From positions 1-57,054 of the IMG/VR virus record IMGVR_UViG_3300046787_000098: a DNA stretch of 57,054 bases, one strand, 5' to 3'. How positions within the stretch are numbered: position 1 is the stretch's first letter; every line of letters starts with the position of its first letter. A program made the translations under genes and the position numbers. Below are positions 1 through 57,054 of the stretch, piece by piece. Origin of the DNA: a virus (Duplodnaviria; Caudoviricetes). Under the pieces are notes generated by a model that saw nothing but the letters and a program-made list of their open reading frames with translations, was not told the origin of the DNA and did not search any database.

Positions 1-249
1 CCACAGTACATTGGCTCGCCATGCTTTTCCATGTAGGCGGCTTCAGCGGCTTTAGCGGCGGAGAGGGCTTCTGTGTAGATGTTGTCGAAGTTCATGATGG
101 TCTTTCAAGTAAATGCCCCGACGGGCGGGAATTAGTTTGACAAAGCCTTTGTTTCGGCGGCGAGGATGTTGTAGGTAACCTTGGTGTGCTTAGCGATCAG
201 CTCAGCAGGGGCGCTTAGCTCTTTGGCAACAGCAGACCATGAGGTGCTT
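1..249. repeat. Left copy of 249-bp direct terminal repeat (assembly overlap or terminal redundancy)
   Basis: Identical to 56806-57054 except position 122 (C) vs 56927 (A); ORF 132-422 and ORF 56586-56900 read through the junction. Confidence 0.97.
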
Positions 250-422
250 TTCTTTTCTGGAGTGTGCTTGACGGTGGTCACGTACAAGGTGCCAGCGTAT
301 GTGCCTTGGCCCAGCATCTTGAGCTGGTTCTTGATGTCTTCTGCTTGCTCTTGCAGAGCGGCAATTTGGTCTTCGATCAAACCGAGTTGGTCAACGATCT
401 TGAGTGCTGTTGCTGTAGTCAT
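132..422 (-). CDS. Hypothetical early protein with N-terminal coiled coil
   Basis: 96-aa ORF; AAGGAAATAGGAA RBS; lies directly downstream of the promoter at 467-496. Confidence 0.8.
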   Translation of the reverse strand: MTTATALKIVDQLGLIEDQIAALQEQAEDIKNQLKMLGQGTYAGTLYVTTVKHTPEKKSTSWSAVAKELSAPAELIAKHTKVTYNILAAETKALSN

Positions 423-466
423 TTCCTATTTCCTTTTTCATGTAACCTGCTTATTGCAGTGACGCT

Positions 467-496
467 ATCTTAACATCAAGTTAAAGCGCTTTGGAA
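467..496 (-). promoter_or_regulatory. Sigma70-type extended -10 promoter overlapped by TTAAC-N5-GTTAA operator
   Basis: Minus strand TTCCAA-18 bp-(TGn)TAAGAT; perfect inverted repeat TTAACatcaaGTTAA at 470-484. Confidence 0.65.
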
Positions 497-529
497 GTCT
501 TTTTAAAAATATTTTTATTAGGACAAACC

Positions 530-802
530 CTACCTTTGCATCAAAAGGGCAACGACCCTCTCTATCGTCACGTTCAGGGCGTCTTGCTCATCCATTTTCT
601 TGATGGCCCACATGCGCTTCTGCCCGTGCCAGCCGTTGAAGCTCCCCTGATGGCAGTCCTTGCAAAGAGCCACGACGGTGTACTGCCTATGCTGTTTGAC
701 GTGGTGGGCATCACTTGGCCCCTCTGCATCACACACGGAGCAGGGGAGCTCTTTGACAAGCCCCACGTACGCTTTTTCTTTCGCAGTGAGGGTGTTGTTC
801 AC
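530..802 (-). CDS. Zn-binding HNH-like nuclease (Ref/DUF968-like)
   Basis: CSVC...DAHH...LCKDCH motif; position in the nin-like region. Confidence 0.65.
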   Translation of the reverse strand: MNNTLTAKEKAYVGLVKELPCSVCDAEGPSDAHHVKQHRQYTVVALCKDCHQGSFNGWHGQKRMWAIKKMDEQDALNVTIERVVALLMQR

Positions 803-1149
803 AGTGTGGCCTTCTCGACGTGGCGGTTAGAAGCCTCCATAGAGCGCCATACGGCGATTCTTTCCTGAGAAGCTATGAGGAGCCACCGAAGGCGTTCGCG
901 CTCCTGTACGGCTTGTCTGAGGGCTTCTAGGTGCTCTTTGTAGCGGGGGGAGGCGTAGGCTTCCCGTTCCTGCATGGCGGCGGTCTTGTATTCACCGTTG
1001 CCATATACCTCGGCGTTCTTCATCTCTTCGGCTTTGATGGTCTTGCGTAGCTCCTCCATGTACACCTTTGTTGCCTCTGCCTCGGCGTACTTGGCTGAGT
1101 TGGCGATCATGAAATCTACTGCATCGTTGGGGTCAATAATTTTGCTCAT
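799..1149 (-). CDS. Helical hypothetical protein, UvsY-like recombination mediator candidate
   Basis: Start at MSKIIDP (ATGA overlap with the upstream stop); long amphipathic helices. Confidence 0.55.
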   Translation of the reverse strand: MSKIIDPNDAVDFMIANSAKYAEAEATKVYMEELRKTIKAEEMKNAEVYGNGEYKTAAMQEREAYASPRYKEHLEALRQAVQERERLRWLLIASQERIAVWRSMEASNRHVEKATL

Positions 1150-1505
1150 GTTTGTTCCTCGATTTCGATTAAAAGTTTCCCGGGTTTTGTTCCTGCTTTT
1201 CTGTAAATCATGATGGGCTGAAACAGTTGGTCGTTCACCATCAATGCATCGGCTAAGCCGTCCAGCGCTCCCTTTGCGGCGGCAAGGCAATTGTCCGCAT
1301 CGCGCTTTCGTTTGTCAGGCATCTCGAACGTGATCGTCAGTCTCAGTTCTCCGCCTGCGTGCTTCCAGCCCTTGATCTGGTGCTTAGCCAGCCACGTGCT
1401 GTTCTCACGGTAGTCCGAGCGGAGCTGGTACAGCTTGCCCCAGTGCGTACCCTTGGCACGGTTTGGGAATAGCTCCGCAGGGGGAAAGTCCAGCTCAATC
1501 CGCAC
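1146..1505 (-). CDS. rusA: RusA-family Holliday junction resolvase
   Basis: PDKRKRDADN...KGALDGLADAL..ND motif; probable GTG start at 1505. Confidence 0.8.
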   Translation of the reverse strand: MRIELDFPPAELFPNRAKGTHWGKLYQLRSDYRENSTWLAKHQIKGWKHAGGELRLTITFEMPDKRKRDADNCLAAAKGALDGLADALMVNDQLFQPIMIYRKAGTKPGKLLIEIEEQT

Positions 1506-1743
1506 GGTGCATCCTTGTACGGATCGCCTGCGCCAGCTCTTCTTGGCTCCACTCTTGGGCAATACGTGCACAGGCTTCACGCTCGATGCCGATGGCTTGC
1601 TTTGTGGTCTGGATGGCTACAGCCATGATCTCAGCCTTAGCCTGCGCCAGCCCCTCTTCGAATTCTTTTGCTGTGAACAACTGCTGTCCAGTGCCTTGTG
1701 CAAAGAACTTCTTTTGAAAATCACTCAGTTCTACTTTTGCCAT
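1495..1743 (-). CDS. Hypothetical protein (EREACA family)
   Basis: 82-aa ORF, GGAG RBS, EREACARIA motif. Confidence 0.7.
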   Translation of the reverse strand: MAKVELSDFQKKFFAQGTGQQLFTAKEFEEGLAQAKAEIMAVAIQTTKQAIGIEREACARIAQEWSQEELAQAIRTRMHRAD

Positions 1744-1939
1744 TCTCTTGCTCCTTTTTCATTCGGTTAACTAGGTCATACATCGCTTGGGTTCCGCGAC
1801 GCTTCTCGATGTCACTCTTTACTTTTGCCCACCACAATTGCGCGTTCCCGAAGCCTAGCTCGATAGTCTTCTTTTTGTATCGGCTGATCCACTCTCTCGC
1901 TTCGCACTGCCTCATGTGTTCCAAGGTCTCCTGTGACAT
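1721..1939 (-). CDS. Hypothetical protein
   Basis: MSQETLEHMRQCEAREW... ORF; overlaps 1812-2030 in another frame. Confidence 0.6.
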   Translation of the reverse strand: MSQETLEHMRQCEAREWISRYKKKTIELGFGNAQLWWAKVKSDIEKRRGTQAMYDLVNRMKKEQENGKSRTE

Positions 1940-2030
1940 AGAGACATTCGATGGCGCAAGCCTCGGTGTAGGCATCACCAAACCCACCACGGATTTGGTC
2001 GAGGATTTGTTTGGCTTCATGGTTGGTCAC
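1812..2030 (-). CDS. Hypothetical protein
   Basis: GTGA overlap with upstream gene, AGGA RBS; EAKQILD...TGDL pattern. Confidence 0.55.
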   Translation of the reverse strand: MTNHEAKQILDQIRGGFGDAYTEACAIECLYVTGDLGTHEAVRSERVDQPIQKEDYRARLRERAIVVGKSKE

Positions 2031-2245
2031 TCCTGTCCCCTTGCTCGGATGGCATCAGCCGCTTTGCTTGCACTAGCGGCTCTGTATGGCATTGATTCAC
2101 ACACCTTTGCACACGCCTCACGCTCGGCAGAAGCGACAAGGGCGGCAAAGCGTTCAAGTTCTTCCAAAGTGTCTGTGAATGCCGCAGGACTCCAGCCGTT
2201 GGCTTTTGCGTACATTCGAATAATGTCTTCTTTATTCATCATCAT
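2027..2245 (-). CDS. Hypothetical protein (EDIIRM...LERFAALV...EREAC family)
   Basis: Common phage accessory motif; paralog of 4653-4973. Confidence 0.7.
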   Translation of the reverse strand: MMMNKEDIIRMYAKANGWSPAAFTDTLEELERFAALVASAEREACAKVCESMPYRAASASKAADAIRARGQE

Positions 2246-2393
2246 CCTCCACGTTTTCTTGTATCAGTTGTTGCTTCACCAACTCCAGCACGCCTATGAC
2301 GGTGGACATGTAAAGCGTTTCGTCGTACTTGCGTATGACCGAAATCAGTTCGTCGGCTAAGCCACCTGCAAGTTTTCCTTGATTCAGTATCAT
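2232..2393 (-). CDS. Small hypothetical protein (53 aa, not in ORF track)
   Basis: Manual translation MILNQGKLAGGLADELISVIRKYDETL...EDDDE; ATGA overlap with 2390-2812; GAGG RBS. Confidence 0.7.
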   Translation of the reverse strand: MILNQGKLAGGLADELISVIRKYDETLYMSTVIGVLELVKQQLIQENVEDDDE

Positions 2394-2812
2394 GATTTCC
2401 TCTTCGCCAGTCCTGCACGAATAGCCAGCTCGTTGCGCAGGCGGTACTCGTACTTTGTTTTGCGGATCTTCTCGTGCTCAGTGGGCTGTAGTTCTGGCTG
2501 GTCGTCAAACAGGGCGGCAAACTCTTGCCACTTTGGTGGGTAGCCATTAACCGCTGATCCCCAAGAGATCATGTCGATCTTCATGACTTCACCAATCGCA
2601 ACACGGATCGTCTCGCAATCCTGCAAAGCTTCTGTGATGCGAGGCCACTCAGTGGGCAGGGCTTGGTGGTGGTAGGCACAGACCCAGTGGCTACCAGTGG
2701 AGATCCCGCCAGCCATGGGGCAACCGTTGGCGTAGCAGTTGTGACCGTGGGGCTGGTCATCAACCTCTGTTGTTTTTTCAGCGTAGCGCTGTTTTGCTGA
2801 TGCGTAACTCAT
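2390..2812 (-). CDS. Hypothetical Zn-binding protein downstream of the initiator
   Basis: CYANGC...WVCAYH motif; ATGA coupling to 2809-3549. Confidence 0.7.
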   Translation of the reverse strand: MSYASAKQRYAEKTTEVDDQPHGHNCYANGCPMAGGISTGSHWVCAYHHQALPTEWPRITEALQDCETIRVAIGEVMKIDMISWGSAVNGYPPKWQEFAALFDDQPELQPTEHEKIRKTKYEYRLRNELAIRAGLAKRKS

Positions 2813-3549
2813 TTTTGATCCTTGTGGTATGTGCCTTCGATGACTCGGGGAAACTTGCTTGGGTTGAACAGGAAGTCCATGTCAGCCTTCCAGTCTTTGG
2901 ATTTGCCTGTCAGGAACTTGGAGGTCTTGACCATCTCGAAGTACCACCTGAAGAAGTCCAGACCACCCTGTCGGTCAAGCTTGTCAGCAGTAACAACCTC
3001 ACGCCATCTGGCGGCAATAGCTCTCTTGCGTGAATCGTTGACAACAACGGTCTGTGGCAACTCAGGCAGTATGGTGTTGTACATCTCAACAATCTCTGCA
3101 ACTGGACACGCAGGGGCTGACTTTGGCTTGCCAAGGTCAGGAGAAGCTTTAGCTTCTATTTGTGTTATGTGTACTGTGTCCTGTGTATTGGGAGCATTGC
3201 TTTCGGATTGCGCTGGCAATGCGTTCGCATTAGAAGCCTTATTCCATCGGGCTTTGGCGGAAGCTGATGCCTTCTCTTTCTTGACGCCAACGGCCTCAAT
3301 CTCCTTGATGACACGCTCTGAGATCCAACCAGACTCTGTGCGTTCGAAGTACTCTTGCAATACGAGCGTAATGCTGTCGCAATGCGAACGCATACGGATT
3401 TGACGTGCAATATCCTCTACGTCAAGCGGCAAAGGTTTCTCGTGAAGGTAGCACCAGTCGAGCATTCGGCGGTAAGCCAAGTCCTCTGTGTCAGACAGAT
3501 GCGAGGTGTGACTTTGGTAGTCACCAATGTTGAATTGGTAGTAATGCAT
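2809..3549 (-). CDS. Replication initiator, YdaU/DUF1376 family
   Basis: N-terminal MHYYQFNIGDY..TSHLS..EDLAYRRMLD; C-terminal FLTG..DWKADMDFL...VIEGTY typical of phage replisome organisers. Confidence 0.85.
   Translation of the reverse strand: MHYYQFNIGDYQSHTSHLSDTEDLAYRRMLDWCYLHEKPLPLDVEDIARQIRMRSHCDSITLVLQEYFERTESGWISERVIKEIEAVGVKKEKASASAKARWNKASNANALPAQSESNAPNTQDTVHITQIEAKASPDLGKPKSAPACPVAEIVEMYNTILPELPQTVVVNDSRKRAIAARWREVVTADKLDRQGGLDFFRWYFEMVKTSKFLTGKSKDWKADMDFLFNPSKFPRVIEGTYHKDQK
3161..3393. other. Putative replication origin inside the initiator gene
   Basis: Four tandem 7-mers (TGTGTnn) at 3161-3188 next to 11-bp-period WTGCGAnnGCA-like repeats at 3194-3231, with a second set at 3368-3393. 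Confidence 0.55.
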
Positions 3550-3589
3550 TTTTTCCACTTTGTCAGGCCACTTAGAAGCAAAGAAACTC

Positions 3590-3645
3590 AGGCAGGGGAA
3601 AAGTGGGAACCCTTTTCAGAGCGGGGATCAATCCGCTCCTAGCCT
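3590..3645 (-). ncRNA. Three-way-junction RNA in the 5' leader of the initiator gene
   Basis: AGGC/GCCT plus AGG/CCT outer stem enclosing GAGCGG/CCGCTC and GAAAAG/CTTTTC hairpins. Confidence 0.5.
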
Positions 3646-3660
3646 TCATTTCAAATCATA

Positions 3661-3864
3661 TTACACGAAAAACAGATCTGGACGCAAGTCTTTTCTTGTG
3701 ACCAAACCTTGTGTTGCTTTTTCGATTTTGACAGCGAGTGCGGCAGACGCAGTTCTGCGCTCATGGATCAACAGCGACATCCATGTCAGGCTGATGCCCA
3801 GATACTCTGCCATCTCACCTCTTGCGCCCAACGGCTCCGTCGAAAAATACTCCTGCAAGGTCAT
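3661..3864 (-). CDS. Cro/YdaS-like HTH transcriptional regulator
   Basis: EMAEYLGIS...A.LAVKIEKATQGLVTRKDLRPD signature; start at MTLQEYF. Confidence 0.85.
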   Translation of the reverse strand: MTLQEYFSTEPLGARGEMAEYLGISLTWMSLLIHERRTASAALAVKIEKATQGLVTRKDLRPDLFFV

Positions 3865-3928
3865 GTTCTTGTTTTCCAGTTTTATGTACACGTCACAAAA
3901 ACATGTACACGTTTTGCCTTTTTATAGA

Positions 3929-4307
3929 CACGTTAGTTGTTGGTGTCCTGCCTTGATCTTTAACGCAGGTTGACGGTCTCAGGCTTTCGCCACACCAACA
4001 CGGCTGGGTACTGCAAGGCTGGACGACAAGAGCCAGCATTAAGACGTTCAATACCCATGCGTGTAGGTTGTTGGTGGCGACTGGGTTCTCCCGATCCGCA
4101 CGCACAGGTTTCCTATTACGCTACCACCAACACGGCTGGGGACTGGATGCTCTATTACCGAGAGATGCAGGCCAGAGCATTAGGCCACTTTCGGTTTTTT
4201 CCAATCCCCATGCGTGTTAGTGTTGGTGGCTCACATAAAGCAGTGTGCTTTTTAGCATTCGTCCGATTGTTAAATCTGTATTGGCGCTAACCCAATACAC
4301 CACCAAC
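3929..4307 (-). ncRNA. Array of five tandem structured RNA modules with alternating conserved closing stems (A-B-A-B-A)
   Basis: Repeat CACCAACACGGCTGGG(T/G)ACTG at 3993-4013 and 4125-4145; repeat CAAT(A/C)CCCATGCGTGT..TGTTGGTGGC at 4049-4078 and 4202-4230; compensatory T-A/G-C pair; G-U pairs and a GAAA tetraloop on the minus strand. Confidence 0.8.
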
Positions 4308-4313
4308 GGGCGC

Positions 4314-4342
4314 AGTATACATTAACTTTGAATTAAAAGAAA
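4314..4342 (-). promoter_or_regulatory. Leftward promoter driving the RNA array and cro; overlapped by operator
   Basis: -10 TATACT (4314-4319) lies 7 nt upstream of the first array base (4307); weak -35; TTAACtttgaATTAA at 4322-4336. Confidence 0.6.
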
Positions 4343-4366
4343 CCCCACAATTTACTCAGGTTTGTG

Positions 4367-4396
4367 TTGCATTGTTTTTTAACTACGTGTTAAGAT
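4367..4396 (+). promoter_or_regulatory. Rightward sigma70 promoter overlapped by operator
   Basis: TTGCAT-18 bp-(TGn)TAAGAT; perfect TTAACtacgtGTTAA at 4379-4393. Confidence 0.7.
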
Positions 4397-4432
4397 GCGC
4401 CCACGCTGATACAGCGGTTAAGGAGAAATCAA

Positions 4433-4651
4433 ATGGAAAAGCACTTACCCTTCACGACCAAGTCTGGTCTTCGCATTGGCTGTATGTACAGCCCTCCCCA
4501 ACGTAACCACATGAGCGCTGATGCTGAACGCATTCAGATGGCTTTGCTTGGCATCGAGCCTGAGTTCTCTCAGCGTCGTGTTGCTGGCTGGGTTGCGTAC
4601 ATCATCTTTCTGGCAGTGCTCGTTTCAACCTTGGTTGCGTTAGGGGTTTGA
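4433..4651 (+). CDS. Small membrane-anchored early protein
   Basis: AAGGAG RBS; PFTTKSGLRIG motif; C-terminal TM helix. Confidence 0.8.
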   Translation: MEKHLPFTTKSGLRIGCMYSPPQRNHMSADAERIQMALLGIEPEFSQRRVAGWVAYIIFLAVLVSTLVALGV

Positions 4652-4652
4652 G

Positions 4653-4973
4653 ATGACCAGAGAAGACATTATTTGTATGGCGCAAGAGGCAGGATTGATT
4701 GGCAAGCCAATCTTTACAGAAGGTTTAGAACATTTTGCCAACCTTGTTGCGTCTGCCGAACGTAGCGCGTGTATTGATTTACTCATGGGGTTACATGAAG
4801 CCCAAAGTAACAATGGCGCTCACAACTATTACCACTTTGCCTCGAACGCCATCAAGGAGTTAAGAGGCAAAACCATCACCATCAAAACCAAACAATTTAA
4901 ATGCACTGGTTGTCAAGGCAAATGGCATAACTCAGAAGATGCAAAGCATCATTCATGTAAGGATTTCCAATGA
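4653..4973 (+). CDS. Hypothetical protein (EDII.MA...LE.FA.LV..AER.AC family) with C-terminal C2HC-type Zn finger
   Basis: Paralog of 2027-2245; CTGC...HHSC tail. Confidence 0.7.
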   Translation: MTREDIICMAQEAGLIGKPIFTEGLEHFANLVASAERSACIDLLMGLHEAQSNNGAHNYYHFASNAIKELRGKTITIKTKQFKCTGCQGKWHNSEDAKHHSCKDFQ

Positions 4974-5344
4974 ACAAAGAACAATTACTTGACCAATTTG
5001 CAATTGAGGCAATGAAGGCAATTCAACGTCAAGAGGGTATGGTTGCTGTGCATAACGTAGCACTACGCGCTTATGGAATTGCAGAAAAAATGTTGGAATG
5101 CAGGCAAACGGTTTTAGACAATTGGGCATTGAAGGATGCAATTGTTGAAGATGGCATTGAAAAACTTGAATTGACTGTACGGTCTGAGCACTGTTTAAAA
5201 GCTGAGGGCATTTACACCATAACGCAACTGCTCACATACTCTGATATTGGCTTGCTTAGGGTACCTAATTTGGGACGCAAAAGCCTTAGAGAAATTATTG
5301 AGCAATTAGATGCACGTGGATTGAAGTTAAGGGGGCAAGCATGA
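4970..5344 (+). CDS. RNA polymerase alpha-subunit C-terminal-domain-containing protein
   Basis: IEKLELTVRSEHCLKAEGIYTI..L......LLRVPNLGRKSL.EI...L..RGL aligns with the RpoA CTD; unrelated ~60-aa N-terminal domain. Confidence 0.9.
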   Translation: MNKEQLLDQFAIEAMKAIQRQEGMVAVHNVALRAYGIAEKMLECRQTVLDNWALKDAIVEDGIEKLELTVRSEHCLKAEGIYTITQLLTYSDIGLLRVPNLGRKSLREIIEQLDARGLKLRGQA

Positions 5345-5433
5345 ATGACAAAGACTTCGAGCGCCTCTACATCATTCTGTTTGTAGCTGGTTTGGCAATT
5401 TCCCTATACGACCTTTTTATCTGGAGACCCTAA
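5341..5433 (+). CDS. 30-aa membrane peptide (not in ORF track)
   Basis: MNDKDFERLYIILFVAGLAISLYDLFIWRP; start and stop overlap both neighbours. Confidence 0.65.
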   Translation: MNDKDFERLYIILFVAGLAISLYDLFIWRP

Positions 5434-5642
5434 TGAATTTACAAGACGTACTCTGGTTCGACACCAGTAAGGGTCGCATTGGCGTGCTGATGGTGCTTGA
5501 CTGGCACACAGAACAGCTTCACTACTACCTTGGCATCGCTGATGGCATGAATTCCAACATTGACATCAACCACATCTATAACGGCGGCGTGAAGCTCCCT
5601 GATGCTGTGGGCATGAACTTCTTCTTCGGGGAGTCAGAGTGA
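5433..5642 (+). CDS. Hypothetical protein
   Basis: 69-aa ORF, GGAG RBS, coupled. Confidence 0.7.
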   Translation: MNLQDVLWFDTSKGRIGVLMVLDWHTEQLHYYLGIADGMNSNIDINHIYNGGVKLPDAVGMNFFFGESE

Positions 5643-5647
5643 TCACC

Positions 5648-5812
5648 ATGGCAACAAATCAAGAGTACGAAGACTGGAAAAAAGACCCTGTTGCACAGCA
5701 GGAATACACAAAATATTTACTTGAGGAAGCACAAAAAACAGACCCCAAAGCAATTGAATTTATCAACCAATTTACTAGCCAATTTAACAAAATCTTTAAG
5801 GAAAAATCATGA
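5648..5812 (+). CDS. Small hypothetical protein (54 aa, not in ORF track)
   Basis: MATNQEYEDWKKDPVAQQEY...FKEKS; ATGA overlap with 5809. Confidence 0.65.
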   Translation: MATNQEYEDWKKDPVAQQEYTKYLLEEAQKTDPKAIEFINQFTSQFNKIFKEKS

Positions 5813-6465
5813 GTTTTATCGTAGAAAACACGTCCACTGGTGGCGACTTCAAACCAGTACCCGCAGGTCTTCACCTTGCACGTTGCTACCGAATCATTGA
5901 CCTTGGAACCCAGCGTTCTGAGTACGAGGGCATTGAGAAGCACCAGCGCAAGATCATGCTGGGCTGGGAACTGCATGGCAAGGACGACGAAGGCGACGAG
6001 CTGGTGACCGAGCGTGGCGATCCCCTTGCGATCTTCAAGAACTACACGCTGAGCTGGAACGACAAAGCCAACCTGCGGATTGACCTCCAGAACTGGCGTA
6101 ACAAGCCCTTCACAGAGGAAGAGATGCGTCGTTTTGACATCCAGACCATCTTGGGTGCGTGGTGCATGTTGACCGTGATCCAGAGGCCGGGGAAAAACGG
6201 CAAGCTCTACGCCAACGTCAAGGCTGTATCTCCTGTTCCGTCTGTCATCAAGTCCGCAGGTCTCCCTCCAGCGATCAACGTGAACCAAGTGTTCCGTTTG
6301 GCTGACCCTGACCTCGAGCTTTACGAGACCTTCGGTAAGGGCCTCAAGGCGATGATTGAGGCTTCTCCTGAGTGGCAGGCTTTCCAAGGCAAGAAAAGCG
6401 CTCCAAACCCCGTTAAAACGCCTTCCAGCGGCTTTGACGACATGGACGACGACCTGCCCTTCTGA
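5809..6465 (+). CDS. Phage ssDNA-binding protein-like (OB-fold) replication protein
   Basis: P.G.H.ARCY.IIDLGTQ N-terminus; acidic DDMDDDLPF SSB-type tail. Confidence 0.7.
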   Translation: MSFIVENTSTGGDFKPVPAGLHLARCYRIIDLGTQRSEYEGIEKHQRKIMLGWELHGKDDEGDELVTERGDPLAIFKNYTLSWNDKANLRIDLQNWRNKPFTEEEMRRFDIQTILGAWCMLTVIQRPGKNGKLYANVKAVSPVPSVIKSAGLPPAINVNQVFRLADPDLELYETFGKGLKAMIEASPEWQAFQGKKSAPNPVKTPSSGFDDMDDDLPF

Positions 6466-6467
6466 TC

Positions 6468-6830
6468 ATGAAACACGAACGGGACGAATTAACACTTGAC
6501 CTGTTTGGGGGGCACCTGCCCCCTCCTACGGGCTTACAGCTTGGTCACGCCTTGGCAAAGGTTGCGGCTGATAACGCTGGTGAGGACTGGAAAAAGATTG
6601 CCTACGAGACGTTTGTCCAGTATGCACGTATGCACCACGAGTTCACCACAGAGCAAGTTAGGGCTGACAGCTTGGACGTTCCAACTCCTCCTGAGCCTCG
6701 TGCTTGGGGGCACATTGTGAACATGGCAAAGAAAAACAACATCATCGAATTCGCAGGGATCACGACAGCTACGAGCCGCAAGGTGCATGGCATGAGAGTG
6801 ACGCTGTGGAGATCAAAGATTAACTACTAA
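6468..6830 (+). CDS. Hypothetical winged-helix-like protein
   Basis: EFTTEQVR...PPEPRAWG...LWRS phage family pattern. Confidence 0.7.
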   Translation: MKHERDELTLDLFGGHLPPPTGLQLGHALAKVAADNAGEDWKKIAYETFVQYARMHHEFTTEQVRADSLDVPTPPEPRAWGHIVNMAKKNNIIEFAGITTATSRKVHGMRVTLWRSKINY

Positions 6831-6837
6831 GGACAAC

Positions 6838-7038
6838 ATGAGATATAGCACTGCAAAACCAACACTGAAAGCCAATTGGTCTGAGGGATCTGGCGAAATC
6901 GGCAACCTTGAAGAGTGGCGCAAGCACGACATGATGCTACGCGCTGACCTGCTTCAAGACTGGATTCACGATCTGGAGCAAGAGTATCACCGTACCCTTG
7001 AGGAATGCTTTCCCAAAAAGCTGAAGGCGGTCAAATGA
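6838..7038 (+). CDS. Hypothetical protein
   Basis: 66-aa ORF, AAGGA RBS. Confidence 0.7.
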   Translation: MRYSTAKPTLKANWSEGSGEIGNLEEWRKHDMMLRADLLQDWIHDLEQEYHRTLEECFPKKLKAVK

Positions 7039-7796
7039 GTATTACCGTACGAGCCAGCGAATCATCCCATTGGTACACCCGTGAAGGGCAACCAAAATAC
7101 ACCGTAGAAGCCAAGAACGGCAACCTGCGGAACACGACTCTAGCTGATGCACGCAAGATGAACCTTGTGCCGTCGGTGACGACGATCATAGGCTGTGCCG
7201 CGAAGCCCGGCCTCGAGGCGTGGAAGCTCAACCAAATGATGTTGGCCTCCATGACCCTGCCACGGGCGCCAGAGGAATCTGAAGAGCTGTACGTTCAGCG
7301 AGTCATCAAAGACTCCCGTGAACACGCCCGTGCCGCCGCCCAGAGGGGTACAGAGGTTCACACGGCTCTTGAGAGCTGGTACGAAGGCGTCATGGTGGCT
7401 GACATGGTCGACTACCAGATGGGCACTGGTCAGGCTGTCAAGGAGGCTTTTGGTGAGCCTACGTGGCACTCAGAGAAGTCGTTCTGTCATGAGATGGGGT
7501 TTGGCGGCAAGCTTGACCTGCACTCAGAGGATGGAGATGGCATCGTCATCGACTTCAAGACGAAGGAATTCACCGACCCCGCAAAGGTAGATGCATACGA
7601 CGAACATCTGATGCAACTTGCCGCTTACAGGATTGGATTGAATCTACCCAAGGCACGCTGTGCGAATGTGTTCGTATCGGTGAGTGAGCCGGGGCTGGTG
7701 GTGGTCAAAGAGTGGACGCAAGAAGACCTTGACCGTGGATGGGAAATGTTCAACAGCTTGCTCAAGTACTGGCAGGCAAAAAATAAACACAAATGA
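7035..7796 (+). CDS. PD-(D/E)xK exonuclease (Cas4/RecB-like superfamily)
   Basis: PSVTTI, RGTEVH..LE, GGKLDL, IDFKT, QLAAY motifs. Confidence 0.85.
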   Translation: MSITVRASESSHWYTREGQPKYTVEAKNGNLRNTTLADARKMNLVPSVTTIIGCAAKPGLEAWKLNQMMLASMTLPRAPEESEELYVQRVIKDSREHARAAAQRGTEVHTALESWYEGVMVADMVDYQMGTGQAVKEAFGEPTWHSEKSFCHEMGFGGKLDLHSEDGDGIVIDFKTKEFTDPAKVDAYDEHLMQLAAYRIGLNLPKARCANVFVSVSEPGLVVVKEWTQEDLDRGWEMFNSLLKYWQAKNKHK

Positions 7797-7978
7797 AGGA
7801 GTTAACTCTTATGGACGAACTGTTACCGATTATTTTGATTGGCTGGGTCATAGCCTCTTGGCTCACCCACATCATCGTCTGTCTCAAGACAGCCTCTTGG
7901 GGCTTTCTGATTGCTGGCGCGATCCTCTTCCCCATCGCTTGGATTCACGGCACAGCCATTTGGCTTGGTCTCGTTTAA
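7793..7978 (+). CDS. Small two-TM membrane protein
   Basis: WLTHIIVC...WGFLIAGAILFPIA.IHG hydrophobic pattern. Confidence 0.7.
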   Translation: MKELTLMDELLPIILIGWVIASWLTHIIVCLKTASWGFLIAGAILFPIAWIHGTAIWLGLV

Positions 7979-7988
7979 GGAAAAAATC

Positions 7989-8246
7989 ATGTTCATTTCA
8001 TACACAGAAAAACTGCATTTGCTTGACAAAGTTAAATTACTCGACTCGCTGATCAAAGAGGTCAGCCTCATGGCTACCGAGATCACCATGCTCAAGGCAA
8101 AGATCAAGGTTTTAGAGGGCGCAAAGGTTGCCCCTAAGAAGCAAACCACAGCGGCTCAGAGAGCTAAACAGCGTGAATACATGCGCAAGTACAAGGCACG
8201 CAAAAAGGCTGAGAAAGCCGCTCAATTAGCGCAGGTGGTTGCATGA
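7989..8246 (+). CDS. Basic coiled-coil hypothetical protein
   Basis: AAGGA RBS, start MFISYTEK; bZIP-like basic tail REYMRKYKARKK. Confidence 0.7.
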   Translation: MFISYTEKLHLLDKVKLLDSLIKEVSLMATEITMLKAKIKVLEGAKVAPKKQTTAAQRAKQREYMRKYKARKKAEKAAQLAQVVA

Positions 8247-8470
8247 ATCCATACCTGACTCCAGACGAGATCAAAGAAGCGTTTCGCAAGATCTACCTTG
8301 AGGAGAACCACGACTTCCTCGAGGAAGACCTTCAAAAGCTTGCTGACGGCTTCATCATGGCGGCGGCTCCTATGATCATCAGAACTGAGCGCGATATGTG
8401 CATCAAGTTTGTCAATTCACTCAACACCAATGTGGCTCGTGCTCTTGGTGAGTACCGAGAGAACCTATGA
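8243..8470 (+). CDS. Hypothetical protein
   Basis: 75-aa coupled ORF. Confidence 0.7.
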   Translation: MNPYLTPDEIKEAFRKIYLEENHDFLEEDLQKLADGFIMAAAPMIIRTERDMCIKFVNSLNTNVARALGEYRENL

Positions 8471-8694
8471 CACCCAAGCAGTTCGTCAATGAGCTGTTTG
8501 GCGAGGATTGGAAGCCCTCACAGCTTCCAGTCTTCCTTGACCAAATTAAGGCTTGGTCAGAGGATGCTCAGAGGTACTACGTTGTACGTGACTTCTCAAA
8601 AGACTTGGAGTGGGAAACTGATCCCCGTCTGCGTGTGAAGTTCGGGGAATTTGACGACCTTGTGGATGCCAAGCGCTTCGAGCAAGAGCTATAA
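8467..8694 (+). CDS. Hypothetical protein
   Basis: 75-aa coupled ORF, last gene of the rightward arm. Confidence 0.7.
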   Translation: MTPKQFVNELFGEDWKPSQLPVFLDQIKAWSEDAQRYYVVRDFSKDLEWETDPRLRVKFGEFDDLVDAKRFEQEL

Positions 8695-8718
8695 AAAAAG
8701 CCCCCGTTTTAGGGGGGC
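8693..8718 (-). terminator. Intrinsic terminator at the convergence of the two arms
   Basis: Minus strand GCCCCCC-TAAAAC-GGGGGC-TTTTTTT. Confidence 0.8.
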
Positions 8719-8757
8719 AAATTCATAGGCAACTGCGATTAGCTCTATGAAGGACAA

Positions 8758-10314
8758 TCAAGGCAAAGGGGTTCCCAAGGGGTCTGTGTTGGATAGAGAC
8801 CTCATGATCGTGTCACGGTACTCAGCAGGGTTACGCTCGATCTCTTGCTTTTGACGGCGCACGTCACGGATGATTGGTGCGCCGATTGACAAAGGAATAG
8901 CCAGAGGTGCAACAGGCGGGATGAATGAGCCTACAGTGCCAGCCATACCTAAGCCAGTTAAGGCGAGGTCAGTGTAGTCAGGCTGAGATACACCCATGCC
9001 GTGGAAGAACTCTGGTGCTTCGTAGCCAAGGTTTGCGCCAGCCAACGGTGCTGAGACGATAGGCAAGCGACCAGCAAAGCGACTTGTTCGGCTTGCCAAG
9101 TCCTTCAGCTCTTCGACAGATGGGCCAACATTTCCAGAAGACTTCATCATGTTGACAAACAACTCTTTTGTGGCGTCCAGACCTGACATCTTGGGGACGA
9201 CAGGCACAGGAGGCTTAGCTCCACCGATCTCGCCTGCTGGGCCACGGGGGCCAAGTGTTGGGGCAGGGGAGGATCTGTTGTACAAAACGCCGCTGGGCGA
9301 GGAGGTCATCCCCGGCTGTTGCGCAAAGAACGTCGGCGCCTCTTGGGTCACCTGACCTGTCTGACGCAGAATTTGAGCGATCTTCTCAGCTTCAGCCTTA
9401 GCCGCCGCCTGCTGTGATGTCTCCACGTTGTAGCCAGTCTGACGTGCACGACCCGTAGTCCCCAAGTCTCCAGTTGTACCTTGAAGGATACGTGTGGCCT
9501 GTGGGTCGCCAGAAGGCAGTCCACCCATTTGTGGAGGGGTAGGTGCACCACCACCCACAGGAGCGCCTGTAGGGGGCATAGGAGCGCCTCCAGAGGGCAT
9601 CTGTGGAGGCATTTGAGCGGCTAGCCTGTCGACCATGCCACCGATCTTGGTCATAGCTTTACCGCCCTCAACCTTGACCTGCGCAGGACTACCCACTGCA
9701 AGACCAGCTCCAGCGCCATAGAGCGACATCATTTTCTTTTCGTCTTGAGCGGCTTCACGTGATGCCGCCATCTCTTCGTCCAACTTGATCTGACGAAGCT
9801 GTGCCTCAGTGGGTTGCGACACATCCACAGGAGGTTTAGCGGCTTCTGGGGCGCCAGTAGCCTCAACAGGCTCAGAGGCTTCAAATGTGCCAAAGCCTTT
9901 AAGGGCTTGAAGGTATTCTTTGGTGCGAGGGCCAAGCTTTTCGCCAGCGGCAAGAGAAGCAATAACGTCTGGGCCGCTGTGGTAGAACGCCGCAGTCAGC
10001 TTTGGATCGTTGCCAGTGACCGTCAAACCTTCCTTGATGTACTGAACACCAGCCTCAATGTTCTTGGCTGTGTCACGCAGATCTTTTTCAGAAAAGCCCA
10101 TGCCCTTGCCAGTCTTTGGCAGAACCTGCATCAAACCTACAGCACCGTCCTCACTGTCTTTCACGTCAGGACGAAGGCTACTTTCCTTGAATGCAATAGA
10201 GATTGCAAGCGCAGGCGGCACACCCATCTCTTTGGCTTTAACAGCCACTTGACGAGCGTACTCAAGTTGGTCTTTGTCCAAAGTGTCTAGAAACGCGAGT
10301 TTATTTTGCGCCAT
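8758..10314 (-). CDS. Virion ejection protein with N-terminal soluble lytic transglycosylase (SLT) domain
   Basis: KESS...GAVGLMQV...NIEAG..Y...AFYHSG motifs; glycine-zipper C-terminus. Confidence 0.85.
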   Translation of the reverse strand: MAQNKLAFLDTLDKDQLEYARQVAVKAKEMGVPPALAISIAFKESSLRPDVKDSEDGAVGLMQVLPKTGKGMGFSEKDLRDTAKNIEAGVQYIKEGLTVTGNDPKLTAAFYHSGPDVIASLAAGEKLGPRTKEYLQALKGFGTFEASEPVEATGAPEAAKPPVDVSQPTEAQLRQIKLDEEMAASREAAQDEKKMMSLYGAGAGLAVGSPAQVKVEGGKAMTKIGGMVDRLAAQMPPQMPSGGAPMPPTGAPVGGGAPTPPQMGGLPSGDPQATRILQGTTGDLGTTGRARQTGYNVETSQQAAAKAEAEKIAQILRQTGQVTQEAPTFFAQQPGMTSSPSGVLYNRSSPAPTLGPRGPAGEIGGAKPPVPVVPKMSGLDATKELFVNMMKSSGNVGPSVEELKDLASRTSRFAGRLPIVSAPLAGANLGYEAPEFFHGMGVSQPDYTDLALTGLGMAGTVGSFIPPVAPLAIPLSIGAPIIRDVRRQKQEIERNPAEYRDTIMRSLSNTDPLGTPLP

Positions 10315-10316
10315 GT

Positions 10317-12005
10317 TTACTCCAGCTCTTTGTCAAGGTTTTTCCGCGCTTCGCTCACATCAGGCTTGCCAGTTGGTCTGGGTTTTGTAGACACTGCGCC
10401 AGCTTTACTGCGAACCCAAGAATCGTAGCTCTTCTCAAGCTTCTTGTATTCAGGCGTGCTGGTGTACTGCAAGTACGTGCCGCGTGGGTTAGCGCCAACA
10501 TAGTCTTTGTAGCCTTCAAGGCGGTCTCTGTCAAAGTCAGCACGCTTGCCAACAAACTGGGCGCGAAGCTTCAAGACCTCTGGGCTGTTAGACACAGTGC
10601 CAGTGCCAGCCGCTCTGGAGATCATGCGTTCACCTTCGGTGATCTGTCCTTGTTTGCTCATGAACATGCGGGTGTAAGCCAACTCGACGTTAGCCATGTC
10701 TGCACCCACCAACTGAACGGCATCGATGTCAGTCTGCTTGATCTTAGGGTCGGCTTGACGGACAGCGTCTTCCCATGCGGGGACAGTCACACCACGAGAG
10801 TTGGCGCGAATGCCTTGGCTGACGACGGTGTTGATCGCGGACAGGAGCCCGGGCTTCTTGAAGATGCCAAAGCCCTTCGGATTCGCACTAACCTTCTCGT
10901 AGATTGAGTTGGCTGAGTTCGACAGGTCACGCGCCATGCTGATTTCAACAGGCGCCTCTTTACGAAGCTCCACCTCAGTCTTAGCAGTACCAACAGCCAG
11001 CTCTTTGTTGCCAGCCGCTTCAGCTTCAGCTTGTTCTGCGGTTGGCCTCTGTGTTGGCGCACCAGCAGGAGCCGCACCAGTAGGTGTACCGCTAGGTGTA
11101 GATGGCGCGGCAGTCTTGGGTTCAGGGCCAAACATAATCATCTTGGCAATCTTGGCGTAATCATCCGCATCTTGCGCGTTGCCAAGCATGGTCGCGTATG
11201 TTGCAGGAATCTCTACACTGCCATAGCCATGGATGTAAGTCTTGGTTGGTGTTGGATCGAAGCCAAACTTCTGACCAGTCGCTAGGTTAACGCCAGATGT
11301 ACCAGCTTGATTGACCTGAATGTTTTTGCGACGATTTTCAAAGATGTCTTTGCGGATCTCGTACGGATCTTTGCCAGCGGCTAGACCTCGTTTGTAATCC
11401 ATCTTTTCTTGCGGAGTAAAGCCTTCAGGTTGTGCAGGGAACAACTGAGTTCCAGCAGGAGCTGATGGAGCTTGAGGAGCCTGAGCCATAGGAGCCGCTT
11501 GAGGGGCCGCTTGAGGAGCCGTAGACAAAGGTGCTTGAATAGCAGGAGCGGCAGGTGCTTGAGCAGTAGGCAAAGCTCCAGCAGGTGCTGAAGGAGCTGG
11601 CTGTGGGGCTGGTTGAGGAGCTATTGCTGGAGGCTTGGTGTAAGGGGAATCTCCGCCCAAGTCCTCGTTGATAGCACGTTGCCGTGCCTCAGCTTGTTTT
11701 GTCTGCATCTCAGTCTGGACGCCTTGCTGAGCCATCTCTAGGCGCATCTTAGCCATCTCCATGATGCGCTTTTCTTCAGCGGCTTGGGCTGGGCCAACAG
11801 AGGCGGCTACGTTGCCTAATGACTCGCCAAAAGAACCAGTCTTTGTAGGCGCAAGAAAGCCTTGAGCCATGGCAAGCATGGTGGGGTCAAACAAACGATT
11901 GCTTCGCTCTTCAAACTTCTCTCGAGCATTCTTTTGAGCGTCGAGATATTCTTGCATGGCATCACTGCCAATGACATTCGTAAAATCTGGTGCTTTAGTT
12001 GCCAT
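10317..12005 (-). CDS. Putative DNA ejection/internal virion protein
   Basis: LAMAQGFLAPT.TG.FGESLG N-terminus, Pro/Ala linkers; position in the ejection cluster. Confidence 0.6.
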   Translation of the reverse strand: MATKAPDFTNVIGSDAMQEYLDAQKNAREKFEERSNRLFDPTMLAMAQGFLAPTKTGSFGESLGNVAASVGPAQAAEEKRIMEMAKMRLEMAQQGVQTEMQTKQAEARQRAINEDLGGDSPYTKPPAIAPQPAPQPAPSAPAGALPTAQAPAAPAIQAPLSTAPQAAPQAAPMAQAPQAPSAPAGTQLFPAQPEGFTPQEKMDYKRGLAAGKDPYEIRKDIFENRRKNIQVNQAGTSGVNLATGQKFGFDPTPTKTYIHGYGSVEIPATYATMLGNAQDADDYAKIAKMIMFGPEPKTAAPSTPSGTPTGAAPAGAPTQRPTAEQAEAEAAGNKELAVGTAKTEVELRKEAPVEISMARDLSNSANSIYEKVSANPKGFGIFKKPGLLSAINTVVSQGIRANSRGVTVPAWEDAVRQADPKIKQTDIDAVQLVGADMANVELAYTRMFMSKQGQITEGERMISRAAGTGTVSNSPEVLKLRAQFVGKRADFDRDRLEGYKDYVGANPRGTYLQYTSTPEYKKLEKSYDSWVRSKAGAVSTKPRPTGKPDVSEARKNLDKELE

Positions 12006-12015
12006 GTTTTACGCC

Positions 12016-12927
12016 TCAGGTTGGGCCAGACAATTGCTCTGGGCCACTTGAAAATTGGTTGCCAACAAAATTCAGCGCCTTATCAAGCCAACCAGTATCT
12101 TTGGAGTTTGTGCCGCTTGCAAGTACGGAACCTAAGCCACCAATCTGTGACAAGATGGATGGGCCGTAGGAGCTGGCTGGGCCTTTGTAGGTCTCTGTCG
12201 TTACCGTTGGGTACGTATAACCACGCATCAGGGCGGCGACGTTTGTAGCGTTGGTCAATGGTGCATTGATCTCGGCTTGTTGCTGAGCTTGCTCGATAGC
12301 ACCAATGTCAGTGGCTGACTTCAAACCAGTGGTAGCGGCTTGCTGTTCTTGAGCGCCCAGAGTGCCTAGCATTTGACCTGCTTGTGTCTGACCACTCATC
12401 TCACGCAAAGCGGCATCAAGAGACGACTGGTATGCCGCCATCTTGGCTTTGTTTTGCTCTTGCAGAAGTGTTGTATTGGCGTCACCCAAGGTCTGACCCA
12501 AGGCGCCAGCATAACGCTGACTGCCCAATCCACCAGAACCAACGAAGCCAGCCTTAAGCTGGGGCAGAAGGTTACGTTGGACGTTCTGGGCGCTACGGGT
12601 AGCCATGTCTTCTGTGACAGCGGCTTCGTAGGGGTTGTAGAACTTGTTGATGTCAGCTTGATCTACACCAGCGCCAGCCTGCCCAGCCGTATAGGCGGCG
12701 TCCATGGGGCTTTGGTAGCGTGTGAGAGCAGTTGGTGCGGCGGTAATCGCCTGCGTCTGCAAAGTGCTCAGAGGAGCTACCAGTTGGTCAGCGGGTTTTG
12801 CAAGGGCTGTTTGACCAGCCGATGCGACGTCTTCCAGATACTTCGTCAGGTAGTCAGGAGCTTTAGCCGCCGTTTCTCTAAACGTCTCAACATTTGGTGG
12901 TGCGTCACCTTGGAATAAGCTTGCCAT
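12016..12927 (-). CDS. Putative DNA transfer (pilot/ejection) protein
   Basis: Gln/Ala-rich; INKFYNPY...GGLGSQR pattern; glycine-zipper C-terminus. Confidence 0.6.
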   Translation of the reverse strand: MASLFQGDAPPNVETFRETAAKAPDYLTKYLEDVASAGQTALAKPADQLVAPLSTLQTQAITAAPTALTRYQSPMDAAYTAGQAGAGVDQADINKFYNPYEAAVTEDMATRSAQNVQRNLLPQLKAGFVGSGGLGSQRYAGALGQTLGDANTTLLQEQNKAKMAAYQSSLDAALREMSGQTQAGQMLGTLGAQEQQAATTGLKSATDIGAIEQAQQQAEINAPLTNATNVAALMRGYTYPTVTTETYKGPASSYGPSILSQIGGLGSVLASGTNSKDTGWLDKALNFVGNQFSSGPEQLSGPT

Positions 12928-12936
12928 TTTTGCTCC

Positions 12937-15900
12937 TTACCGTTTCTTTTTTAGGTAATCTAGGGGTGATTTCAACGCTGGTGGCGGTAGGTCTTTTGGC
13001 TTCTTAGACCTAGCTCTGGCGCGGATAGCGTGCATCATTTCGTATAGTTTATCTGAACCAGCCTTGGTTGAGCCATTTCCCAGAGCAGAAACTACGTCCG
13101 CAGGGAACACAAACTCACCATCAGCCAGCATGGCCTTGATGTCGTCAGACTGACCGTCACCCTCACCAGCTACGTGGGCGCCGTGGCGGAAGTCCATCCG
13201 ACCGTCAGGACGGGGTAAGGCTCCTAGAGCACCACCAGACTTAGCCAACAGGGGTAGAGCCATCGCTCCACCAGAGGCCATCTGCAAGGGGGCAACAAAG
13301 CCGCCTTCTTTAAAGGCTGGGGCCTCTTCCTCTTCGTCAAACAACGTGTCAATGTCGTCTGGAGCGTTGCCGTATTTCCATGTACCTTGGTCTGGCATGT
13401 CTGGTTCCTGTGTATTAACTTGAGGTGTTTCTGGCATTTTCTCAGTATTCATGTCTTCTTGCAAAGCCTGTAGCTTCGCTAGAGGATCAATAAACTTGTC
13501 CTGAGTCATATATGCCTTGAGCATTTGAGGTGGCAGGCGGTCTAAATCACCAGCCATAGCGGCTCCGCCAATCAAACCAGCAGTTAAACCAGCGCCTTTT
13601 TTGCTTGTGCTGGTGGTCTTGCTTGTTGGGGTTTCTGGTGTGGCGGTTAGTGAGCCAGAGATCAGATCGTTGACCTTGTCACGCAAGACAACGGTTTCCT
13701 GAGTCTTTGTGGCTGTATCGGTAGCCAGTTTTTTCAGCTCATCAATGTTGATATTGACGTTCGTGTTTACATTTGCGTTTACGGCGGCATTCACAGCGGC
13801 ATTTACGGCTGTGTTTGTGTCGACACCAGAGTTAATCGCCGCAGTCACAGCAGACGTGACAGCATTTTTGGTCACCGTCGTCACGTTTGAATTCACATTT
13901 GCATTGACGTTCGCATTTACGTTAGCGTTGACATTTGCGTTAGCGTTTGCATTCGCGTTGGCGTTGGCGTTGGCGTTTGCATTCGCATTTGTGGTTACAG
14001 CCGCATTGATAGCGGCAGTCACTGACGTCGTGATTGCTGTGTTTGCATTGACATTACTACTCAGAGCAGTCGTCACAGCAGAATCAACAGCAGTGGTCAC
14101 AGCGGCGTTTGAGTTCACGTTGCTTGTCAGGGCAGTTGTGACCGCAGAAGTAACGGCTGTATTGATTGATGTAGAGGCATTAGCACCAGTTTGAATGCTA
14201 GACGTGATCGCAGAGCTGACCGTGTTGTTGATCGCTGTGTTGGCATTCACGCCAGCATTTGTAGCCGCTGTAATCGAGCTGGAGACGGTCTTAGACACGT
14301 CTGCACCGCTTGTGATGGCTGAGCTAACAGTAGAGTTGATCGCTGTTGTCGTGTTTGCACCAGCGGTAATGGCTGAGTCAATAGACGTTGTGACAGTTTG
14401 AGTTACATCAGCACCACTTGTCACAGCAGAAGATACGGCTGTCGTGATGGACGCACTGGCATCAGCGCCGTTGGTGATCGCTGAGTTAACTGTAGATCCA
14501 ACAGCTACTTCAACAGAAGCACCATTTGACAAAGACTGCTGAACAGAATTTGTGATGGCTGTGTTCACACCTGCTTTGTCACCAGCGGTCACAGCGGCTG
14601 TGATGTTATTGTTGATTGTTGTGCTTGTTGCGATGTCAGTTGGCGAGGTTGCAACAGCAGTTCCTTTGCCAACAGCACCGCCCAAAATGGTTTGCGTCAA
14701 AGCTTTGTTTGCATCTAGCTCTTGACCTAATACAGCGTTTACAGCAAGGGATGAGCCACCCTCCTGACCAGCCTCTGTGAACGTCTCACCAACAACCTTA
14801 GAGCCTGCTTTGCCAACGACGTTTCCGACTTTGCCGACAACGACGTCAGCAACCTTGCCCAGAGTCAACTGAACAGCGGTTTCGGCAAGACCTGCGGCGG
14901 CGCCAGCTTTTCTAGCGTCTGACAAAGCATCTGCGTGGCTCTTGCCTGCTTTGATGGACTCGTCATAAGTTTCCAAGGCGGCGTTACCAGTGGTCTCAGC
15001 GACGTCCATAGCGCCAGTGGCAAGCAAGATGCCTTTGACAGTTCCGCCCCCGAGGAATAGGCCGGGCAACTCTTGCCTCAATTCCACCTCTACTTGGCGA
15101 CCCAAGCCGCTGTTGCCATCCATGATGCGACCAGCCAAGATGCCAAGCTTCTCCCATCCTTTGGCGTTTTGGATGAGGGACGTGGTTTCATTCCAGTTCT
15201 TGGTATCTACCACACCATTGCCAATACTCTGACCAAACTTGGTCAAGTCGTCTCCGCTCTTCACAAAAGCGTCAGCCAGTGGTTTGTTGTCAGTGATTAA
15301 AGACAAACCACCAGCCACGTTCTTTTGCATGTTGCCAGCGGCCTCATACGCTGTGCTCACACTGTTTGTGATGGGGCTGTTTGGGTTGTTCTTTAGATAA
15401 TCTTGAGCCGCCTCACTGCTCAGCTTCATTTGATTCTGAATTGTGTTGGCAAGGTTGCTGAAGAAACCTGTTGACTCAATCTTCTTTGTAGCGGCGGCTT
15501 GTTGTTTGGCAAGCTCGTCTGCGGCGGTGGCACGTGCGGCTGTATCGCTTTGAGCGGCAACAGTCTTAGAAGCATCAGTTACTGTTGACAGATTGGCTTT
15601 GTTCAATGATTCAATTGATGGGCCAGCCAAGTCTGGGCGCTCTTCAGCAGTGGCGGCGCTGTAGCTTTTCCCGTTCCATGTAAATACATCTTTAGCGCCA
15701 AGACCGCCTTCACGTGCAAGTCTGAACGCTTCATCTCTTGATGATGCATTGGCAATGTTGTTTTTTAATTCTGTTGCTTTTGCTTCATTAAAAGCTTTGT
15801 CAACAGCCTCGCCCGATGCACCCATGGTGTACGTAGTGCCACCGTATGTAAAGGTTGTTCCCGTGGGGTTGCGAGCCTTAGCCAGCGCGGCGGCTTCTTC

Positions 15901-18660
15901 CAACGTGTCAGCTTCTGTGTTGCCAATGTTGGTGTTGTTCTTTGCGGCGTTAGCGGCTACAGCCGCATCTACGCCCTCAAACTCGCCGCCTTTTAAGTTG
16001 TTGGCTGTGTTTGTCTTGAGTGCATCAGTCTCAAGTTCTTTGATTGTGTTTTCGGCGTTGTTGTTGTCGATGGTGTAAGTTTTTCCACCAAACGTAAACT
16101 TGCCATACCCAGCGGCATCAGCGGCCTGCATGGCGGCATTGACGTCCGTAGATCCTGTTGCATCAAATGTCAGAGCTTTATCAAGCTCAGAAGATACAGC
16201 GTCATTGATTGTTTTATTGGCTTCAATGGCTGTAGCAATACTACCTGTCGCAGAAGCTTTGGTTGCGGCTGTACCAGCAGTAAAGGCGGCATCAACCAAG
16301 TCGCCCAAAGATAAATCACCACCGTTTTTGATAGTGGTTGCAACTACACTTCTTGTGAAATCTTGTTGACCTTGAGATAAATCTTTAAAGCCCTCAATGT
16401 TATCTGTAATTTGCCCCACACCTACGTCAACAGCACCGCCAGCCAGCGATGTGATGATGTCAGCCTTGCCTTCGCTAGATACAAATTTTCCTACGCTCTT
16501 TCCGATTACGTTTGCGGCATCAACGCCAACAGAATTTACAAGGTCTGCGGAACCAGATATGTTCCCAGCAATCTCTCCACCAACGTATGTAAGCAAAGCG
16601 CCCTTGGCAATGTCTGTAACGCTCTTGCCCATTGCGGCTTGTAGTGCGGCTACGCCTGCGGGGCCCCCAAAGTAAGCGGCGGCGGCAGTTGCAATCTTTC
16701 CAAGCAACGGGCTATCTGCAAACAGTTTCACCAGATCATTGGATGAGGCGTATGTTGTGTAAAAAACAGGTGCGCCCTGTGAGAAGTCTACGCGGAATGC
16801 AGTATTGCCACTTCCAGCGGTTGTCCCACTCAGAATGTCGTCGCCTTGTTGGGCGGAAAAATTCTTGGCAATTGCTTCGCCAGTTTTTGTGTTGCCAAAT
16901 GTTGTTTTTCCTGTGTCAACTACAAGTTTGCCGTCTACTGTTTTAAGTTTTGATGGGTCAAGTTGGTTGTAGCCTTCATATCCATCATATTGACCATAAA
17001 TAGATTCAAGTTTTGCGTCCTTTGGAACCATGACAGTTCGATAGACCACATTACCTTCAGAGTCCGTTTCGCCACTTGGCTCACGATAATAGTATGAGCC
17101 GCCACCGTTGCCGTACTCGTCTGCACCAGTTAGATAGACTCTGTTGCCGTTGTACGTCTTACCAATTTCTTGTACGTCCTCATAAACGGGAACCTTGCCA
17201 AGATCATAAATGTTGTCAATCCCAACCTTTAAAAGAGCAGAAGCTATAGATGCGGCATTTGCTTCTGGAGAACCCCAACCTTGACCAGACCAATGTGCTG
17301 TAGTACCTTGGTCAAGAATCTGGTTGGTTAGTTTTACTAAGTTTGGATTTCCAACAACGGATTTGTCTAATGCGTTCCAGTTTTTCTCTTCTCTGCCGTC
17401 CGAATAAAAAGCTCTTCCATCTGACGTTAAAAACAAACCATTTTTTAAATCGATTGCGTTTTTAAAATCGTCACTTGATTGGAAATTTACTTGAGATGGA
17501 GACTGACGTCCCTCGTCTGCCCCAGAGCTTTCATAGTGCGATTGAGCATATTGATCGGGAGTCATGCCGTTGCTGTTTGCGGCGTATGCGGCGGCTACAT
17601 CAGGGTTAGCTTTAAGGTATGCATTTGAGGCGGCTGTATCTACTTTTGCTGTTTGAGACGCTTGAGCGGCTGTATCCGCTACGTTTGTGCCTTCAACATC
17701 ATCAATAGCTTCAGCAACCTCTACTGGCGTGCGACCACCTTTTTCTTGCACTTTATTGGCAACTTCAATCTTTTTATCTGGATTGAGTCGCTCGTACGCC
17801 TCCATGACAGACTTGTTGTAGACCTGCCATCCAGCATCATTAGGATGGATAAAGTCTGACAACAAAGACTTGTCTTGAAGAATTTGACCCATTGTGTCAA
17901 CAAGCGCGACATTTGAATATTTGTCGGCAATGTTGGTGTAAATTGAATCTAGCTCTGGGTTGAAGTTGTTTGTTTTTACATCTTCAAATGAAGCGGCGTA
18001 TGGTGAGCCAGTAAGAACAACATTGACCCCATCTTGTTTAAGTGTGGAAACAATTTGATCAATGTTATTTTGAATAACATCTTTGTTTTCACCGTAAACA
18101 AGATCAAGACCACCTGTTTGCAAGAACACCGTAGAGCCGGGCGCAAACGTACCGCCAGCACTTTTGTAATCATTTAACTGTTGGAGGGTTTCACCAGTTG
18201 TGGCGCCACCTACTGATGCGTCAAAAGTTGCCTGACCATTCAATGCGGTCAAGTCAGCCGCTAGTGTTGGGTTTAAGCTGTTCCAACTTGCACCAGCCAA
18301 AATATTCCCAGACAACTGATTGCCAGAAGTTGCTTGTTCAAGCGCACCCGTGGGCACTTGAGCGGCGGCGGCTTGACGATCCCATTCAGCTTGCTGTGCG
18401 GCGGCGTCTGCGGCCCATTTAGCCTCTTGCTCTGCGGCTAATCTTGCCCACTCAGCCTGCTGGGCTTCTGCCTGACGCGCCCACTCCGCTTGTTGCAGTG
18501 CGGCTTGCTGTGCCCAGTAGTCTTGGGCGCTTGTGTCAACAGGTTGTTGAAAAGCTTGGGTCAAAGCTCCAACATTATTGTCGGCGCTGGTGTCGTACCC
18601 GCCATAGTAGTCGTCGGTGTCTTCGAACAGGTTTGTTTTGTATATGTCTTTTAATGCCAT
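12937..18660 (-). CDS. 1907-aa multidomain virion protein: SGNH-hydrolase-like domain, repeats, C-terminal GxGDGxSD...DGEFV domain
   Basis: GASW/SVGGATT/GGLD/DFIHPN blocks; YLKANPDV..HY...G..EGR; three F(T)xxG(K/T)xY repeats; 18-aa repeats; (NA)n tract. Confidence 0.75.
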   Translation of the reverse strand: MALKDIYKTNLFEDTDDYYGGYDTSADNNVGALTQAFQQPVDTSAQDYWAQQAALQQAEWARQAEAQQAEWARLAAEQEAKWAADAAAQQAEWDRQAAAAQVPTGALEQATSGNQLSGNILAGASWNSLNPTLAADLTALNGQATFDASVGGATTGETLQQLNDYKSAGGTFAPGSTVFLQTGGLDLVYGENKDVIQNNIDQIVSTLKQDGVNVVLTGSPYAASFEDVKTNNFNPELDSIYTNIADKYSNVALVDTMGQILQDKSLLSDFIHPNDAGWQVYNKSVMEAYERLNPDKKIEVANKVQEKGGRTPVEVAEAIDDVEGTNVADTAAQASQTAKVDTAASNAYLKANPDVAAAYAANSNGMTPDQYAQSHYESSGADEGRQSPSQVNFQSSDDFKNAIDLKNGLFLTSDGRAFYSDGREEKNWNALDKSVVGNPNLVKLTNQILDQGTTAHWSGQGWGSPEANAASIASALLKVGIDNIYDLGKVPVYEDVQEIGKTYNGNRVYLTGADEYGNGGGSYYYREPSGETDSEGNVVYRTVMVPKDAKLESIYGQYDGYEGYNQLDPSKLKTVDGKLVVDTGKTTFGNTKTGEAIAKNFSAQQGDDILSGTTAGSGNTAFRVDFSQGAPVFYTTYASSNDLVKLFADSPLLGKIATAAAAYFGGPAGVAALQAAMGKSVTDIAKGALLTYVGGEIAGNISGSADLVNSVGVDAANVIGKSVGKFVSSEGKADIITSLAGGAVDVGVGQITDNIEGFKDLSQGQQDFTRSVVATTIKNGGDLSLGDLVDAAFTAGTAATKASATGSIATAIEANKTINDAVSSELDKALTFDATGSTDVNAAMQAADAAGYGKFTFGGKTYTIDNNNAENTIKELETDALKTNTANNLKGGEFEGVDAAVAANAAKNNTNIGNTEADTLEEAAALAKARNPTGTTFTYGGTTYTMGASGEAVDKAFNEAKATELKNNIANASSRDEAFRLAREGGLGAKDVFTWNGKSYSAATAEERPDLAGPSIESLNKANLSTVTDASKTVAAQSDTAARATAADELAKQQAAATKKIESTGFFSNLANTIQNQMKLSSEAAQDYLKNNPNSPITNSVSTAYEAAGNMQKNVAGGLSLITDNKPLADAFVKSGDDLTKFGQSIGNGVVDTKNWNETTSLIQNAKGWEKLGILAGRIMDGNSGLGRQVEVELRQELPGLFLGGGTVKGILLATGAMDVAETTGNAALETYDESIKAGKSHADALSDARKAGAAAGLAETAVQLTLGKVADVVVGKVGNVVGKAGSKVVGETFTEAGQEGGSSLAVNAVLGQELDANKALTQTILGGAVGKGTAVATSPTDIATSTTINNNITAAVTAGDKAGVNTAITNSVQQSLSNGASVEVAVGSTVNSAITNGADASASITTAVSSAVTSGADVTQTVTTSIDSAITAGANTTTAINSTVSSAITSGADVSKTVSSSITAATNAGVNANTAINNTVSSAITSSIQTGANASTSINTAVTSAVTTALTSNVNSNAAVTTAVDSAVTTALSSNVNANTAITTSVTAAINAAVTTNANANANANANANANANANVNANVNANVNANVNSNVTTVTKNAVTSAVTAAINSGVDTNTAVNAAVNAAVNANVNTNVNINIDELKKLATDTATKTQETVVLRDKVNDLISGSLTATPETPTSKTTSTSKKGAGLTAGLIGGAAMAGDLDRLPPQMLKAYMTQDKFIDPLAKLQALQEDMNTEKMPETPQVNTQEPDMPDQGTWKYGNAPDDIDTLFDEEEEAPAFKEGGFVAPLQMASGGAMALPLLAKSGGALGALPRPDGRMDFRHGAHVAGEGDGQSDDIKAMLADGEFVFPADVVSALGNGSTKAGSDKLYEMMHAIRARARSKKPKDLPPPALKSPLDYLKKKR

Positions 18661-18661
18661 A

Positions 18662-18922
18662 TCAGTTCACCGATGGGTTGACAGCGTTGACAAGGGCTTC
18701 GGCCCATTCTTGCCAGTCGGAGTAGTTGTAGGGGCTAGGGATGCCCTCGTTCGTAAACACGTCGATCCCCTTCAAGCCTGCCGCCCACGATTGCCAATCC
18801 GTATTTGCGTCTGGGACTGACAACTGTTGCGTAGCATACAGCTCGCACATAAGGGAAGCCCACGACTCAAAGCTGTGATACCTTGGGTCGTAGACCTGAG
18901 CGACGTTAAGTACGTTTGCCAT
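18662..18922 (-). CDS. Hypothetical protein (Trp-rich)
   Basis: 86-aa ORF coupled between the nozzle and the 1907-aa gene. Confidence 0.75.
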   Translation of the reverse strand: MANVLNVAQVYDPRYHSFESWASLMCELYATQQLSVPDANTDWQSWAAGLKGIDVFTNEGIPSPYNYSDWQEWAEALVNAVNPSVN

Positions 18923-20904
18923 TATGGTCTCACATCGCCCATGTCTGCATCGAGAACGACCTTACCAAGTTGGTAGTCGCCACCAGCCACATTAGAGACA
19001 AACTTCAATCGAAGTTCACGGCGTTGCTCACGCATGTCAATCTTGCCCGTCTCTGGAGCAAAGGTATATGGGCCAGTCGTCACGTCATCAGTCTTAGCAA
19101 AAGAGCTACCAGTGACATACAAATCCATGTCGCCTTCTTGGATGAAGTCAGGCTCAACACGTTCTAAGCGTAGCCAACGGTTCTCGCCAACAGGATTAGG
19201 TTGTGATGGGCCACCAGATACCCAGCCAAGGTCATTGGTCTCGAAGTAGGACTCGATGGCAAGCACGTTTGTGTCTTGCACAGCATCTGTTCCAATCTCG
19301 TGTTGCCACAGAGAAACAAAGTCAACCACTTCGTCCACAGTGATCACCAAACCAGAACCAGCAGGAATTGATGCAGACAAGGTATCACCAACAACATAAT
19401 CAACGCCTTTGTTGTAGATTGTGACCGTAGTAACGATACCACCAGCCACCACAATCGTAGCTGTAGCGCCTGAGCCACTTCCGCCTGTCAGGGCTTGGTT
19501 TGTGTAGGTTCCGTTTGTGTAGGACGTACCAGCGGTGGTCAGGGTGACTTCGTTCACGCCGCCAACCTCATTGGTTTCCCAAGACGCCGCGATTGGGTAG
19601 TGGAAGACCTGCGAGAAGTAGCCAGCAGAACGACGAGCACCAATGGCTTGACCAGCGTCATACCATGTGTTCTCGCGCACGTTGTAGATGATCGCGTCTG
19701 TGCACTCAGTAGCGTTGCCACGAGGGTAGAACCACCAGATCTCACCAAAGCGAGGAACCTTGGACACCCAAATCTTCTCGCGCTGGGCGTAGTTCAGGTT
19801 GTCAAAGAAGTAGTTCTGGTTCATGGAGTTAGGGATCTCCTTCACAACACCGTTGTAAAGCAAGAATCGGTCAACACCACACCAGTAGTAGATACCGTCG
19901 TACTCAATCACTGACTGAGAAGACAGGATAGACGACTGAGAAGAAACCAAGTCATAGCGCCAGTACTGGGGAGGTGTACCAGCTCCACCGATGAATGACA
20001 CACGGATTAGGCTGTCAAGGCTCCAAAACAGCCCAGAAGGCGCGTTTGAGCCACCCCTGACGGGTAGCCCTTGGACAATCTTTCCAGTAGCTACAGAGAC
20101 CTCATTTGCGTCAGCAGAGACCCAGTCTTGAATATTTCCTGCTGAGCAGTTTCTGATCAAGCCGTTGTTGCCGTACACAAACACGTAAGGGTGAAGCGTA
20201 ACCACGCCACCAGAGACGGATACGTTGTTGTCAAAGGTCAGCGTAATAGACGAGCCATTTGCTGTGGCGTTGGCGGAGATCACCAAAGCCGTAGTGCTAA
20301 TTGAGACAACGGTGGCGCCAGCAGGAATACCAGTGCCAGACACAGATTGACCAGCGCCAATCAGAAGGTTTGCTGAGGCCAGCGTGATGTTAGGCGAGCC
20401 GTTTGTAACCGTAGCCGCAACTTCGGTGAATACGCCAATAGCTGACAGAGAGGTGCCAGTGATGTCGCCACCCAAGACGGGGGTGTTGATGTTGTTGTCG
20501 ATGAGGGTGAGAGACTGCCCCGGGTGCGCCAACAACAAATTATTCCCAGATCCGCTCACGTCATAGAACGCATCAAACTGCCACAGGTTGTTGTCTGAGG
20601 CGGTGAAGTTAGACAGCGTCATGTCTGTGATGCCAGAGCCTACGCCGTTGTTGTCAATAGGAACAACTTGTAAGCCCTGTGAGTGACCACTGAAGACGTT
20701 GTTAAAGCTTTGCTGTGGGTTGACATAGATGCCACGAGATGGGCCTGAGAGGCCAGCGGTGATCTGGCGGTAGCCACCAATCTTGCGAGGGCGTCCACGC
20801 TGGAACCTGACCCAACGTCCGTCGTTGTAGAAGTCTTTGTCGAAGACCGTGCCATCGCGCTGGATGCCCGGCTTCGTGTCGAGAGCAAAGACTTTTTTGG
20901 TCAT
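18922..20904 (-). CDS. Tail nozzle / head-closure protein (beta-propeller-like)
   Basis: KPGIQRDGT...WVRFQRGRPRKIGG start; FGEIWWFYP...CT.AIIYN..ENTWY; size and position. Confidence 0.65.
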   Translation of the reverse strand: MTKKVFALDTKPGIQRDGTVFDKDFYNDGRWVRFQRGRPRKIGGYRQITAGLSGPSRGIYVNPQQSFNNVFSGHSQGLQVVPIDNNGVGSGITDMTLSNFTASDNNLWQFDAFYDVSGSGNNLLLAHPGQSLTLIDNNINTPVLGGDITGTSLSAIGVFTEVAATVTNGSPNITLASANLLIGAGQSVSGTGIPAGATVVSISTTALVISANATANGSSITLTFDNNVSVSGGVVTLHPYVFVYGNNGLIRNCSAGNIQDWVSADANEVSVATGKIVQGLPVRGGSNAPSGLFWSLDSLIRVSFIGGAGTPPQYWRYDLVSSQSSILSSQSVIEYDGIYYWCGVDRFLLYNGVVKEIPNSMNQNYFFDNLNYAQREKIWVSKVPRFGEIWWFYPRGNATECTDAIIYNVRENTWYDAGQAIGARRSAGYFSQVFHYPIAASWETNEVGGVNEVTLTTAGTSYTNGTYTNQALTGGSGSGATATIVVAGGIVTTVTIYNKGVDYVVGDTLSASIPAGSGLVITVDEVVDFVSLWQHEIGTDAVQDTNVLAIESYFETNDLGWVSGGPSQPNPVGENRWLRLERVEPDFIQEGDMDLYVTGSSFAKTDDVTTGPYTFAPETGKIDMREQRRELRLKFVSNVAGGDYQLGKVVLDADMGDVRP

Positions 20905-22133
20905 TAGAACGAGCCCCCAGCAACACCACCCGTGAAGTTACCAGTACCAACAATTGCCAAACCAGACGCTGACAGCGTTGATCTCAAAACACCCAAGATA
21001 GCTGTGTTGAACTCGCCAGACGTTGCACGGTACAAACCAGTGTTTGTTTCAGAGGCATAACTTAGCGCAGGAGCACCTACGGTTCCGTCACTCAACGATA
21101 CGGTTGTAATAGAACCAGCTTGAGACGTGTTGGCATTAAAGAAGTTAGTACCGTCGCACGCCAAAGTCACCTGTTGACCAGAAGGAATGGTCACAGATGT
21201 TCCTACGCCAGTGCCCACGGTCAGCGTAAAGCCACCAGCGGTCACAGAGTTCTTGATCACGTACAGGTTCACCACTGGTGGGTAAACAACTGTTACGTTA
21301 CCAGTCAAGGTTCCTGTGTAGGTCTGAATGGTGTTTGATGCTTCGCTGGCGCTCAAGGTGTAAGAGCCAGAAGTCACAGCCTTCACCAAAGAGGTGTAGA
21401 AGAACTGTGAGCTGACGCCGTAACCAACAGTGATGTAGGTTGTTCCTGTACAGACAATAAAAGCAGACTCACTAGGAGCAAATGTCTTGGTCGATGCGCC
21501 ATCAATGTTGTCAGAGGCGGAGATAACCATTGAACCAGTGCCACTGTTCTTGAACAGGGTGAACCAGTTGTTACCTAGAGTTGCAACCGATGGAAGCGTA
21601 TAAGTACCAGCGCCACCAGTCCAAACGGAAGTCTGAGCACGGTCAGTGGTTGCAAAGGTTCCAGCGTCCACCAAGGTCTGAGAAGGGTGGCTTTGGTTCA
21701 GCGTAACGCCATCAGCAACCAAACCAAGGCCAGCCAAAGTGCCTGCGTCAGCAGAAGAGGTTCCTGTGCCAAAAGCAATGGTTCCCCATGTGCCTGTGAC
21801 CGTTGGGTTTGCTGTGATGTAGACGTACTTGGACTCACCAGCGGCTACAGAGATGATTGTGTTTGCGCCAGCGTAGTCTTTAACCGTGAAGGTATTTGCA
21901 CCGACGTTGCGGATTAGGGCATCTTGACCAACAGAGGCTTGATCAGCAGGAGGCATGTACAGGCTCAGACCTGTAGTCGTTGCCGTGACCTGCATGATTC
22001 GAGCGGCGTAGTCGTCAGTGGCGTTGCCGTTGATAGGCCACTGTAACTGGGTGTTAGCACTCAGCGTAACGGCACGATAAGAAACGTCCGTCGGTTGAAT
22101 GACGTTGCCTGTGAATGGTGAGTTGTAGCTCAT
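20904..22133 (-). CDS. Tail-associated beta-rich structural protein
   Basis: Thr/Gly-rich; DGTVGAPALSYASETNTGLYR; ends GGSF. Confidence 0.6.
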   Translation of the reverse strand: MSYNSPFTGNVIQPTDVSYRAVTLSANTQLQWPINGNATDDYAARIMQVTATTTGLSLYMPPADQASVGQDALIRNVGANTFTVKDYAGANTIISVAAGESKYVYITANPTVTGTWGTIAFGTGTSSADAGTLAGLGLVADGVTLNQSHPSQTLVDAGTFATTDRAQTSVWTGGAGTYTLPSVATLGNNWFTLFKNSGTGSMVISASDNIDGASTKTFAPSESAFIVCTGTTYITVGYGVSSQFFYTSLVKAVTSGSYTLSASEASNTIQTYTGTLTGNVTVVYPPVVNLYVIKNSVTAGGFTLTVGTGVGTSVTIPSGQQVTLACDGTNFFNANTSQAGSITTVSLSDGTVGAPALSYASETNTGLYRATSGEFNTAILGVLRSTLSASGLAIVGTGNFTGGVAGGSF

Positions 22134-22141
22134 GTTAGTCC

Positions 22142-22777
22142 TTAACTGTCATTGGCGACCGCCTGACGGTCTGCAATACGCAACTTGTCCTCTGCTGTCA
22201 GGATGTCCATGATCAGCTTGTATTGACCCTGCCACATAGGAATACGGTCATCGTTCTTGAGGAACGGCATCGCCTGAAGGAGAGATCCGTACAGCAAAGC
22301 TTGAGGTGCGTAAATGGTGAACCAGTTGGTTTGGTTAGAGCTGTCCAAAGGCTGAACGCGCTCGTAATACAAGACCTCAAAGTTGTAAGCCGCATCAGGC
22401 GTAGGCGCCACCATCCAGTGGGTGTAGTCATAGTCACAGTAGAAGACTGGTGTGCCCTCTAGTGTGGGGTTAGGCCAGTACTCACGGAGGTACTCGTACC
22501 TGCGAGTTAAAACAGGCTGGCGTGCACCATCCACAGTGATGTTCATAGATACGGTTTTGTGCCAACGGGCAGGCTTGTCAATCACGTTTGCACCAGCGGT
22601 CATTGTGCTGGTGTTGACTGTCAGGTTGCCCAAGAACTTGATCTGAGAGGCAATAACCTGCTCAGCCAGCATAATGAAAAGGGGGATCTTGTCCAGCGTG
22701 GCGGCGTCAGTACGCTCCAGATAGGACTGGATATTTTCGACCAAACTGTCATAGGTCATAACACTTGCGGTCGTCAT
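22142..22777 (-). CDS. Head-tail adaptor (tail tubular protein A-like)
   Basis: TYDSL...I..YLER...FI.LAE; VAPTPD..Y..E.LYY; TNW....P..LLYG.L. Confidence 0.7.
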   Translation of the reverse strand: MTTASVMTYDSLVENIQSYLERTDAATLDKIPLFIMLAEQVIASQIKFLGNLTVNTSTMTAGANVIDKPARWHKTVSMNITVDGARQPVLTRRYEYLREYWPNPTLEGTPVFYCDYDYTHWMVAPTPDAAYNFEVLYYERVQPLDSSNQTNWFTIYAPQALLYGSLLQAMPFLKNDDRIPMWQGQYKLIMDILTAEDKLRIADRQAVANDS

Positions 22778-22804
22778 GCTCTCACCTCGTAGATTCGTTG
22801 GGGC

Positions 22805-22833
22805 ATTTTAGTCTGCCTTTTAGCTTGTGACAA
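22805..22833 (-). promoter_or_regulatory. Sigma70 promoter after the lysis cassette
   Basis: TTGTCA-17 bp-TAAAAT followed by GAGGTG RBS. Confidence 0.65.
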
Positions 22834-22835
22834 GG

Positions 22836-23273
22836 CTACTTACTAGCCACGCCCTTTGTTTTCTCAACAGAGCGCATACCAGCGATACCCAAGATACCTG
22901 TCAGGATCACCCACAGTTGCTCAGCATCGAGGACTGGAGGAGGCTCCAAACCTACTGGAACCCATCCTGTTGCCTGCGCCCACTTCCAGATCCACTGAAA
23001 CATAGGGTAGAGCAAGAACTGGTAGCCCAAAGCGGCAACACCGATCCAGCCAATGGCAGGTCGCCAGCCAGACACAAACACGCTAGAGGACGCCGCCTCG
23101 ACCTTGTTGACCTCGATCTGAGCCAAGTTAGTCGCTTGGTCGATTTTCTTCTCTTCTAGGTCGAGCTTTCGTTGCTCAAGATCCATCTCCATCCGCTCTT
23201 TGTCAGTGGTGACCAGATCGCCAGCAACCTTGCCGACAGCCTCAATAATTGATCCTACGCCAAGCAAGCTCAT
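22836..23273 (-). CDS. Holin of the 3TM (GTA-release-like) family
   Basis: EA.SSS.FVSGWRPAIGW...LG.AG.RS.EK.KG signature; start at MSLLGVG. Confidence 0.8.
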   Translation of the reverse strand: MSLLGVGSIIEAVGKVAGDLVTTDKERMEMDLEQRKLDLEEKKIDQATNLAQIEVNKVEAASSSVFVSGWRPAIGWIGVAALGYQFLLYPMFQWIWKWAQATGWVPVGLEPPPVLDAEQLWVILTGILGIAGMRSVEKTKGVASK

Positions 23274-23785
23274 GCCAGACCTTTCAGTGTTCGGTTGATC
23301 CAGCCAAGCAAGAACTTGGATTGAGTCCTGTTTTTGTTGCAAATTTCAGCGTAACGGGCTATTTTTGCCAAGGCATACGCCTGTTTGAACTGCTGTCCGT
23401 CAGTGATCAGGTTCAGCTTTTCGACTGTTTTTGCACCAATTCCACCGTCTGGAGTAGCTCCAACGACCAATTGGGCAAGCTTTATAGCCATGCCCATGCC
23501 AGCATTTACCCCGAAGTTAAAAATGGTGTTGGCAACCTCTTGATTGGTGATCTCATTGCCACGCATCTTGTCCCAGAACTCAGCGCGGTAGAACTCACGC
23601 ACCATGCCTGTCAAAGATCCGCCGAATTCCTTCTTGTCGACCAGAGGCCATCCGCTCCACTGAGGGTTTTTGTTACGGGCGATGCCTGCGTAGGTCATGC
23701 CACCTGTGTCGCCCTCGACGTCGTGGAGGATGTAGCCACCCTCGTCCTTGATCATTAGCTCAAAAGCTGGTTCAAACTGTGCCAT
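23270..23785 (-). CDS. Endolysin, glycoside hydrolase family 108 with peptidoglycan-binding domain
   Basis: EGGY...DTGG.T..GI; FGVNAG; DGGIGAKT; KFLLGWINR. Confidence 0.9.
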   Translation of the reverse strand: MAQFEPAFELMIKDEGGYILHDVEGDTGGMTYAGIARNKNPQWSGWPLVDKKEFGGSLTGMVREFYRAEFWDKMRGNEITNQEVANTIFNFGVNAGMGMAIKLAQLVVGATPDGGIGAKTVEKLNLITDGQQFKQAYALAKIARYAEICNKNRTQSKFLLGWINRTLKGLA

Positions 23786-23786
23786 G

Positions 23787-24485
23787 TTATTCGTCCGCCA
23801 TGTCTGTTGCCGCCAAGTTGATGCGAGTCTTCAATGCGGCGATGTCTTCGGGCTTTTCCTTGAAGCCAACAGCCACGTAGCCTGCAAACTTGCCCATATC
23901 AGGGGGGATGGAGCCACGGCACATAAACTTCACGCCCTGTTTGGCTCCCCACTCACCAACTTTGGAGGATGGGCTGAACTCTTCGCACAGAACTTCACCG
24001 TTGAGCATGGCAACCATGGCGGCATTACGATCAGCGCTGGCGTTGAACAAGGAAGTCACAGTGCCTTCCATCTTTTTCTCGCGTGAGCCATCAGAATTGA
24101 GCGCCAGCATGGTCGTGCGTGAGTTGGTGGCTAGGTTAGCCTTGTGAACCAGCACAATCAAACCGTCCACGTCCTTCATCAAGCTCTGTGCAGGCTCAAT
24201 CAATTCGTCTTGTTTGACAAGCTGAGGCATGTTGTCTTGGTTTTGGATGGCGTGCAGGATCACTTGACGCGAATCCCAAGCGAAGTAGCCAGCGAAGGCC
24301 AAGAAGCTCAACAGGATCACTGTGAACAGCTTAAAAGGGCTGTCAACCCACTTAATCAGGTCTGTGACGCGACCAATTGCATCAGTCGAGGGTTTGGGTG
24401 CAGGAGCCTCTACGACCGCTGGTTTGGGCTTTGGTGTGCGCCGCTTAACTGGAGCGACCTTGGCTGGAGCTTTTTTAGTGACCAT
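23787..24485 (-). CDS. Single-TM protein with GAF-like C-terminal domain; T4-T-like holin candidate
   Basis: N-terminal TM, then a domain ending MCRGSIPP..G.FAGYVAVGF; located in the lysis cassette. Confidence 0.45.
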   Translation of the reverse strand: MVTKKAPAKVAPVKRRTPKPKPAVVEAPAPKPSTDAIGRVTDLIKWVDSPFKLFTVILLSFLAFAGYFAWDSRQVILHAIQNQDNMPQLVKQDELIEPAQSLMKDVDGLIVLVHKANLATNSRTTMLALNSDGSREKKMEGTVTSLFNASADRNAAMVAMLNGEVLCEEFSPSSKVGEWGAKQGVKFMCRGSIPPDMGKFAGYVAVGFKEKPEDIAALKTRINLAATDMADE

Positions 24486-24491
24486 AAATCC

Positions 24492-24731
24492 TCATACGTA
24501 TTTGTCAAACCGTCTTGTGTTGTTGAATATTTCCAACTCAATTGTATTTTGCCGTGCTCGTTTGTTGTACAACTCGATCTCAAGTGCGTCAACAGCTTTG
24601 TTCACCTTCTCAGCTTCCACAGCCAACTTGTACTCATACTCCAGTCGTTCCGCTCTTTTCTCGGCGGCTATTGCCTTGACATCGTATGGAGTGGGAAACA
24701 CAAACGGATACCATTTGCGAAGCTGAATCAT
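24492..24731 (-). CDS. Hypothetical coiled-coil protein in lysis cassette
   Basis: 79-aa coupled ORF. Confidence 0.65.
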   Translation of the reverse strand: MIQLRKWYPFVFPTPYDVKAIAAEKRAERLEYEYKLAVEAEKVNKAVDALEIELYNKRARQNTIELEIFNNTRRFDKYV

Positions 24732-25015
24732 TTTTTCTCAAGCTCAACCGCCCTCGCGTAGTAAAACAAAACTTTCCCACGTAGTTCTGCGCTGTCAGCA
24801 ACACCTGCCCACTCCGACAGATTGTTCCAAATCGCTACCAACTGCTCCGAACTGCAACTTGTGCCATTTGTGGTGAGCCACTGCGAAAGTTTTTGGTGTC
24901 TCTCGGACGGGTTGTGTATCGTCCACGACAGGACATAGAAGTCCGACACAAGGCACATGTCCTTCGCTGTCGCACCTGCTAGTAACAGCATCAGTGGGAG
25001 AAGTAGCCAACGCAT
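24728..25015 (-). CDS. Secreted small protein with signal peptide (antiholin-like candidate)
   Basis: MRWLLLPLMLLLAGATA signal; two Cys. Confidence 0.6.
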   Translation of the reverse strand: MRWLLLPLMLLLAGATAKDMCLVSDFYVLSWTIHNPSERHQKLSQWLTTNGTSCSSEQLVAIWNNLSEWAGVADSAELRGKVLFYYARAVELEKK

Positions 25016-25111
25016 TTACCATATCCCAGCCCATGCAATAACGTATGTGCAAAAGATCACAAAGAAGGTGACTGTGATGGCGGCTACGATAGCTTCCACC
25101 CAATCCCACAT
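25016..25111 (-). CDS. 31-aa membrane peptide (not in ORF track)
   Basis: MWDWVEAIVAAITVTFFVIFCTYVIAWAGIW fills the gap exactly. Confidence 0.55.
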   Translation of the reverse strand: MWDWVEAIVAAITVTFFVIFCTYVIAWAGIW

Positions 25112-25112
25112 G

Positions 25113-25310
25113 TCACAGCCCCAAAAGCTTTTTGACGAACTCGCCAGCCACCCCGGGGCCAAACAGCACACAGATCATCACCGCATACAGCAAGTACTCG
25201 ATCTTTGTCATGCGCTTGTCCCCATCACGCAAAGAGCGATCAATACTGTTGTATCGCTCAGTGCAAATAGCCTCATGCACGGCAAGCTTCGTCTCTACAG
25301 AGTCCATCAC
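25113..25310 (-). CDS. XhlA-like holin/hemolysin candidate
   Basis: HEAIC.ERY..I...L......M.KIE followed by TM helix. Confidence 0.6.
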   Translation of the reverse strand: MMDSVETKLAVHEAICTERYNSIDRSLRDGDKRMTKIEYLLYAVMICVLFGPGVAGEFVKKLLGL

Positions 25311-25831
25311 GCTGTCCAGTTTTGAGCCTGAACAACAGCAATGAGAGCCTCCACGTCAGTAGCTTCGGTGATCGCTGTTTCGAGGCGATTGCATTCAGCA
25401 ACGATAGCGGCACGAGCTGTAGCTACGTCTTCAGGAATGTCAACCATGCGTTCAAACTTACGGTACACGTACCAGTCAGTCTGAGACAACAAAGAGCCTG
25501 CTGTGGCTTTAACTTGGGCGATCCACTGTGACTTTAGACCTTTGGTCACCACAGGCTCTGTAGCGCCTTCAGGCGTTTCTGAGACGTCTTCCAAAGCCTT
25601 GGCTGTGTTGGTGTAGGTACGAACAACCTTGTCCACATCAAATTCGTGCTTGTCAAAGGTCACCCAGTAGAAGCGCTGGTCTTTCTGTTCACCCTCAACG
25701 ATGGGGAACACACCGTTTTCATAAGCCCATGCGTCATACGCATCGCCTGTAGGTTGAACAAATAAACCTGCTGAGAGAACAACGAGTTCTCCAACTTGGG
25801 TTACGTTTCCGTTTTTTACAAATGCGTACAT
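25307..25831 (-). CDS. Tail fibre assembly chaperone-like protein
   Basis: LLSQTDWY..R..E....IPE......RAAI motif; follows the fibre genes. Confidence 0.65.
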   Translation of the reverse strand: MYAFVKNGNVTQVGELVVLSAGLFVQPTGDAYDAWAYENGVFPIVEGEQKDQRFYWVTFDKHEFDVDKVVRTYTNTAKALEDVSETPEGATEPVVTKGLKSQWIAQVKATAGSLLSQTDWYVYRKFERMVDIPEDVATARAAIVAECNRLETAITEATDVEALIAVVQAQNWTA

Positions 25832-25834
25832 GAG

Positions 25835-28282
25835 TTACCTCGCTAAAGAATACTTGAATGGGGACGTGGCAAACGCCATAAAGATGTATGTCCCACCAGA
25901 AGCGTTTGAGCCATTATTAGTCTGGCGTAATTTAAACCCATTAGAAAGAATATCTATGGAATTTCCTGCACCAGTTGTATTTTCAGCGGCCGAATCGTTG
26001 GCGTATAAAACATTTATTGTTTGGTTATATGCGCTTCTTGTTGCGTCATTTATAACCCAATCGTTTGCAACATCTGTTCTTTTGAACATTACATAAGCAG
26101 GCCTGAAACCTGTAAAAACAAATGGGCCATCAGTAGAACCATTGCCTGTGTAAGAGCCAAACTTGCTATACCCTGCTACTTCTGCAAAGCAGTAGGCGAC
26201 AGATGCCGCACCATTTTGAATAATGTTAGTGTTTGTGTAAATAACACTTGATGTTGGATTACCACCAAGAGAGATACCACTTGCAACCGCATTTGTTGTA
26301 TTTAATGTCAGATAAGAGTTTGACATATTTGCCAAGGACTGATGCAACACAACCCAGTTTGTTACATTTGTTCTGTCTTTGTAAATCACCATTGCGGGTG
26401 CAACACCGAGCCCATGCCCAACAGTTCCTGATGAAGCATTGGTATAAGTCACCACACTAAATCCACTTGTAGTGTTTGCGCTTACTGTTGAAGTGATTGA
26501 CCCTGCTGTGTTGGTTGAGCCTGAACCAGCACCACTCCAAGACCAACCAACATAAGTTGCACCATTAGTTAAATAACCTGCGGGAACAGTGTAGCCATCT
26601 GCATTGAACGTAAGTGCAGTTCCAGCCGTACCCTCAGCCGCAGTTGAGTTTGTAATTAGATTCTTTGTGCCACCACGAACGGCATCAATAACAATGTTGT
26701 TTTCTGCGGCAGACCGACTTTTGAACCAAATTAAAGATGGTTGAAAAGCAAGACCTGATACTGTAATGTTGGCTGAAGCCGCACCAGCAAATAACGATGG
26801 GGTGAAATAAGCACCCGCCTGAGTCGCAGTAGTCGCACCAATGGTAGGCGTAGGCAAGTTCTGTGTGCAAAGTGCTTTGAAGCCTGATGGGGCTGTGTAG
26901 GCAAATGGGCGTTGACCGAAGTTGATGTTTGGTGTTGCGTTATTTAAACCAAGCGCAGGGAAATACGGGCCTGATGTTAAGCCAGTAAATGCCACACCTT
27001 GACTTGTGCCATTTTTGTAAAAAGTTAAACTTCCTGTATCAGCATCAAATGCAATGCCAATAATGTCTCCTGTCGTGTAACTTGCACCATAGGCAGTAGC
27101 AGTGCTATTTGTATATTTCTGACCACCAAAGTAATATGCCCATCCGTTTGTATCCGAACCAATGTAATTGGACAAAGTAGCCGCTGAAGTTCCGATACCA
27201 ATCATTATTTGGAAGCCATTGAAAGTGGTTTCCCAGTACCATTTTCCACTCGTCATTCCAAAAGTTGAACGCACAGACACCCATGTACCACTAGCGGTGA
27301 CATCAAGATTCCCATTTGCCAAAGTGATACTGGATTCTTTATCCAAAGGATTCAATGTGCAGTAATTCCCCCGCACAGTCCCACCCACACCAGTATCAGT
27401 TCCATACGATGTTGGGCTGTCAACCATTGAGTCGTTGCCAGCGCCAGCAGTCACGCTGAAGTTTGATGGCGTGAAGTTGTTGCCGTTACCAGACGAGTCA
27501 GCACCAAGCGTCGTAGCTGTTGTGTTGGTGTTGTCGTTAAACGTCAACTGGAACCCGTTCGTGCCATACGTCAGGTTCTTCTGTAGTGGTTGCCATACAC
27601 CTGTATTGACGTTGTATTCACCGAATGATGTTGGGTCTAGGGCTTGACCATCGACAAACTGTACGTTTGCCATGTAGCAATTCAACAAGAAACCAGATTG
27701 GCTAAGTCCAATTCTGGTTAGAGCATTGCTGTTTATGGTTGTATTTTGGTTTTGCGATGGATACGTTGCTGTGGCAAACGAAGTAACCTGTACGCCATTT
27801 ACATACAGTTTTGCGCGATTAGAACTCGTCGCCTGAGTTGAGTCATAGGCAACGACCAAATGGTACCAAGCAGAAGGATCTCTGAATACTTGCGTAGTGA
27901 TCAGATCAAGAACAACTGATGAGCTACTAACCATAAAGAAACGAAACTGGTCTGACGTGTTGAACCGAAACTCATCGTAATTAGCACTAGTAACGCTAGC
28001 ACCAAACAGGTTGTACTGATAATCAGACAAATTTGTTCTTTTGACCCAAGCGCTCCATGTCCAAGTTTTGAGGTTGCCTGAATACGTAGGTGTTCGGCTC
28101 AATGACGTTGAATCTGCTTGATTGAAACGCAACGAACGGCTGACCTGTGAAGGCGAGTTAGGCCACAGACCAGCTTGTTGGTACTGCTCCTGCTGTGACA
28201 GCGTCCAGATGCCTGTAGCGGACGTCTGTGAGGGTGTTGGTGGGTTGTAGGTTACAAAACCGCCGGGATACTTTTCGCTCAT
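25835..28282 (-). CDS. Tail fibre / receptor-binding protein with LamG and SPRY domains
   Basis: RSLRF...TWTWSAWVKR...FRDPSAWYH (LamG); SGKWYWE...GDIIGIAFDAD..G.LTFYKNG (SPRY). Confidence 0.85.
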   Translation of the reverse strand: MSEKYPGGFVTYNPPTPSQTSATGIWTLSQQEQYQQAGLWPNSPSQVSRSLRFNQADSTSLSRTPTYSGNLKTWTWSAWVKRTNLSDYQYNLFGASVTSANYDEFRFNTSDQFRFFMVSSSSVVLDLITTQVFRDPSAWYHLVVAYDSTQATSSNRAKLYVNGVQVTSFATATYPSQNQNTTINSNALTRIGLSQSGFLLNCYMANVQFVDGQALDPTSFGEYNVNTGVWQPLQKNLTYGTNGFQLTFNDNTNTTATTLGADSSGNGNNFTPSNFSVTAGAGNDSMVDSPTSYGTDTGVGGTVRGNYCTLNPLDKESSITLANGNLDVTASGTWVSVRSTFGMTSGKWYWETTFNGFQIMIGIGTSAATLSNYIGSDTNGWAYYFGGQKYTNSTATAYGASYTTGDIIGIAFDADTGSLTFYKNGTSQGVAFTGLTSGPYFPALGLNNATPNINFGQRPFAYTAPSGFKALCTQNLPTPTIGATTATQAGAYFTPSLFAGAASANITVSGLAFQPSLIWFKSRSAAENNIVIDAVRGGTKNLITNSTAAEGTAGTALTFNADGYTVPAGYLTNGATYVGWSWSGAGSGSTNTAGSITSTVSANTTSGFSVVTYTNASSGTVGHGLGVAPAMVIYKDRTNVTNWVVLHQSLANMSNSYLTLNTTNAVASGISLGGNPTSSVIYTNTNIIQNGAASVAYCFAEVAGYSKFGSYTGNGSTDGPFVFTGFRPAYVMFKRTDVANDWVINDATRSAYNQTINVLYANDSAAENTTGAGNSIDILSNGFKLRQTNNGSNASGGTYIFMAFATSPFKYSLAR

Positions 28283-28292
28283 CTTTTATCCT

Positions 28293-31200
28293 TTATCCGT
28301 TTGGTAGAGCCTGTGTTGGAGGCGTGAATGTCGTAGTGTACCGAGCGTACTTTGTAACTCTAAGATCATCAATGTAACCACTGAAATAATTGGCAGTTGA
28401 TCCTGCAACAAGTATTGACGAGCCAATTTGCACATTGGTATCAGTAAAATTATTGCTTCTGGTTCCTGATGCAACGCTACTTCCATTTACATATAGCGTT
28501 ACTGTAGTTCCACTGCGAACTGCCGCAATGTGCGTCCATGTATTTGCCGTAACCGTGCCTCCAGATAGAACGACACCACTAGCATAAAACAAAATGGCAT
28601 TTGATGAATACAGCCCGAAAAAATAACCAGTAGCAGATGCATCGGTCGTTCGCGTATCAAAGACACACTGCGTCCCACTTGATACAGTTGTATAAACCCA
28701 CGCCTCAATTGTGAAATCACCAGTGCCAAATACGCCAGTTAAGTTTGGTCTGCCTATTAGATAGTCACCCGTACCATCAAAATACATCGACGCTGTACCG
28801 TACTTCACCACGCTTGTGCTGATCTGTGCGTTACCAAGTGTCTCCAAGTCATTCATCATGGATTGATCCAAGATGGCTGAGTTGGTGGTAGACAGTAACA
28901 GTGATGTGTTTGCTGTCGGTGTCAGTGGTGCTGTTGGTGGTGTGAACGCAGATGTATAAAGTGCCGTGCCTTTGACAACTCGCAAATCAGCCATATAGCC
29001 AAGTAAATTTGATGGGCTATACAAGGGTGAAACACCTATGTATGGTGTTGGAGTGTCAGAAAAGTTATTGGCTTTTGTAAATGTTGCACTTACTGCGCCA
29101 TTAGAAAACAATCTAACAGTTGTTCCGCTTCTAGTAACAGCAACATGATTCCAAACATTGTAGTTAAGAACAGTTGAGCCTAAGTTAAATCCACCATCGG
29201 TATAGAAATTTAACTGATAACCAACACCAGTTGGATTCATGTTAAAAACAAAACCTGTGCTTGTTGAACCACTTGAACGCAATTCAATAATTACATCATT
29301 ATTGGCATTTACAAGAGGGGTGTTTATCCAACATTCAATAGTAAAGTCACCAGTACCCATAGCAAAAGCTGAATTGCTAGGTGCGGTCAAATAATCACCA
29401 CTACCATCAAAATACCCTGACCCACCAATCACGCTTGTGGAGTAGGCGGTAGAAGTACCAAATGGGTTGAAGCGTTGTACGCTTGGTGAAGTAGTTGGCG
29501 TGATTGTTAAAGCATTGCCACTATTGTCTATAAAACGATTGCTTTGACAGGTTAGCAAACTTGTTCCAGAGATTGCAGTCAGTGGAGTTGTGCTTGGGGT
29601 AAATGCGCTTGTATATACTGCTGTGCCTTTAACCAATCTAAAGTTAGAGACGTACCCGTCAACCACCTGTCCGCCAGCGGCAGAACCAGCCATAATTGAC
29701 ATTGCATTAGCATCCGCCACGGTAAAGTTTAATGTTACTGTTGTTCCAGCGACACCATTTTTATAAAGAATTAAATTGTTTCCGCTTCGCACCATTGCTA
29801 AATGTTGCCAAGAACCAATAGATGCTGTTTGACCAGAAGAAGTGCCAGAAATTCCCCATGTTCCCGTTCCTGACGCAACAAAAAACAAATAATTTCCACT
29901 TGAGTCTATTACTAAAGAGGCCCCCCCAGTAGTTCCATTACTTGTTCTTTTAGACCAAACAGTTTTATAGTTTCCGCCGCTTGGCAAACTTGCTGGGTTA
30001 AGCCAAGTCTCAATTGTGAAATTTCCAGCGCCTACCGAAAGAGCCGCATTATCTGCAACAAGCAAGTAACCATTTCCATCAGAATAGTTTGACCAGTTAG
30101 AACCATAAGGCGTGAATGTGCCTTGGGTTGTATTGCCGTTACGTGTGATGGCAAAGTTGTTCTGACTGCTGTCTTTAAAGCCACTGTTGTTGCCACCACC
30201 GTTGTATTGAGTGGTGAGCAGTTGGGTGTTTGTAATGGCTGTCAGAGGAGCACTTGGGACTGTGAGCGTTGTTCCAACACCGTATGGGTTTGAACCAATA
30301 ACAAAGCGCACGTCGCTCATGTAGCCCGGCACGTTGTCTCCGCCTGAGTACCCGCTTGCAATATACCAACCACCTGTTTGAGCGCCAACACTGCCAGCAA
30401 AAGACGCGGTGTTTTGTCGAGCACCATTCTTATACCCAGCAACAGTAGAGCCAGAGCGAGTCAACGCAATATGAAACCACTGTCCGACAGGAACAGAACC
30501 AAAACTGACTGAAAAGTTAAGCGCTGTGCTTGCTTCGTATGAATAAGCAGTGAGGTTATTGCTTGCGTCAACAAAGAAGCCAAGCTGGTAATAGCCTTGG
30601 TCTTGGCACAGAAAATTCTTGTTTACTAGCGCAGAAGGTACGTAGGCCCAGAACTCGATAGCAAAATCTTGGTTGGTCAGGTTCATTTGAGAGCCATACG
30701 CAACCTTCAAGCTGTCACCAGTCCCATCAAAGTACCCAGAGCCGTATGTCGCCACACTGCTTGGCAAAGCGAATGGTTGTGCGGTGGCTACTTGTGGTGT
30801 GCCATTCACAGTAATGGTGAAGGCATTGACGCTGTTATCAATGAAGCGGTTGTTTTGACTTGTCAACAAAGAAACTGTTCCTGATGAAACAGTGGTTGTC
30901 AGTGGTGTCGTGCTTGGCGTGAAGGTTGTCGTATAAAGAGCGCCCCCTTTTGTAATCCTTGCATTGGATATGTACCCAATCCAAATTTCACCAGAGGTTG
31001 TAGAGCCACCAATTTTGGGGCCAGTAGTACCACCATCACTCTGAGTAGATGAGTTTGTAAATGAGCCACCAGAAACACCATTGATCCAGTATGTCCATGT
31101 GTTTGTGCTACGTGTTAACGCAACATGATTCCATGCATTCAAAGTCAATGAATTTGTAGATGCGCCTACAAATGCAGTATTTGTATAGACGTTTAATGTT

Positions 31201-31721
31201 GTAGCACCAGACTGGCTAAGAAGTGCAAAACCATTTGCGCCGCCAGTTGTGCGTATTTCAATGATTGGTCGAGTACCAGAGGTGGATGTTGGATAGACCC
31301 AAGCCTCAACAGTAAAGTCACCAGTACCAAAGTTGAAAACAGTATTTGCTGGCGCGTTCAAATATTGACCGCTTGTACCATCAAAGTAGTTGCTGTAGTA
31401 GCCAGTGCCTAAATATGGGCTGAAGTTATTAGACCGTGCATCACCGTTGATGGTGACGTTAAAGTTGTTTGTCGATGCGTCAGTATTGAACGCTGTCACA
31501 GTAGGCGTAGCGCCGCCACCAGAGCCGTTATTAGCGCCAGCAGAGCCATCACCATGCAACAACATGGTCACGTAGTTGAACTGCGGATCACGCACGAAAG
31601 GCCATGTGCTCGTGCCATTGGCTTGCATTTGCTGTTGGAGCGTCCACGCCCCACTTGCCGTCAAGCTAGTTGGCGTATTCGCAGTGGCTGATAGACGACT
31701 GCCTTTGTATCGCATCGACAT
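28293..31721 (-). CDS. Tail fibre / receptor-binding protein with five LamG (concanavalin A-like) repeats
   Basis: Five YFDG.GD...GDFT(I/V)E.W...W.H.A..R..G....Y.NG...GY.S..R..KG type units. Confidence 0.85.
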   Translation of the reverse strand: MSMRYKGSRLSATANTPTSLTASGAWTLQQQMQANGTSTWPFVRDPQFNYVTMLLHGDGSAGANNGSGGGATPTVTAFNTDASTNNFNVTINGDARSNNFSPYLGTGYYSNYFDGTSGQYLNAPANTVFNFGTGDFTVEAWVYPTSTSGTRPIIEIRTTGGANGFALLSQSGATTLNVYTNTAFVGASTNSLTLNAWNHVALTRSTNTWTYWINGVSGGSFTNSSTQSDGGTTGPKIGGSTTSGEIWIGYISNARITKGGALYTTTFTPSTTPLTTTVSSGTVSLLTSQNNRFIDNSVNAFTITVNGTPQVATAQPFALPSSVATYGSGYFDGTGDSLKVAYGSQMNLTNQDFAIEFWAYVPSALVNKNFLCQDQGYYQLGFFVDASNNLTAYSYEASTALNFSVSFGSVPVGQWFHIALTRSGSTVAGYKNGARQNTASFAGSVGAQTGGWYIASGYSGGDNVPGYMSDVRFVIGSNPYGVGTTLTVPSAPLTAITNTQLLTTQYNGGGNNSGFKDSSQNNFAITRNGNTTQGTFTPYGSNWSNYSDGNGYLLVADNAALSVGAGNFTIETWLNPASLPSGGNYKTVWSKRTSNGTTGGASLVIDSSGNYLFFVASGTGTWGISGTSSGQTASIGSWQHLAMVRSGNNLILYKNGVAGTTVTLNFTVADANAMSIMAGSAAGGQVVDGYVSNFRLVKGTAVYTSAFTPSTTPLTAISGTSLLTCQSNRFIDNSGNALTITPTTSPSVQRFNPFGTSTAYSTSVIGGSGYFDGSGDYLTAPSNSAFAMGTGDFTIECWINTPLVNANNDVIIELRSSGSTSTGFVFNMNPTGVGYQLNFYTDGGFNLGSTVLNYNVWNHVAVTRSGTTVRLFSNGAVSATFTKANNFSDTPTPYIGVSPLYSPSNLLGYMADLRVVKGTALYTSAFTPPTAPLTPTANTSLLLSTTNSAILDQSMMNDLETLGNAQISTSVVKYGTASMYFDGTGDYLIGRPNLTGVFGTGDFTIEAWVYTTVSSGTQCVFDTRTTDASATGYFFGLYSSNAILFYASGVVLSGGTVTANTWTHIAAVRSGTTVTLYVNGSSVASGTRSNNFTDTNVQIGSSILVAGSTANYFSGYIDDLRVTKYARYTTTFTPPTQALPNG

Positions 31722-31734
31722 AGGATGCTCCTAA

Positions 31735-32157
31735 TTATGGTGATGTGATTGCTTCAAATGATGCTGTGAAGTTTATCGCATTCGCGGTTCCAACGGTCAC
31801 ACCAACTGACTGATATTGAGTGACGTAGAACGATGTTGTCTTGTCCACAATGATCAGTGAAGAGTTAGCAGGAACGCTGATCTGGTATGCAATGTAGTAG
31901 GGTGTACCGCTTGCAAAAACAGAGTTGTTCGATACCGCAACGGTCACAGCAACAGCAGAGGATGTGACGTTAGATGCAACGATGTTGTTGATCTTGTTCA
32001 CAGTACCTGACGCTGGGTTCAGACCGGGCAACGAGACAGTACCGCTCGTGCTTGGGTCAGCGTATGTCCATGTTGCAACGGCTGTGGTCACGGATGGCGA
32101 AATGTACGCCGTGGTTCCATTGATGACCGTTACGTTAACGATATTTGGGTTTGCCAT
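31735..32157 (-). CDS. Virion structural protein (fibre-associated)
   Basis: MANPNIVNVT.I.G.T...YIAYQISVPANSSL family pattern. Confidence 0.65.
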   Translation of the reverse strand: MANPNIVNVTVINGTTAYISPSVTTAVATWTYADPSTSGTVSLPGLNPASGTVNKINNIVASNVTSSAVAVTVAVSNNSVFASGTPYYIAYQISVPANSSLIIVDKTTSFYVTQYQSVGVTVGTANAINFTASFEAITSP

Positions 32158-32167
32158 TTATAGCTCC

Positions 32168-32548
32168 TTAGAATCCGAAAATCATCGCCATCGCAATGGC
32201 TTTACCAGTTGAAATACCACTTGCCGCTGGCGCTTGGGATACCCAAGTTGTGCCATTAGAGGTCAAGACGTTGCCTGAAGTGCTTGGCGCAACAGCTTGC
32301 AAAGCAGAGGTTCCGTTACCCAACAGCACGTTGTTTGCTGTCAGCGTTGTGGATCCTGTACCACCAGCAGAAACTGGCGTTGTCTTCCACGCAATGACTT
32401 GCACCGCATTAGAGCTGTCTTTGTAAAAGAGCTTACCATCGGCTGTGTTAATTGCCAACTCACCAGCGGCTAAATTGCCTGCTGTGGGCGCGTTTGTTGT
32501 TGTCGCGCTGTAGTAAAGCTGAATGGGTGTGTAGCCTGTTTGTGCCAT
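32168..32548 (-). CDS. Short fibre protein with Mtd/hyaluronidase-type N-terminal domain
   Basis: P..GNL.AGELAINTADGKLFYKD; GGTG repeat; ends AIAMAMIFGF. Confidence 0.7.
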   Translation of the reverse strand: MAQTGYTPIQLYYSATTTNAPTAGNLAAGELAINTADGKLFYKDSSNAVQVIAWKTTPVSAGGTGSTTLTANNVLLGNGTSALQAVAPSTSGNVLTSNGTTWVSQAPAASGISTGKAIAMAMIFGF

Positions 32549-34695
32549 TAGAAGGTTCCTCCTGAGATGCCTGACCATACGGGTGTCGAAGAACCCGCCG
32601 ATGTTAATACTTGACCTGCCGTTCCGTTGGCAATAAAGCCTGTCGCTCCAGCACCAGTTTGATACGCAATTTGACTTGCCGCACCGCCTGCAATGTTTGT
32701 CGCAGTTGTTGCTGTTGTGGCTGTCGTAGCAGTTGTAGCCGCACCCACAGTGATTGATGCAGGGTTGGTGTACTGAGGCGCAGTTCCGTTCGATGTAAGG
32801 ATATACGTCGAAGCACCTACAGTTAGCTTGTCAAGGGTTGTTGTGGTGTTTGCAAACAGCAAGTCACCAACAGCAAATGACGTGATGCCAGTGCCACCAA
32901 CTGTAGGAGCAACAGAACCTGAAGTGATCTGTGATCCAGCAATTGCAATAGAAACATCAGCCGCCGCAGTCAGTTGACCTTGGGCATTGACTGAGTATGT
33001 TGGAACAGTAGCCGCCCCACCGTAGGAGCCAGACGTAACCGCTGTGTTGGCGATATTGAACGTGTAGGCTGGCGACTCATTCAGACCAGTGCCAGCAGAG
33101 TACGTCAAAGGCGCACCGAACTGTTGGAAAACAATTGCTGTTGTGCCGACAACAATAGGTAGTGGTGTCTGCTGTACCCATGAGGTATTTGCTAGGGTAG
33201 AGCCTGCGGTGATCAGGAAGAAGTCACCAGCATCAATCTGATCTACGCCTACGCCTGAAGAATCAAAGTCAGTCGCACGGGTCAGGATGTACGGAGCACC
33301 AGCAGAACCTGTCTGAGTGACCGTGTACACGCCATTGTTAGCTTGCGCGGCTTCGTTCTTAATCAGGACACGGTTGGTTGCCGCAACTGCTACACCGTCA
33401 ATGCTTAAAGCACCATTAGCATTCGCAGTCAACGTCGCACCAACACCAGACGAGCCGTTGTTGTACGTATTAGCCGCTAGAGCTGTAGTCGTTGCCAATC
33501 GGCATGACTGGTGGAAGTTAATACCTGAAGCAATCGCATCAGCATAGGTTTTGTTGACAATATCGTTGCCAGTTGTTGGAGCGGTGGTGATCGTTCCAGA
33601 GGTCATGGCGACCGATGTGAACGCACCAGTAGATGGCGTTGTCGCACCAACTGAAGTGTTGTCAACAGTGCTACCAGTAACCGTAGCGCTAGATACTGAA
33701 GCGCCGCTGATTGTTCCGCCAGTGATCGCCACAGCATTAGCGTCTTGCGTGGACATAGTCCCCAAGCCAGTGATCTGTGTGTTGGCGATTGCAATAGGCG
33801 TCTCAGCCATTGCTGTCAACTGACCTTGAGCGTTAACTGTGGCTGTCAGGGTCTTGGATGCCGCACCGTATGAACCAGCAGTCACAGCGGTATCGGCAAT
33901 TGAGATTGTGCCTGTGGAGGTGATCGGGCCACCTGTCAGACCAGTGCCAGTCAGAATAGATGTAACGCCAGAACCAGAAGCCAATGACGTCCAAGCACCG
34001 TTCAAATAAGCCTCAAGCAACGCAATGGTTGTGTTGTAGCGAAGCGTACCGTTGGTTGGGGATACTGCGCGGTCACCAGTGGTTCCAGAGGGTAGGACTA
34101 CGCCAGCGGAGCCGGGCAACGCTGGGTTATCCGTAATCGCAAATGTTGGGTTACCAGCAGATCCATCACCGTTCGTGACTGTGATCTGACCAGACGTCCC
34201 AAGCAGGTCACGACCAGTAACAGCCGTACCACTAGAAGTCAGAGCCAGAACACCCGTACCAGACAGCGCGGCAATAGATGCGGCAACGCCTGTTAGCTGG
34301 AAGGTTGGGTTACCAGACACGCCATCAGGGTTGGAGATGCTTAAACCGCTTCCAGACGTCTGAAATGTACGTCCTGTTACCGCGCCACCAGTTTTGGCAA
34401 TCATGCCGTTGGAGGACGATTCAAGGCTTCCTGAGACGCCATTTAGGGTGATCTGAAGGGTAGACTGAGCGCCACCATCAACCAAACCTACACCAGTACC
34501 GCCAGACAGCGCTCGGCTGTTGGCAAGTGTTGGCTCTTGGTTGAGCGTCAGGAACGTCTGTGTTTGGTTAGGCGATGATGAGATCGCGGACGTGGTTGTC
34601 TGTACGGTCTGACCATTTTGAACGATAGGAACGAGCTCCGTGCCCGTAATCGCGCCAGCCTGTGGGAGTTGGGTAATCGTTACTTGTGCGGACAT
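32548..34695 (-). CDS. Tail fibre shaft protein
   Basis: Repeated VTAGSYG...VNAQGQLT; RVLIKNE.....NGVY....LTRATDFD; ends GGTF. Confidence 0.8.
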   Translation of the reverse strand: MSAQVTITQLPQAGAITGTELVPIVQNGQTVQTTTSAISSSPNQTQTFLTLNQEPTLANSRALSGGTGVGLVDGGAQSTLQITLNGVSGSLESSSNGMIAKTGGAVTGRTFQTSGSGLSISNPDGVSGNPTFQLTGVAASIAALSGTGVLALTSSGTAVTGRDLLGTSGQITVTNGDGSAGNPTFAITDNPALPGSAGVVLPSGTTGDRAVSPTNGTLRYNTTIALLEAYLNGAWTSLASGSGVTSILTGTGLTGGPITSTGTISIADTAVTAGSYGAASKTLTATVNAQGQLTAMAETPIAIANTQITGLGTMSTQDANAVAITGGTISGASVSSATVTGSTVDNTSVGATTPSTGAFTSVAMTSGTITTAPTTGNDIVNKTYADAIASGINFHQSCRLATTTALAANTYNNGSSGVGATLTANANGALSIDGVAVAATNRVLIKNEAAQANNGVYTVTQTGSAGAPYILTRATDFDSSGVGVDQIDAGDFFLITAGSTLANTSWVQQTPLPIVVGTTAIVFQQFGAPLTYSAGTGLNESPAYTFNIANTAVTSGSYGGAATVPTYSVNAQGQLTAAADVSIAIAGSQITSGSVAPTVGGTGITSFAVGDLLFANTTTTLDKLTVGASTYILTSNGTAPQYTNPASITVGAATTATTATTATTATNIAGGAASQIAYQTGAGATGFIANGTAGQVLTSAGSSTPVWSGISGGTF

Positions 34696-34696
34696 A

Positions 34697-35044
34697 TCAT
34701 GGGCTCAGTTGGTCATTGTTACCGTTATTCTCAGGATCCTGAGTATTGCCTTCGGTCGAGATGATGAAGCTACCACCAGTGATACCGTTTTGGGTAGTGA
34801 CAATGTTGTTGTCATTGGCGGCAACGCTCACGTCAGGACGTGGGAATCTGATCGTTATTCTCTCAGTTTTACGGGCTGGTAGTCTATAGGGATCGATCTC
34901 ATCTGCACAACCTTGCCCACAGACTTGGAGGCCGGGGAAATTCGGGTCAGCTCTCATCTCCGCATGGGCACGCTTCATCTTGCATCTATCGCAAATAGCA
35001 ATAGACAAAGTTGAAAGCCCACGGGTATCGAGAAAAACTGGCAT
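34697..35044 (-). CDS. Zn-ribbon-containing virion protein
   Basis: AICDRC...GLQVC..GC.D..DP...RPD motif. Confidence 0.65.
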   Translation of the reverse strand: MPVFLDTRGLSTLSIAICDRCKMKRAHAEMRADPNFPGLQVCGQGCADEIDPYRLPARKTERITIRFPRPDVSVAANDNNIVTTQNGITGGSFIISTEGNTQDPENNGNNDQLSP

Positions 35045-36114
35045 TATCTTGTGTACACCGAGATGTTAGGGGCGAAGTAGATGGGTGACTTATCGCGTTC
35101 TTCTTGTTCGACCATGTTCAGATACTTTTCGGCTTGGCCCTCGAGGTACTGGATGCGTGCCATGTCAACACCGGGCAACTCGAGGCTCATCCTGTGAGCC
35201 AGCATCATCAAAGTAGCCTCATACCAGCGTGTTGGGATGTACAGCTCGTCTGTCAGCGCACCAACGTCCATGATCTGCTTGCTGTACCACACCGTGATCT
35301 GCACGAATGGGTCGCTAGGGACAGGCCACAGATACAGTGAGGGCAGTGGAATTGTGCGATCAAACCAGAATTGGAAGGGTTGGTTCGCTGTGAAGTTCTT
35401 GTTTGGCAGGTTTGTGTAGTCGTCGCGGTTCAAACGAGACATTGTGATCTCGGTTGAGTTGTTTCCAACGTAAAACTCACGCAAAGCCAAGGTTGTGCCA
35501 CCAGAGGCGCGGACACGGTAATACTGGACAGCTTGCCCCGGGTTTATATCCGTCCAAATCCACTGGTTGTCAGTCACAGTCACCGTTCCGAGGCTCTCAA
35601 GCGTCGACCATGTGCTGTTATCTGTCGAATATTCGAGGGTCAGCGTCCATGTTGCGCTACCACCACCTGCCACGTAGGGCAAGATACCGATGGAGCCAGC
35701 ATAAATGTCTTGGTTTGTACCAAAATTGGCTGAAATGTTGCCGTTTGCGCTTGTCTGCTGGCAGTACGTGTCGACGTCATTGTCACCAACGTTAGCCACA
35801 GTACCGCCTGCTGAGCTGGTGTAACTGCAATCAGGGCGGTTCATCGTGCGATAGAGCACGTTTAGAGCGTCGTTTGCACCAGCAGGCAGGGTGTATATGT
35901 AATTGTTCGCAGAAGCGCCCAAAACGATCTTATCGATGGCGAAATACTGGATCCCGATGTTGATCAGGTTCTGCAAAAGAAAGCCAAGAGACTGACGAGC
36001 GGAGACAAGTTGCTCAGAGGTCAGCTCTTCAGCCAATTTGCCAGCACGTCTCGCACCATGATCAATCAGGGTTTGGACATTAACTGTTTGACCGTATGTG
36101 TCGGAGTACGCCAT
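35044..36114 (-). CDS. Head-tail connector/adaptor-like protein with inserted discoidin-like domain
   Basis: SARQSL.FLL N-terminus; RLNRDDY.NLPNK...P.QFWFDR...LYLWPVP. Confidence 0.6.
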   Translation of the reverse strand: MAYSDTYGQTVNVQTLIDHGARRAGKLAEELTSEQLVSARQSLGFLLQNLINIGIQYFAIDKIVLGASANNYIYTLPAGANDALNVLYRTMNRPDCSYTSSAGGTVANVGDNDVDTYCQQTSANGNISANFGTNQDIYAGSIGILPYVAGGGSATWTLTLEYSTDNSTWSTLESLGTVTVTDNQWIWTDINPGQAVQYYRVRASGGTTLALREFYVGNNSTEITMSRLNRDDYTNLPNKNFTANQPFQFWFDRTIPLPSLYLWPVPSDPFVQITVWYSKQIMDVGALTDELYIPTRWYEATLMMLAHRMSLELPGVDMARIQYLEGQAEKYLNMVEQEERDKSPIYFAPNISVYTR

Positions 36115-36126
36115 TGTTGATTCCTC

Positions 36127-36645
36127 TTACCAGCCGGGGCAATTCCACCGTTGCATCGATGCACGCGATCTACTGCCCTTTTCGCTCTTTTCTGCCACAG
36201 GCTCCATTCTCGCGCAAAACGAGTCCCTACGGGCACCGCCTTGGGGCTGTGGAGCCTTTAAATTTGATCCTGTCTCACGGTTGTACTTGGCACGACCTTT
36301 TGCGGTCAAACCAGCACCCTTGTCAGCAGGAAGCTTCTCGCCACGACCGATAGCCAAGCTAGGGCCACCGTTCTTCATTTTGGCTGTTTTGGCTGACTCT
36401 TTAAAAGCGTTCGCAGTTGGCGCACCTTTGCTACCTGCTCTGCGCATTTTCTCGCCAGAGCCTTCAGCGATTCTTTCGCGCTTTGCATGAATGTTGGCAT
36501 AGAGGCCACCTTCCTTGAATTCTTTGCCCTTGTCAGCCTTGGCAAACTCTTTGCCGACCTTCTGGGGCACACCACCAAAGCCACCCTTTGTGTGGGCGGC
36601 GGCTTGCATCAGCTTGTGTTGGGCGGCGGACTTGCTAGGCATCAT
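36127..36645 (-). CDS. Basic modular virion-associated protein (RRDSFCARM...RWNC C-terminal domain)
   Basis: Three short modules separated by FKEGG and MKNGG. Confidence 0.7.
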   Translation of the reverse strand: MMPSKSAAQHKLMQAAAHTKGGFGGVPQKVGKEFAKADKGKEFKEGGLYANIHAKRERIAEGSGEKMRRAGSKGAPTANAFKESAKTAKMKNGGPSLAIGRGEKLPADKGAGLTAKGRAKYNRETGSNLKAPQPQGGARRDSFCARMEPVAEKSEKGSRSRASMQRWNCPGW

Positions 36646-37223
36646 GCCACCTGATTGATTGTCATCACCACAGATGCGGTGGAGGGCCAGCTTGCGCCAG
36701 CGGCAAGGGTTCTAATGTTAACTGTCGTGCTTGCCGAAGTCCAAACCAACTGGATGTAGTCGTTTGCCGCAAGATCTAGGAAGAAGTTCCAGCCAACAAT
36801 AGCATGACCATCGACGCTACCGTGGCTGTTTGGAACTGATACCAAGCCAGTAGATCCACCAATGTCGGTTCCGTTTTTACGCAACCAAACGTAGATGTCT
36901 TGCAACTGAACGCTAGTACAGCCAAACTGAATGCTGAACTGGAAGTTGTACTTGCCAGCTTTGGTAACGGTAAGCCGAGAACCAGAGACCAACGTAATGC
37001 CTGTTGCCCAGCTCGTGGTGTTAAAAGTCACGACAGCAGGAGTGTTTGCAGTTACAAGGTTTTGGTTCGTGTAGTCTTCAAACGCCGCATTTGCACCATA
37101 GGTAAATGTAGTCAGCGTAGACAGAGTTGTTTGGACGTTCCCGCCAGATTGAACCAGAGGAACAAGTTCAGCGCCTGTAAGCGTTGCCGCACTGGGCATT
37201 GCCGAGATTTTTTGGTCAGCCAT
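36642..37223 (-). CDS. Fibre-like protein with C1q/TNF-like (BclA-type) C-terminal domain
   Basis: KISAMP.A..LTG.EL.P.VQ.G N-terminus; AGKYNFQFSIQ...VWLRKNG...L.ANDYIQL.W. Confidence 0.65.
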   Translation of the reverse strand: MADQKISAMPSAATLTGAELVPLVQSGGNVQTTLSTLTTFTYGANAAFEDYTNQNLVTANTPAVVTFNTTSWATGITLVSGSRLTVTKAGKYNFQFSIQFGCTSVQLQDIYVWLRKNGTDIGGSTGLVSVPNSHGSVDGHAIVGWNFFLDLAANDYIQLVWTSASTTVNIRTLAAGASWPSTASVVMTINQVA

Positions 37224-37456
37224 TAGTTGCTCTCCAGTTCAATTTTGCTATTGTCTTCTTGCAAGACGTATCCTGAGTTTTCCATCAGAATGTAAAACTT
37301 AGTCCGTGCCGCACCGCCATAGAGGTCAACAACTCCGTTGTCCCCTACGTCGTCGCCCGGGGTTGATCCCACCACGTTTGCGGCAGTCACATTTAAAGCA
37401 AACCCATCGCTGGTATTTGCTTGATTGGCTACGCCTGTGTAACCAACATAAGGCAT
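37223..37456 (-). CDS. Small virion protein
   Basis: ILMENSGYVLQED.SKI.LE motif; coupled. Confidence 0.6.
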   Translation of the reverse strand: MPYVGYTGVANQANTSDGFALNVTAANVVGSTPGDDVGDNGVVDLYGGAARTKFYILMENSGYVLQEDNSKIELESN

Positions 37457-37457
37457 A

Positions 37458-37760
37458 TCAAATACCTGCTTGGATGAGGTTCAAGGTCGCTGTACCAGCA
37501 CCAGAGTTCACCAGAACCTTGATACCAGTCACAGGGAACGCATAGTTACCATCTTGGTTGTCAGTCTTGCTGGCAATCGTAGGATGGCTGAACCAAGTCG
37601 TAAAACCCACAGCAGGGTCATCAAAAGTGTGCTGGACGGTATAGTTGACCGTGCCAGTCGCCACAACACCAAAGCCCACATTGAAGGGGCTGATATTCGT
37701 ATTCATCACCAAAGCGGAACTAGATCCAGTACCCGTCTTCGAAACTGTTTGCACTTTCAT
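37458..37760 (-). CDS. Small beta-sandwich structural protein
   Basis: GGAG RBS, start MKVQTV; YTVQHTFDD motif. Confidence 0.7.
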   Translation of the reverse strand: MKVQTVSKTGTGSSSALVMNTNISPFNVGFGVVATGTVNYTVQHTFDDPAVGFTTWFSHPTIASKTDNQDGNYAFPVTGIKVLVNSGAGTATLNLIQAGI

Positions 37761-37772
37761 GCGATTCTCCAT

Positions 37773-37800
37773 TTAAAAGTGGGAGCCGAAGCCCCCACTT
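37773..37800 (-). terminator. Intrinsic terminator with UUCG loop
   Basis: AAGTGGGGGC-TTCG-GCTCCCACTT-TT. Confidence 0.75.
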
Positions 37801-37804
37801 AGGT

Positions 37805-38821
37805 TCAGCACTTAACTGATCCACCACGTTTCTTAGCAGGAGATACTGTCACGGACTTCTCAGTCTTGGTGACAGAGCCAGCAGGCTTGTCCTTGCTAGT
37901 AAACAGACTCTTCGCACCCTCATACAGCTTGCTAGGGATGTCACGGATGGTTTTAGCCATGCTCATGTCTTCCTCAGATGGGCCGATTGATTTGTCGTAA
38001 GCGCCTTTGGAAAGGTCAGTTACTTTCCCGCCAGATTGATACTTCAGGTTGCTCTGGGCTTTCGCTTGCTTCATCGCTGTTGCGTTCTCAGACTTGAAGT
38101 TACTTTGCAGTTTCTTCTCGGCTGGAGTCACACTGCCACCCTTTTTAAAGGTGCCAGATTGACGATCATTGCTGACAGGGGCAGACGGCTTTTTTGCTGG
38201 GTAGGCTACGGCGTGACCGCTGTTATTAACAGCTCCCCCCGTAGCGTAGTGCTTTTTTGCCGCACCGCCTTTTTTGTAGCCACCAGCGTTGCCCATCTTT
38301 ACTTCGCCTGTGGGGGCGGAGTTAGTGTCAGGTTTAGCTGTGTCCATCTTGGTGTTGCGGTACTCGCCACCTTGTTTTTCGGTGTTGATGATGCCGCCCT
38401 TTTTGTAGCCGCCTTGACCATTGACAACGCCGCCCGTGGCGTAACCAGCAGGCTTCGTCGACTTGGCAATGCCACCAGTAGCCAGACCTTTGTGGGCCTT
38501 GCTTGCTGGTTTGCCTTCGTGAGACTTCAGCTCAGACTTAATGCCTTTGAGGGCCTTCATCTCAGCTTTGTGCTCACCCTTGGACTCGCCACCTTCCTTC
38601 ATGCCCAACATAGCCGCACGACGTGCCGCCATAGTAGGACGCTTAGGACGAGCGACGGGCATCATGCCGCCACGAGCAGGCATAGCAGAACCCATGGAAG
38701 AGCCCATAGGCGCACCCATCATTCCGCCGTCTGCCTTTTTAACGGATCCGCCTTTTTTGAGCTTCAATTCGATTGAAGGCTCTGTGGTCTCCATTTTGAC
38801 CATTGGCTTAAATTGACCCAT
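37805..38821 (-). CDS. Lys/Gly-rich low-complexity protein with about 11 xKxGG/xAxGG motifs
   Basis: LKKGG, KADGG, MKEGG, LATGG, YATGG x2, YKKGG x2, FKKGG, YQSGG, KKRGG. Confidence 0.8.
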   Translation of the reverse strand: MGQFKPMVKMETTEPSIELKLKKGGSVKKADGGMMGAPMGSSMGSAMPARGGMMPVARPKRPTMAARRAAMLGMKEGGESKGEHKAEMKALKGIKSELKSHEGKPASKAHKGLATGGIAKSTKPAGYATGGVVNGQGGYKKGGIINTEKQGGEYRNTKMDTAKPDTNSAPTGEVKMGNAGGYKKGGAAKKHYATGGAVNNSGHAVAYPAKKPSAPVSNDRQSGTFKKGGSVTPAEKKLQSNFKSENATAMKQAKAQSNLKYQSGGKVTDLSKGAYDKSIGPSEEDMSMAKTIRDIPSKLYEGAKSLFTSKDKPAGSVTKTEKSVTVSPAKKRGGSVKC

Positions 38822-38832
38822 GATTGTGCTCC

Positions 38833-39282
38833 TTAGACTTTCTGAGCATACACAACGGTCAGGCGAATAACGCCTTGTGTTGTGCTGATCGTGCCGTTAG
38901 GGTCAAGCGTAACGACGACAGAGGTATTGCTACCAATGTCGCTCATTGCGAGCAACTGAGCGGCTGTGAAGGTTAAGGCGGCGCGACCACCTGCAAACAC
39001 ATCAGTCGAGGACACGTATTGTGTACCTGCGGCGGCTGTGCCAACGGTCATTGCAATTGCAGTAGCTGTACCGCCACCAACCACTTCGTCCACAACCATG
39101 TCAGCAAAAATGCTGATGATTTGTGAGGAAGCAGGAAGAGTCAGTGTTGAGCTAGTAGCAGTGCCTGCGGCGGCGGTTGTGACAGTAGTTGTCTGAGTCA
39201 TGACGACGAAACCGCCATCAGTAGTGTCAGTCAATGTGCCAGAACCTGCACGCAGGGTAGAACCAAAATAGGTTTGTGCCAT
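38833..39282 (-). CDS. Capsid-associated (decoration/spike-base-like) protein
   Basis: Follows the MCP; LPA.SQI..I..D...VGT...G..Y pattern; AAGGAG RBS. Confidence 0.6.
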   Translation of the reverse strand: MAQTYFGSTLRAGSGTLTDTTDGGFVVMTQTTTVTTAAAGTATSSTLTLPASSQIISIFADMVVDEVVGGGTATAIAMTVGTAAAGTQYVSSTDVFAGGRAALTFTAAQLLAMSDIGSNTSVVVTLDPNGTISTTQGVIRLTVVYAQKV

Positions 39283-39296
39283 TGTCTTTTCTCCTT

Positions 39297-39321
39297 AAAA
39301 CGTAGGGGCCGAAGCCCCCAC
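39297..39321 (-). terminator. Terminator after the major capsid gene
   Basis: GTGGGGGC-TTCG-GCCCCTAC-GTTTT. Confidence 0.7.
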
Positions 39322-39327
39322 TTGGGT

Positions 39328-40245
39328 TTAGACGCCAGCAGTGCCGTACATTGCACGAGGATCAGTGAAGCCCACGTCGTAACGCTCTGTCGCTTTATAG
39401 CGCATAGAGTCAGTTTCGAAGTCGCCTTCCATAGTCTTCTCGAGCTTACGACGCATCATCAGCTTCATGCCTTCAGGAGCGTCGGTTTGTACCCACCATG
39501 ACGATGCGTTGGTCAAACGTGACAAGACAGCCGCGCCTTCGTCCAACAAACCGATGGACTTGACAGGGTTGATGTCGTTGTTTGCGTTACCAGCACGCAA
39601 GACGGATTTCAACAGAACTTCAGCTTGGAAGACGTTGCCGGGGGCGACCACCAACTGGCGGGGCACCAAACGAATTTTCTTACCGTTGTTGTCCACAGCT
39701 TGACGAATCTGGATCAACATCTGCTCAAGCGATGTCTGTGACAGATTGGCGGCTGTAGCCAATTGGTTGCTGAATGTACCGTTCACGATTGGGTGATTGG
39801 TTGCAATCAAAGCAACGCCGTCGCCACCTGCTGTAGCACCGCCAGTGAAGGCGTTGTTCAACACGTTAGCAGACAATGTCTCTTTGGTCTCAATCAAAGA
39901 CTGAGCCAAGTGACGTGCGTACACCTGACCGATACGGATGTGGTCACCGTCTTCAACCAAAACTTTGGTCAAAGCGAATGCCAAGCCGTACACAGAGTAC
40001 ACATAGCGTTTCAAGAACAACACACCACCTTGTTGGTACGACACAGGAGTGCCGTCAGGCAACTGAGGTGCGGCACCGAAACCGTACAAGACGGGTTCTT
40101 CGTGGTAGTTGCGTGGGATGCCTTCTTGTTCCGTGAAAACACGAGACCATTCATCGGCACGTTGGTCGTAGACACCGTCAAAACATTCATTCAAGATTGG
40201 TTCGACGATGCTACGAAAGTCGGTACTGCGCATTGGAGCGGCCAT
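39328..40245 (-). CDS. Major capsid protein (Mu gpT-like, HK97 fold)
   Basis: GFGAAP...G; TKET..ANVLNNAF...GDGV.L....HP; EGDFET..MRYKA.ERY..G..DPR..YG; strong RBS and terminator. Confidence 0.9.
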   Translation of the reverse strand: MAAPMRSTDFRSIVEPILNECFDGVYDQRADEWSRVFTEQEGIPRNYHEEPVLYGFGAAPQLPDGTPVSYQQGGVLFLKRYVYSVYGLAFALTKVLVEDGDHIRIGQVYARHLAQSLIETKETLSANVLNNAFTGGATAGGDGVALIATNHPIVNGTFSNQLATAANLSQTSLEQMLIQIRQAVDNNGKKIRLVPRQLVVAPGNVFQAEVLLKSVLRAGNANNDINPVKSIGLLDEGAAVLSRLTNASSWWVQTDAPEGMKLMMRRKLEKTMEGDFETDSMRYKATERYDVGFTDPRAMYGTAGV

Positions 40246-40261
40246 GGTTCATGTCCTCCTA

Positions 40262-40852
40262 TTAGATAGCTACGGGGTAACCACCACCAGACGCGATCTG
40301 GGCATATTGATGCTTAGCCACAGTTGCGCGAACGATAGTGAAAGAGTCTCCCCAAGCATTGCCGGGGTACGGAGCGAGATTGATGATTCGCATTTGAGCG
40401 CCAGAGCCAGCCGCCGCGAGGGTGGTTGACAATGTGCACTGAGACAAACCAGTGGTTGTTGAACCATCAGTTGTGTTGCTCAAATCCGCCTCAGCGCCTA
40501 CAGAAGTCTGCGCCAGTGAACCAGCGGCTTGAACTTCGTAAACGATGTTGGGATCATCATAGTAATAAGCGATGCATGAACCTGTCTGGTATGCAGTAGA
40601 TGCAGGCCAGTAGTTCGATACACGGCGACGACCAGTTGTGTCAGTCCACTCAACACCAGAGAATGCGCCCAAGAACGCATCGCCAGCGGCGGCAACCTGA
40701 ATAACACCAGAGGTGTCCAACTTGACGGGCTGACCCTTCAAGATGTTGGTCGAATAAGTCGAGAGAATACCGTCAGCCAACGCAGTTGCGCGATCCAACC
40801 CAGATGGGTGGTACGCAGGACGCAAACCGAACGGAGCATTTGTAGCAGACAT
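40262..40852 (-). CDS. Capsid cement/decoration protein candidate
   Basis: NAPFGLRP start; G.F.G.E.TD; YDDP..VYEVQ; upstream of the MCP. Confidence 0.65.
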   Translation of the reverse strand: MSATNAPFGLRPAYHPSGLDRATALADGILSTYSTNILKGQPVKLDTSGVIQVAAAGDAFLGAFSGVEWTDTTGRRRVSNYWPASTAYQTGSCIAYYYDDPNIVYEVQAAGSLAQTSVGAEADLSNTTDGSTTTGLSQCTLSTTLAAAGSGAQMRIINLAPYPGNAWGDSFTIVRATVAKHQYAQIASGGGYPVAI

Positions 40853-40870
40853 AGTCTTACTCCTTAGAAG

Positions 40871-41422
40871 TTAGCCCTCAAAAATTGGGGCGCGATTAGA
40901 TTGAGATTGGTCAAACCTACCCATACCATCGCCTTCAACACGTACCAGCGACTTGCCACTGCTGTCACGCTGACCTTGAAGATTCTCAAGCTGTACACGG
41001 ACTTTGTCCGCTTCTTCTTGGGGAGCTTCGTAGTGCAGTTGCGCCATAACGTCTTGGTAGACATCCATGGGCAATTTGAACAGCAACATCTCGTTGCATG
41101 ATATGTATCCAACGTGTTCGCCAGCCTTGACTTTGTAGTTGTCGAAGCCCTTCATCTCATCCGCTCTCACGGGGATGTAGCCTAGACGAACACGCTTGTC
41201 AATGGTGTCGTATGCGTTGGTTGTTGAAAGCCAAATGAGGTGCCAGCCCGGCATCTCTGGTACTTTCGGCAGTGCTGATTGGTTCCATTCATCACTCCAC
41301 ATCTTTCGACGTTCCTGTGAGCTTACGAACTTTGTTTCTGGAGCGGCGCGACTTGCGTCCTCGCTTGCGCGATCATTGCGTCCACCTGCGTTCAGAGATT
41401 TTTTCAAACGTGATTCGGTCAT
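40871..41422 (-). CDS. Head morphogenesis hypothetical protein
   Basis: PGWHL.W.ST...R..LGY.PV...G.I...EMLL.K.P pattern; start at MTESRL. Confidence 0.65.
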   Translation of the reverse strand: MTESRLKKSLNAGGRNDRASEDASRAAPETKFVSSQERRKMWSDEWNQSALPKVPEMPGWHLIWLSTTNAYDTIDKRVRLGYIPVRADEMKGFDNYKVKAGEHVGYISCNEMLLFKLPMDVYQDVMAQLHYEAPQEEADKVRVQLENLQGQRDSSGKSLVRVEGDGMGRFDQSQSNRAPIFEG

Positions 41423-41432
41423 ACTTGTTTCC

Positions 41433-42392
41433 TTAGTAAGAGTTGTTTCGAGCTTCTTGCGCATATCGCTTAATCATCTTGGATCGCTTGTCGGGATCAT
41501 CCCAAAAGCCTGCATCCTTCATAGCACGCACTTGTTCTGGTTTCAAAACAAATGTGTTCCTGTTGGTGCTTCCGTTGACGCTTTCGCGACCAGAACTTGT
41601 TACAACACTCCTTGGTCTCTTAGTAGACGAACGTACGTCCGTGCTGTCATTGTACTTGTGTGGCAAGTACTTATGCAAGCGATTATCGAGTTCATTCCAG
41701 TAGTCAGGTGAAGTTGGATCCCAACCCTCTGAAACTAGCGTCTCGTCAATCTGCTTTGCAATCTTGGAATCGGTGTCCCGACCGTTCGGGTCATACCAAT
41801 CATTCTTCTCCATCCAGTTCGACGCCAAGCGTTGCAGGCGTGGATCTGGGACGTTTCCTTGGGTCTGGCGAGGCTCTACAGCCGCCTTCTTGAAGTTGGA
41901 CAAAGCTTCCATCTGGCGACGGGCTTCGTACATCATCTCTTGGGCTTCTGCCATGGCGTGACCGTCCGAAGCGCTTGCCGCCTCAGAGATCTTCATCTTG
42001 GCGTACTGCAAGCGAAGTTCTTGGTCTTCAATAGCCTTGTCGATACGGGCGAGGTCTGCGGAGTGCGTTTTACGCTCCACAACGGACAAACGCTCCATGA
42101 GTTCTTGGTTCTTGCGTTCCAAGAGCTGGAGTTTCATGTCCTTCTCTACGCCTGTCTTCTTAGCCAGCTCACGCTTAGCCTTACGCTTCTCGCGGCGTGC
42201 ACGCTGGTACTCTGTCTCGTCCTCGGGGGCAACATCGTCGTCACCGTGGTCGTCAGCAGAGCCGCCAGCCGCCATGTCGCGGTCGTCTTCCTGTTCGTCA
42301 GGGCTTTCAATGCTGTCAGGAAGGTCAATAACGGCTGAGCCGTCTGCCTCTTCCGTGACTTTAATCTTGTCCAAATCGTTTTCTGTGGTCAT
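41433..42392 (-). CDS. Capsid scaffolding protein
   Basis: Acidic N-terminus, long coiled coil, W.EKN.W...YW.ELD.RL, L.PEQV.A....G tail; lies between portal and MCP. Confidence 0.7.
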   Translation of the reverse strand: MTTENDLDKIKVTEEADGSAVIDLPDSIESPDEQEDDRDMAAGGSADDHGDDDVAPEDETEYQRARREKRKAKRELAKKTGVEKDMKLQLLERKNQELMERLSVVERKTHSADLARIDKAIEDQELRLQYAKMKISEAASASDGHAMAEAQEMMYEARRQMEALSNFKKAAVEPRQTQGNVPDPRLQRLASNWMEKNDWYDPNGRDTDSKIAKQIDETLVSEGWDPTSPDYWNELDNRLHKYLPHKYNDSTDVRSSTKRPRSVVTSSGRESVNGSTNRNTFVLKPEQVRAMKDAGFWDDPDKRSKMIKRYAQEARNNSY

Positions 42393-42823
42393 AAGAATGC
42401 TTTCATAGCTAAGGGGTCACCAATGACTTTGGCAATAATCTCGTGGTCGTTCAAGATCATGAAGAGGGCTGGGTCTTCGACGTCGTCCTCATTTGGTATC
42501 TTGACTTCCCAACGATCTCCGCCCCATTTAGGGACTCGGATGTAATCGCCGACTTCGCACCATGAACCCTCGGGCCATGACTGCATCGTGTCGCGGTTTT
42601 TGAATGCGAGAGGGCCAATCTCGATGACTTTTGCCACCATGTTGTTCCACTTCTCTGTTTCCTTGGTCTCTTCGACCAAGATGATCCCTGCGCCAGTCGT
42701 TTTCTTCTTTGTGCGACGTAATTGCACCAAAATTCGACCACCTAATGGCTTAGCACCCGGGTTCACAGCGGGAAAGGCCCACTTCACTTCAGCGTTTTCC
42801 AACACTTCGGGGTTATCGCTCAT
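42389..42823 (-). CDS. groES: Co-chaperonin GroES (Cpn10) homolog
   Basis: KPLG.RILV...KT..AGIIL...AKV..IGP...VGD.I...K.GG...ILND.EIIA. Confidence 0.85.
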   Translation of the reverse strand: MSDNPEVLENAEVKWAFPAVNPGAKPLGGRILVQLRRTKKKTTGAGIILVEETKETEKWNNMVAKVIEIGPLAFKNRDTMQSWPEGSWCEVGDYIRVPKWGGDRWEVKIPNEDDVEDPALFMILNDHEIIAKVIGDPLAMKAFL

Positions 42824-43001
42824 CTTCTTCTTCTTTCTTTAACATATTGTTAATAATGTCCAAGGTGTCCTGTAATCCTTGGTACTGCCCGACCATGCGC
42901 TGGTAGGATTCGATATTGACAGCGTTTCCCAACGCTAACGAGAGGCGTATTTCAGCCATCCGTACCTCAATTGCGCCGATCAGATCTCTGATGGAGAACA
43001 T
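42813..43001 (-). CDS. Small helical protein upstream of GroES
   Basis: L..G.A...E.Y..MVG...GL pattern. Confidence 0.7.
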   Translation of the reverse strand: MFSIRDLIGAIEVRMAEIRLSLALGNAVNIESYQRMVGQYQGLQDTLDIINNMLKKEEEDER

Positions 43002-43003
43002 GT

Positions 43004-43159
43004 TTATTTCTTTTTAGCTTGCGATAGGGCGCCTCCTTGTTTTTTTGCTGGCGCTGTGTTGCCAGAGGACTTCAAAGATGTGCCATCGAGCTTCTCGCCT
43101 GCGGCAATACGCTTGTGCATGGGCACTGCTTCGTTGTGATAAGGGTTAGATGTAGCCAT
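43004..43159 (-). CDS. 51-aa basic protein (not in ORF track)
   Basis: MATSNPYHNEAVPMHKRIAAG...PAKKQGGALSQAKKK; AGGAGG RBS; fills the gap exactly. Confidence 0.7.
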   Translation of the reverse strand: MATSNPYHNEAVPMHKRIAAGEKLDGTSLKSSGNTAPAKKQGGALSQAKKK

Positions 43160-43160
43160 T

Positions 43161-45713
43161 TCAGCCTCCTAAGTAGGTTTGTGCTTCGTTTTGAAGCTGG
43201 GTTGCAGTTTTCACCTGCTCTTGTTGCAGTTTTGCCGCATCTCGCGTCAACCTTGCAGACTCTATGCGCTCTTGTGTGAGATTTTTCTCTGTTTGCATCG
43301 CCACTTCGAGCTGTTGTTCGGCGCTGAACTGTTGCTGGCTCTGTTGGAGCTTGGCAACGTCCAGTTGTTGCTGGTTCTGAAGCTTCTGGACAGCCAATTG
43401 GTTGTCCGCTTGGTCTTTTGCTGACAAGCGTTGGGTCTCTGCCATGCTTGTCTGGAGCAAAACCTGTGCTTCTGGTGTCATTGGAGGGGTTTGACCCTGC
43501 TTGACCTGCTGGATTGTCTGCATCATCTTCTGCAACTCAGGCACAACCTGCGCAAACACCTTCTGTGTGTCCAGCGATACGTGCTGAGAAGCGATAGCCA
43601 TGAGCTTGTCTGCCTCTGGCGTGACCTTTGGATCGTCGTAGTCGGTTGCTTGGCGTCCCAAAGTCTTGACAACGTAGCCGTTCATGCGGTTCAGGTACCA
43701 CATAGACAAGTGTTGCTTGATGTGCTCCACCATTTGCGGGAGGATGACAGGCTGAACCATGGGGTTTGAGCCGAACACTGGATCTTTGTAGAAGTCCAAG
43801 TGGCTCTGGATGTGAGCCAAGTGGTCTTGCTCCATGTAGGCGAAGGCCGCTTGACCGAGCATCATGGCGACGTTCTCGTTGGCGGAGTCGCGCTTCTCGG
43901 GAGAAGGGACGTCTTTCATGATCTCGTTGATCCCGGGCACCTTGATCTGTTTTAAGAACCGCTCCACCACCGTCTTACGGTTGAACAGGTCTGGGTTCTC
44001 CTTCATGATCTGCATCACAGCCTGCGTCTGAGCCATACGCTGGGTCTCAGAGAAGATGTGTGGATCAGAAACAGGGATCACGTCCGTGTTCGATGCGAAG
44101 TCTTCCTTGCGGATGTCGAGGTCTGCAACAACTTCACCCTTGCGTTGCTCGTCCAAGTACCAGCGGTTCAGGCGACCGAGGATCTTCAGGACGCGACCTT
44201 GGCTGTCGTGCAGGCGTGAGTGGATGGCTGAGAACACCACAGCGCCTTGCTCGATCAGAGCTTGGGTTGTGCCAACAGGCATGTTGGCGTTCACGTCAGC
44301 GATCTTTTCCTCGGCGGTGGTCACTACCCCCTTAGCCGCACCGTCTAACCAGCCCAGAAGCTTAAATAAGACCTCTGAGGGTGGGTTGAAGGGCATGGGC
44401 ATGGCGATCTTGCGGATGTCGTCGACACCGGGGGCGCCTTCGATCTCGCAAACTTGGGTGACGTCAACCTGCTGGGACTGACCCGAGATCTTCGCGCCCT
44501 TGAGCTTGAGCATGGTTGCCGCATTGTTGATATGGGCAGAGTCCAGCAAAGCGCGTAGAGAGCCTGTGAGGGCCGCTGAGAGGCCACCAATAAGCTGTGG
44601 CAAGCCGATAGCGTAGGCGCCGCGCCATGGGATGAACTTGAACTCGACAACCCAGTCAAGCTTGGTCATCGTCTCGTCGCCCTCTTCCCAGTTGCGGTAC
44701 AAGCCCACGCACTCATTCTCGTGCTCATCAATCATCATGATGTAAGGGGCTGACTCACCGTTGGTCAGTGGGTCGTCTTCCAGCTCGAGCCAAGTGTAGA
44801 TGTGATAGACCTTACGCAGACCGTCTTCGTTGTCTTCGTACTTGCGGCCTTCGATCTTGTTGTTCGCCTTCTCAGAGTGTGTTTCCTCTGGCTCAGCAGA
44901 TACACGGATCAGGTCGATGTCACGATACAAGCCAGAGCGAATGCGGTTCTTGAACTCCCACTCGGTGATGGTCTGCATCTCAGTGACGCGCTGGGCTGTG
45001 TAGAAGTTCGCGGCGGCAAAGGGCAACAGGATGTTGTCGATTGGCATGAACTCAGCGCAGGGGCGCTTCTTCTTGTCGTCGTACCAGAGCTTGAGGTACT
45101 GTGAGCCACCCAAGGGGAGCTGGGTCAGCATCTGTTCTTGCTCGTCGCGGAACTCTTCGATCTGCTCGGTCAACTGCCAGTTCATGTAGTCGCGCTTACG
45201 CTCGGCTTTCTGAATCTTCAGCTCGTCCACGTCGCCCAAGATCTTGGTGCGGGTGGGGCCGTCAGGTGGGAACATCTCTTTGATGGCACGGGAGGCGAAG
45301 TCAACGCAGGCTTCAGCCATGGCTGGGTGTACCACTTTTGATGCACCCATGAAGGTAGCACCGCCGGGGGCATCATTCCCCATGCCTGTTCGCTTCAATC
45401 CCTCTTCGTACTTCTTGTCACGCTCCTCACGGGACTTCTTGTCGTTCTCGACCAAGTCCATGTAGCGCAGTGCAATCTTGTTCAGGTCATAGGGGTCGAT
45501 CTCTTCTGCCAAGTTGGCGTAGAAGTCTTCGTCCTCCATCGGGCCTTTGTGTGCGTCCATGCGAACAATGGCAGAGCCGTCTGGCAACTCTTCTACCTCA
45601 GAGTCCTCTGGTGGCATCTCGAACTCCATGCCTTCGTCTGCCTCGACCTGTTGATCTCTCAGCCCATCGATAAAACGACCAGCGTTAGGATCTTGCGGGA
45701 ATTGTGTCGCCAT
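43161..45713 (-). CDS. Portal protein (P22/podovirus-like, long C-terminal coiled coil)
   Basis: F.GAS.VVHP.MAEA; YMNWQLT; PVGTT.AL.EQG..V.SAIH.RLH; size and position. Confidence 0.85.
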   Translation of the reverse strand: MATQFPQDPNAGRFIDGLRDQQVEADEGMEFEMPPEDSEVEELPDGSAIVRMDAHKGPMEDEDFYANLAEEIDPYDLNKIALRYMDLVENDKKSREERDKKYEEGLKRTGMGNDAPGGATFMGASKVVHPAMAEACVDFASRAIKEMFPPDGPTRTKILGDVDELKIQKAERKRDYMNWQLTEQIEEFRDEQEQMLTQLPLGGSQYLKLWYDDKKKRPCAEFMPIDNILLPFAAANFYTAQRVTEMQTITEWEFKNRIRSGLYRDIDLIRVSAEPEETHSEKANNKIEGRKYEDNEDGLRKVYHIYTWLELEDDPLTNGESAPYIMMIDEHENECVGLYRNWEEGDETMTKLDWVVEFKFIPWRGAYAIGLPQLIGGLSAALTGSLRALLDSAHINNAATMLKLKGAKISGQSQQVDVTQVCEIEGAPGVDDIRKIAMPMPFNPPSEVLFKLLGWLDGAAKGVVTTAEEKIADVNANMPVGTTQALIEQGAVVFSAIHSRLHDSQGRVLKILGRLNRWYLDEQRKGEVVADLDIRKEDFASNTDVIPVSDPHIFSETQRMAQTQAVMQIMKENPDLFNRKTVVERFLKQIKVPGINEIMKDVPSPEKRDSANENVAMMLGQAAFAYMEQDHLAHIQSHLDFYKDPVFGSNPMVQPVILPQMVEHIKQHLSMWYLNRMNGYVVKTLGRQATDYDDPKVTPEADKLMAIASQHVSLDTQKVFAQVVPELQKMMQTIQQVKQGQTPPMTPEAQVLLQTSMAETQRLSAKDQADNQLAVQKLQNQQQLDVAKLQQSQQQFSAEQQLEVAMQTEKNLTQERIESARLTRDAAKLQQEQVKTATQLQNEAQTYLGG

Positions 45714-45716
45714 AGC

Positions 45717-47561
45717 TTATTTCCTTTTGAGCTTCTTGTTGCTCAGTTCCATGAACATCGCGTCGGGGTTCGTCGTTACTTTGACTTTACCACCACGTTT
45801 AAATGGAGCACCCTGAATGATACGCCCTCCATCAGACATATCAGGTGCTGTGTTGTAATTTATTGCGCCCCCATCAGCCTTTTTAACTTCTGGTTCAAGC
45901 TCTGGCTCTTGCATTGTTTCGGGCATCTGTGAAGCCGCACCAGCGCCAGCAGTTGGAATGCCGATCTGTTGGTACAGGGGCAAGCCCTTCTGCTTGATGG
46001 ACTCGCGCATCTCTTTTGTAATGGGGAAGTTGTGGAGCTTGATCTGGTTGTACGTATCCAGCTTCATAAGCTCGGATGCTATTCTCGCTTCAGAGTCAGC
46101 CCTCAACATTCTGCCAACCAGATCATGTTCACCAGTTTCTGGGTTGCGCCTGAGTAGATCCACCATTCCATCAAATGGCTCACTCAGGTCTTGGCTGGTC
46201 ATGAATGGGTGATCGCCTTGTCCGCCATCCCAGCCTGTGCTTTTAGGGTCTCTAGTGGATACAGGCACACTGCCCATCTGAACCTGAGCACCGTAGGACT
46301 TGCCGTAATTGTTCAGGTAGTCAGGCAGGATCTTGTCGTAAAAGCCCTTCATACCTTCGCCACCGACCTCAAGATCAGCGCCACGTAATGTATGTTGCCC
46401 AACCTCATCAACAGGCGTCTGAAGGATTTTTTGGGCGCCTTCCTTGCCAATGTAGTCTTCAAGGTTTTCAGAGGTCACGCCTTTTTGTGCAACCACAAGC
46501 TTCCCATTGTGATCGCGACCAGCTAAATAGCCAGTGTTTGGATCGAATTGAACTTCGTCTAATTGTTTAGCAAGGCTATAGCGCTTTGCCTGCTCCGCAC
46601 CGGGGGTGATGGCGATGCTGTCGTACCCGTTGTCAGCGGCGTAGTTCAGCAGTCGCTTCATAGCCAGTTCGTGCCAGTTCTTCTTGAACGGGGCGTCAGG
46701 TACGCCACCCATAATTGGCGGCAATGCTTCAATTTGTTGTCTAAGTTCTTGCGGAATCGGTTGGTTGCGCTCCATGTAAGGCCAAGACAGTTCTCGCAAC
46801 TCATTACGCTTTGTTTCTATTTCTGGCGTGTTGTACCCCTTCTTGCGTCCCTCTTGATGCCAGTCGGACTGGATCTCTTCGACGTGCAGGATCTTCTCGC
46901 CGTTGGGGCCAGTGCGGTCTTGGACGCGCATGTGGGCTAAGACGTTGGGGTCTTCCTTCCAGTGTCTGGAATGGTAGTCTTTCTTGCCGCTGGCGTTGTA
47001 TGCCCTCAAGTCTGCGTCGTACTTGGCTGGATCAGAGTAGTTGCTGGCGCTGGGTCTTGAGGATGGCAACTTCAGCAGGATCTCACGGTAGTTCTCGCCG
47101 CCTTGCGTCTTGTAGTCACCATATTGTGGGCCATTCTCTTCGCCCATGATTCTTTGGGTTTCATCAAAGATGGGACGGCGATCTCTATGTGAAAGGTCTT
47201 CGTAAGACCTGCCGTACATCTGTTGGGCAAGCTCTTCCTTGATGTCCTCCTCTTCCCTGACCATCTTCTCGTTGTACTCACGCTCCTGAAGCTTTGGTGG
47301 TGGGTTCTCTTTGAGGATCTGCTGAGCCTCTTCCTTGGTGATCTTGCCCTTGGCTTTGAATGCCTGCTCGAGCTTACGGTCAGCCAGCTCAGCCTTCTTG
47401 ACGCCTGCCTGCTTGGTCAGCTCGGTGTAGAACTCAGCGCCTGTGCCTTTGGGTCTGGCAATGTTAGCCAGCGCCTCATCTACAGAAGAGTAAAAGGGCG
47501 CCGTCTTCTTGGCTGTCTCGCCAGCCTTCAGCGCTTTGGTCAGTGCTCCAACGAGGCTCAT
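45717..47561 (-). CDS. Polyvalent-protein-type domain protein (EEIQSDWHQ family); putative virion cargo
   Basis: FYS.V..A; GGENYRE.LL; LAH.R..DR...L.VEEIQSDWHQ; GM.GFYD.ILP. Confidence 0.65.
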   Translation of the reverse strand: MSLVGALTKALKAGETAKKTAPFYSSVDEALANIARPKGTGAEFYTELTKQAGVKKAELADRKLEQAFKAKGKITKEEAQQILKENPPPKLQEREYNEKMVREEEDIKEELAQQMYGRSYEDLSHRDRRPIFDETQRIMGEENGPQYGDYKTQGGENYREILLKLPSSRPSASNYSDPAKYDADLRAYNASGKKDYHSRHWKEDPNVLAHMRVQDRTGPNGEKILHVEEIQSDWHQEGRKKGYNTPEIETKRNELRELSWPYMERNQPIPQELRQQIEALPPIMGGVPDAPFKKNWHELAMKRLLNYAADNGYDSIAITPGAEQAKRYSLAKQLDEVQFDPNTGYLAGRDHNGKLVVAQKGVTSENLEDYIGKEGAQKILQTPVDEVGQHTLRGADLEVGGEGMKGFYDKILPDYLNNYGKSYGAQVQMGSVPVSTRDPKSTGWDGGQGDHPFMTSQDLSEPFDGMVDLLRRNPETGEHDLVGRMLRADSEARIASELMKLDTYNQIKLHNFPITKEMRESIKQKGLPLYQQIGIPTAGAGAASQMPETMQEPELEPEVKKADGGAINYNTAPDMSDGGRIIQGAPFKRGGKVKVTTNPDAMFMELSNKKLKRK

Positions 47562-50500
47562 AGTGGTCTCTCTTCAATGATCAGGTCGTCACCAGTGATA
47601 GCTCCACCAGCGGCTTTATGCATACCAGTGTCAGCTACTTGGCGTGCCGCATCATCTACTGACAAGCCTTTGTTGACAAGGTCTACGATCTTGTTCAGGT
47701 TGTTCATGCTGTCTTTGATGCCGTACTTCTGTGCGGCTAGGACGAACTCGTTACCATCAATGTAGGCGGCTGGCTTCTTGATAGCTCCGCCTTCCTTCTT
47801 GCCTGTCAGCTCCTTGAGGCGCTTGCGGTAGGCGCCCATCTCGTCAAGGTATTGCTGATCAACTATCTGGTGCGGGAACACCTTCTGAATTGTGCCAGTG
47901 AAGTCCTGTGGACGCTGTGTCGAGATAATGTGCTGAGCGGCATCAGCAAACGAAATAGGGAAAGGCGAGAGAACGTCTTGATGCCCCTTATATATTCCGC
48001 GAATGCCTTTTAAATATGTGTTGTGATCAGCGGTGTCGGTCAACTCTGCGTTGGGCACTAGCTCACCAACACCATGCCCAGTCAGGTTCACTTCCATGTC
48101 GCGCAGATCAGGGCTGGTAATGGCATACCGAACGTCCTGAGCATTAGGTAGACCCAGCGGCTCAGTGATCTTTGGCGTCTGCATGAGTTTGTTAAACCAC
48201 TTGCGCATCTCTGGGTTTTGCTTCATAGCAAAGTAGGCGGCTTGCGGGTCAACGATGCCGGGCCAGTCTGGGAAATCAACAACCTTGTATGTCGTCTGAC
48301 CTGTCTTCTTGTCCTTCTTGGGAAGCACAAAACCTTCTGACAAGATCTTGTCAAACTGGTACATGTCAGCAGGGCGAAGCTTGCTGTAGTCAATCCTGCG
48401 CAAGTTTGCGTCTGCAAAGTGCTGGGCAAAGTTTGTGGCAATTGGCCCCATCGCCATGTGGTGACCCATGATGCGCTCAGGGCCGTACAGATCAGCAAGT
48501 TCGGTCACCTTGTTTTGCACTTGCTGGGCTGGGCCTTCGTTGGAGGCGTAGAACAATGGAAGCTCATCCTCCAAGTGACCTAGCCCGTAGCGTGATCCAC
48601 CCTCTTGGCGAGAACCAATAGGCTCACCCATGAGGCTCTTCAGCTCAACGTCTGACACCGTGAAGTCGCCGGGCAGGGCAACATTGATGTCACCAAGTTT
48701 AGACTCAACCACCTGAGACTCTGGCACATCCTTGGTAGGAACAAACTCATACTCAAGAGCCTTGACGCGCTGGCTCTCTTTCATGGATCTGCCTGCGAGG
48801 TTCTTGGTGTCGCCAGCCTTACCGCTTGTGACGTGCTCACCCATCATCTGGCGTGCAACACGCTCAGCATGGGCGTTGATCTCGCTCAGAGGCTTAGGCA
48901 TGGCACGGGTCAGGCGTAGAGGCAACGCACGCTCAGCTTCTGATGCGGCGCCCTTGAGGATCTTTGTGATGCCACCCTTAGCCATCTTGCGGTCGTTCAG
49001 CTCAAGCATCATGGCGTCTGGGTTCTTGGAGATGGCTACACCGCCACGCTTCATGCCTTCGGCTGGTGGCACGTCCAATTGCTTCAGTAGCCAGTCTGCG
49101 TGCTCAGCAGGCGTCATGATCTGGTCGCCTTCACGCACCAAGCCAGTGTGGTGGAAGTCGCGGACATCAGCCCAGTTGCCACCCTTTACAAAGTCTTGCA
49201 CAAATGGCAGGTAGTCTTCCTTGGGTTTAGCGTTACCTTTTCCTTTGATTTGTGTGATCGTGTAATCGCCTTCAGGCTTCTTTTCGGCCATCAACTGCGC
49301 CTTCAACTCTTGGTATCGCTTATCCGCAAACTTGTCCCTTTCAGCAAAAGTTTGAAAGTTTTGTGCATCAGCTTCTAAATCCGCTTGTCTCTGAAGCGGT
49401 TGCAGTTCATCGTAGTTTGATCGAAGGCTTGGCGCTTTGGTTTCAATGGTCACATGTGGCTCACCTTTGGCGTCCAGCAATGAGTAAACCTTGGCTCTTC
49501 CGCTTTTAATCCCCTCCCATCCACCATGGCCGTAATCAAGATGCCCCTCGTCACCAGAGCCTTCCACCCAATCAGGATGGCCTTTTGGTGGTTCATAGCC
49601 ACGAGATGAGTGTCCCATAGCGTTTGACTCAGCGGCAAAGTCGCCGGGTCGATTGAGCTGAACCCACTTATATCCCTCGGGATATTCTTTGTGAACAGGC
49701 AGTTCTGCTCGTGATGTCAAGCGAGCCTCATTCATCTTCTTGGCCAATTCTTGGTCGTACTCATAGGTGCGGCGCACCGCCTGCTCCATGCTGACCTTGT
49801 TGAGTTGCTCAGGGCGAATGCGGCCAGTGGCTATGTCTTCTTTGAGAACATCAACAATATGGTCGAAGCCCAAGTCGTACGTTGAGCCTGAGTAAAGTTT
49901 GGTTTCTGGGTCAAGCTTGGCAACAAATGGATTGAGTTCACCAGCTCGTTTCTCAAAGCCTGATTCCCTTGCAAGCAACTCATTGATGTTGCCCTGCAAT
50001 TCTTTGTACTTGTCGTCACCCAAAATCTCTGCCTTTTGGAAGAACGGAAACTTATCAAATGTTGCACGGTCTTTGTCACTGAGACCGCCTTTGTCTTTCA
50101 AGAGTTTAATGAAGTCTTCATTGATTTTTTCTTTGTGAGCTTCTAGCTCAGCCCTAGCCTTCTCAAGCTTAGCGCCAGTGTTTTCCTGATCTTGAATAGC
50201 GCCAGCTTTGGTAACTCTGATTGAGTCGTCGGCTGTATCTTCCCATCGACGCGCAAGATTTGATCGGCCCATGCCCTCAGCAGGGAATCCTTCTGCCACA
50301 CGCTGAGCACGGAGGAAGTCACCAGCGGCTTCGGTGTCTCGAAGAGGTGTGTGGATGATTCCCTGTTCAGCCAATCTTCTGATTGGGTCTTCAGGCGTGC
50401 CCATTTCCTTCTTGACGTAGTTCTTCAGGTTGCTGTCAATCCAGTTGTTTATGGCATTCTTTTTGCCTAGAACATCTTCAACTGTATCCCCTTGAGCACC

Positions 50501-51010
50501 CATCATGGTATCTAGCTTCAGCCTGCGCAGGTCGCCTTCGGGAGTTCTAATCTGATCCCTTTCGCCACCGCTCAGCCAGTTGCCGCCCTTGGGCTTGACA
50601 ACGTGAGGGGCGCCAGCCGCTGAGGCCAAGGCAAAGTCTTGAGCGCCACGCTTGATGGCCTTGGGCAGTGCACCGACCACACGCAGGGGAGAGCCGGGGC
50701 CCGTGTAGAAGCCACCACCCAAGATGCCCAAGCCAGTAGCGGCCTTGCTCACGGGTGTATCAGACTTGAAGGGCAAACGCTTCTCGATGTCCTCAGACGT
50801 TGGCAGGATGGTCTTCTCATCGATGTAGGGCAACATGCGCACCAATGACTCGATGTCACCGGGAGCGCCCAGCACGCCGGCCACAGCACCACGGGCCAAG
50901 TCTACGGGGACGTTCTTAGCCGCCTCACGGTCTTGCTTGGAACGATTGCGCTTGAGTTGTGGGAACACGCCAAAGGCGGCTTGGTCGTTGGACGGTGTGC
51001 GTTCAGCCAT
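47558..51010 (-). CDS. 1150-aa multi-module protein with PcfJ-like domain; putative virion cargo
   Basis: ES.AMGH...GY...VYSL.D.KG.PHVTIE...I.QIKGKGN; modules separated by MKRGG, MAKGG, KKEGG, KAAGG. Confidence 0.65.
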   Translation of the reverse strand: MAERTPSNDQAAFGVFPQLKRNRSKQDREAAKNVPVDLARGAVAGVLGAPGDIESLVRMLPYIDEKTILPTSEDIEKRLPFKSDTPVSKAATGLGILGGGFYTGPGSPLRVVGALPKAIKRGAQDFALASAAGAPHVVKPKGGNWLSGGERDQIRTPEGDLRRLKLDTMMGAQGDTVEDVLGKKNAINNWIDSNLKNYVKKEMGTPEDPIRRLAEQGIIHTPLRDTEAAGDFLRAQRVAEGFPAEGMGRSNLARRWEDTADDSIRVTKAGAIQDQENTGAKLEKARAELEAHKEKINEDFIKLLKDKGGLSDKDRATFDKFPFFQKAEILGDDKYKELQGNINELLARESGFEKRAGELNPFVAKLDPETKLYSGSTYDLGFDHIVDVLKEDIATGRIRPEQLNKVSMEQAVRRTYEYDQELAKKMNEARLTSRAELPVHKEYPEGYKWVQLNRPGDFAAESNAMGHSSRGYEPPKGHPDWVEGSGDEGHLDYGHGGWEGIKSGRAKVYSLLDAKGEPHVTIETKAPSLRSNYDELQPLQRQADLEADAQNFQTFAERDKFADKRYQELKAQLMAEKKPEGDYTITQIKGKGNAKPKEDYLPFVQDFVKGGNWADVRDFHHTGLVREGDQIMTPAEHADWLLKQLDVPPAEGMKRGGVAISKNPDAMMLELNDRKMAKGGITKILKGAASEAERALPLRLTRAMPKPLSEINAHAERVARQMMGEHVTSGKAGDTKNLAGRSMKESQRVKALEYEFVPTKDVPESQVVESKLGDINVALPGDFTVSDVELKSLMGEPIGSRQEGGSRYGLGHLEDELPLFYASNEGPAQQVQNKVTELADLYGPERIMGHHMAMGPIATNFAQHFADANLRRIDYSKLRPADMYQFDKILSEGFVLPKKDKKTGQTTYKVVDFPDWPGIVDPQAAYFAMKQNPEMRKWFNKLMQTPKITEPLGLPNAQDVRYAITSPDLRDMEVNLTGHGVGELVPNAELTDTADHNTYLKGIRGIYKGHQDVLSPFPISFADAAQHIISTQRPQDFTGTIQKVFPHQIVDQQYLDEMGAYRKRLKELTGKKEGGAIKKPAAYIDGNEFVLAAQKYGIKDSMNNLNKIVDLVNKGLSVDDAARQVADTGMHKAAGGAITGDDLIIEERPL

Positions 51011-51043
51011 GGCTTATCCCGCTGAGTTGTTGCTGTTGCCCCA

Positions 51044-51072
51044 ATGATACCTTGGGTGTCATGTCAAGTCCA
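51044..51072 (-). promoter_or_regulatory. Possible sigma70 promoter for the cargo/portal operon
   Basis: TGGACT-17 bp-TATCAT upstream of the 51010 start. Confidence 0.35.
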
Positions 51073-51102
51073 CCATGTATACAGTTGACGGCTCATAAGT
51101 AT

Positions 51103-51303
51103 CTAGTCCAGCTTTTTATGTATACAGTCCGCGCACCGCTCATCCACCTTGCCCAGCTCGGTCTTGGTGTACTGGCAGTCAGGCGCCATGCGGAAGGGAG
51201 CCTGCTCTACCTTGGCGGTTCTGGTGATGCCATCGAGCCACCAGCCGTTCTGCACGAAGAGCTTGGGCTTGTACGCCTTGCGGTTGTGACAGCCGTAGGT
51301 CAT
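51103..51303 (-). CDS. Small Cys-rich hypothetical protein
   Basis: YGCHNR...FRM..DCQY.....D.RC.DC. Confidence 0.7.
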   Translation of the reverse strand: MTYGCHNRKAYKPKLFVQNGWWLDGITRTAKVEQAPFRMAPDCQYTKTELGKVDERCADCIHKKLD

Positions 51304-51608
51304 GGCTTTACTAGCGGGATCGAGTTGCTCAGGCGCTTGAAGTCTGACTCGATGGCGTTCAGGTCTTCCAAAACCTCTTGATTAACCATCGTCAAGCCAC
51401 GCACATCCATGTAGTTCTGGATGACATCACTACGCTCAACTGACCACAGAATGTGCGGCTTGATGTGCCAGCGGAACCGAAACCGAGCAGTAAACATCTC
51501 GTGCTTGGCAAAGTCATACCATGCCCACAATAGGCGGAAACCACCCCTTGTGCGGCTAAAATTAAGGCCCAGCTTAATGAATGAACCTTCTGGTGTGTAG
51601 TGGATCAT
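51300..51608 (-). CDS. Hypothetical protein
   Basis: 102-aa coupled ORF. Confidence 0.7.
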   Translation of the reverse strand: MIHYTPEGSFIKLGLNFSRTRGGFRLLWAWYDFAKHEMFTARFRFRWHIKPHILWSVERSDVIQNYMDVRGLTMVNQEVLEDLNAIESDFKRLSNSIPLVKP

Positions 51609-51883
51609 TCTGCCACCTCGTACGTCATCTCAAAGATGTCTGGCTTGCATGGGTAATGCTCACCCTTCACGCCTGTGATGATCCAGTCGCCTGAGCAAAC
51701 AACATGCGCACCTTCAAGCGTTTTCACCCAACCAAGCTTTTTACGTTCCTCAGTGGAAAGGCCGCGCTCTCTTGCATAGTCGTGGCACTCAGCTTTACAC
51801 CAGTAGTCTTCAACGGCTGGATGGTCACCCATCTTGAACCATTGGGTGGCTTCAATCACCACAGGCTTCTTGCGGTATTTCAC
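51605..51883 (-). CDS. PGDYG-like small protein; candidate nucleotide-sponge anti-defence protein
   Basis: KYRKKPVVIEA.QW...TLEG.....GDWII.GV.GE.YPCKPDIF..TYE. Confidence 0.7.
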   Translation of the reverse strand: MKYRKKPVVIEATQWFKMGDHPAVEDYWCKAECHDYARERGLSTEERKKLGWVKTLEGAHVVCSGDWIITGVKGEHYPCKPDIFEMTYEVAE

Positions 51884-51894
51884 TTTTACCTCCT

Positions 51895-53331
51895 TTATGC
51901 GGCATAGGGGTTCTCAAGCTTACGTGACATGCCACTGTCCACGTAGTCGTCCATGTCGTAGTCGTCTCGTGGTGCTCCATCGATGTCCAGCCAGCCAGCG
52001 TCACGCAGGAACCGTAGCCCTTGGGTGCAGGCGTCCACGAAGTCGTCATGGGTTGAGTCAGGGAAGCTACAGATCTGGGACACGAAGCCCTCAGCCCAGT
52101 CCTTGACGTAGCCCTTGCGGACACTGCTCTCAGGAATCCATACGCGCCCTGCGGCGATGATGTTGGACACGATGTTCAGGCGCTGGATCTTGTCAGCACG
52201 ACCGGGGTTATACGCACGGACAGGCAGATGCCCACGGCGTAAGTCTTGGATCAAGGCGATACCTGCGGACTTGTCTTCTACGAGGATCAGGTCGACCCGC
52301 TTCTTGTCCTTGCCCTCACCGTAGACCACGTCGTACTCTTCGATCACCTTGGGGCGCAAGTCAGGATACTGTAAGCGGTCTTGCCAGCAGTCGATGATCA
52401 TGGCGGACATGGGGCCATCTAGGGGCTTGAATACACCGAACGTGATGGCGGCTGTCGGATCGTTGACAGTCTTCTCTGAGCTGGCGCAGTCGTAGCTCTG
52501 CACGATGTACTCGAACTTGGGGAAGGGCTTGTTAGGTGCCCACAGCTTGAACATCTCGCGCTTGACGATGCCCGACTCTTCTGGGTCAATGATCTCCGCA
52601 TGGATCTCCTGACGACCAATCTTAGTACCTTCGTATGCAAGGATCTGCTTTTGAAAGCTTGGCGCAAGGTTGGCTAGGTTGACGTAGGTAGATGCTGTCG
52701 TGATAGCCACGTCGTCACCTTCCCTGCCGATCAGCTCAACGATCAGGTCTTTGGGTCGTGGTGTGGTGGTGGCGATCACCTGCGTGCGACCATCAGCCTT
52801 CTTAAGACGGACGGCGAACTGAATGTTGTACCAAGCTTCGTCGAGGTAGTCCCAAGCCGCCAGCTCGTCTAGCCATGCGCCATGGTACTGGCCTCCACGG
52901 AAGCGGTCAGGCTCACTGGCTGAGATGCCTTTGATCAGGCTACCGTTGACCAGCTTGATCTCGTGCAGGGCTTTGTTGTAGTCCTCGATCAGTATCTCTG
53001 GGATGACGGCGATCAGTCCTGACTCACCTTCAAAGCATGTGCCACGGACGTCCATCGATGTGGGGGCGGACACGAGCCACCGTGTGTTGGGGTTCTCCCA
53101 CGCCCACCACCAGAGCTGTTCAGCCGCCGTACGGGTCTTGCCTGCACCACGGCCTGCCAGCATGAGCCAGATAGACCACCACTCACCTTGGGGAAGCTTT
53201 TGGTGATTGAACGCGCCTGAGAGCCATTTGATGCGTGTGGCGTAGGCGGCGCCGTGGTACGGGCCTAGACTCTTGCGAAGCTCTGAGTCTTGCAGGATGT
53301 CCAGAATGTCCTGTTCAATGACAGCGCTCAT
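51895..53331 (-). CDS. terL: Terminase large subunit
   Basis: Walker A AGRGAGKT; Walker B AWLDE; TTTPRP; nuclease QSYD...HDD.VDA. Confidence 0.95.
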   Translation of the reverse strand: MSAVIEQDILDILQDSELRKSLGPYHGAAYATRIKWLSGAFNHQKLPQGEWWSIWLMLAGRGAGKTRTAAEQLWWWAWENPNTRWLVSAPTSMDVRGTCFEGESGLIAVIPEILIEDYNKALHEIKLVNGSLIKGISASEPDRFRGGQYHGAWLDELAAWDYLDEAWYNIQFAVRLKKADGRTQVIATTTPRPKDLIVELIGREGDDVAITTASTYVNLANLAPSFQKQILAYEGTKIGRQEIHAEIIDPEESGIVKREMFKLWAPNKPFPKFEYIVQSYDCASSEKTVNDPTAAITFGVFKPLDGPMSAMIIDCWQDRLQYPDLRPKVIEEYDVVYGEGKDKKRVDLILVEDKSAGIALIQDLRRGHLPVRAYNPGRADKIQRLNIVSNIIAAGRVWIPESSVRKGYVKDWAEGFVSQICSFPDSTHDDFVDACTQGLRFLRDAGWLDIDGAPRDDYDMDDYVDSGMSRKLENPYAA

Positions 53332-53885
53332 TCGGCTATCCGAATCAACTCTAGGCGCTTGACCGCCACATCCATCATATCACGCACGTTCACATCGATG
53401 ACCGTGAGGTCTTGGGCTTCCTCAGCCTGCTTCTGCTCACCGTACTTCTTGGGCGCCATGCGTGCGGCTGTCCACTTGCGGGTGTCGACCCGAAGCTTCA
53501 TCCAAGCCACGTAGGAGGAGTCGAACTTGACCTCGACCAGCTCACCCTTGTTGTTGGTGATGTGGCTCAGCTCAGGCGGCTGGTCAACAATGTCGATCAA
53601 TTCATCGAACTGCGTCTCAGCCTGAATCTCACGTGCGCGTGTGTATTGTTGCAAAAAGTCAGGCTTGGTAGTCAACCAACCCATCACACTTCGCAAGCTT
53701 GGCATATCCTCATCCAAGCATATCTTGCGCAGGCTTTCACCTAATCCTAACCTCGTGCATATATCGTTAGCTAACTCATCCGTGTAAATGGATGGTCGAC
53801 CCATCTTTGTCACTTCTTTCGTTTGCGGCTCACCTGTCACATCGGCGACTTTATCGCTGGGAAGACTCTTTGGTTTCTTTGCCAT
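53328..53885 (-). CDS. terS: Terminase small subunit (Sf6 gp1-like)
   Basis: GRPSIYT.ELA..IC..L..GESL..IC....MP...V..W; KL.VDTRKW.A..M.PKKYG. Confidence 0.9.
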   Translation of the reverse strand: MAKKPKSLPSDKVADVTGEPQTKEVTKMGRPSIYTDELANDICTRLGLGESLRKICLDEDMPSLRSVMGWLTTKPDFLQQYTRAREIQAETQFDELIDIVDQPPELSHITNNKGELVEVKFDSSYVAWMKLRVDTRKWTAARMAPKKYGEQKQAEEAQDLTVIDVNVRDMMDVAVKRLELIRIAE

Positions 53886-53897
53886 TGCTGGACTCCT

Positions 53898-53912
53898 TTA
53901 ACGTGAAGTTTA
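53898..53912. promoter_or_regulatory. TTAAC-N5-GTTAA-like operator abutting the terS RBS
   Basis: TTAACgtgaaGTTTA (1 mismatch). Confidence 0.45.
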
Positions 53913-53940
53913 ACGGATGTTTCGCTTTACGTGCAACGGT

Positions 53941-54153
53941 CTAGTCTTTCAACCCTCTCATGATCCTTCGATCCATGTCTTTGATGATGAGTCTCTGCTC
54001 TTTGTTTTGTGCTTCTAGTTTTGCGGCTTTTGCTGTAGCGTGCTTCAGTTTGGACTCTAGCTCTTGAACCTTTGTTTGTAGCTCTGTGATGGCTTTGTTT
54101 GCCAACTCAGGGTTTTCGGCGATCCACTCTGGCGCCCAGATCTCCTCTGTCAT
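53941..54153 (-). CDS. Coiled-coil hypothetical protein
   Basis: 70-aa coupled ORF. Confidence 0.7.
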   Translation of the reverse strand: MTEEIWAPEWIAENPELANKAITELQTKVQELESKLKHATAKAAKLEAQNKEQRLIIKDMDRRIMRGLKD

Positions 54154-54506
54154 CGCTTCATTCCTCGGATAAATGCACTGATGCTGGCTCCTGTGTCTCC
54201 AAATGGCATCTTGTCGAACTCTTTGGCTACTTCTTCGAGCACTTCGTTACGGTCTACAGGCATGACGTATTCACGCTTGGGGAAGGCTTCACGGTAGTTC
54301 ATGTATTTGTGTTCTTTGTCCATGGCTTTCCTTAACATTGATATGCGTTTCAATCCAGCCTCTATTGCTTCTGGCTTTTCTAACTGGGTTTTGCTGTACA
54401 CAAAAGGGCTGGCAATCTTCTCTTCCCTCGTGGTTTTGCGGGTTGCCACGTTGGGGCAGTTCCTGCCTTGGTGGCAGTGGTTATTGCAGGGTGGGCAATC
54501 AGCCAT
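54150..54506 (-). CDS. Hypothetical protein
   Basis: Start MADCPPCNNHCHQGRNCP; C-terminal RNEVLEEVA...FGDT..S...FIRGMK. Confidence 0.7.
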   Translation of the reverse strand: MADCPPCNNHCHQGRNCPNVATRKTTREEKIASPFVYSKTQLEKPEAIEAGLKRISMLRKAMDKEHKYMNYREAFPKREYVMPVDRNEVLEEVAKEFDKMPFGDTGASISAFIRGMKR

Positions 54507-54879
54507 TGTTCTTCTCCTTAATGCCGTGTGCGGCTTCGATGGCTCGGGCAAATGTATATAGCCGTGTGCCATAGGCGTTAACATCTTCAAGGATTGCGCC
54601 TATTTCCTCTTCACTTAGCGGCTTGCGCTGTGGTGGATGCGGTGCATATTCCCACCCAACAACTTCAATACCGCCATCAGCAAGCCGTTTGATAATGCTT
54701 ACGCTGTTTCCATCCGGCCCCCAATCCACGCCCCATTCCACCTGCTCCTGCTCTGGCTGTGCCAAGGCTTCTTTGATGGCGTTAATCTGGAAATTAAATT
54801 CACCTTCAAATATAGAATCCACATGGTTCATGAATTCAAATTTCTCCAGCGCCAGCTTCAATGCTTCTCGTTCGGTCAT
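54499..54879 (-). CDS. Hypothetical protein (EALKLAL...KPL..EEI...FARAIEAAHGI family)
   Basis: Start MTEREAL with ATGA coupling. Confidence 0.7.
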   Translation of the reverse strand: MTEREALKLALEKFEFMNHVDSIFEGEFNFQINAIKEALAQPEQEQVEWGVDWGPDGNSVSIIKRLADGGIEVVGWEYAPHPPQRKPLSEEEIGAILEDVNAYGTRLYTFARAIEAAHGIKEKNNG

Positions 54880-55007
54880 AGCCACCCCAATCCCTTGCAA
54901 GCGGCCACGATCAAGATGATGCAACCAATGGTCTGGCCGTACCACCACTTCACATGAGGAGCCACCCAGATCGTGCCCAACATCACCAGCAGTTGTGCTT
55001 CAGTCAT
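54876..55007 (-). CDS. 43-aa membrane peptide (not in ORF track)
   Basis: MTEAQLLVMLGTIWVAPHVKWWYGQTIGCIILIVAACKGLGWL; ATGA overlaps at both ends. Confidence 0.65.
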   Translation of the reverse strand: MTEAQLLVMLGTIWVAPHVKWWYGQTIGCIILIVAACKGLGWL

Positions 55008-55282
55008 TGCCGTGGCTCCCGCTTCATGTTGGTCAGCTCAAGGAACTCTTCCTCGGTCAAAGGCTTTGCGCCCTCCATGATGCTTCCGTCAGCGACCATC
55101 TGGTGGATGTCAGCCACCATCTCGGCAAGCTCCTCCTGAGTCCCTTCAAAGCCGTCGAAGCACCCCTCGGCGAAGACCACCTTCAGCTTGGGAGGCTCGT
55201 CCCTGCCGAAGATGGCGTCCCATCGGTTCTCCCACTCTTGTTGCGTCAAATCTGACGGCCTGCGTCCGCTACCTTTGCTCAT
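55004..55282 (-). CDS. Hypothetical protein
   Basis: MSKGS.RRP...WDAIF fused to KVVFAEGCFD.FEGTQEEL. Confidence 0.7.
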   Translation of the reverse strand: MSKGSGRRPSDLTQQEWENRWDAIFGRDEPPKLKVVFAEGCFDGFEGTQEELAEMVADIHQMVADGSIMEGAKPLTEEEFLELTNMKREPRQ

Positions 55283-55560
55283 GAGTTTCCCTTTAAGGCG
55301 GCATCAATTTCCATTGCTTTTTGCAAAACAATCTCAAGCGATGAACCGTTTACTTTGTGAAAGCCAATTGGGGTCTCTGGATACCATTGCAACTCCCAAA
55401 GCTCATCCGTATCCACGCACTTTTGGTAGTCCTCTAGCGAAACAAAGTCGTCCTTGCTCATGTTCATGTACTCTTCGACATGCTCTTCTACGGTCTCGTA
55501 ATAATCTTTATGTTGGTTGTGCGTCAAATACAACCCTGCTTTGTGGCTAGGTAGCTTCAT
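55279..55560 (-). CDS. Hypothetical protein
   Basis: P.HK..L.LTHN.HKD.Y...WELQWYP.TPIGF. Confidence 0.7.
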   Translation of the reverse strand: MKLPSHKAGLYLTHNQHKDYYETVEEHVEEYMNMSKDDFVSLEDYQKCVDTDELWELQWYPETPIGFHKVNGSSLEIVLQKAMEIDAALKGNS

Positions 55561-55787
55561 TTTGGCTTTCCTTCTGGTCTTGGACAATCTTTTGGCGGGG
55601 TCACCACGCACCAAATGGCTTTGTACTGCTTACGTGGTGCGGCTTCCCATCGGTCTATGTAGGCGTCAGGCATAGCTTTGAGTACCTTCCTGACGTTGCT
55701 TTCTGGTCTAGCCAGCAGTGCGGAGATCTCCTCCAAGGTCATGCCATCAGGCACACCACGTAAGGCGACACGCACACTAGCGATCAT
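55557..55787 (-). CDS. Small HTH-like protein
   Basis: PDGMT..EI........VR..L..MPD.YIDRW. Confidence 0.65.
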   Translation of the reverse strand: MIASVRVALRGVPDGMTLEEISALLARPESNVRKVLKAMPDAYIDRWEAAPRKQYKAIWCVVTPPKDCPRPEGKPK

Positions 55788-55990
55788 TGAGAGCCTGAGC
55801 CCCTTACCTGTCGGTTTTGAAGCAGGTTTTTCTTTGCGGACTTCCTCGTCCAGCACCCTGCGCACATCCATCGAGATCCCATGTCGATCCCTCCCTCTGG
55901 TGGCTTCTCCTGCTGGCATTTGCCACATAGTTTGAATTGGTGACATGGTTGTTTGGTTCCGATCTGTAATTGTTGTTCAGCAAAGCTCAT
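55784..55990 (-). CDS. Small Zn-finger protein
   Basis: CGKC...KPPEGG.....W.CAGC. Confidence 0.65.
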   Translation of the reverse strand: MSFAEQQLQIGTKQPCHQFKLCGKCQQEKPPEGGIDMGSRWMCAGCWTRKSAKKNLLQNRQVRGSGSQ

Positions 55991-56166
55991 GCGGGGGTCT
56001 TTTCAGGCTTTTGAGCCGTTTTCTGGTCTCGTTGAGGGTCAAGGTGCTTGAGAAGCTGTTCGAGGCTCAGAGAGCCTGTTTTCTCAAGTCGTTCAATTTC
56101 GGTCAAAACGCAGTCAACTCCTGCGTTGAATCCTTTGATGTAGTCGCTCATTTTGGTCTCGCTCAT
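55987..56166 (-). CDS. Hypothetical protein
   Basis: Start MSETK; DYIKGFNAG. Confidence 0.6.
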   Translation of the reverse strand: MSETKMSDYIKGFNAGVDCVLTEIERLEKTGSLSLEQLLKHLDPQRDQKTAQKPEKTPA

Positions 56167-56318
56167 AAAACTTCGTGGATGTCTTCGCACCATACTTCGC
56201 GCACGTCAAATGGAATCTTTTCCAACATGATGTCAATTGCGCTGTCAGGGCTATCAGCCTCTACGTCAATGACGGAGGTGTGTCCTTTTACGGTTTTGAG
56301 TGAAACTTTGTAGATCAT
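56163..56318 (-). CDS. 51-aa hypothetical protein (not in ORF track)
   Basis: MIYKVSLKTVKGHTSVIDVEADSPDSAIDIML...; ATGA overlaps at both ends. Confidence 0.65.
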   Translation of the reverse strand: MIYKVSLKTVKGHTSVIDVEADSPDSAIDIMLEKIPFDVREVWCEDIHEVL

Positions 56319-56506
56319 GCTGTCACCTTTTGGAAAAGAACAGCTTGCAAGTTGATCAGAAGCTCTTCAGCTTCGGCGCGTGTCATGGGGACGCTCATCA
56401 TTGCACGGCGACCTTGCAGGGACAGCCACACGCCGTCGTCGTATTGGTCAACGCTGATGCGCACCTCTGCCTCTGTGGTGAATGAGGTTTCGATTGGGTT
56501 TGTCAT
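56315..56506 (-). CDS. Hypothetical early protein
   Basis: Start MTNPIET with GAAGGA RBS, downstream of the promoter at 56546-56575. Confidence 0.7.
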   Translation of the reverse strand: MTNPIETSFTTEAEVRISVDQYDDGVWLSLQGRRAMMSVPMTRAEAEELLINLQAVLFQKVTA

Positions 56507-56545
56507 TTTGGTTCCTTCAAGTAAACGCCTGATTGGCGTGATTGC

Positions 56546-56580
56546 ATTGTAACACGAAATTAAAAAGGGGCACAAGCCCC
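56546..56580 (-). promoter_or_regulatory. Terminator hairpin overlapping an extended -10 promoter and a degenerate operator
   Basis: GGGGC-TTGT-GCCCC-TTTTT (56562-56580); TTGTGC-18 bp-(TGn)TACAAT; GTAACacgaaATTAA at 56549-56563. Confidence 0.6.
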
Positions 56581-56585
56581 ATCTT

Positions 56586-56900
56586 TTAATCTGCCCGAGA
56601 TCCAGCGAATGCTTGGATGCCATGCTTGCGCAGGACTTCTGCGAATGCGTAGGCGCCAGCTTCTTTGATGTCCATGGACTGCGTGGGGTTGCCAGCAGGA
56701 TTCCAGATAGACCAGCCCTTTTGCCAGTGCTTGCGACCGACGTTGTTTTTCTTGCACCAGTTCACGAAGGGAACACGGGCGCTTGGCAGGTCAACCCAAG
56801 CAAAGCCACAGTACATTGGCTCGCCATGCTTTTCCATGTAGGCGGCTTCAGCGGCTTTAGCGGCGGAGAGGGCTTCTGTGTAGATGTTGTCGAAGTTCAT
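56586..56900 (-). CDS. Conserved hypothetical phage protein
   Basis: CGFAWV...F..W.K....G...QSM..KEA.A.AFA.VL...GI.A....R.D. Confidence 0.8.
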   Translation of the reverse strand: MNFDNIYTEALSAAKAAEAAYMEKHGEPMYCGFAWVDLPSARVPFVNWCKKNNVGRKHWQKGWSIWNPAGNPTQSMDIKEAGAYAFAEVLRKHGIQAFAGSRAD

Positions 56901-57054
56901 GATGGTCTTTCAAGTAAATGCCCCGAAGGGCGGGAATTAGTTTGACAAAGCCTTTGTTTCGGCGGCGAGGATGTTGTAGGTAACCTTGGTGTGCTTAGCG
57001 ATCAGCTCAGCAGGGGCGCTTAGCTCTTTGGCAACAGCAGACCATGAGGTGCTT
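56806..57054. repeat. Right copy of 249-bp direct terminal repeat
   Basis: Matches 1-249 with one mismatch. Confidence 0.97.

What the first reader, a model, noticed from the sequence alone, without database searches (positions are those of the whole stretch)
3929..4307. Promoter-driven A-B-A-B-A array of structured RNA modules with fixed closing stems and variable folded cargo
Seen in sequence, read on the minus strand 5'->3' from 4307. Five abutting hairpin domains alternate between two closing stems. Type A, (U)GUUGGUG(GU)...(GC)CACCAAC(A), occurs at 4307-4221, 4132-4069 and 4000-3938. Type B, ACACG-CA-UGGG(G/U)AUUG...CAGU(C/A)CCCA-GC-CGUGU, occurs at 4217-4130 and 4064-3998. The two B stems differ by a compensatory change (G-C vs U-A) and keep the same 2x2 CA/GC internal loop and U-G wobble. 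Each B 3' arm overlaps the next A 5' arm (GUGUUGGUG). The roughly 40-70 nt interiors differ in sequence but each folds: GGC-GAAA-GCC and CCUGC/GCAGG; GCUGG/CCAGC; UAGG-AAA-CCUG; AUGCUCU/AGAGCAU; GUAUUGG/CCAAUAC and AAAGCA/UGCUUU. A -10 box (TATACT) sits 7 nt upstream of the first base. Inference: this is a polycistronic small-RNA cassette in which constant stems act as processing or protein-binding handles, interiors are the variable payload (antisense regulators, decoys or anti-defence RNAs), and the DNA direct repeats allow modules to be gained, lost or swapped. The closest precedents I know are P1 C4 and P4 CI RNAs, which are processed from leader transcripts; I cannot match it to a named family from memory.
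Basis: partly seen in the sequence, partly recalled or inferred. Interest (0 to 1): 0.88.

Follow-up and report, generated by a model that had tools for sequence, protein, structure and literature searches.

The report
Swappable small-RNA cassettes before phage cro
An uncultured freshwater phage carries, right after its early promoter, five folded small-RNA modules held in two constant stems, one of them a tRNA-type stem, that many uncultured phages share and swap; what the RNAs do is unknown.

Summary
Window 4307-3938 (minus strand) holds five abutting hairpin modules, A-B-A-B-A, with two constant closing stems.

It is a 450-nt insertion in the 5' UTR of a Cro-like gene. At least seven sequence-checked close relatives have about 21 nt there; others have one module or A-B-A.

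The stems are widespread.

The B helix covaries: 132 of 177 deviations stay paired, and G.U outnumbers A.C 78 to 17, which marks the minus strand as the RNA strand.

The A stem is a tRNA-type acceptor stem. In other contigs Rfam's tRNA model hits four A modules, and canonical tRNAs abut arrays.

Four of the five window cargoes recur elsewhere beside different partners.

Rfam has no family for the window's modules, and six literature searches found no description.

Best reading: a tRNA-operon-like chassis that expresses, probably processes, and exchanges small structured RNAs. Transcription, processing and cargo function are not shown.

This scan had already noted the same kind of cassettes on other phage DNA.

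The parts
4314..4319 (-). -10-like hexamer TATACT of the early promoter that drives the Cro-like operon
   Evidence: Sequence read. The block ...TTAATTYAAAGTTAATGTATACT is conserved in relatives where the cro start follows about 21 nt later. The simple consensus scan did not call it because the -35 is weak, so its promoter role is inferred.
4221..4307 (-). Module A1: A scaffold (GUUGGUG...CACCAAC+A) carrying the 'type-1' cargo (hairpin with loop GUUAGCG; hairpin CAC-UGCUUUAU-GUG)
   Evidence: MFE -29 kcal/mol, z -3.39. The same cargo was found in 119+ viral contigs: 117 distinct modules with 94 distinct closing helices. Closest copies are L046 (85%) and L368 (88%).
4130..4217 (-). Module B1: B scaffold (ACACG-CA-UGGGGAUUG ... 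CAGUCCCCA-GC-CGUGU) with a cargo not seen elsewhere
   Evidence: MFE -36 kcal/mol, z -4.24. The arms match the family consensus. No homologue of the interior was found among the loci held.
4069..4131 (-). Module A2: A scaffold with its own cargo
   Evidence: z -3.58. The cargo is 91-96% identical to modules in L395 and L317, which have different neighbours.
3998..4064 (-). Module B2: B scaffold with a compensatory G-C to U-A change
   Evidence: z -2.94. The cargo is 91-93% identical in L342 and L087. In L087 it is followed by an A module of another cargo family.
3938..3999 (-). Module A3: A scaffold with GGC-GAAA-GCC and CCUGC/GCAGG hairpins
   Evidence: z -3.62. The cargo is 94% identical in L066 and L327, next to other partners.
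3865..3937 (-). Tail of the insertion: three copies of AACGTGT(C/A)(T/C)AT spaced 19 and 21 nt apart, then a weak ribosome-binding region
   Evidence: copies at 3884-3894, 3903-3913, 3924-3934. No homologue was found in the loci held. Its role as an operator or second promoter is only guessed.
3661..3864 (-). Cro/YdaS-like HTH gene, the first gene of the operon that the array precedes
   Evidence: Pfam YdaS_toxin at 1.5e-12 and phrog_35 'transcriptional repressor' at 1.1e-08. It is followed by a DUF1376/O-like replication gene at 3558-2809.

Best explanation
The stretch is a co-transcribed array of five small structured RNAs built like a tRNA operon.

Type A modules are closed by a 7-bp tRNA acceptor-type stem followed by a discriminator-like A. 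Type B modules are hairpins whose closing helix is made from the 3' trailer of the upstream A unit and the 5' leader of the downstream one.

The array sits as an accessory insertion between the early promoter and the ribosome-binding site of a Cro-like gene. It would therefore be made at once on infection, from +1.

The constant stems serve as a shared chassis in three ways:
1. They give folded, end-protected RNAs.
2. They most likely direct host tRNA-maturation enzymes, and possibly RNase III on the B helix, to cut the modules apart and away from the cro mRNA. RNase P would cut at the first G of each A stem, and 3' trimming would follow the discriminator.
3. As DNA, they are short identical sequences at which phages exchange modules by recombination.

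What is shown: the structure, the strand, the insertion, the spread and the shuffling. What is inferred: transcription from this promoter, the processing enzymes and any role of the cargoes. I take the cargoes to be accessory host-directed or anti-defence RNAs because they turn over fast between close relatives.
For: Anatomy and folding.

Insertion:
- All 19 O-protein relatives whose locus spans the junction (of 36 fetched) align up to window 4314 or 4301 and resume at about 3852-3870.
- I read nine of them. Seven have only about 21 nt (TGCCGCCAAGGAAGAACAATG-like) between TATACT and the ATG. L121 has one A module. L124 has A-B-A (L125 has the same coordinates).
- In every case the first stem starts 6-7 nt after TATACT.

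Spread:
- Three seed scans of viral contigs each stopped at 119 rows.
- There are 93 B-A units, 89 distinct, in the first set.
- There are 186 arrays in 179 of 317 viral loci.

B helix (107 distinct arm pairs):
- 132 of 177 deviations in the 5' arm stay paired with their own partner, whereas only 36 would pair with the consensus partner.
- Double-sided Watson-Crick changes occur at nine positions.
- The canonical-pair fraction is 0.962, against 0.875 +/- 0.0035 when partner arms are permuted (maximum 0.887 in 500 permutations).

Strand:
- G.U 78 against A.C 17 in B, leaving out the consensus wobble.
- G.U 55 against A.C 19 in type-1 closing helices found with a strand-symmetric finder.

tRNA link:
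- Rfam's tRNA model hits four A modules full-length (35-45 bits). Acceptor, D and T arms are kept and 42-83 nt stands in place of the anticodon arm.
- 23 of 186 arrays have a canonical tRNA within 300 nt, 22 of them on the same strand. Nine have a tRNA-Met 9-10 nt after the last A.
- B starts right after the end of tRNA-Thr in L105 and right after the CCA of tRNA-Asn in MW202484.1.
- A B module in L053 is itself called tRNA-like by ARAGORN.

Stand-alone unit: L196 has a B-A unit with a T-run terminator on this strand.

Shuffling:
- Window cargoes A1, A2, B2 and A3 have 85-96% identical copies in other contigs beside other partners.
- 852 module instances fall into 543 cargo families, and 10 families occur in both scaffolds.

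No coding support: four ORFs overlapping the array have no Pfam hit and only two PHROG hits at E 0.03-0.07.
Against: - There is no direct evidence of transcription or of discrete products. The four RNA-library runs laid were assembled contigs, which cannot show ends, strand or level. An 89-nt contig matching exactly A1 (depth 87.7) may end where it does only because the conserved stems branch the assembly graph.
- The consensus scan did not call the promoter.
- Folding energy does not tell the strands apart: z -4.23 against -3.77 for the array, and similar values per module.
- The window's own A modules have no D or T arm and get no Rfam tRNA hit even at E up to 10. Their tRNA likeness rests on the acceptor stem and on relatives.
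- No canonical tRNA with this acceptor sequence was found among 36 ARAGORN tRNAs in the loci.
- The two outer pairs of the B helix are often unpaired (position 2 is mismatched in 32 of 122).
- The CA/GC loop closes to Watson-Crick pairs in divergent variants, so it is not a universal feature.
- Only 20 of 186 arrays have a strong -10 just upstream.
The 5' arms were chosen by best complementarity, which inflates pairing somewhat.
- My attempt to count covariation of the 7-bp A stem was swamped by false matches and gives no support.
Confidence: 0.6

Rival explanations
1. The array is a cis-acting leader that controls the Cro/replication operon. It could be a processive antiterminator of the HK022 put kind, a 5'-terminal stabiliser of the mRNA, or a translational switch. 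It would not be a source of separate small RNAs.
For: It lies in the 5' UTR and begins about at +1. The type-1 motif (A1) usually sits 6-8 nt after a -10 box and is often followed within 25-45 nt by a ribosome-binding site and the first gene of an early operon. putL likewise lies just downstream of PL (passages of PMC9378689). No terminator-like site lies between the array and cro.
Against: Close relatives with the same promoter, the same Cro-like gene and the same downstream genes lack the array entirely. The same modules occur inside tRNA clusters. They also occur as a stand-alone unit ending in a terminator (L196). The first genes that follow type-1 are unrelated to each other (clusters of 25, 11, 7, 5, 4 and 4). 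put RNA is described as two stem-loops of about 70 nt, not a stem-closed multi-hairpin module. No put sequence was compared.
Confidence: 0.15
2. One or more cargoes are immunity-type antisense RNAs like P1/P7 C4 or P4 CI. They would be cut out of the leader by RNase P and would pair with a site in the same or a rival phage's transcript to block expression.
For: They share the general logic of a promoter-proximal, stem-closed small RNA with exposed conserved loops, an acceptor-like closing stem, and a position upstream of early regulatory genes. One 14-nt perfect complement of the A1 hairpin (4294-4281) lies in the minus-strand mRNA at 10485-10498.
Against: No Rfam C4-type hit appears, even at E up to 10. 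The 14-mer is expected about 0.15 times by chance and was not checked in relatives. It also involves the paired stem as well as the loop. Type-1 loops are the same in phages with unrelated downstream genes, which fits a common host target better than phage-specific targets.
Confidence: 0.1
3. The conserved arms act as DNA, for example as recombination hot spots (the A arm GTTGGTGG resembles a Chi-type octamer, as recalled), protein-binding sites or origin repeats. The RNA folds would then be incidental.
For: The arms are inverted repeats next to a replication module. GTTGGTGG is enriched in the whole phage, 13 against 2.85 expected, with 9 copies outside the array. Module exchange between phages has its break points in the arms.
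Against: There is a strong strand asymmetry of wobble pairs (G.U 78 against A.C 17 in B, 55 against 19 in type-1 closing helices). Compensatory changes keep the pairing, not the sequence. Arrays are co-oriented with tRNA genes in 22 of 23 cases. The array is absent from relatives with the same replication genes. A recombination role of the DNA is compatible with, and part of, the best explanation.
Confidence: 0.07
4. The array is a decaying remnant of a phage tRNA gene cluster with no present function.
For: It has an acceptor-type stem without D, T or anticodon arms in the window. tRNA-like intermediates exist elsewhere. Presence is patchy among relatives.
Against: The cargoes are conserved as families across contigs, with covariation. 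Type-1 has 94 distinct closing helices around the same core, and its hairpin pair covaries with 2 exceptions in 117. The arms are near-invariant in more than a hundred contigs. Four of the five window modules have 85-96% identical copies in other phages in new combinations. That pattern indicates selection and transfer, not decay.
Confidence: 0.05

Closest known systems
Phage T4 stable RNAs rnaC (species 1) and rnaD (species 2) in the T4 tRNA gene cluster
   Same: They are small, stable, non-coding phage RNAs of unknown function that lie head to tail with tRNA genes on the same strand (annotation of AF158101). rnaC carries a T-arm-like CCGGGTTCGAATCCCGG. In relatives of this array the modules likewise abut tRNAs.
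   Different: By eye, the 366 nt read contain neither the A nor the B arm sequences. T4 has two fixed RNAs, not a constant-stem/variable-cargo series. The window's array is not in a tRNA cluster but in the leader of a Cro-like operon, and the window has no tRNA gene.
P1/P7 C4 antisense RNA and P4 CI RNA (RNase P-processed immunity RNAs; their properties are recalled, not read here)
   Same: These are small stem-closed RNAs cut from the leader of an early or immunity operon.
   Different: No Rfam C4-family match appears at any threshold tried. No convincing target complementarity was found. This is an array of different cargoes in shared scaffolds, found in many unrelated operons.
RNase III processing signals of phage T7 (R1.1 and the minimal uR1.1) and leader-trailer stems of rRNA operons
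   Same: The B helix is a long helix interrupted by an internal loop that brackets an RNA to be released. It carries adjacent U-A and U.G pairs like the canonical distal box UA/UG (passages of PMC1540722; positions 15 and 14).
   Different: The proximal-box preferences (A-U or U-A at positions 2 to 4) are not met by the G-C run of the consensus. The upper stem is 9 bp, against the 11 bp given as the minimum between cleavage site and loop. The host is not E. coli. Cleavage is untested.
tRNA punctuation and tRNA-like processing elements: plant mitochondrial t-elements (abstract of PMC1920247 in the listing), mascRNA of MALAT1 (abstract of PMC8457004), and the tRNA-miRNA units of murine gammaherpesvirus 68 (recalled)
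   Same: These are tRNA-shaped elements without decoding function. They are used to define RNA ends through the tRNA-maturation enzymes and are placed next to other RNAs on one transcript.
   Different: They belong to eukaryotic or organellar systems. None is a bacterial-virus array with two alternating scaffolds and a large exchangeable cargo repertoire.
Spacer-derived small RNAs of bacterial tRNA operons, such as the 3' external transcribed spacer of the glyW-cysT-leuZ transcript that acts as an sRNA sponge (recalled; only search listings seen)
   Same: These are functional small RNAs released from the spacer or trailer of a tRNA precursor as a by-product of tRNA processing. That is the position the B modules occupy between tRNA-like units.
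   Different: The E. coli example is a single unstructured sponge that acts with Hfq. B modules are stem-closed, carry diverse folded interiors and are phage-borne.

Membership tests
tRNA (Rfam RF00005) | 7-bp acceptor stem followed by a discriminator base | tested here: met
   GUUGGUG/CACCAAC plus A closes all three A modules of the window. The same stem is aligned as the acceptor stem by the Rfam tRNA model in four A modules of other contigs.
tRNA (Rfam RF00005) | D arm, T arm and anticodon arm; score at or above the Rfam gathering threshold | tested here: not met
   There is no tRNA hit in the window at gathering or at E up to 10 over 3600-4700, and ARAGORN finds no gene. Four relatives keep D and T arms but have 42-83 nt in place of the anticodon arm.
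C4 antisense RNA family / P4 CI RNA | Match to the Rfam covariance models of the family | tested here: not met
   There are 0 matches at gathering in the whole window. Only freshwater-2 (19.8 bits against 49.9) and msr (17.5 against 52) appear at E up to 10, and both are on the plus strand.
C4 antisense RNA family / P4 CI RNA | Loops complementary to target sites in the same operon's transcript | tested here: inconclusive
   One search found one 14-mer (4294-4281 against 10485-10498, about 0.15 expected by chance), one 13-mer and one 12-mer. None was checked in relatives.
C4 antisense RNA family / P4 CI RNA | 5' end made by RNase P | not testable with these tools
   This needs end mapping in wild-type and rnpA strains, or in vitro cleavage.
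RNase III processing signal of the T7 R1.1 type | Distal box UA/UG | tested here: met
   B positions 15 (U-A in 103 of 122) and 14 (U.G in 81 of 122), compared with the description in PMC1540722. The strand orientation of the box could not be checked because figures are not held.
RNase III processing signal of the T7 R1.1 type | Proximal box (G-C, then A-U/U-A, A-U, A-U/U-A) and at least 11 bp between cleavage site and loop | tested here: not met
   The consensus has G-C at B positions 9-12, and the upper stem is 9 bp. The requirements were read. They are E. coli rules and the host here is unknown.
RNase III processing signal of the T7 R1.1 type | Cleavage by RNase III | not testable with these tools
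   This needs an enzyme assay or an rnc mutant.
Stable RNAs of phage tRNA clusters (T4 rnaC/rnaD type) | Non-coding RNA gene head to tail with tRNA genes on one strand | tested here: inconclusive
   The feature is met in relatives: 22 of 186 arrays have a same-strand tRNA within 300 nt, and tRNA-Asn CCA is followed at once by B in MW202484.1. It is not met in the window, which has no tRNA.
HK022 put antiterminator RNA | About 70-nt two-stem RNA just downstream of an early promoter that binds the RNA polymerase beta' zinc-binding domain | not tested
   Only the position is shared. No put sequence was compared, and binding cannot be tested here.

The most novel reading that the evidence does not exclude
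Phages of lakes and rivers share an 'RNA cassette system'. A universal tRNA-type shell (A) and a leader-trailer clamp helix (B) form a plug-and-play chassis. The chassis lets hundreds of unrelated small structured RNAs be expressed from any strong promoter or tRNA operon, cut out by the host's own tRNA-maturation enzymes, and passed between phages by recombination at the constant stems. It would be an RNA counterpart of gene cassettes.

In this phage five such RNAs are fired from +1 of the early promoter as host-takeover or anti-defence agents. The first of them (type-1) is a new tRNA-elbow mimic held together by a loop-loop contact (AGC/GCU, replaced by GGC/GCC in a sister type).
Probability: 0.3. 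Interest if true: 0.9.

Novelty: new variant of a known kind. Interest (0 to 1): 0.76.

Why it matters
If the reading holds, phages have a large hidden repertoire of small structured RNAs. The RNAs ride on two constant scaffolds and are exchanged like cassettes.

This would turn the sixty-year-old puzzle of the phage T4 and T5 'stable RNAs of unknown function' into a general phenomenon that can be tested. It would point to the tRNA-maturation machinery as the release mechanism. It would also give a ready list of candidate RNA effectors against host defences or host physiology.

The constant stems would be useful as natural, portable expression and processing tags. The type-1 motif, present at the start of early operons in more than a hundred uncultured phages, is a strong candidate for a new RNA family in its own right.

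Tried and rejected
Rfam. The whole window at gathering gave nothing. The region 3600-4700 at E up to 10 gave two sub-threshold plus-strand hits that I take as chance.

BLAST against deposited records.
- Window 3600-4700 found nothing in deposited phages or in complete E. coli genomes.
- The A1 module found nothing in phages at E up to 10.
- The 35-nt B1/A2 junction gave five weak hits. Four lie in coding genes and look like chance. One is real: MW202484.1, an uncultured virus.

Bacterial genomes.
My script flagged three of them. Two are convincing B-A units (L196, L250) and one (L176) is a chance match. The rest are what chance predicts for a 16-mer in 596 billion bases.
- The type-1 pattern was found in 2 of 401 sampled genomes of the order of G001.

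Folding energy as a strand test was uninformative.

The A-stem covariation script used too loose an anchor. It returned 1421 mostly spurious arm pairs, and I draw nothing from it.

Coding readings. Four ORFs across the array have no family support.

RNA evidence. The only RNA-library runs offered were assembled contigs with small shares. Laying four of them showed relatives with other module contents and an 89-nt contig equal to A1. It showed no ends, strand or level, so I use it only as a weak hint.

T5 lead from earlier notes. The stretch of AY587007 that I fetched (30000-33500) lists tRNAs and ORFs but no 'stable RNA' feature, so I could not check that comparison.

Other readings considered.
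- HK022 put: only passages of PMC9378689 were read and no sequence comparison was made.
- A CRISPR-like or ToxI-like repeat reading is rejected on anatomy. The arms alternate in orientation, the interiors are folded and of unequal length, and no nuclease gene lies beside the array.

Literature. Six full-text searches and passages of three papers (PMC9378689, PMC1540722, PMC13096335) turned up no description of these scaffolds. Subscription journals and supplementary files were not visible and could hold one.

Rows dropped.
- Genome-contig loci L157-L276 were left out of the family counts (L196 and L250 were kept).
- 29 reverse-strand images of B were set aside.
- Arm pairs with fewer than 9 or 10 Watson-Crick matches of 13 were dropped.
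- Modules closer than the flank length to a contig end were dropped.
Full report
**What is there.** The window is a whole IMG/VR virus record of 57,054 bases. Read on the minus strand from 4307 to 3938, it holds five abutting hairpin modules:
- A1: 4307-4221
- B1: 4217-4130
- A2: 4131-4069
- B2: 4064-3998
- A3: 3999-3938

A modules are closed by GUUGGUG...CACCAAC followed by an A. B modules are closed by ACACG-CA-UGGGG(G/U)AUUG...CAGU(C/A)CCCA-GC-CGUGU. The last two bases of each B 3' arm are the first two of the next A 5' arm. The repeat finder recovers the arms.

Each module folds on its own with its closing stem (z -2.9 to -4.2). The array as a whole reaches -145.3 kcal/mol (z -4.23). The other strand folds about as well, so energy alone does not pick the strand.

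**Surroundings.** Downstream on the same strand lie several features:
- a 73-nt tail with three AACGTGT(C/A)(T/C)AT repeats
- a Cro/YdaS-like HTH gene (3864-3661)
- a DUF1376/O-like replication gene (3558-2809)
- further on, a RusA-like resolvase

On the other strand, from 4433, runs a divergent early operon. It includes an RNA polymerase alpha-CTD-like protein and a PD-(D/E)XK exonuclease. The rest of the record is a virion module. The window has no tRNA gene and no Rfam match. Four ORFs that cross the array have no family support.

**The array is an insertion in a 5' UTR.** I fetched 36 loci through the O-like protein and compared them with the window by blastn.

All 19 relatives whose locus spans the junction align up to window 4314 or 4301 and again from about 3852-3870. 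I read nine of them:
- In L129, L132, L122, L126, L136, L137 and L139, TATACT is followed after about 21 nt (a ribosome-binding site) by the start codon of the Cro-like gene.
- L121 has one A module there.
- L124 has A-B-A. L125 has the same coordinates.

L046 has B followed by an 85% identical copy of A1, ahead of the same Cro-like protein. The window has 450 nt at this place.

In every case read, the first stem starts 6-7 nt after the -10 box, which is about +1. The consensus scan did not call this promoter because its -35 is weak. However, in relatives without the array it is the only place left for the promoter of the Cro-like operon. No terminator-like site lies in or after the array.

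So the array is an accessory, variable insert that should be transcribed as the first part of the early transcript. The transcription itself is inferred.

**The stems are a widespread scaffold.**
Nearly all show the full order B5'...B3'|A5'...A3', with 93 units, 89 of them distinct.
- The B 5' arm as seed, and the A1 cargo as seed, each again reached 119 rows.
- With strict arm patterns I counted 186 arrays in 179 of 317 viral loci. They range from a single B to B-A-B-A-B-A.
- Among 50,697 deposited phage records, only one uncultured spring-water virus (MW202484.1) showed the junction at BLAST sensitivity.
- Among bacterial genomes, the junction scan gave two convincing units out of 120 rows. 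The A1-cargo pattern was found in 2 of 401 sampled genomes of one order.
- DNA runs holding the stretch are recorded as freshwater, river, aquatic or aquaculture metagenomes.

**RNA-level structure and strand.** For the B helix I collected 107 distinct arm pairs.
- Of 177 deviations from the consensus in the 5' arm, 132 remain paired with their own partner. Only 36 would pair with the consensus partner.
- Double-sided Watson-Crick changes occur at nine positions, for example 25 at position 10 and 21 at position 4.
- 96.2% of cells are canonical pairs, against 87.5 +/- 0.35% when the 3' arms are dealt out anew (maximum 88.7% in 500 permutations).

Wobble pairs are strongly one-sided: G.U 78 against A.C 17, leaving out the consensus U.G. 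That fits an RNA read from the minus strand, not a DNA cruciform.

Three caveats apply. The two outermost pairs are often unpaired (position 2 in 32 of 122), which frees the shared GU for the A stem. The CA/GC loop becomes paired in divergent variants. The 5' arms were picked by best complementarity. My script for the short A stem failed. For A-type closing stems I rely on the type-1 set below.

**The first module is a member of a large motif family.** The A1 cargo has a hairpin with loop GUUAGCG, a variable middle, and the hairpin C-N-C UGCUUUAU G-N'-G. It was found in 117 distinct modules with 94 different closing helices.

The closing helices include the A scaffold, the B scaffold (L291, L288, L333) and many unrelated stems. 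N and N' covary with 2 exceptions in 117. Closing helices show G.U 55 against A.C 19 with a strand-symmetric finder.

The module typically starts 6-8 nt after a -10 box. It is followed either by another module or by a ribosome-binding site and the first gene of an early operon. Those first genes are unrelated, forming clusters of 25, 11, 7, 5, 4 and 4 among the 98 of 124 modules for which my crude rule found an ORF.

The two conserved loops could pair. AGC/GCU occurs in this type and GGC/GCC in a sister type, with no mixed combination among the clean cases of 136. That would give a cloverleaf-like topology with an elbow contact. This rests on one covarying position and is inference.

**Link to tRNA.**
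- In other contigs Rfam's tRNA model matches four A modules end to end (35-45 bits). GUUGGUG/CACCAAC is aligned as the acceptor stem. U8, the D arm and the T arm are kept, and 42-83 nt replaces the anticodon arm.
- 23 of 186 arrays have a canonical tRNA within 300 nt, 22 of them on the same strand. Nine have a tRNA-Met 9-10 nt after the last A.
- B starts immediately after tRNA-Thr in L105 and immediately after the CCA of tRNA-Asn in MW202484.1.
- One B module (L053) is itself drawn as a tRNA-like cloverleaf by ARAGORN.
- The inner B stem, UGGGG...CCCCA-G, has the end pattern of a tRNA-Gln acceptor, as in T4 tRNA-Gln TGGGAAT...ATTCCCAG. Divergent B variants lose it, so I do not lean on this.

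Against the tRNA link: the window's own A modules have no D or T arm. None of the 36 canonical tRNAs in the loci has this acceptor sequence.

**Cassette behaviour.** Four of the five window cargoes have 85-96% identical copies in other contigs:
- A1 in L046 and L368
- A2 in L395 and L317
- B2 in L342 and L087
- A3 in L066 and L327

In the contigs where my module map shows a neighbour, the neighbour differs. L395, for example, is A(A2-type)-B(other)-A(other), and L087 is B-A-B(B2-type)-A(other). B1's interior was not seen elsewhere.

In all, 852 module instances fell into 543 cargo families (390 singletons), and 10 families occur in both scaffolds. That regex map is noisy and should be read as an order of magnitude. 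RNA-library contigs of relatives also show module-sized replacements at the arm boundaries.

**How it most likely works.** The picture is of a tRNA operon turned into a carrier.
- A units are tRNA shells.
- B units are the spacers between them, stabilised by pairing of trailer and leader.
- The host's tRNA-maturation enzymes would cut at the 5' end of each A stem and trim after the discriminator. This would release each A and each B as an end-paired, exonuclease-resistant RNA and free the cro mRNA.
- RNase III may add cuts in B. The helix carries a UA/UG pair like the canonical distal box. It fails the E. coli proximal-box and length rules as I read them in passages of PMC1540722.

All enzyme assignments are inference. 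Because close relatives differ in module number and content while keeping the same promoter and genes, the cargoes look like accessory, fast-turning functions. Decoys or inhibitors aimed at the host are my guess, not a result.

**Rivals.**
- A cis-acting leader (put-like antitermination, mRNA stabiliser) fits the position. It does not fit the absence of the array from relatives or the presence of modules in tRNA clusters and in a stand-alone unit with a terminator (L196).
- An immunity antisense RNA of the C4/CI kind is not excluded for single cargoes. It has no Rfam or target support.
- A purely DNA-level role is contradicted by the wobble asymmetry and the compensatory changes, although recombination at the arms is part of my reading.
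- Decay of a tRNA cluster is contradicted by the conservation and transfer of cargoes.

**Known relatives and novelty.** The nearest described things are:
- the T4 stable RNAs rnaC and rnaD beside the T4 tRNAs
- RNase P-processed phage immunity RNAs (recalled)
- RNase III bracketing stems
- tRNA-like punctuation elements of organelles and eukaryotic viruses
- spacer-derived sRNAs of tRNA operons

None has two alternating constant scaffolds with a large exchangeable cargo set. Six literature searches and Rfam 15 gave no description. Supplements and subscription journals were not visible.

This scan had already noted the same kind of cassettes in other phage windows, including this same stretch. 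I used those notes as leads only and tested what I could.

I file the array as a new variant of a known kind: phage stable small RNAs tied to tRNA processing. The bolder reading, a general RNA cassette system, remains open.

Noticed in passing
window 4970-5344 (+): A 124-aa early protein matches the C-terminal domain of the RNA polymerase alpha subunit (Pfam RNA_pol_A_CTD, 9.9e-19). A phage-borne alpha-CTD copy in the divergent early operon could act on host transcription.
   Followed up: no
window 3884-3934 (-): Three copies of AACGTGT(C/A)(T/C)AT lie 19 and 21 nt apart between the last module and the Cro-like start codon. They are the only cluster of this motif in the window, and this tail has no homologue in the loci held. 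They may be operators or a second promoter.
   Followed up: partly
window, whole; e.g. 10706, 16577, 24123, 28236, 28881, 28933, 32894, 39074, 39648: The octamer GTTGGTGG (the A 5' arm plus one base) occurs 13 times against 2.85 expected, 9 of them outside the array and on both strands. It differs by one base from the E. coli Chi octamer as I recall it. Codon usage in glycine/valine-rich virion genes is an ordinary alternative.
   Followed up: partly
window 4294-4281 (-) and 10485-10498 (-): There is a 14-nt perfect complementarity between the A1 hairpin (stem and GUUAGCG loop) and the mRNA of the 562-aa ORF at 10317-12005. About 0.15 such matches are expected by chance.
   Followed up: no
L109, L111, L032, L056, L061, L066, L068, L073, L083: A tRNA-Met gene follows the last A module after 9-10 nt in nine arrays. 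In one search, the flank after the type-1 module in L111, L061 and L073 contains CGCGGAG/CGTGGAG, and CGCGGAG starts 4 of the 36 ARAGORN tRNAs. This recalls an initiator tRNA start, but I did not tie those tRNAs to these loci.
   Followed up: no
L053 6068-6140 (-): A B module is drawn by ARAGORN as a tRNA-like cloverleaf with an eight-membered anticodon loop and a four-base 'anticodon' caag. The same cargo occurs in B modules of L035 and L081.
   Followed up: no
L444 (MW202484.1 41503-41762, running over the record's end): A deposited 'complete genome' of an uncultured podovirus carries promoter-like sequence, tRNA-Asn, then B (with a compensatory UGAGG/CCUCA stem) and the start of an A module. 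No RNA feature is annotated there.
   Followed up: partly
G002:C188:17814-18375 (L441, L442; also L250): A bacterial assembly holds two type-1 modules about 500 nt apart. One is in a B-A unit just upstream of a small ORF that begins like a glutaredoxin/NrdH protein.
   Followed up: no
window 4220-4307, run X15: In one metatranscriptome assembly an 89-nt contig of depth 87.7 covers exactly module A1, with 7 differences and 1 gap. Neighbouring contigs have depths of 30-39. It may be a discrete abundant RNA of a relative, or an effect of assembly at repeated stems.
   Followed up: partly
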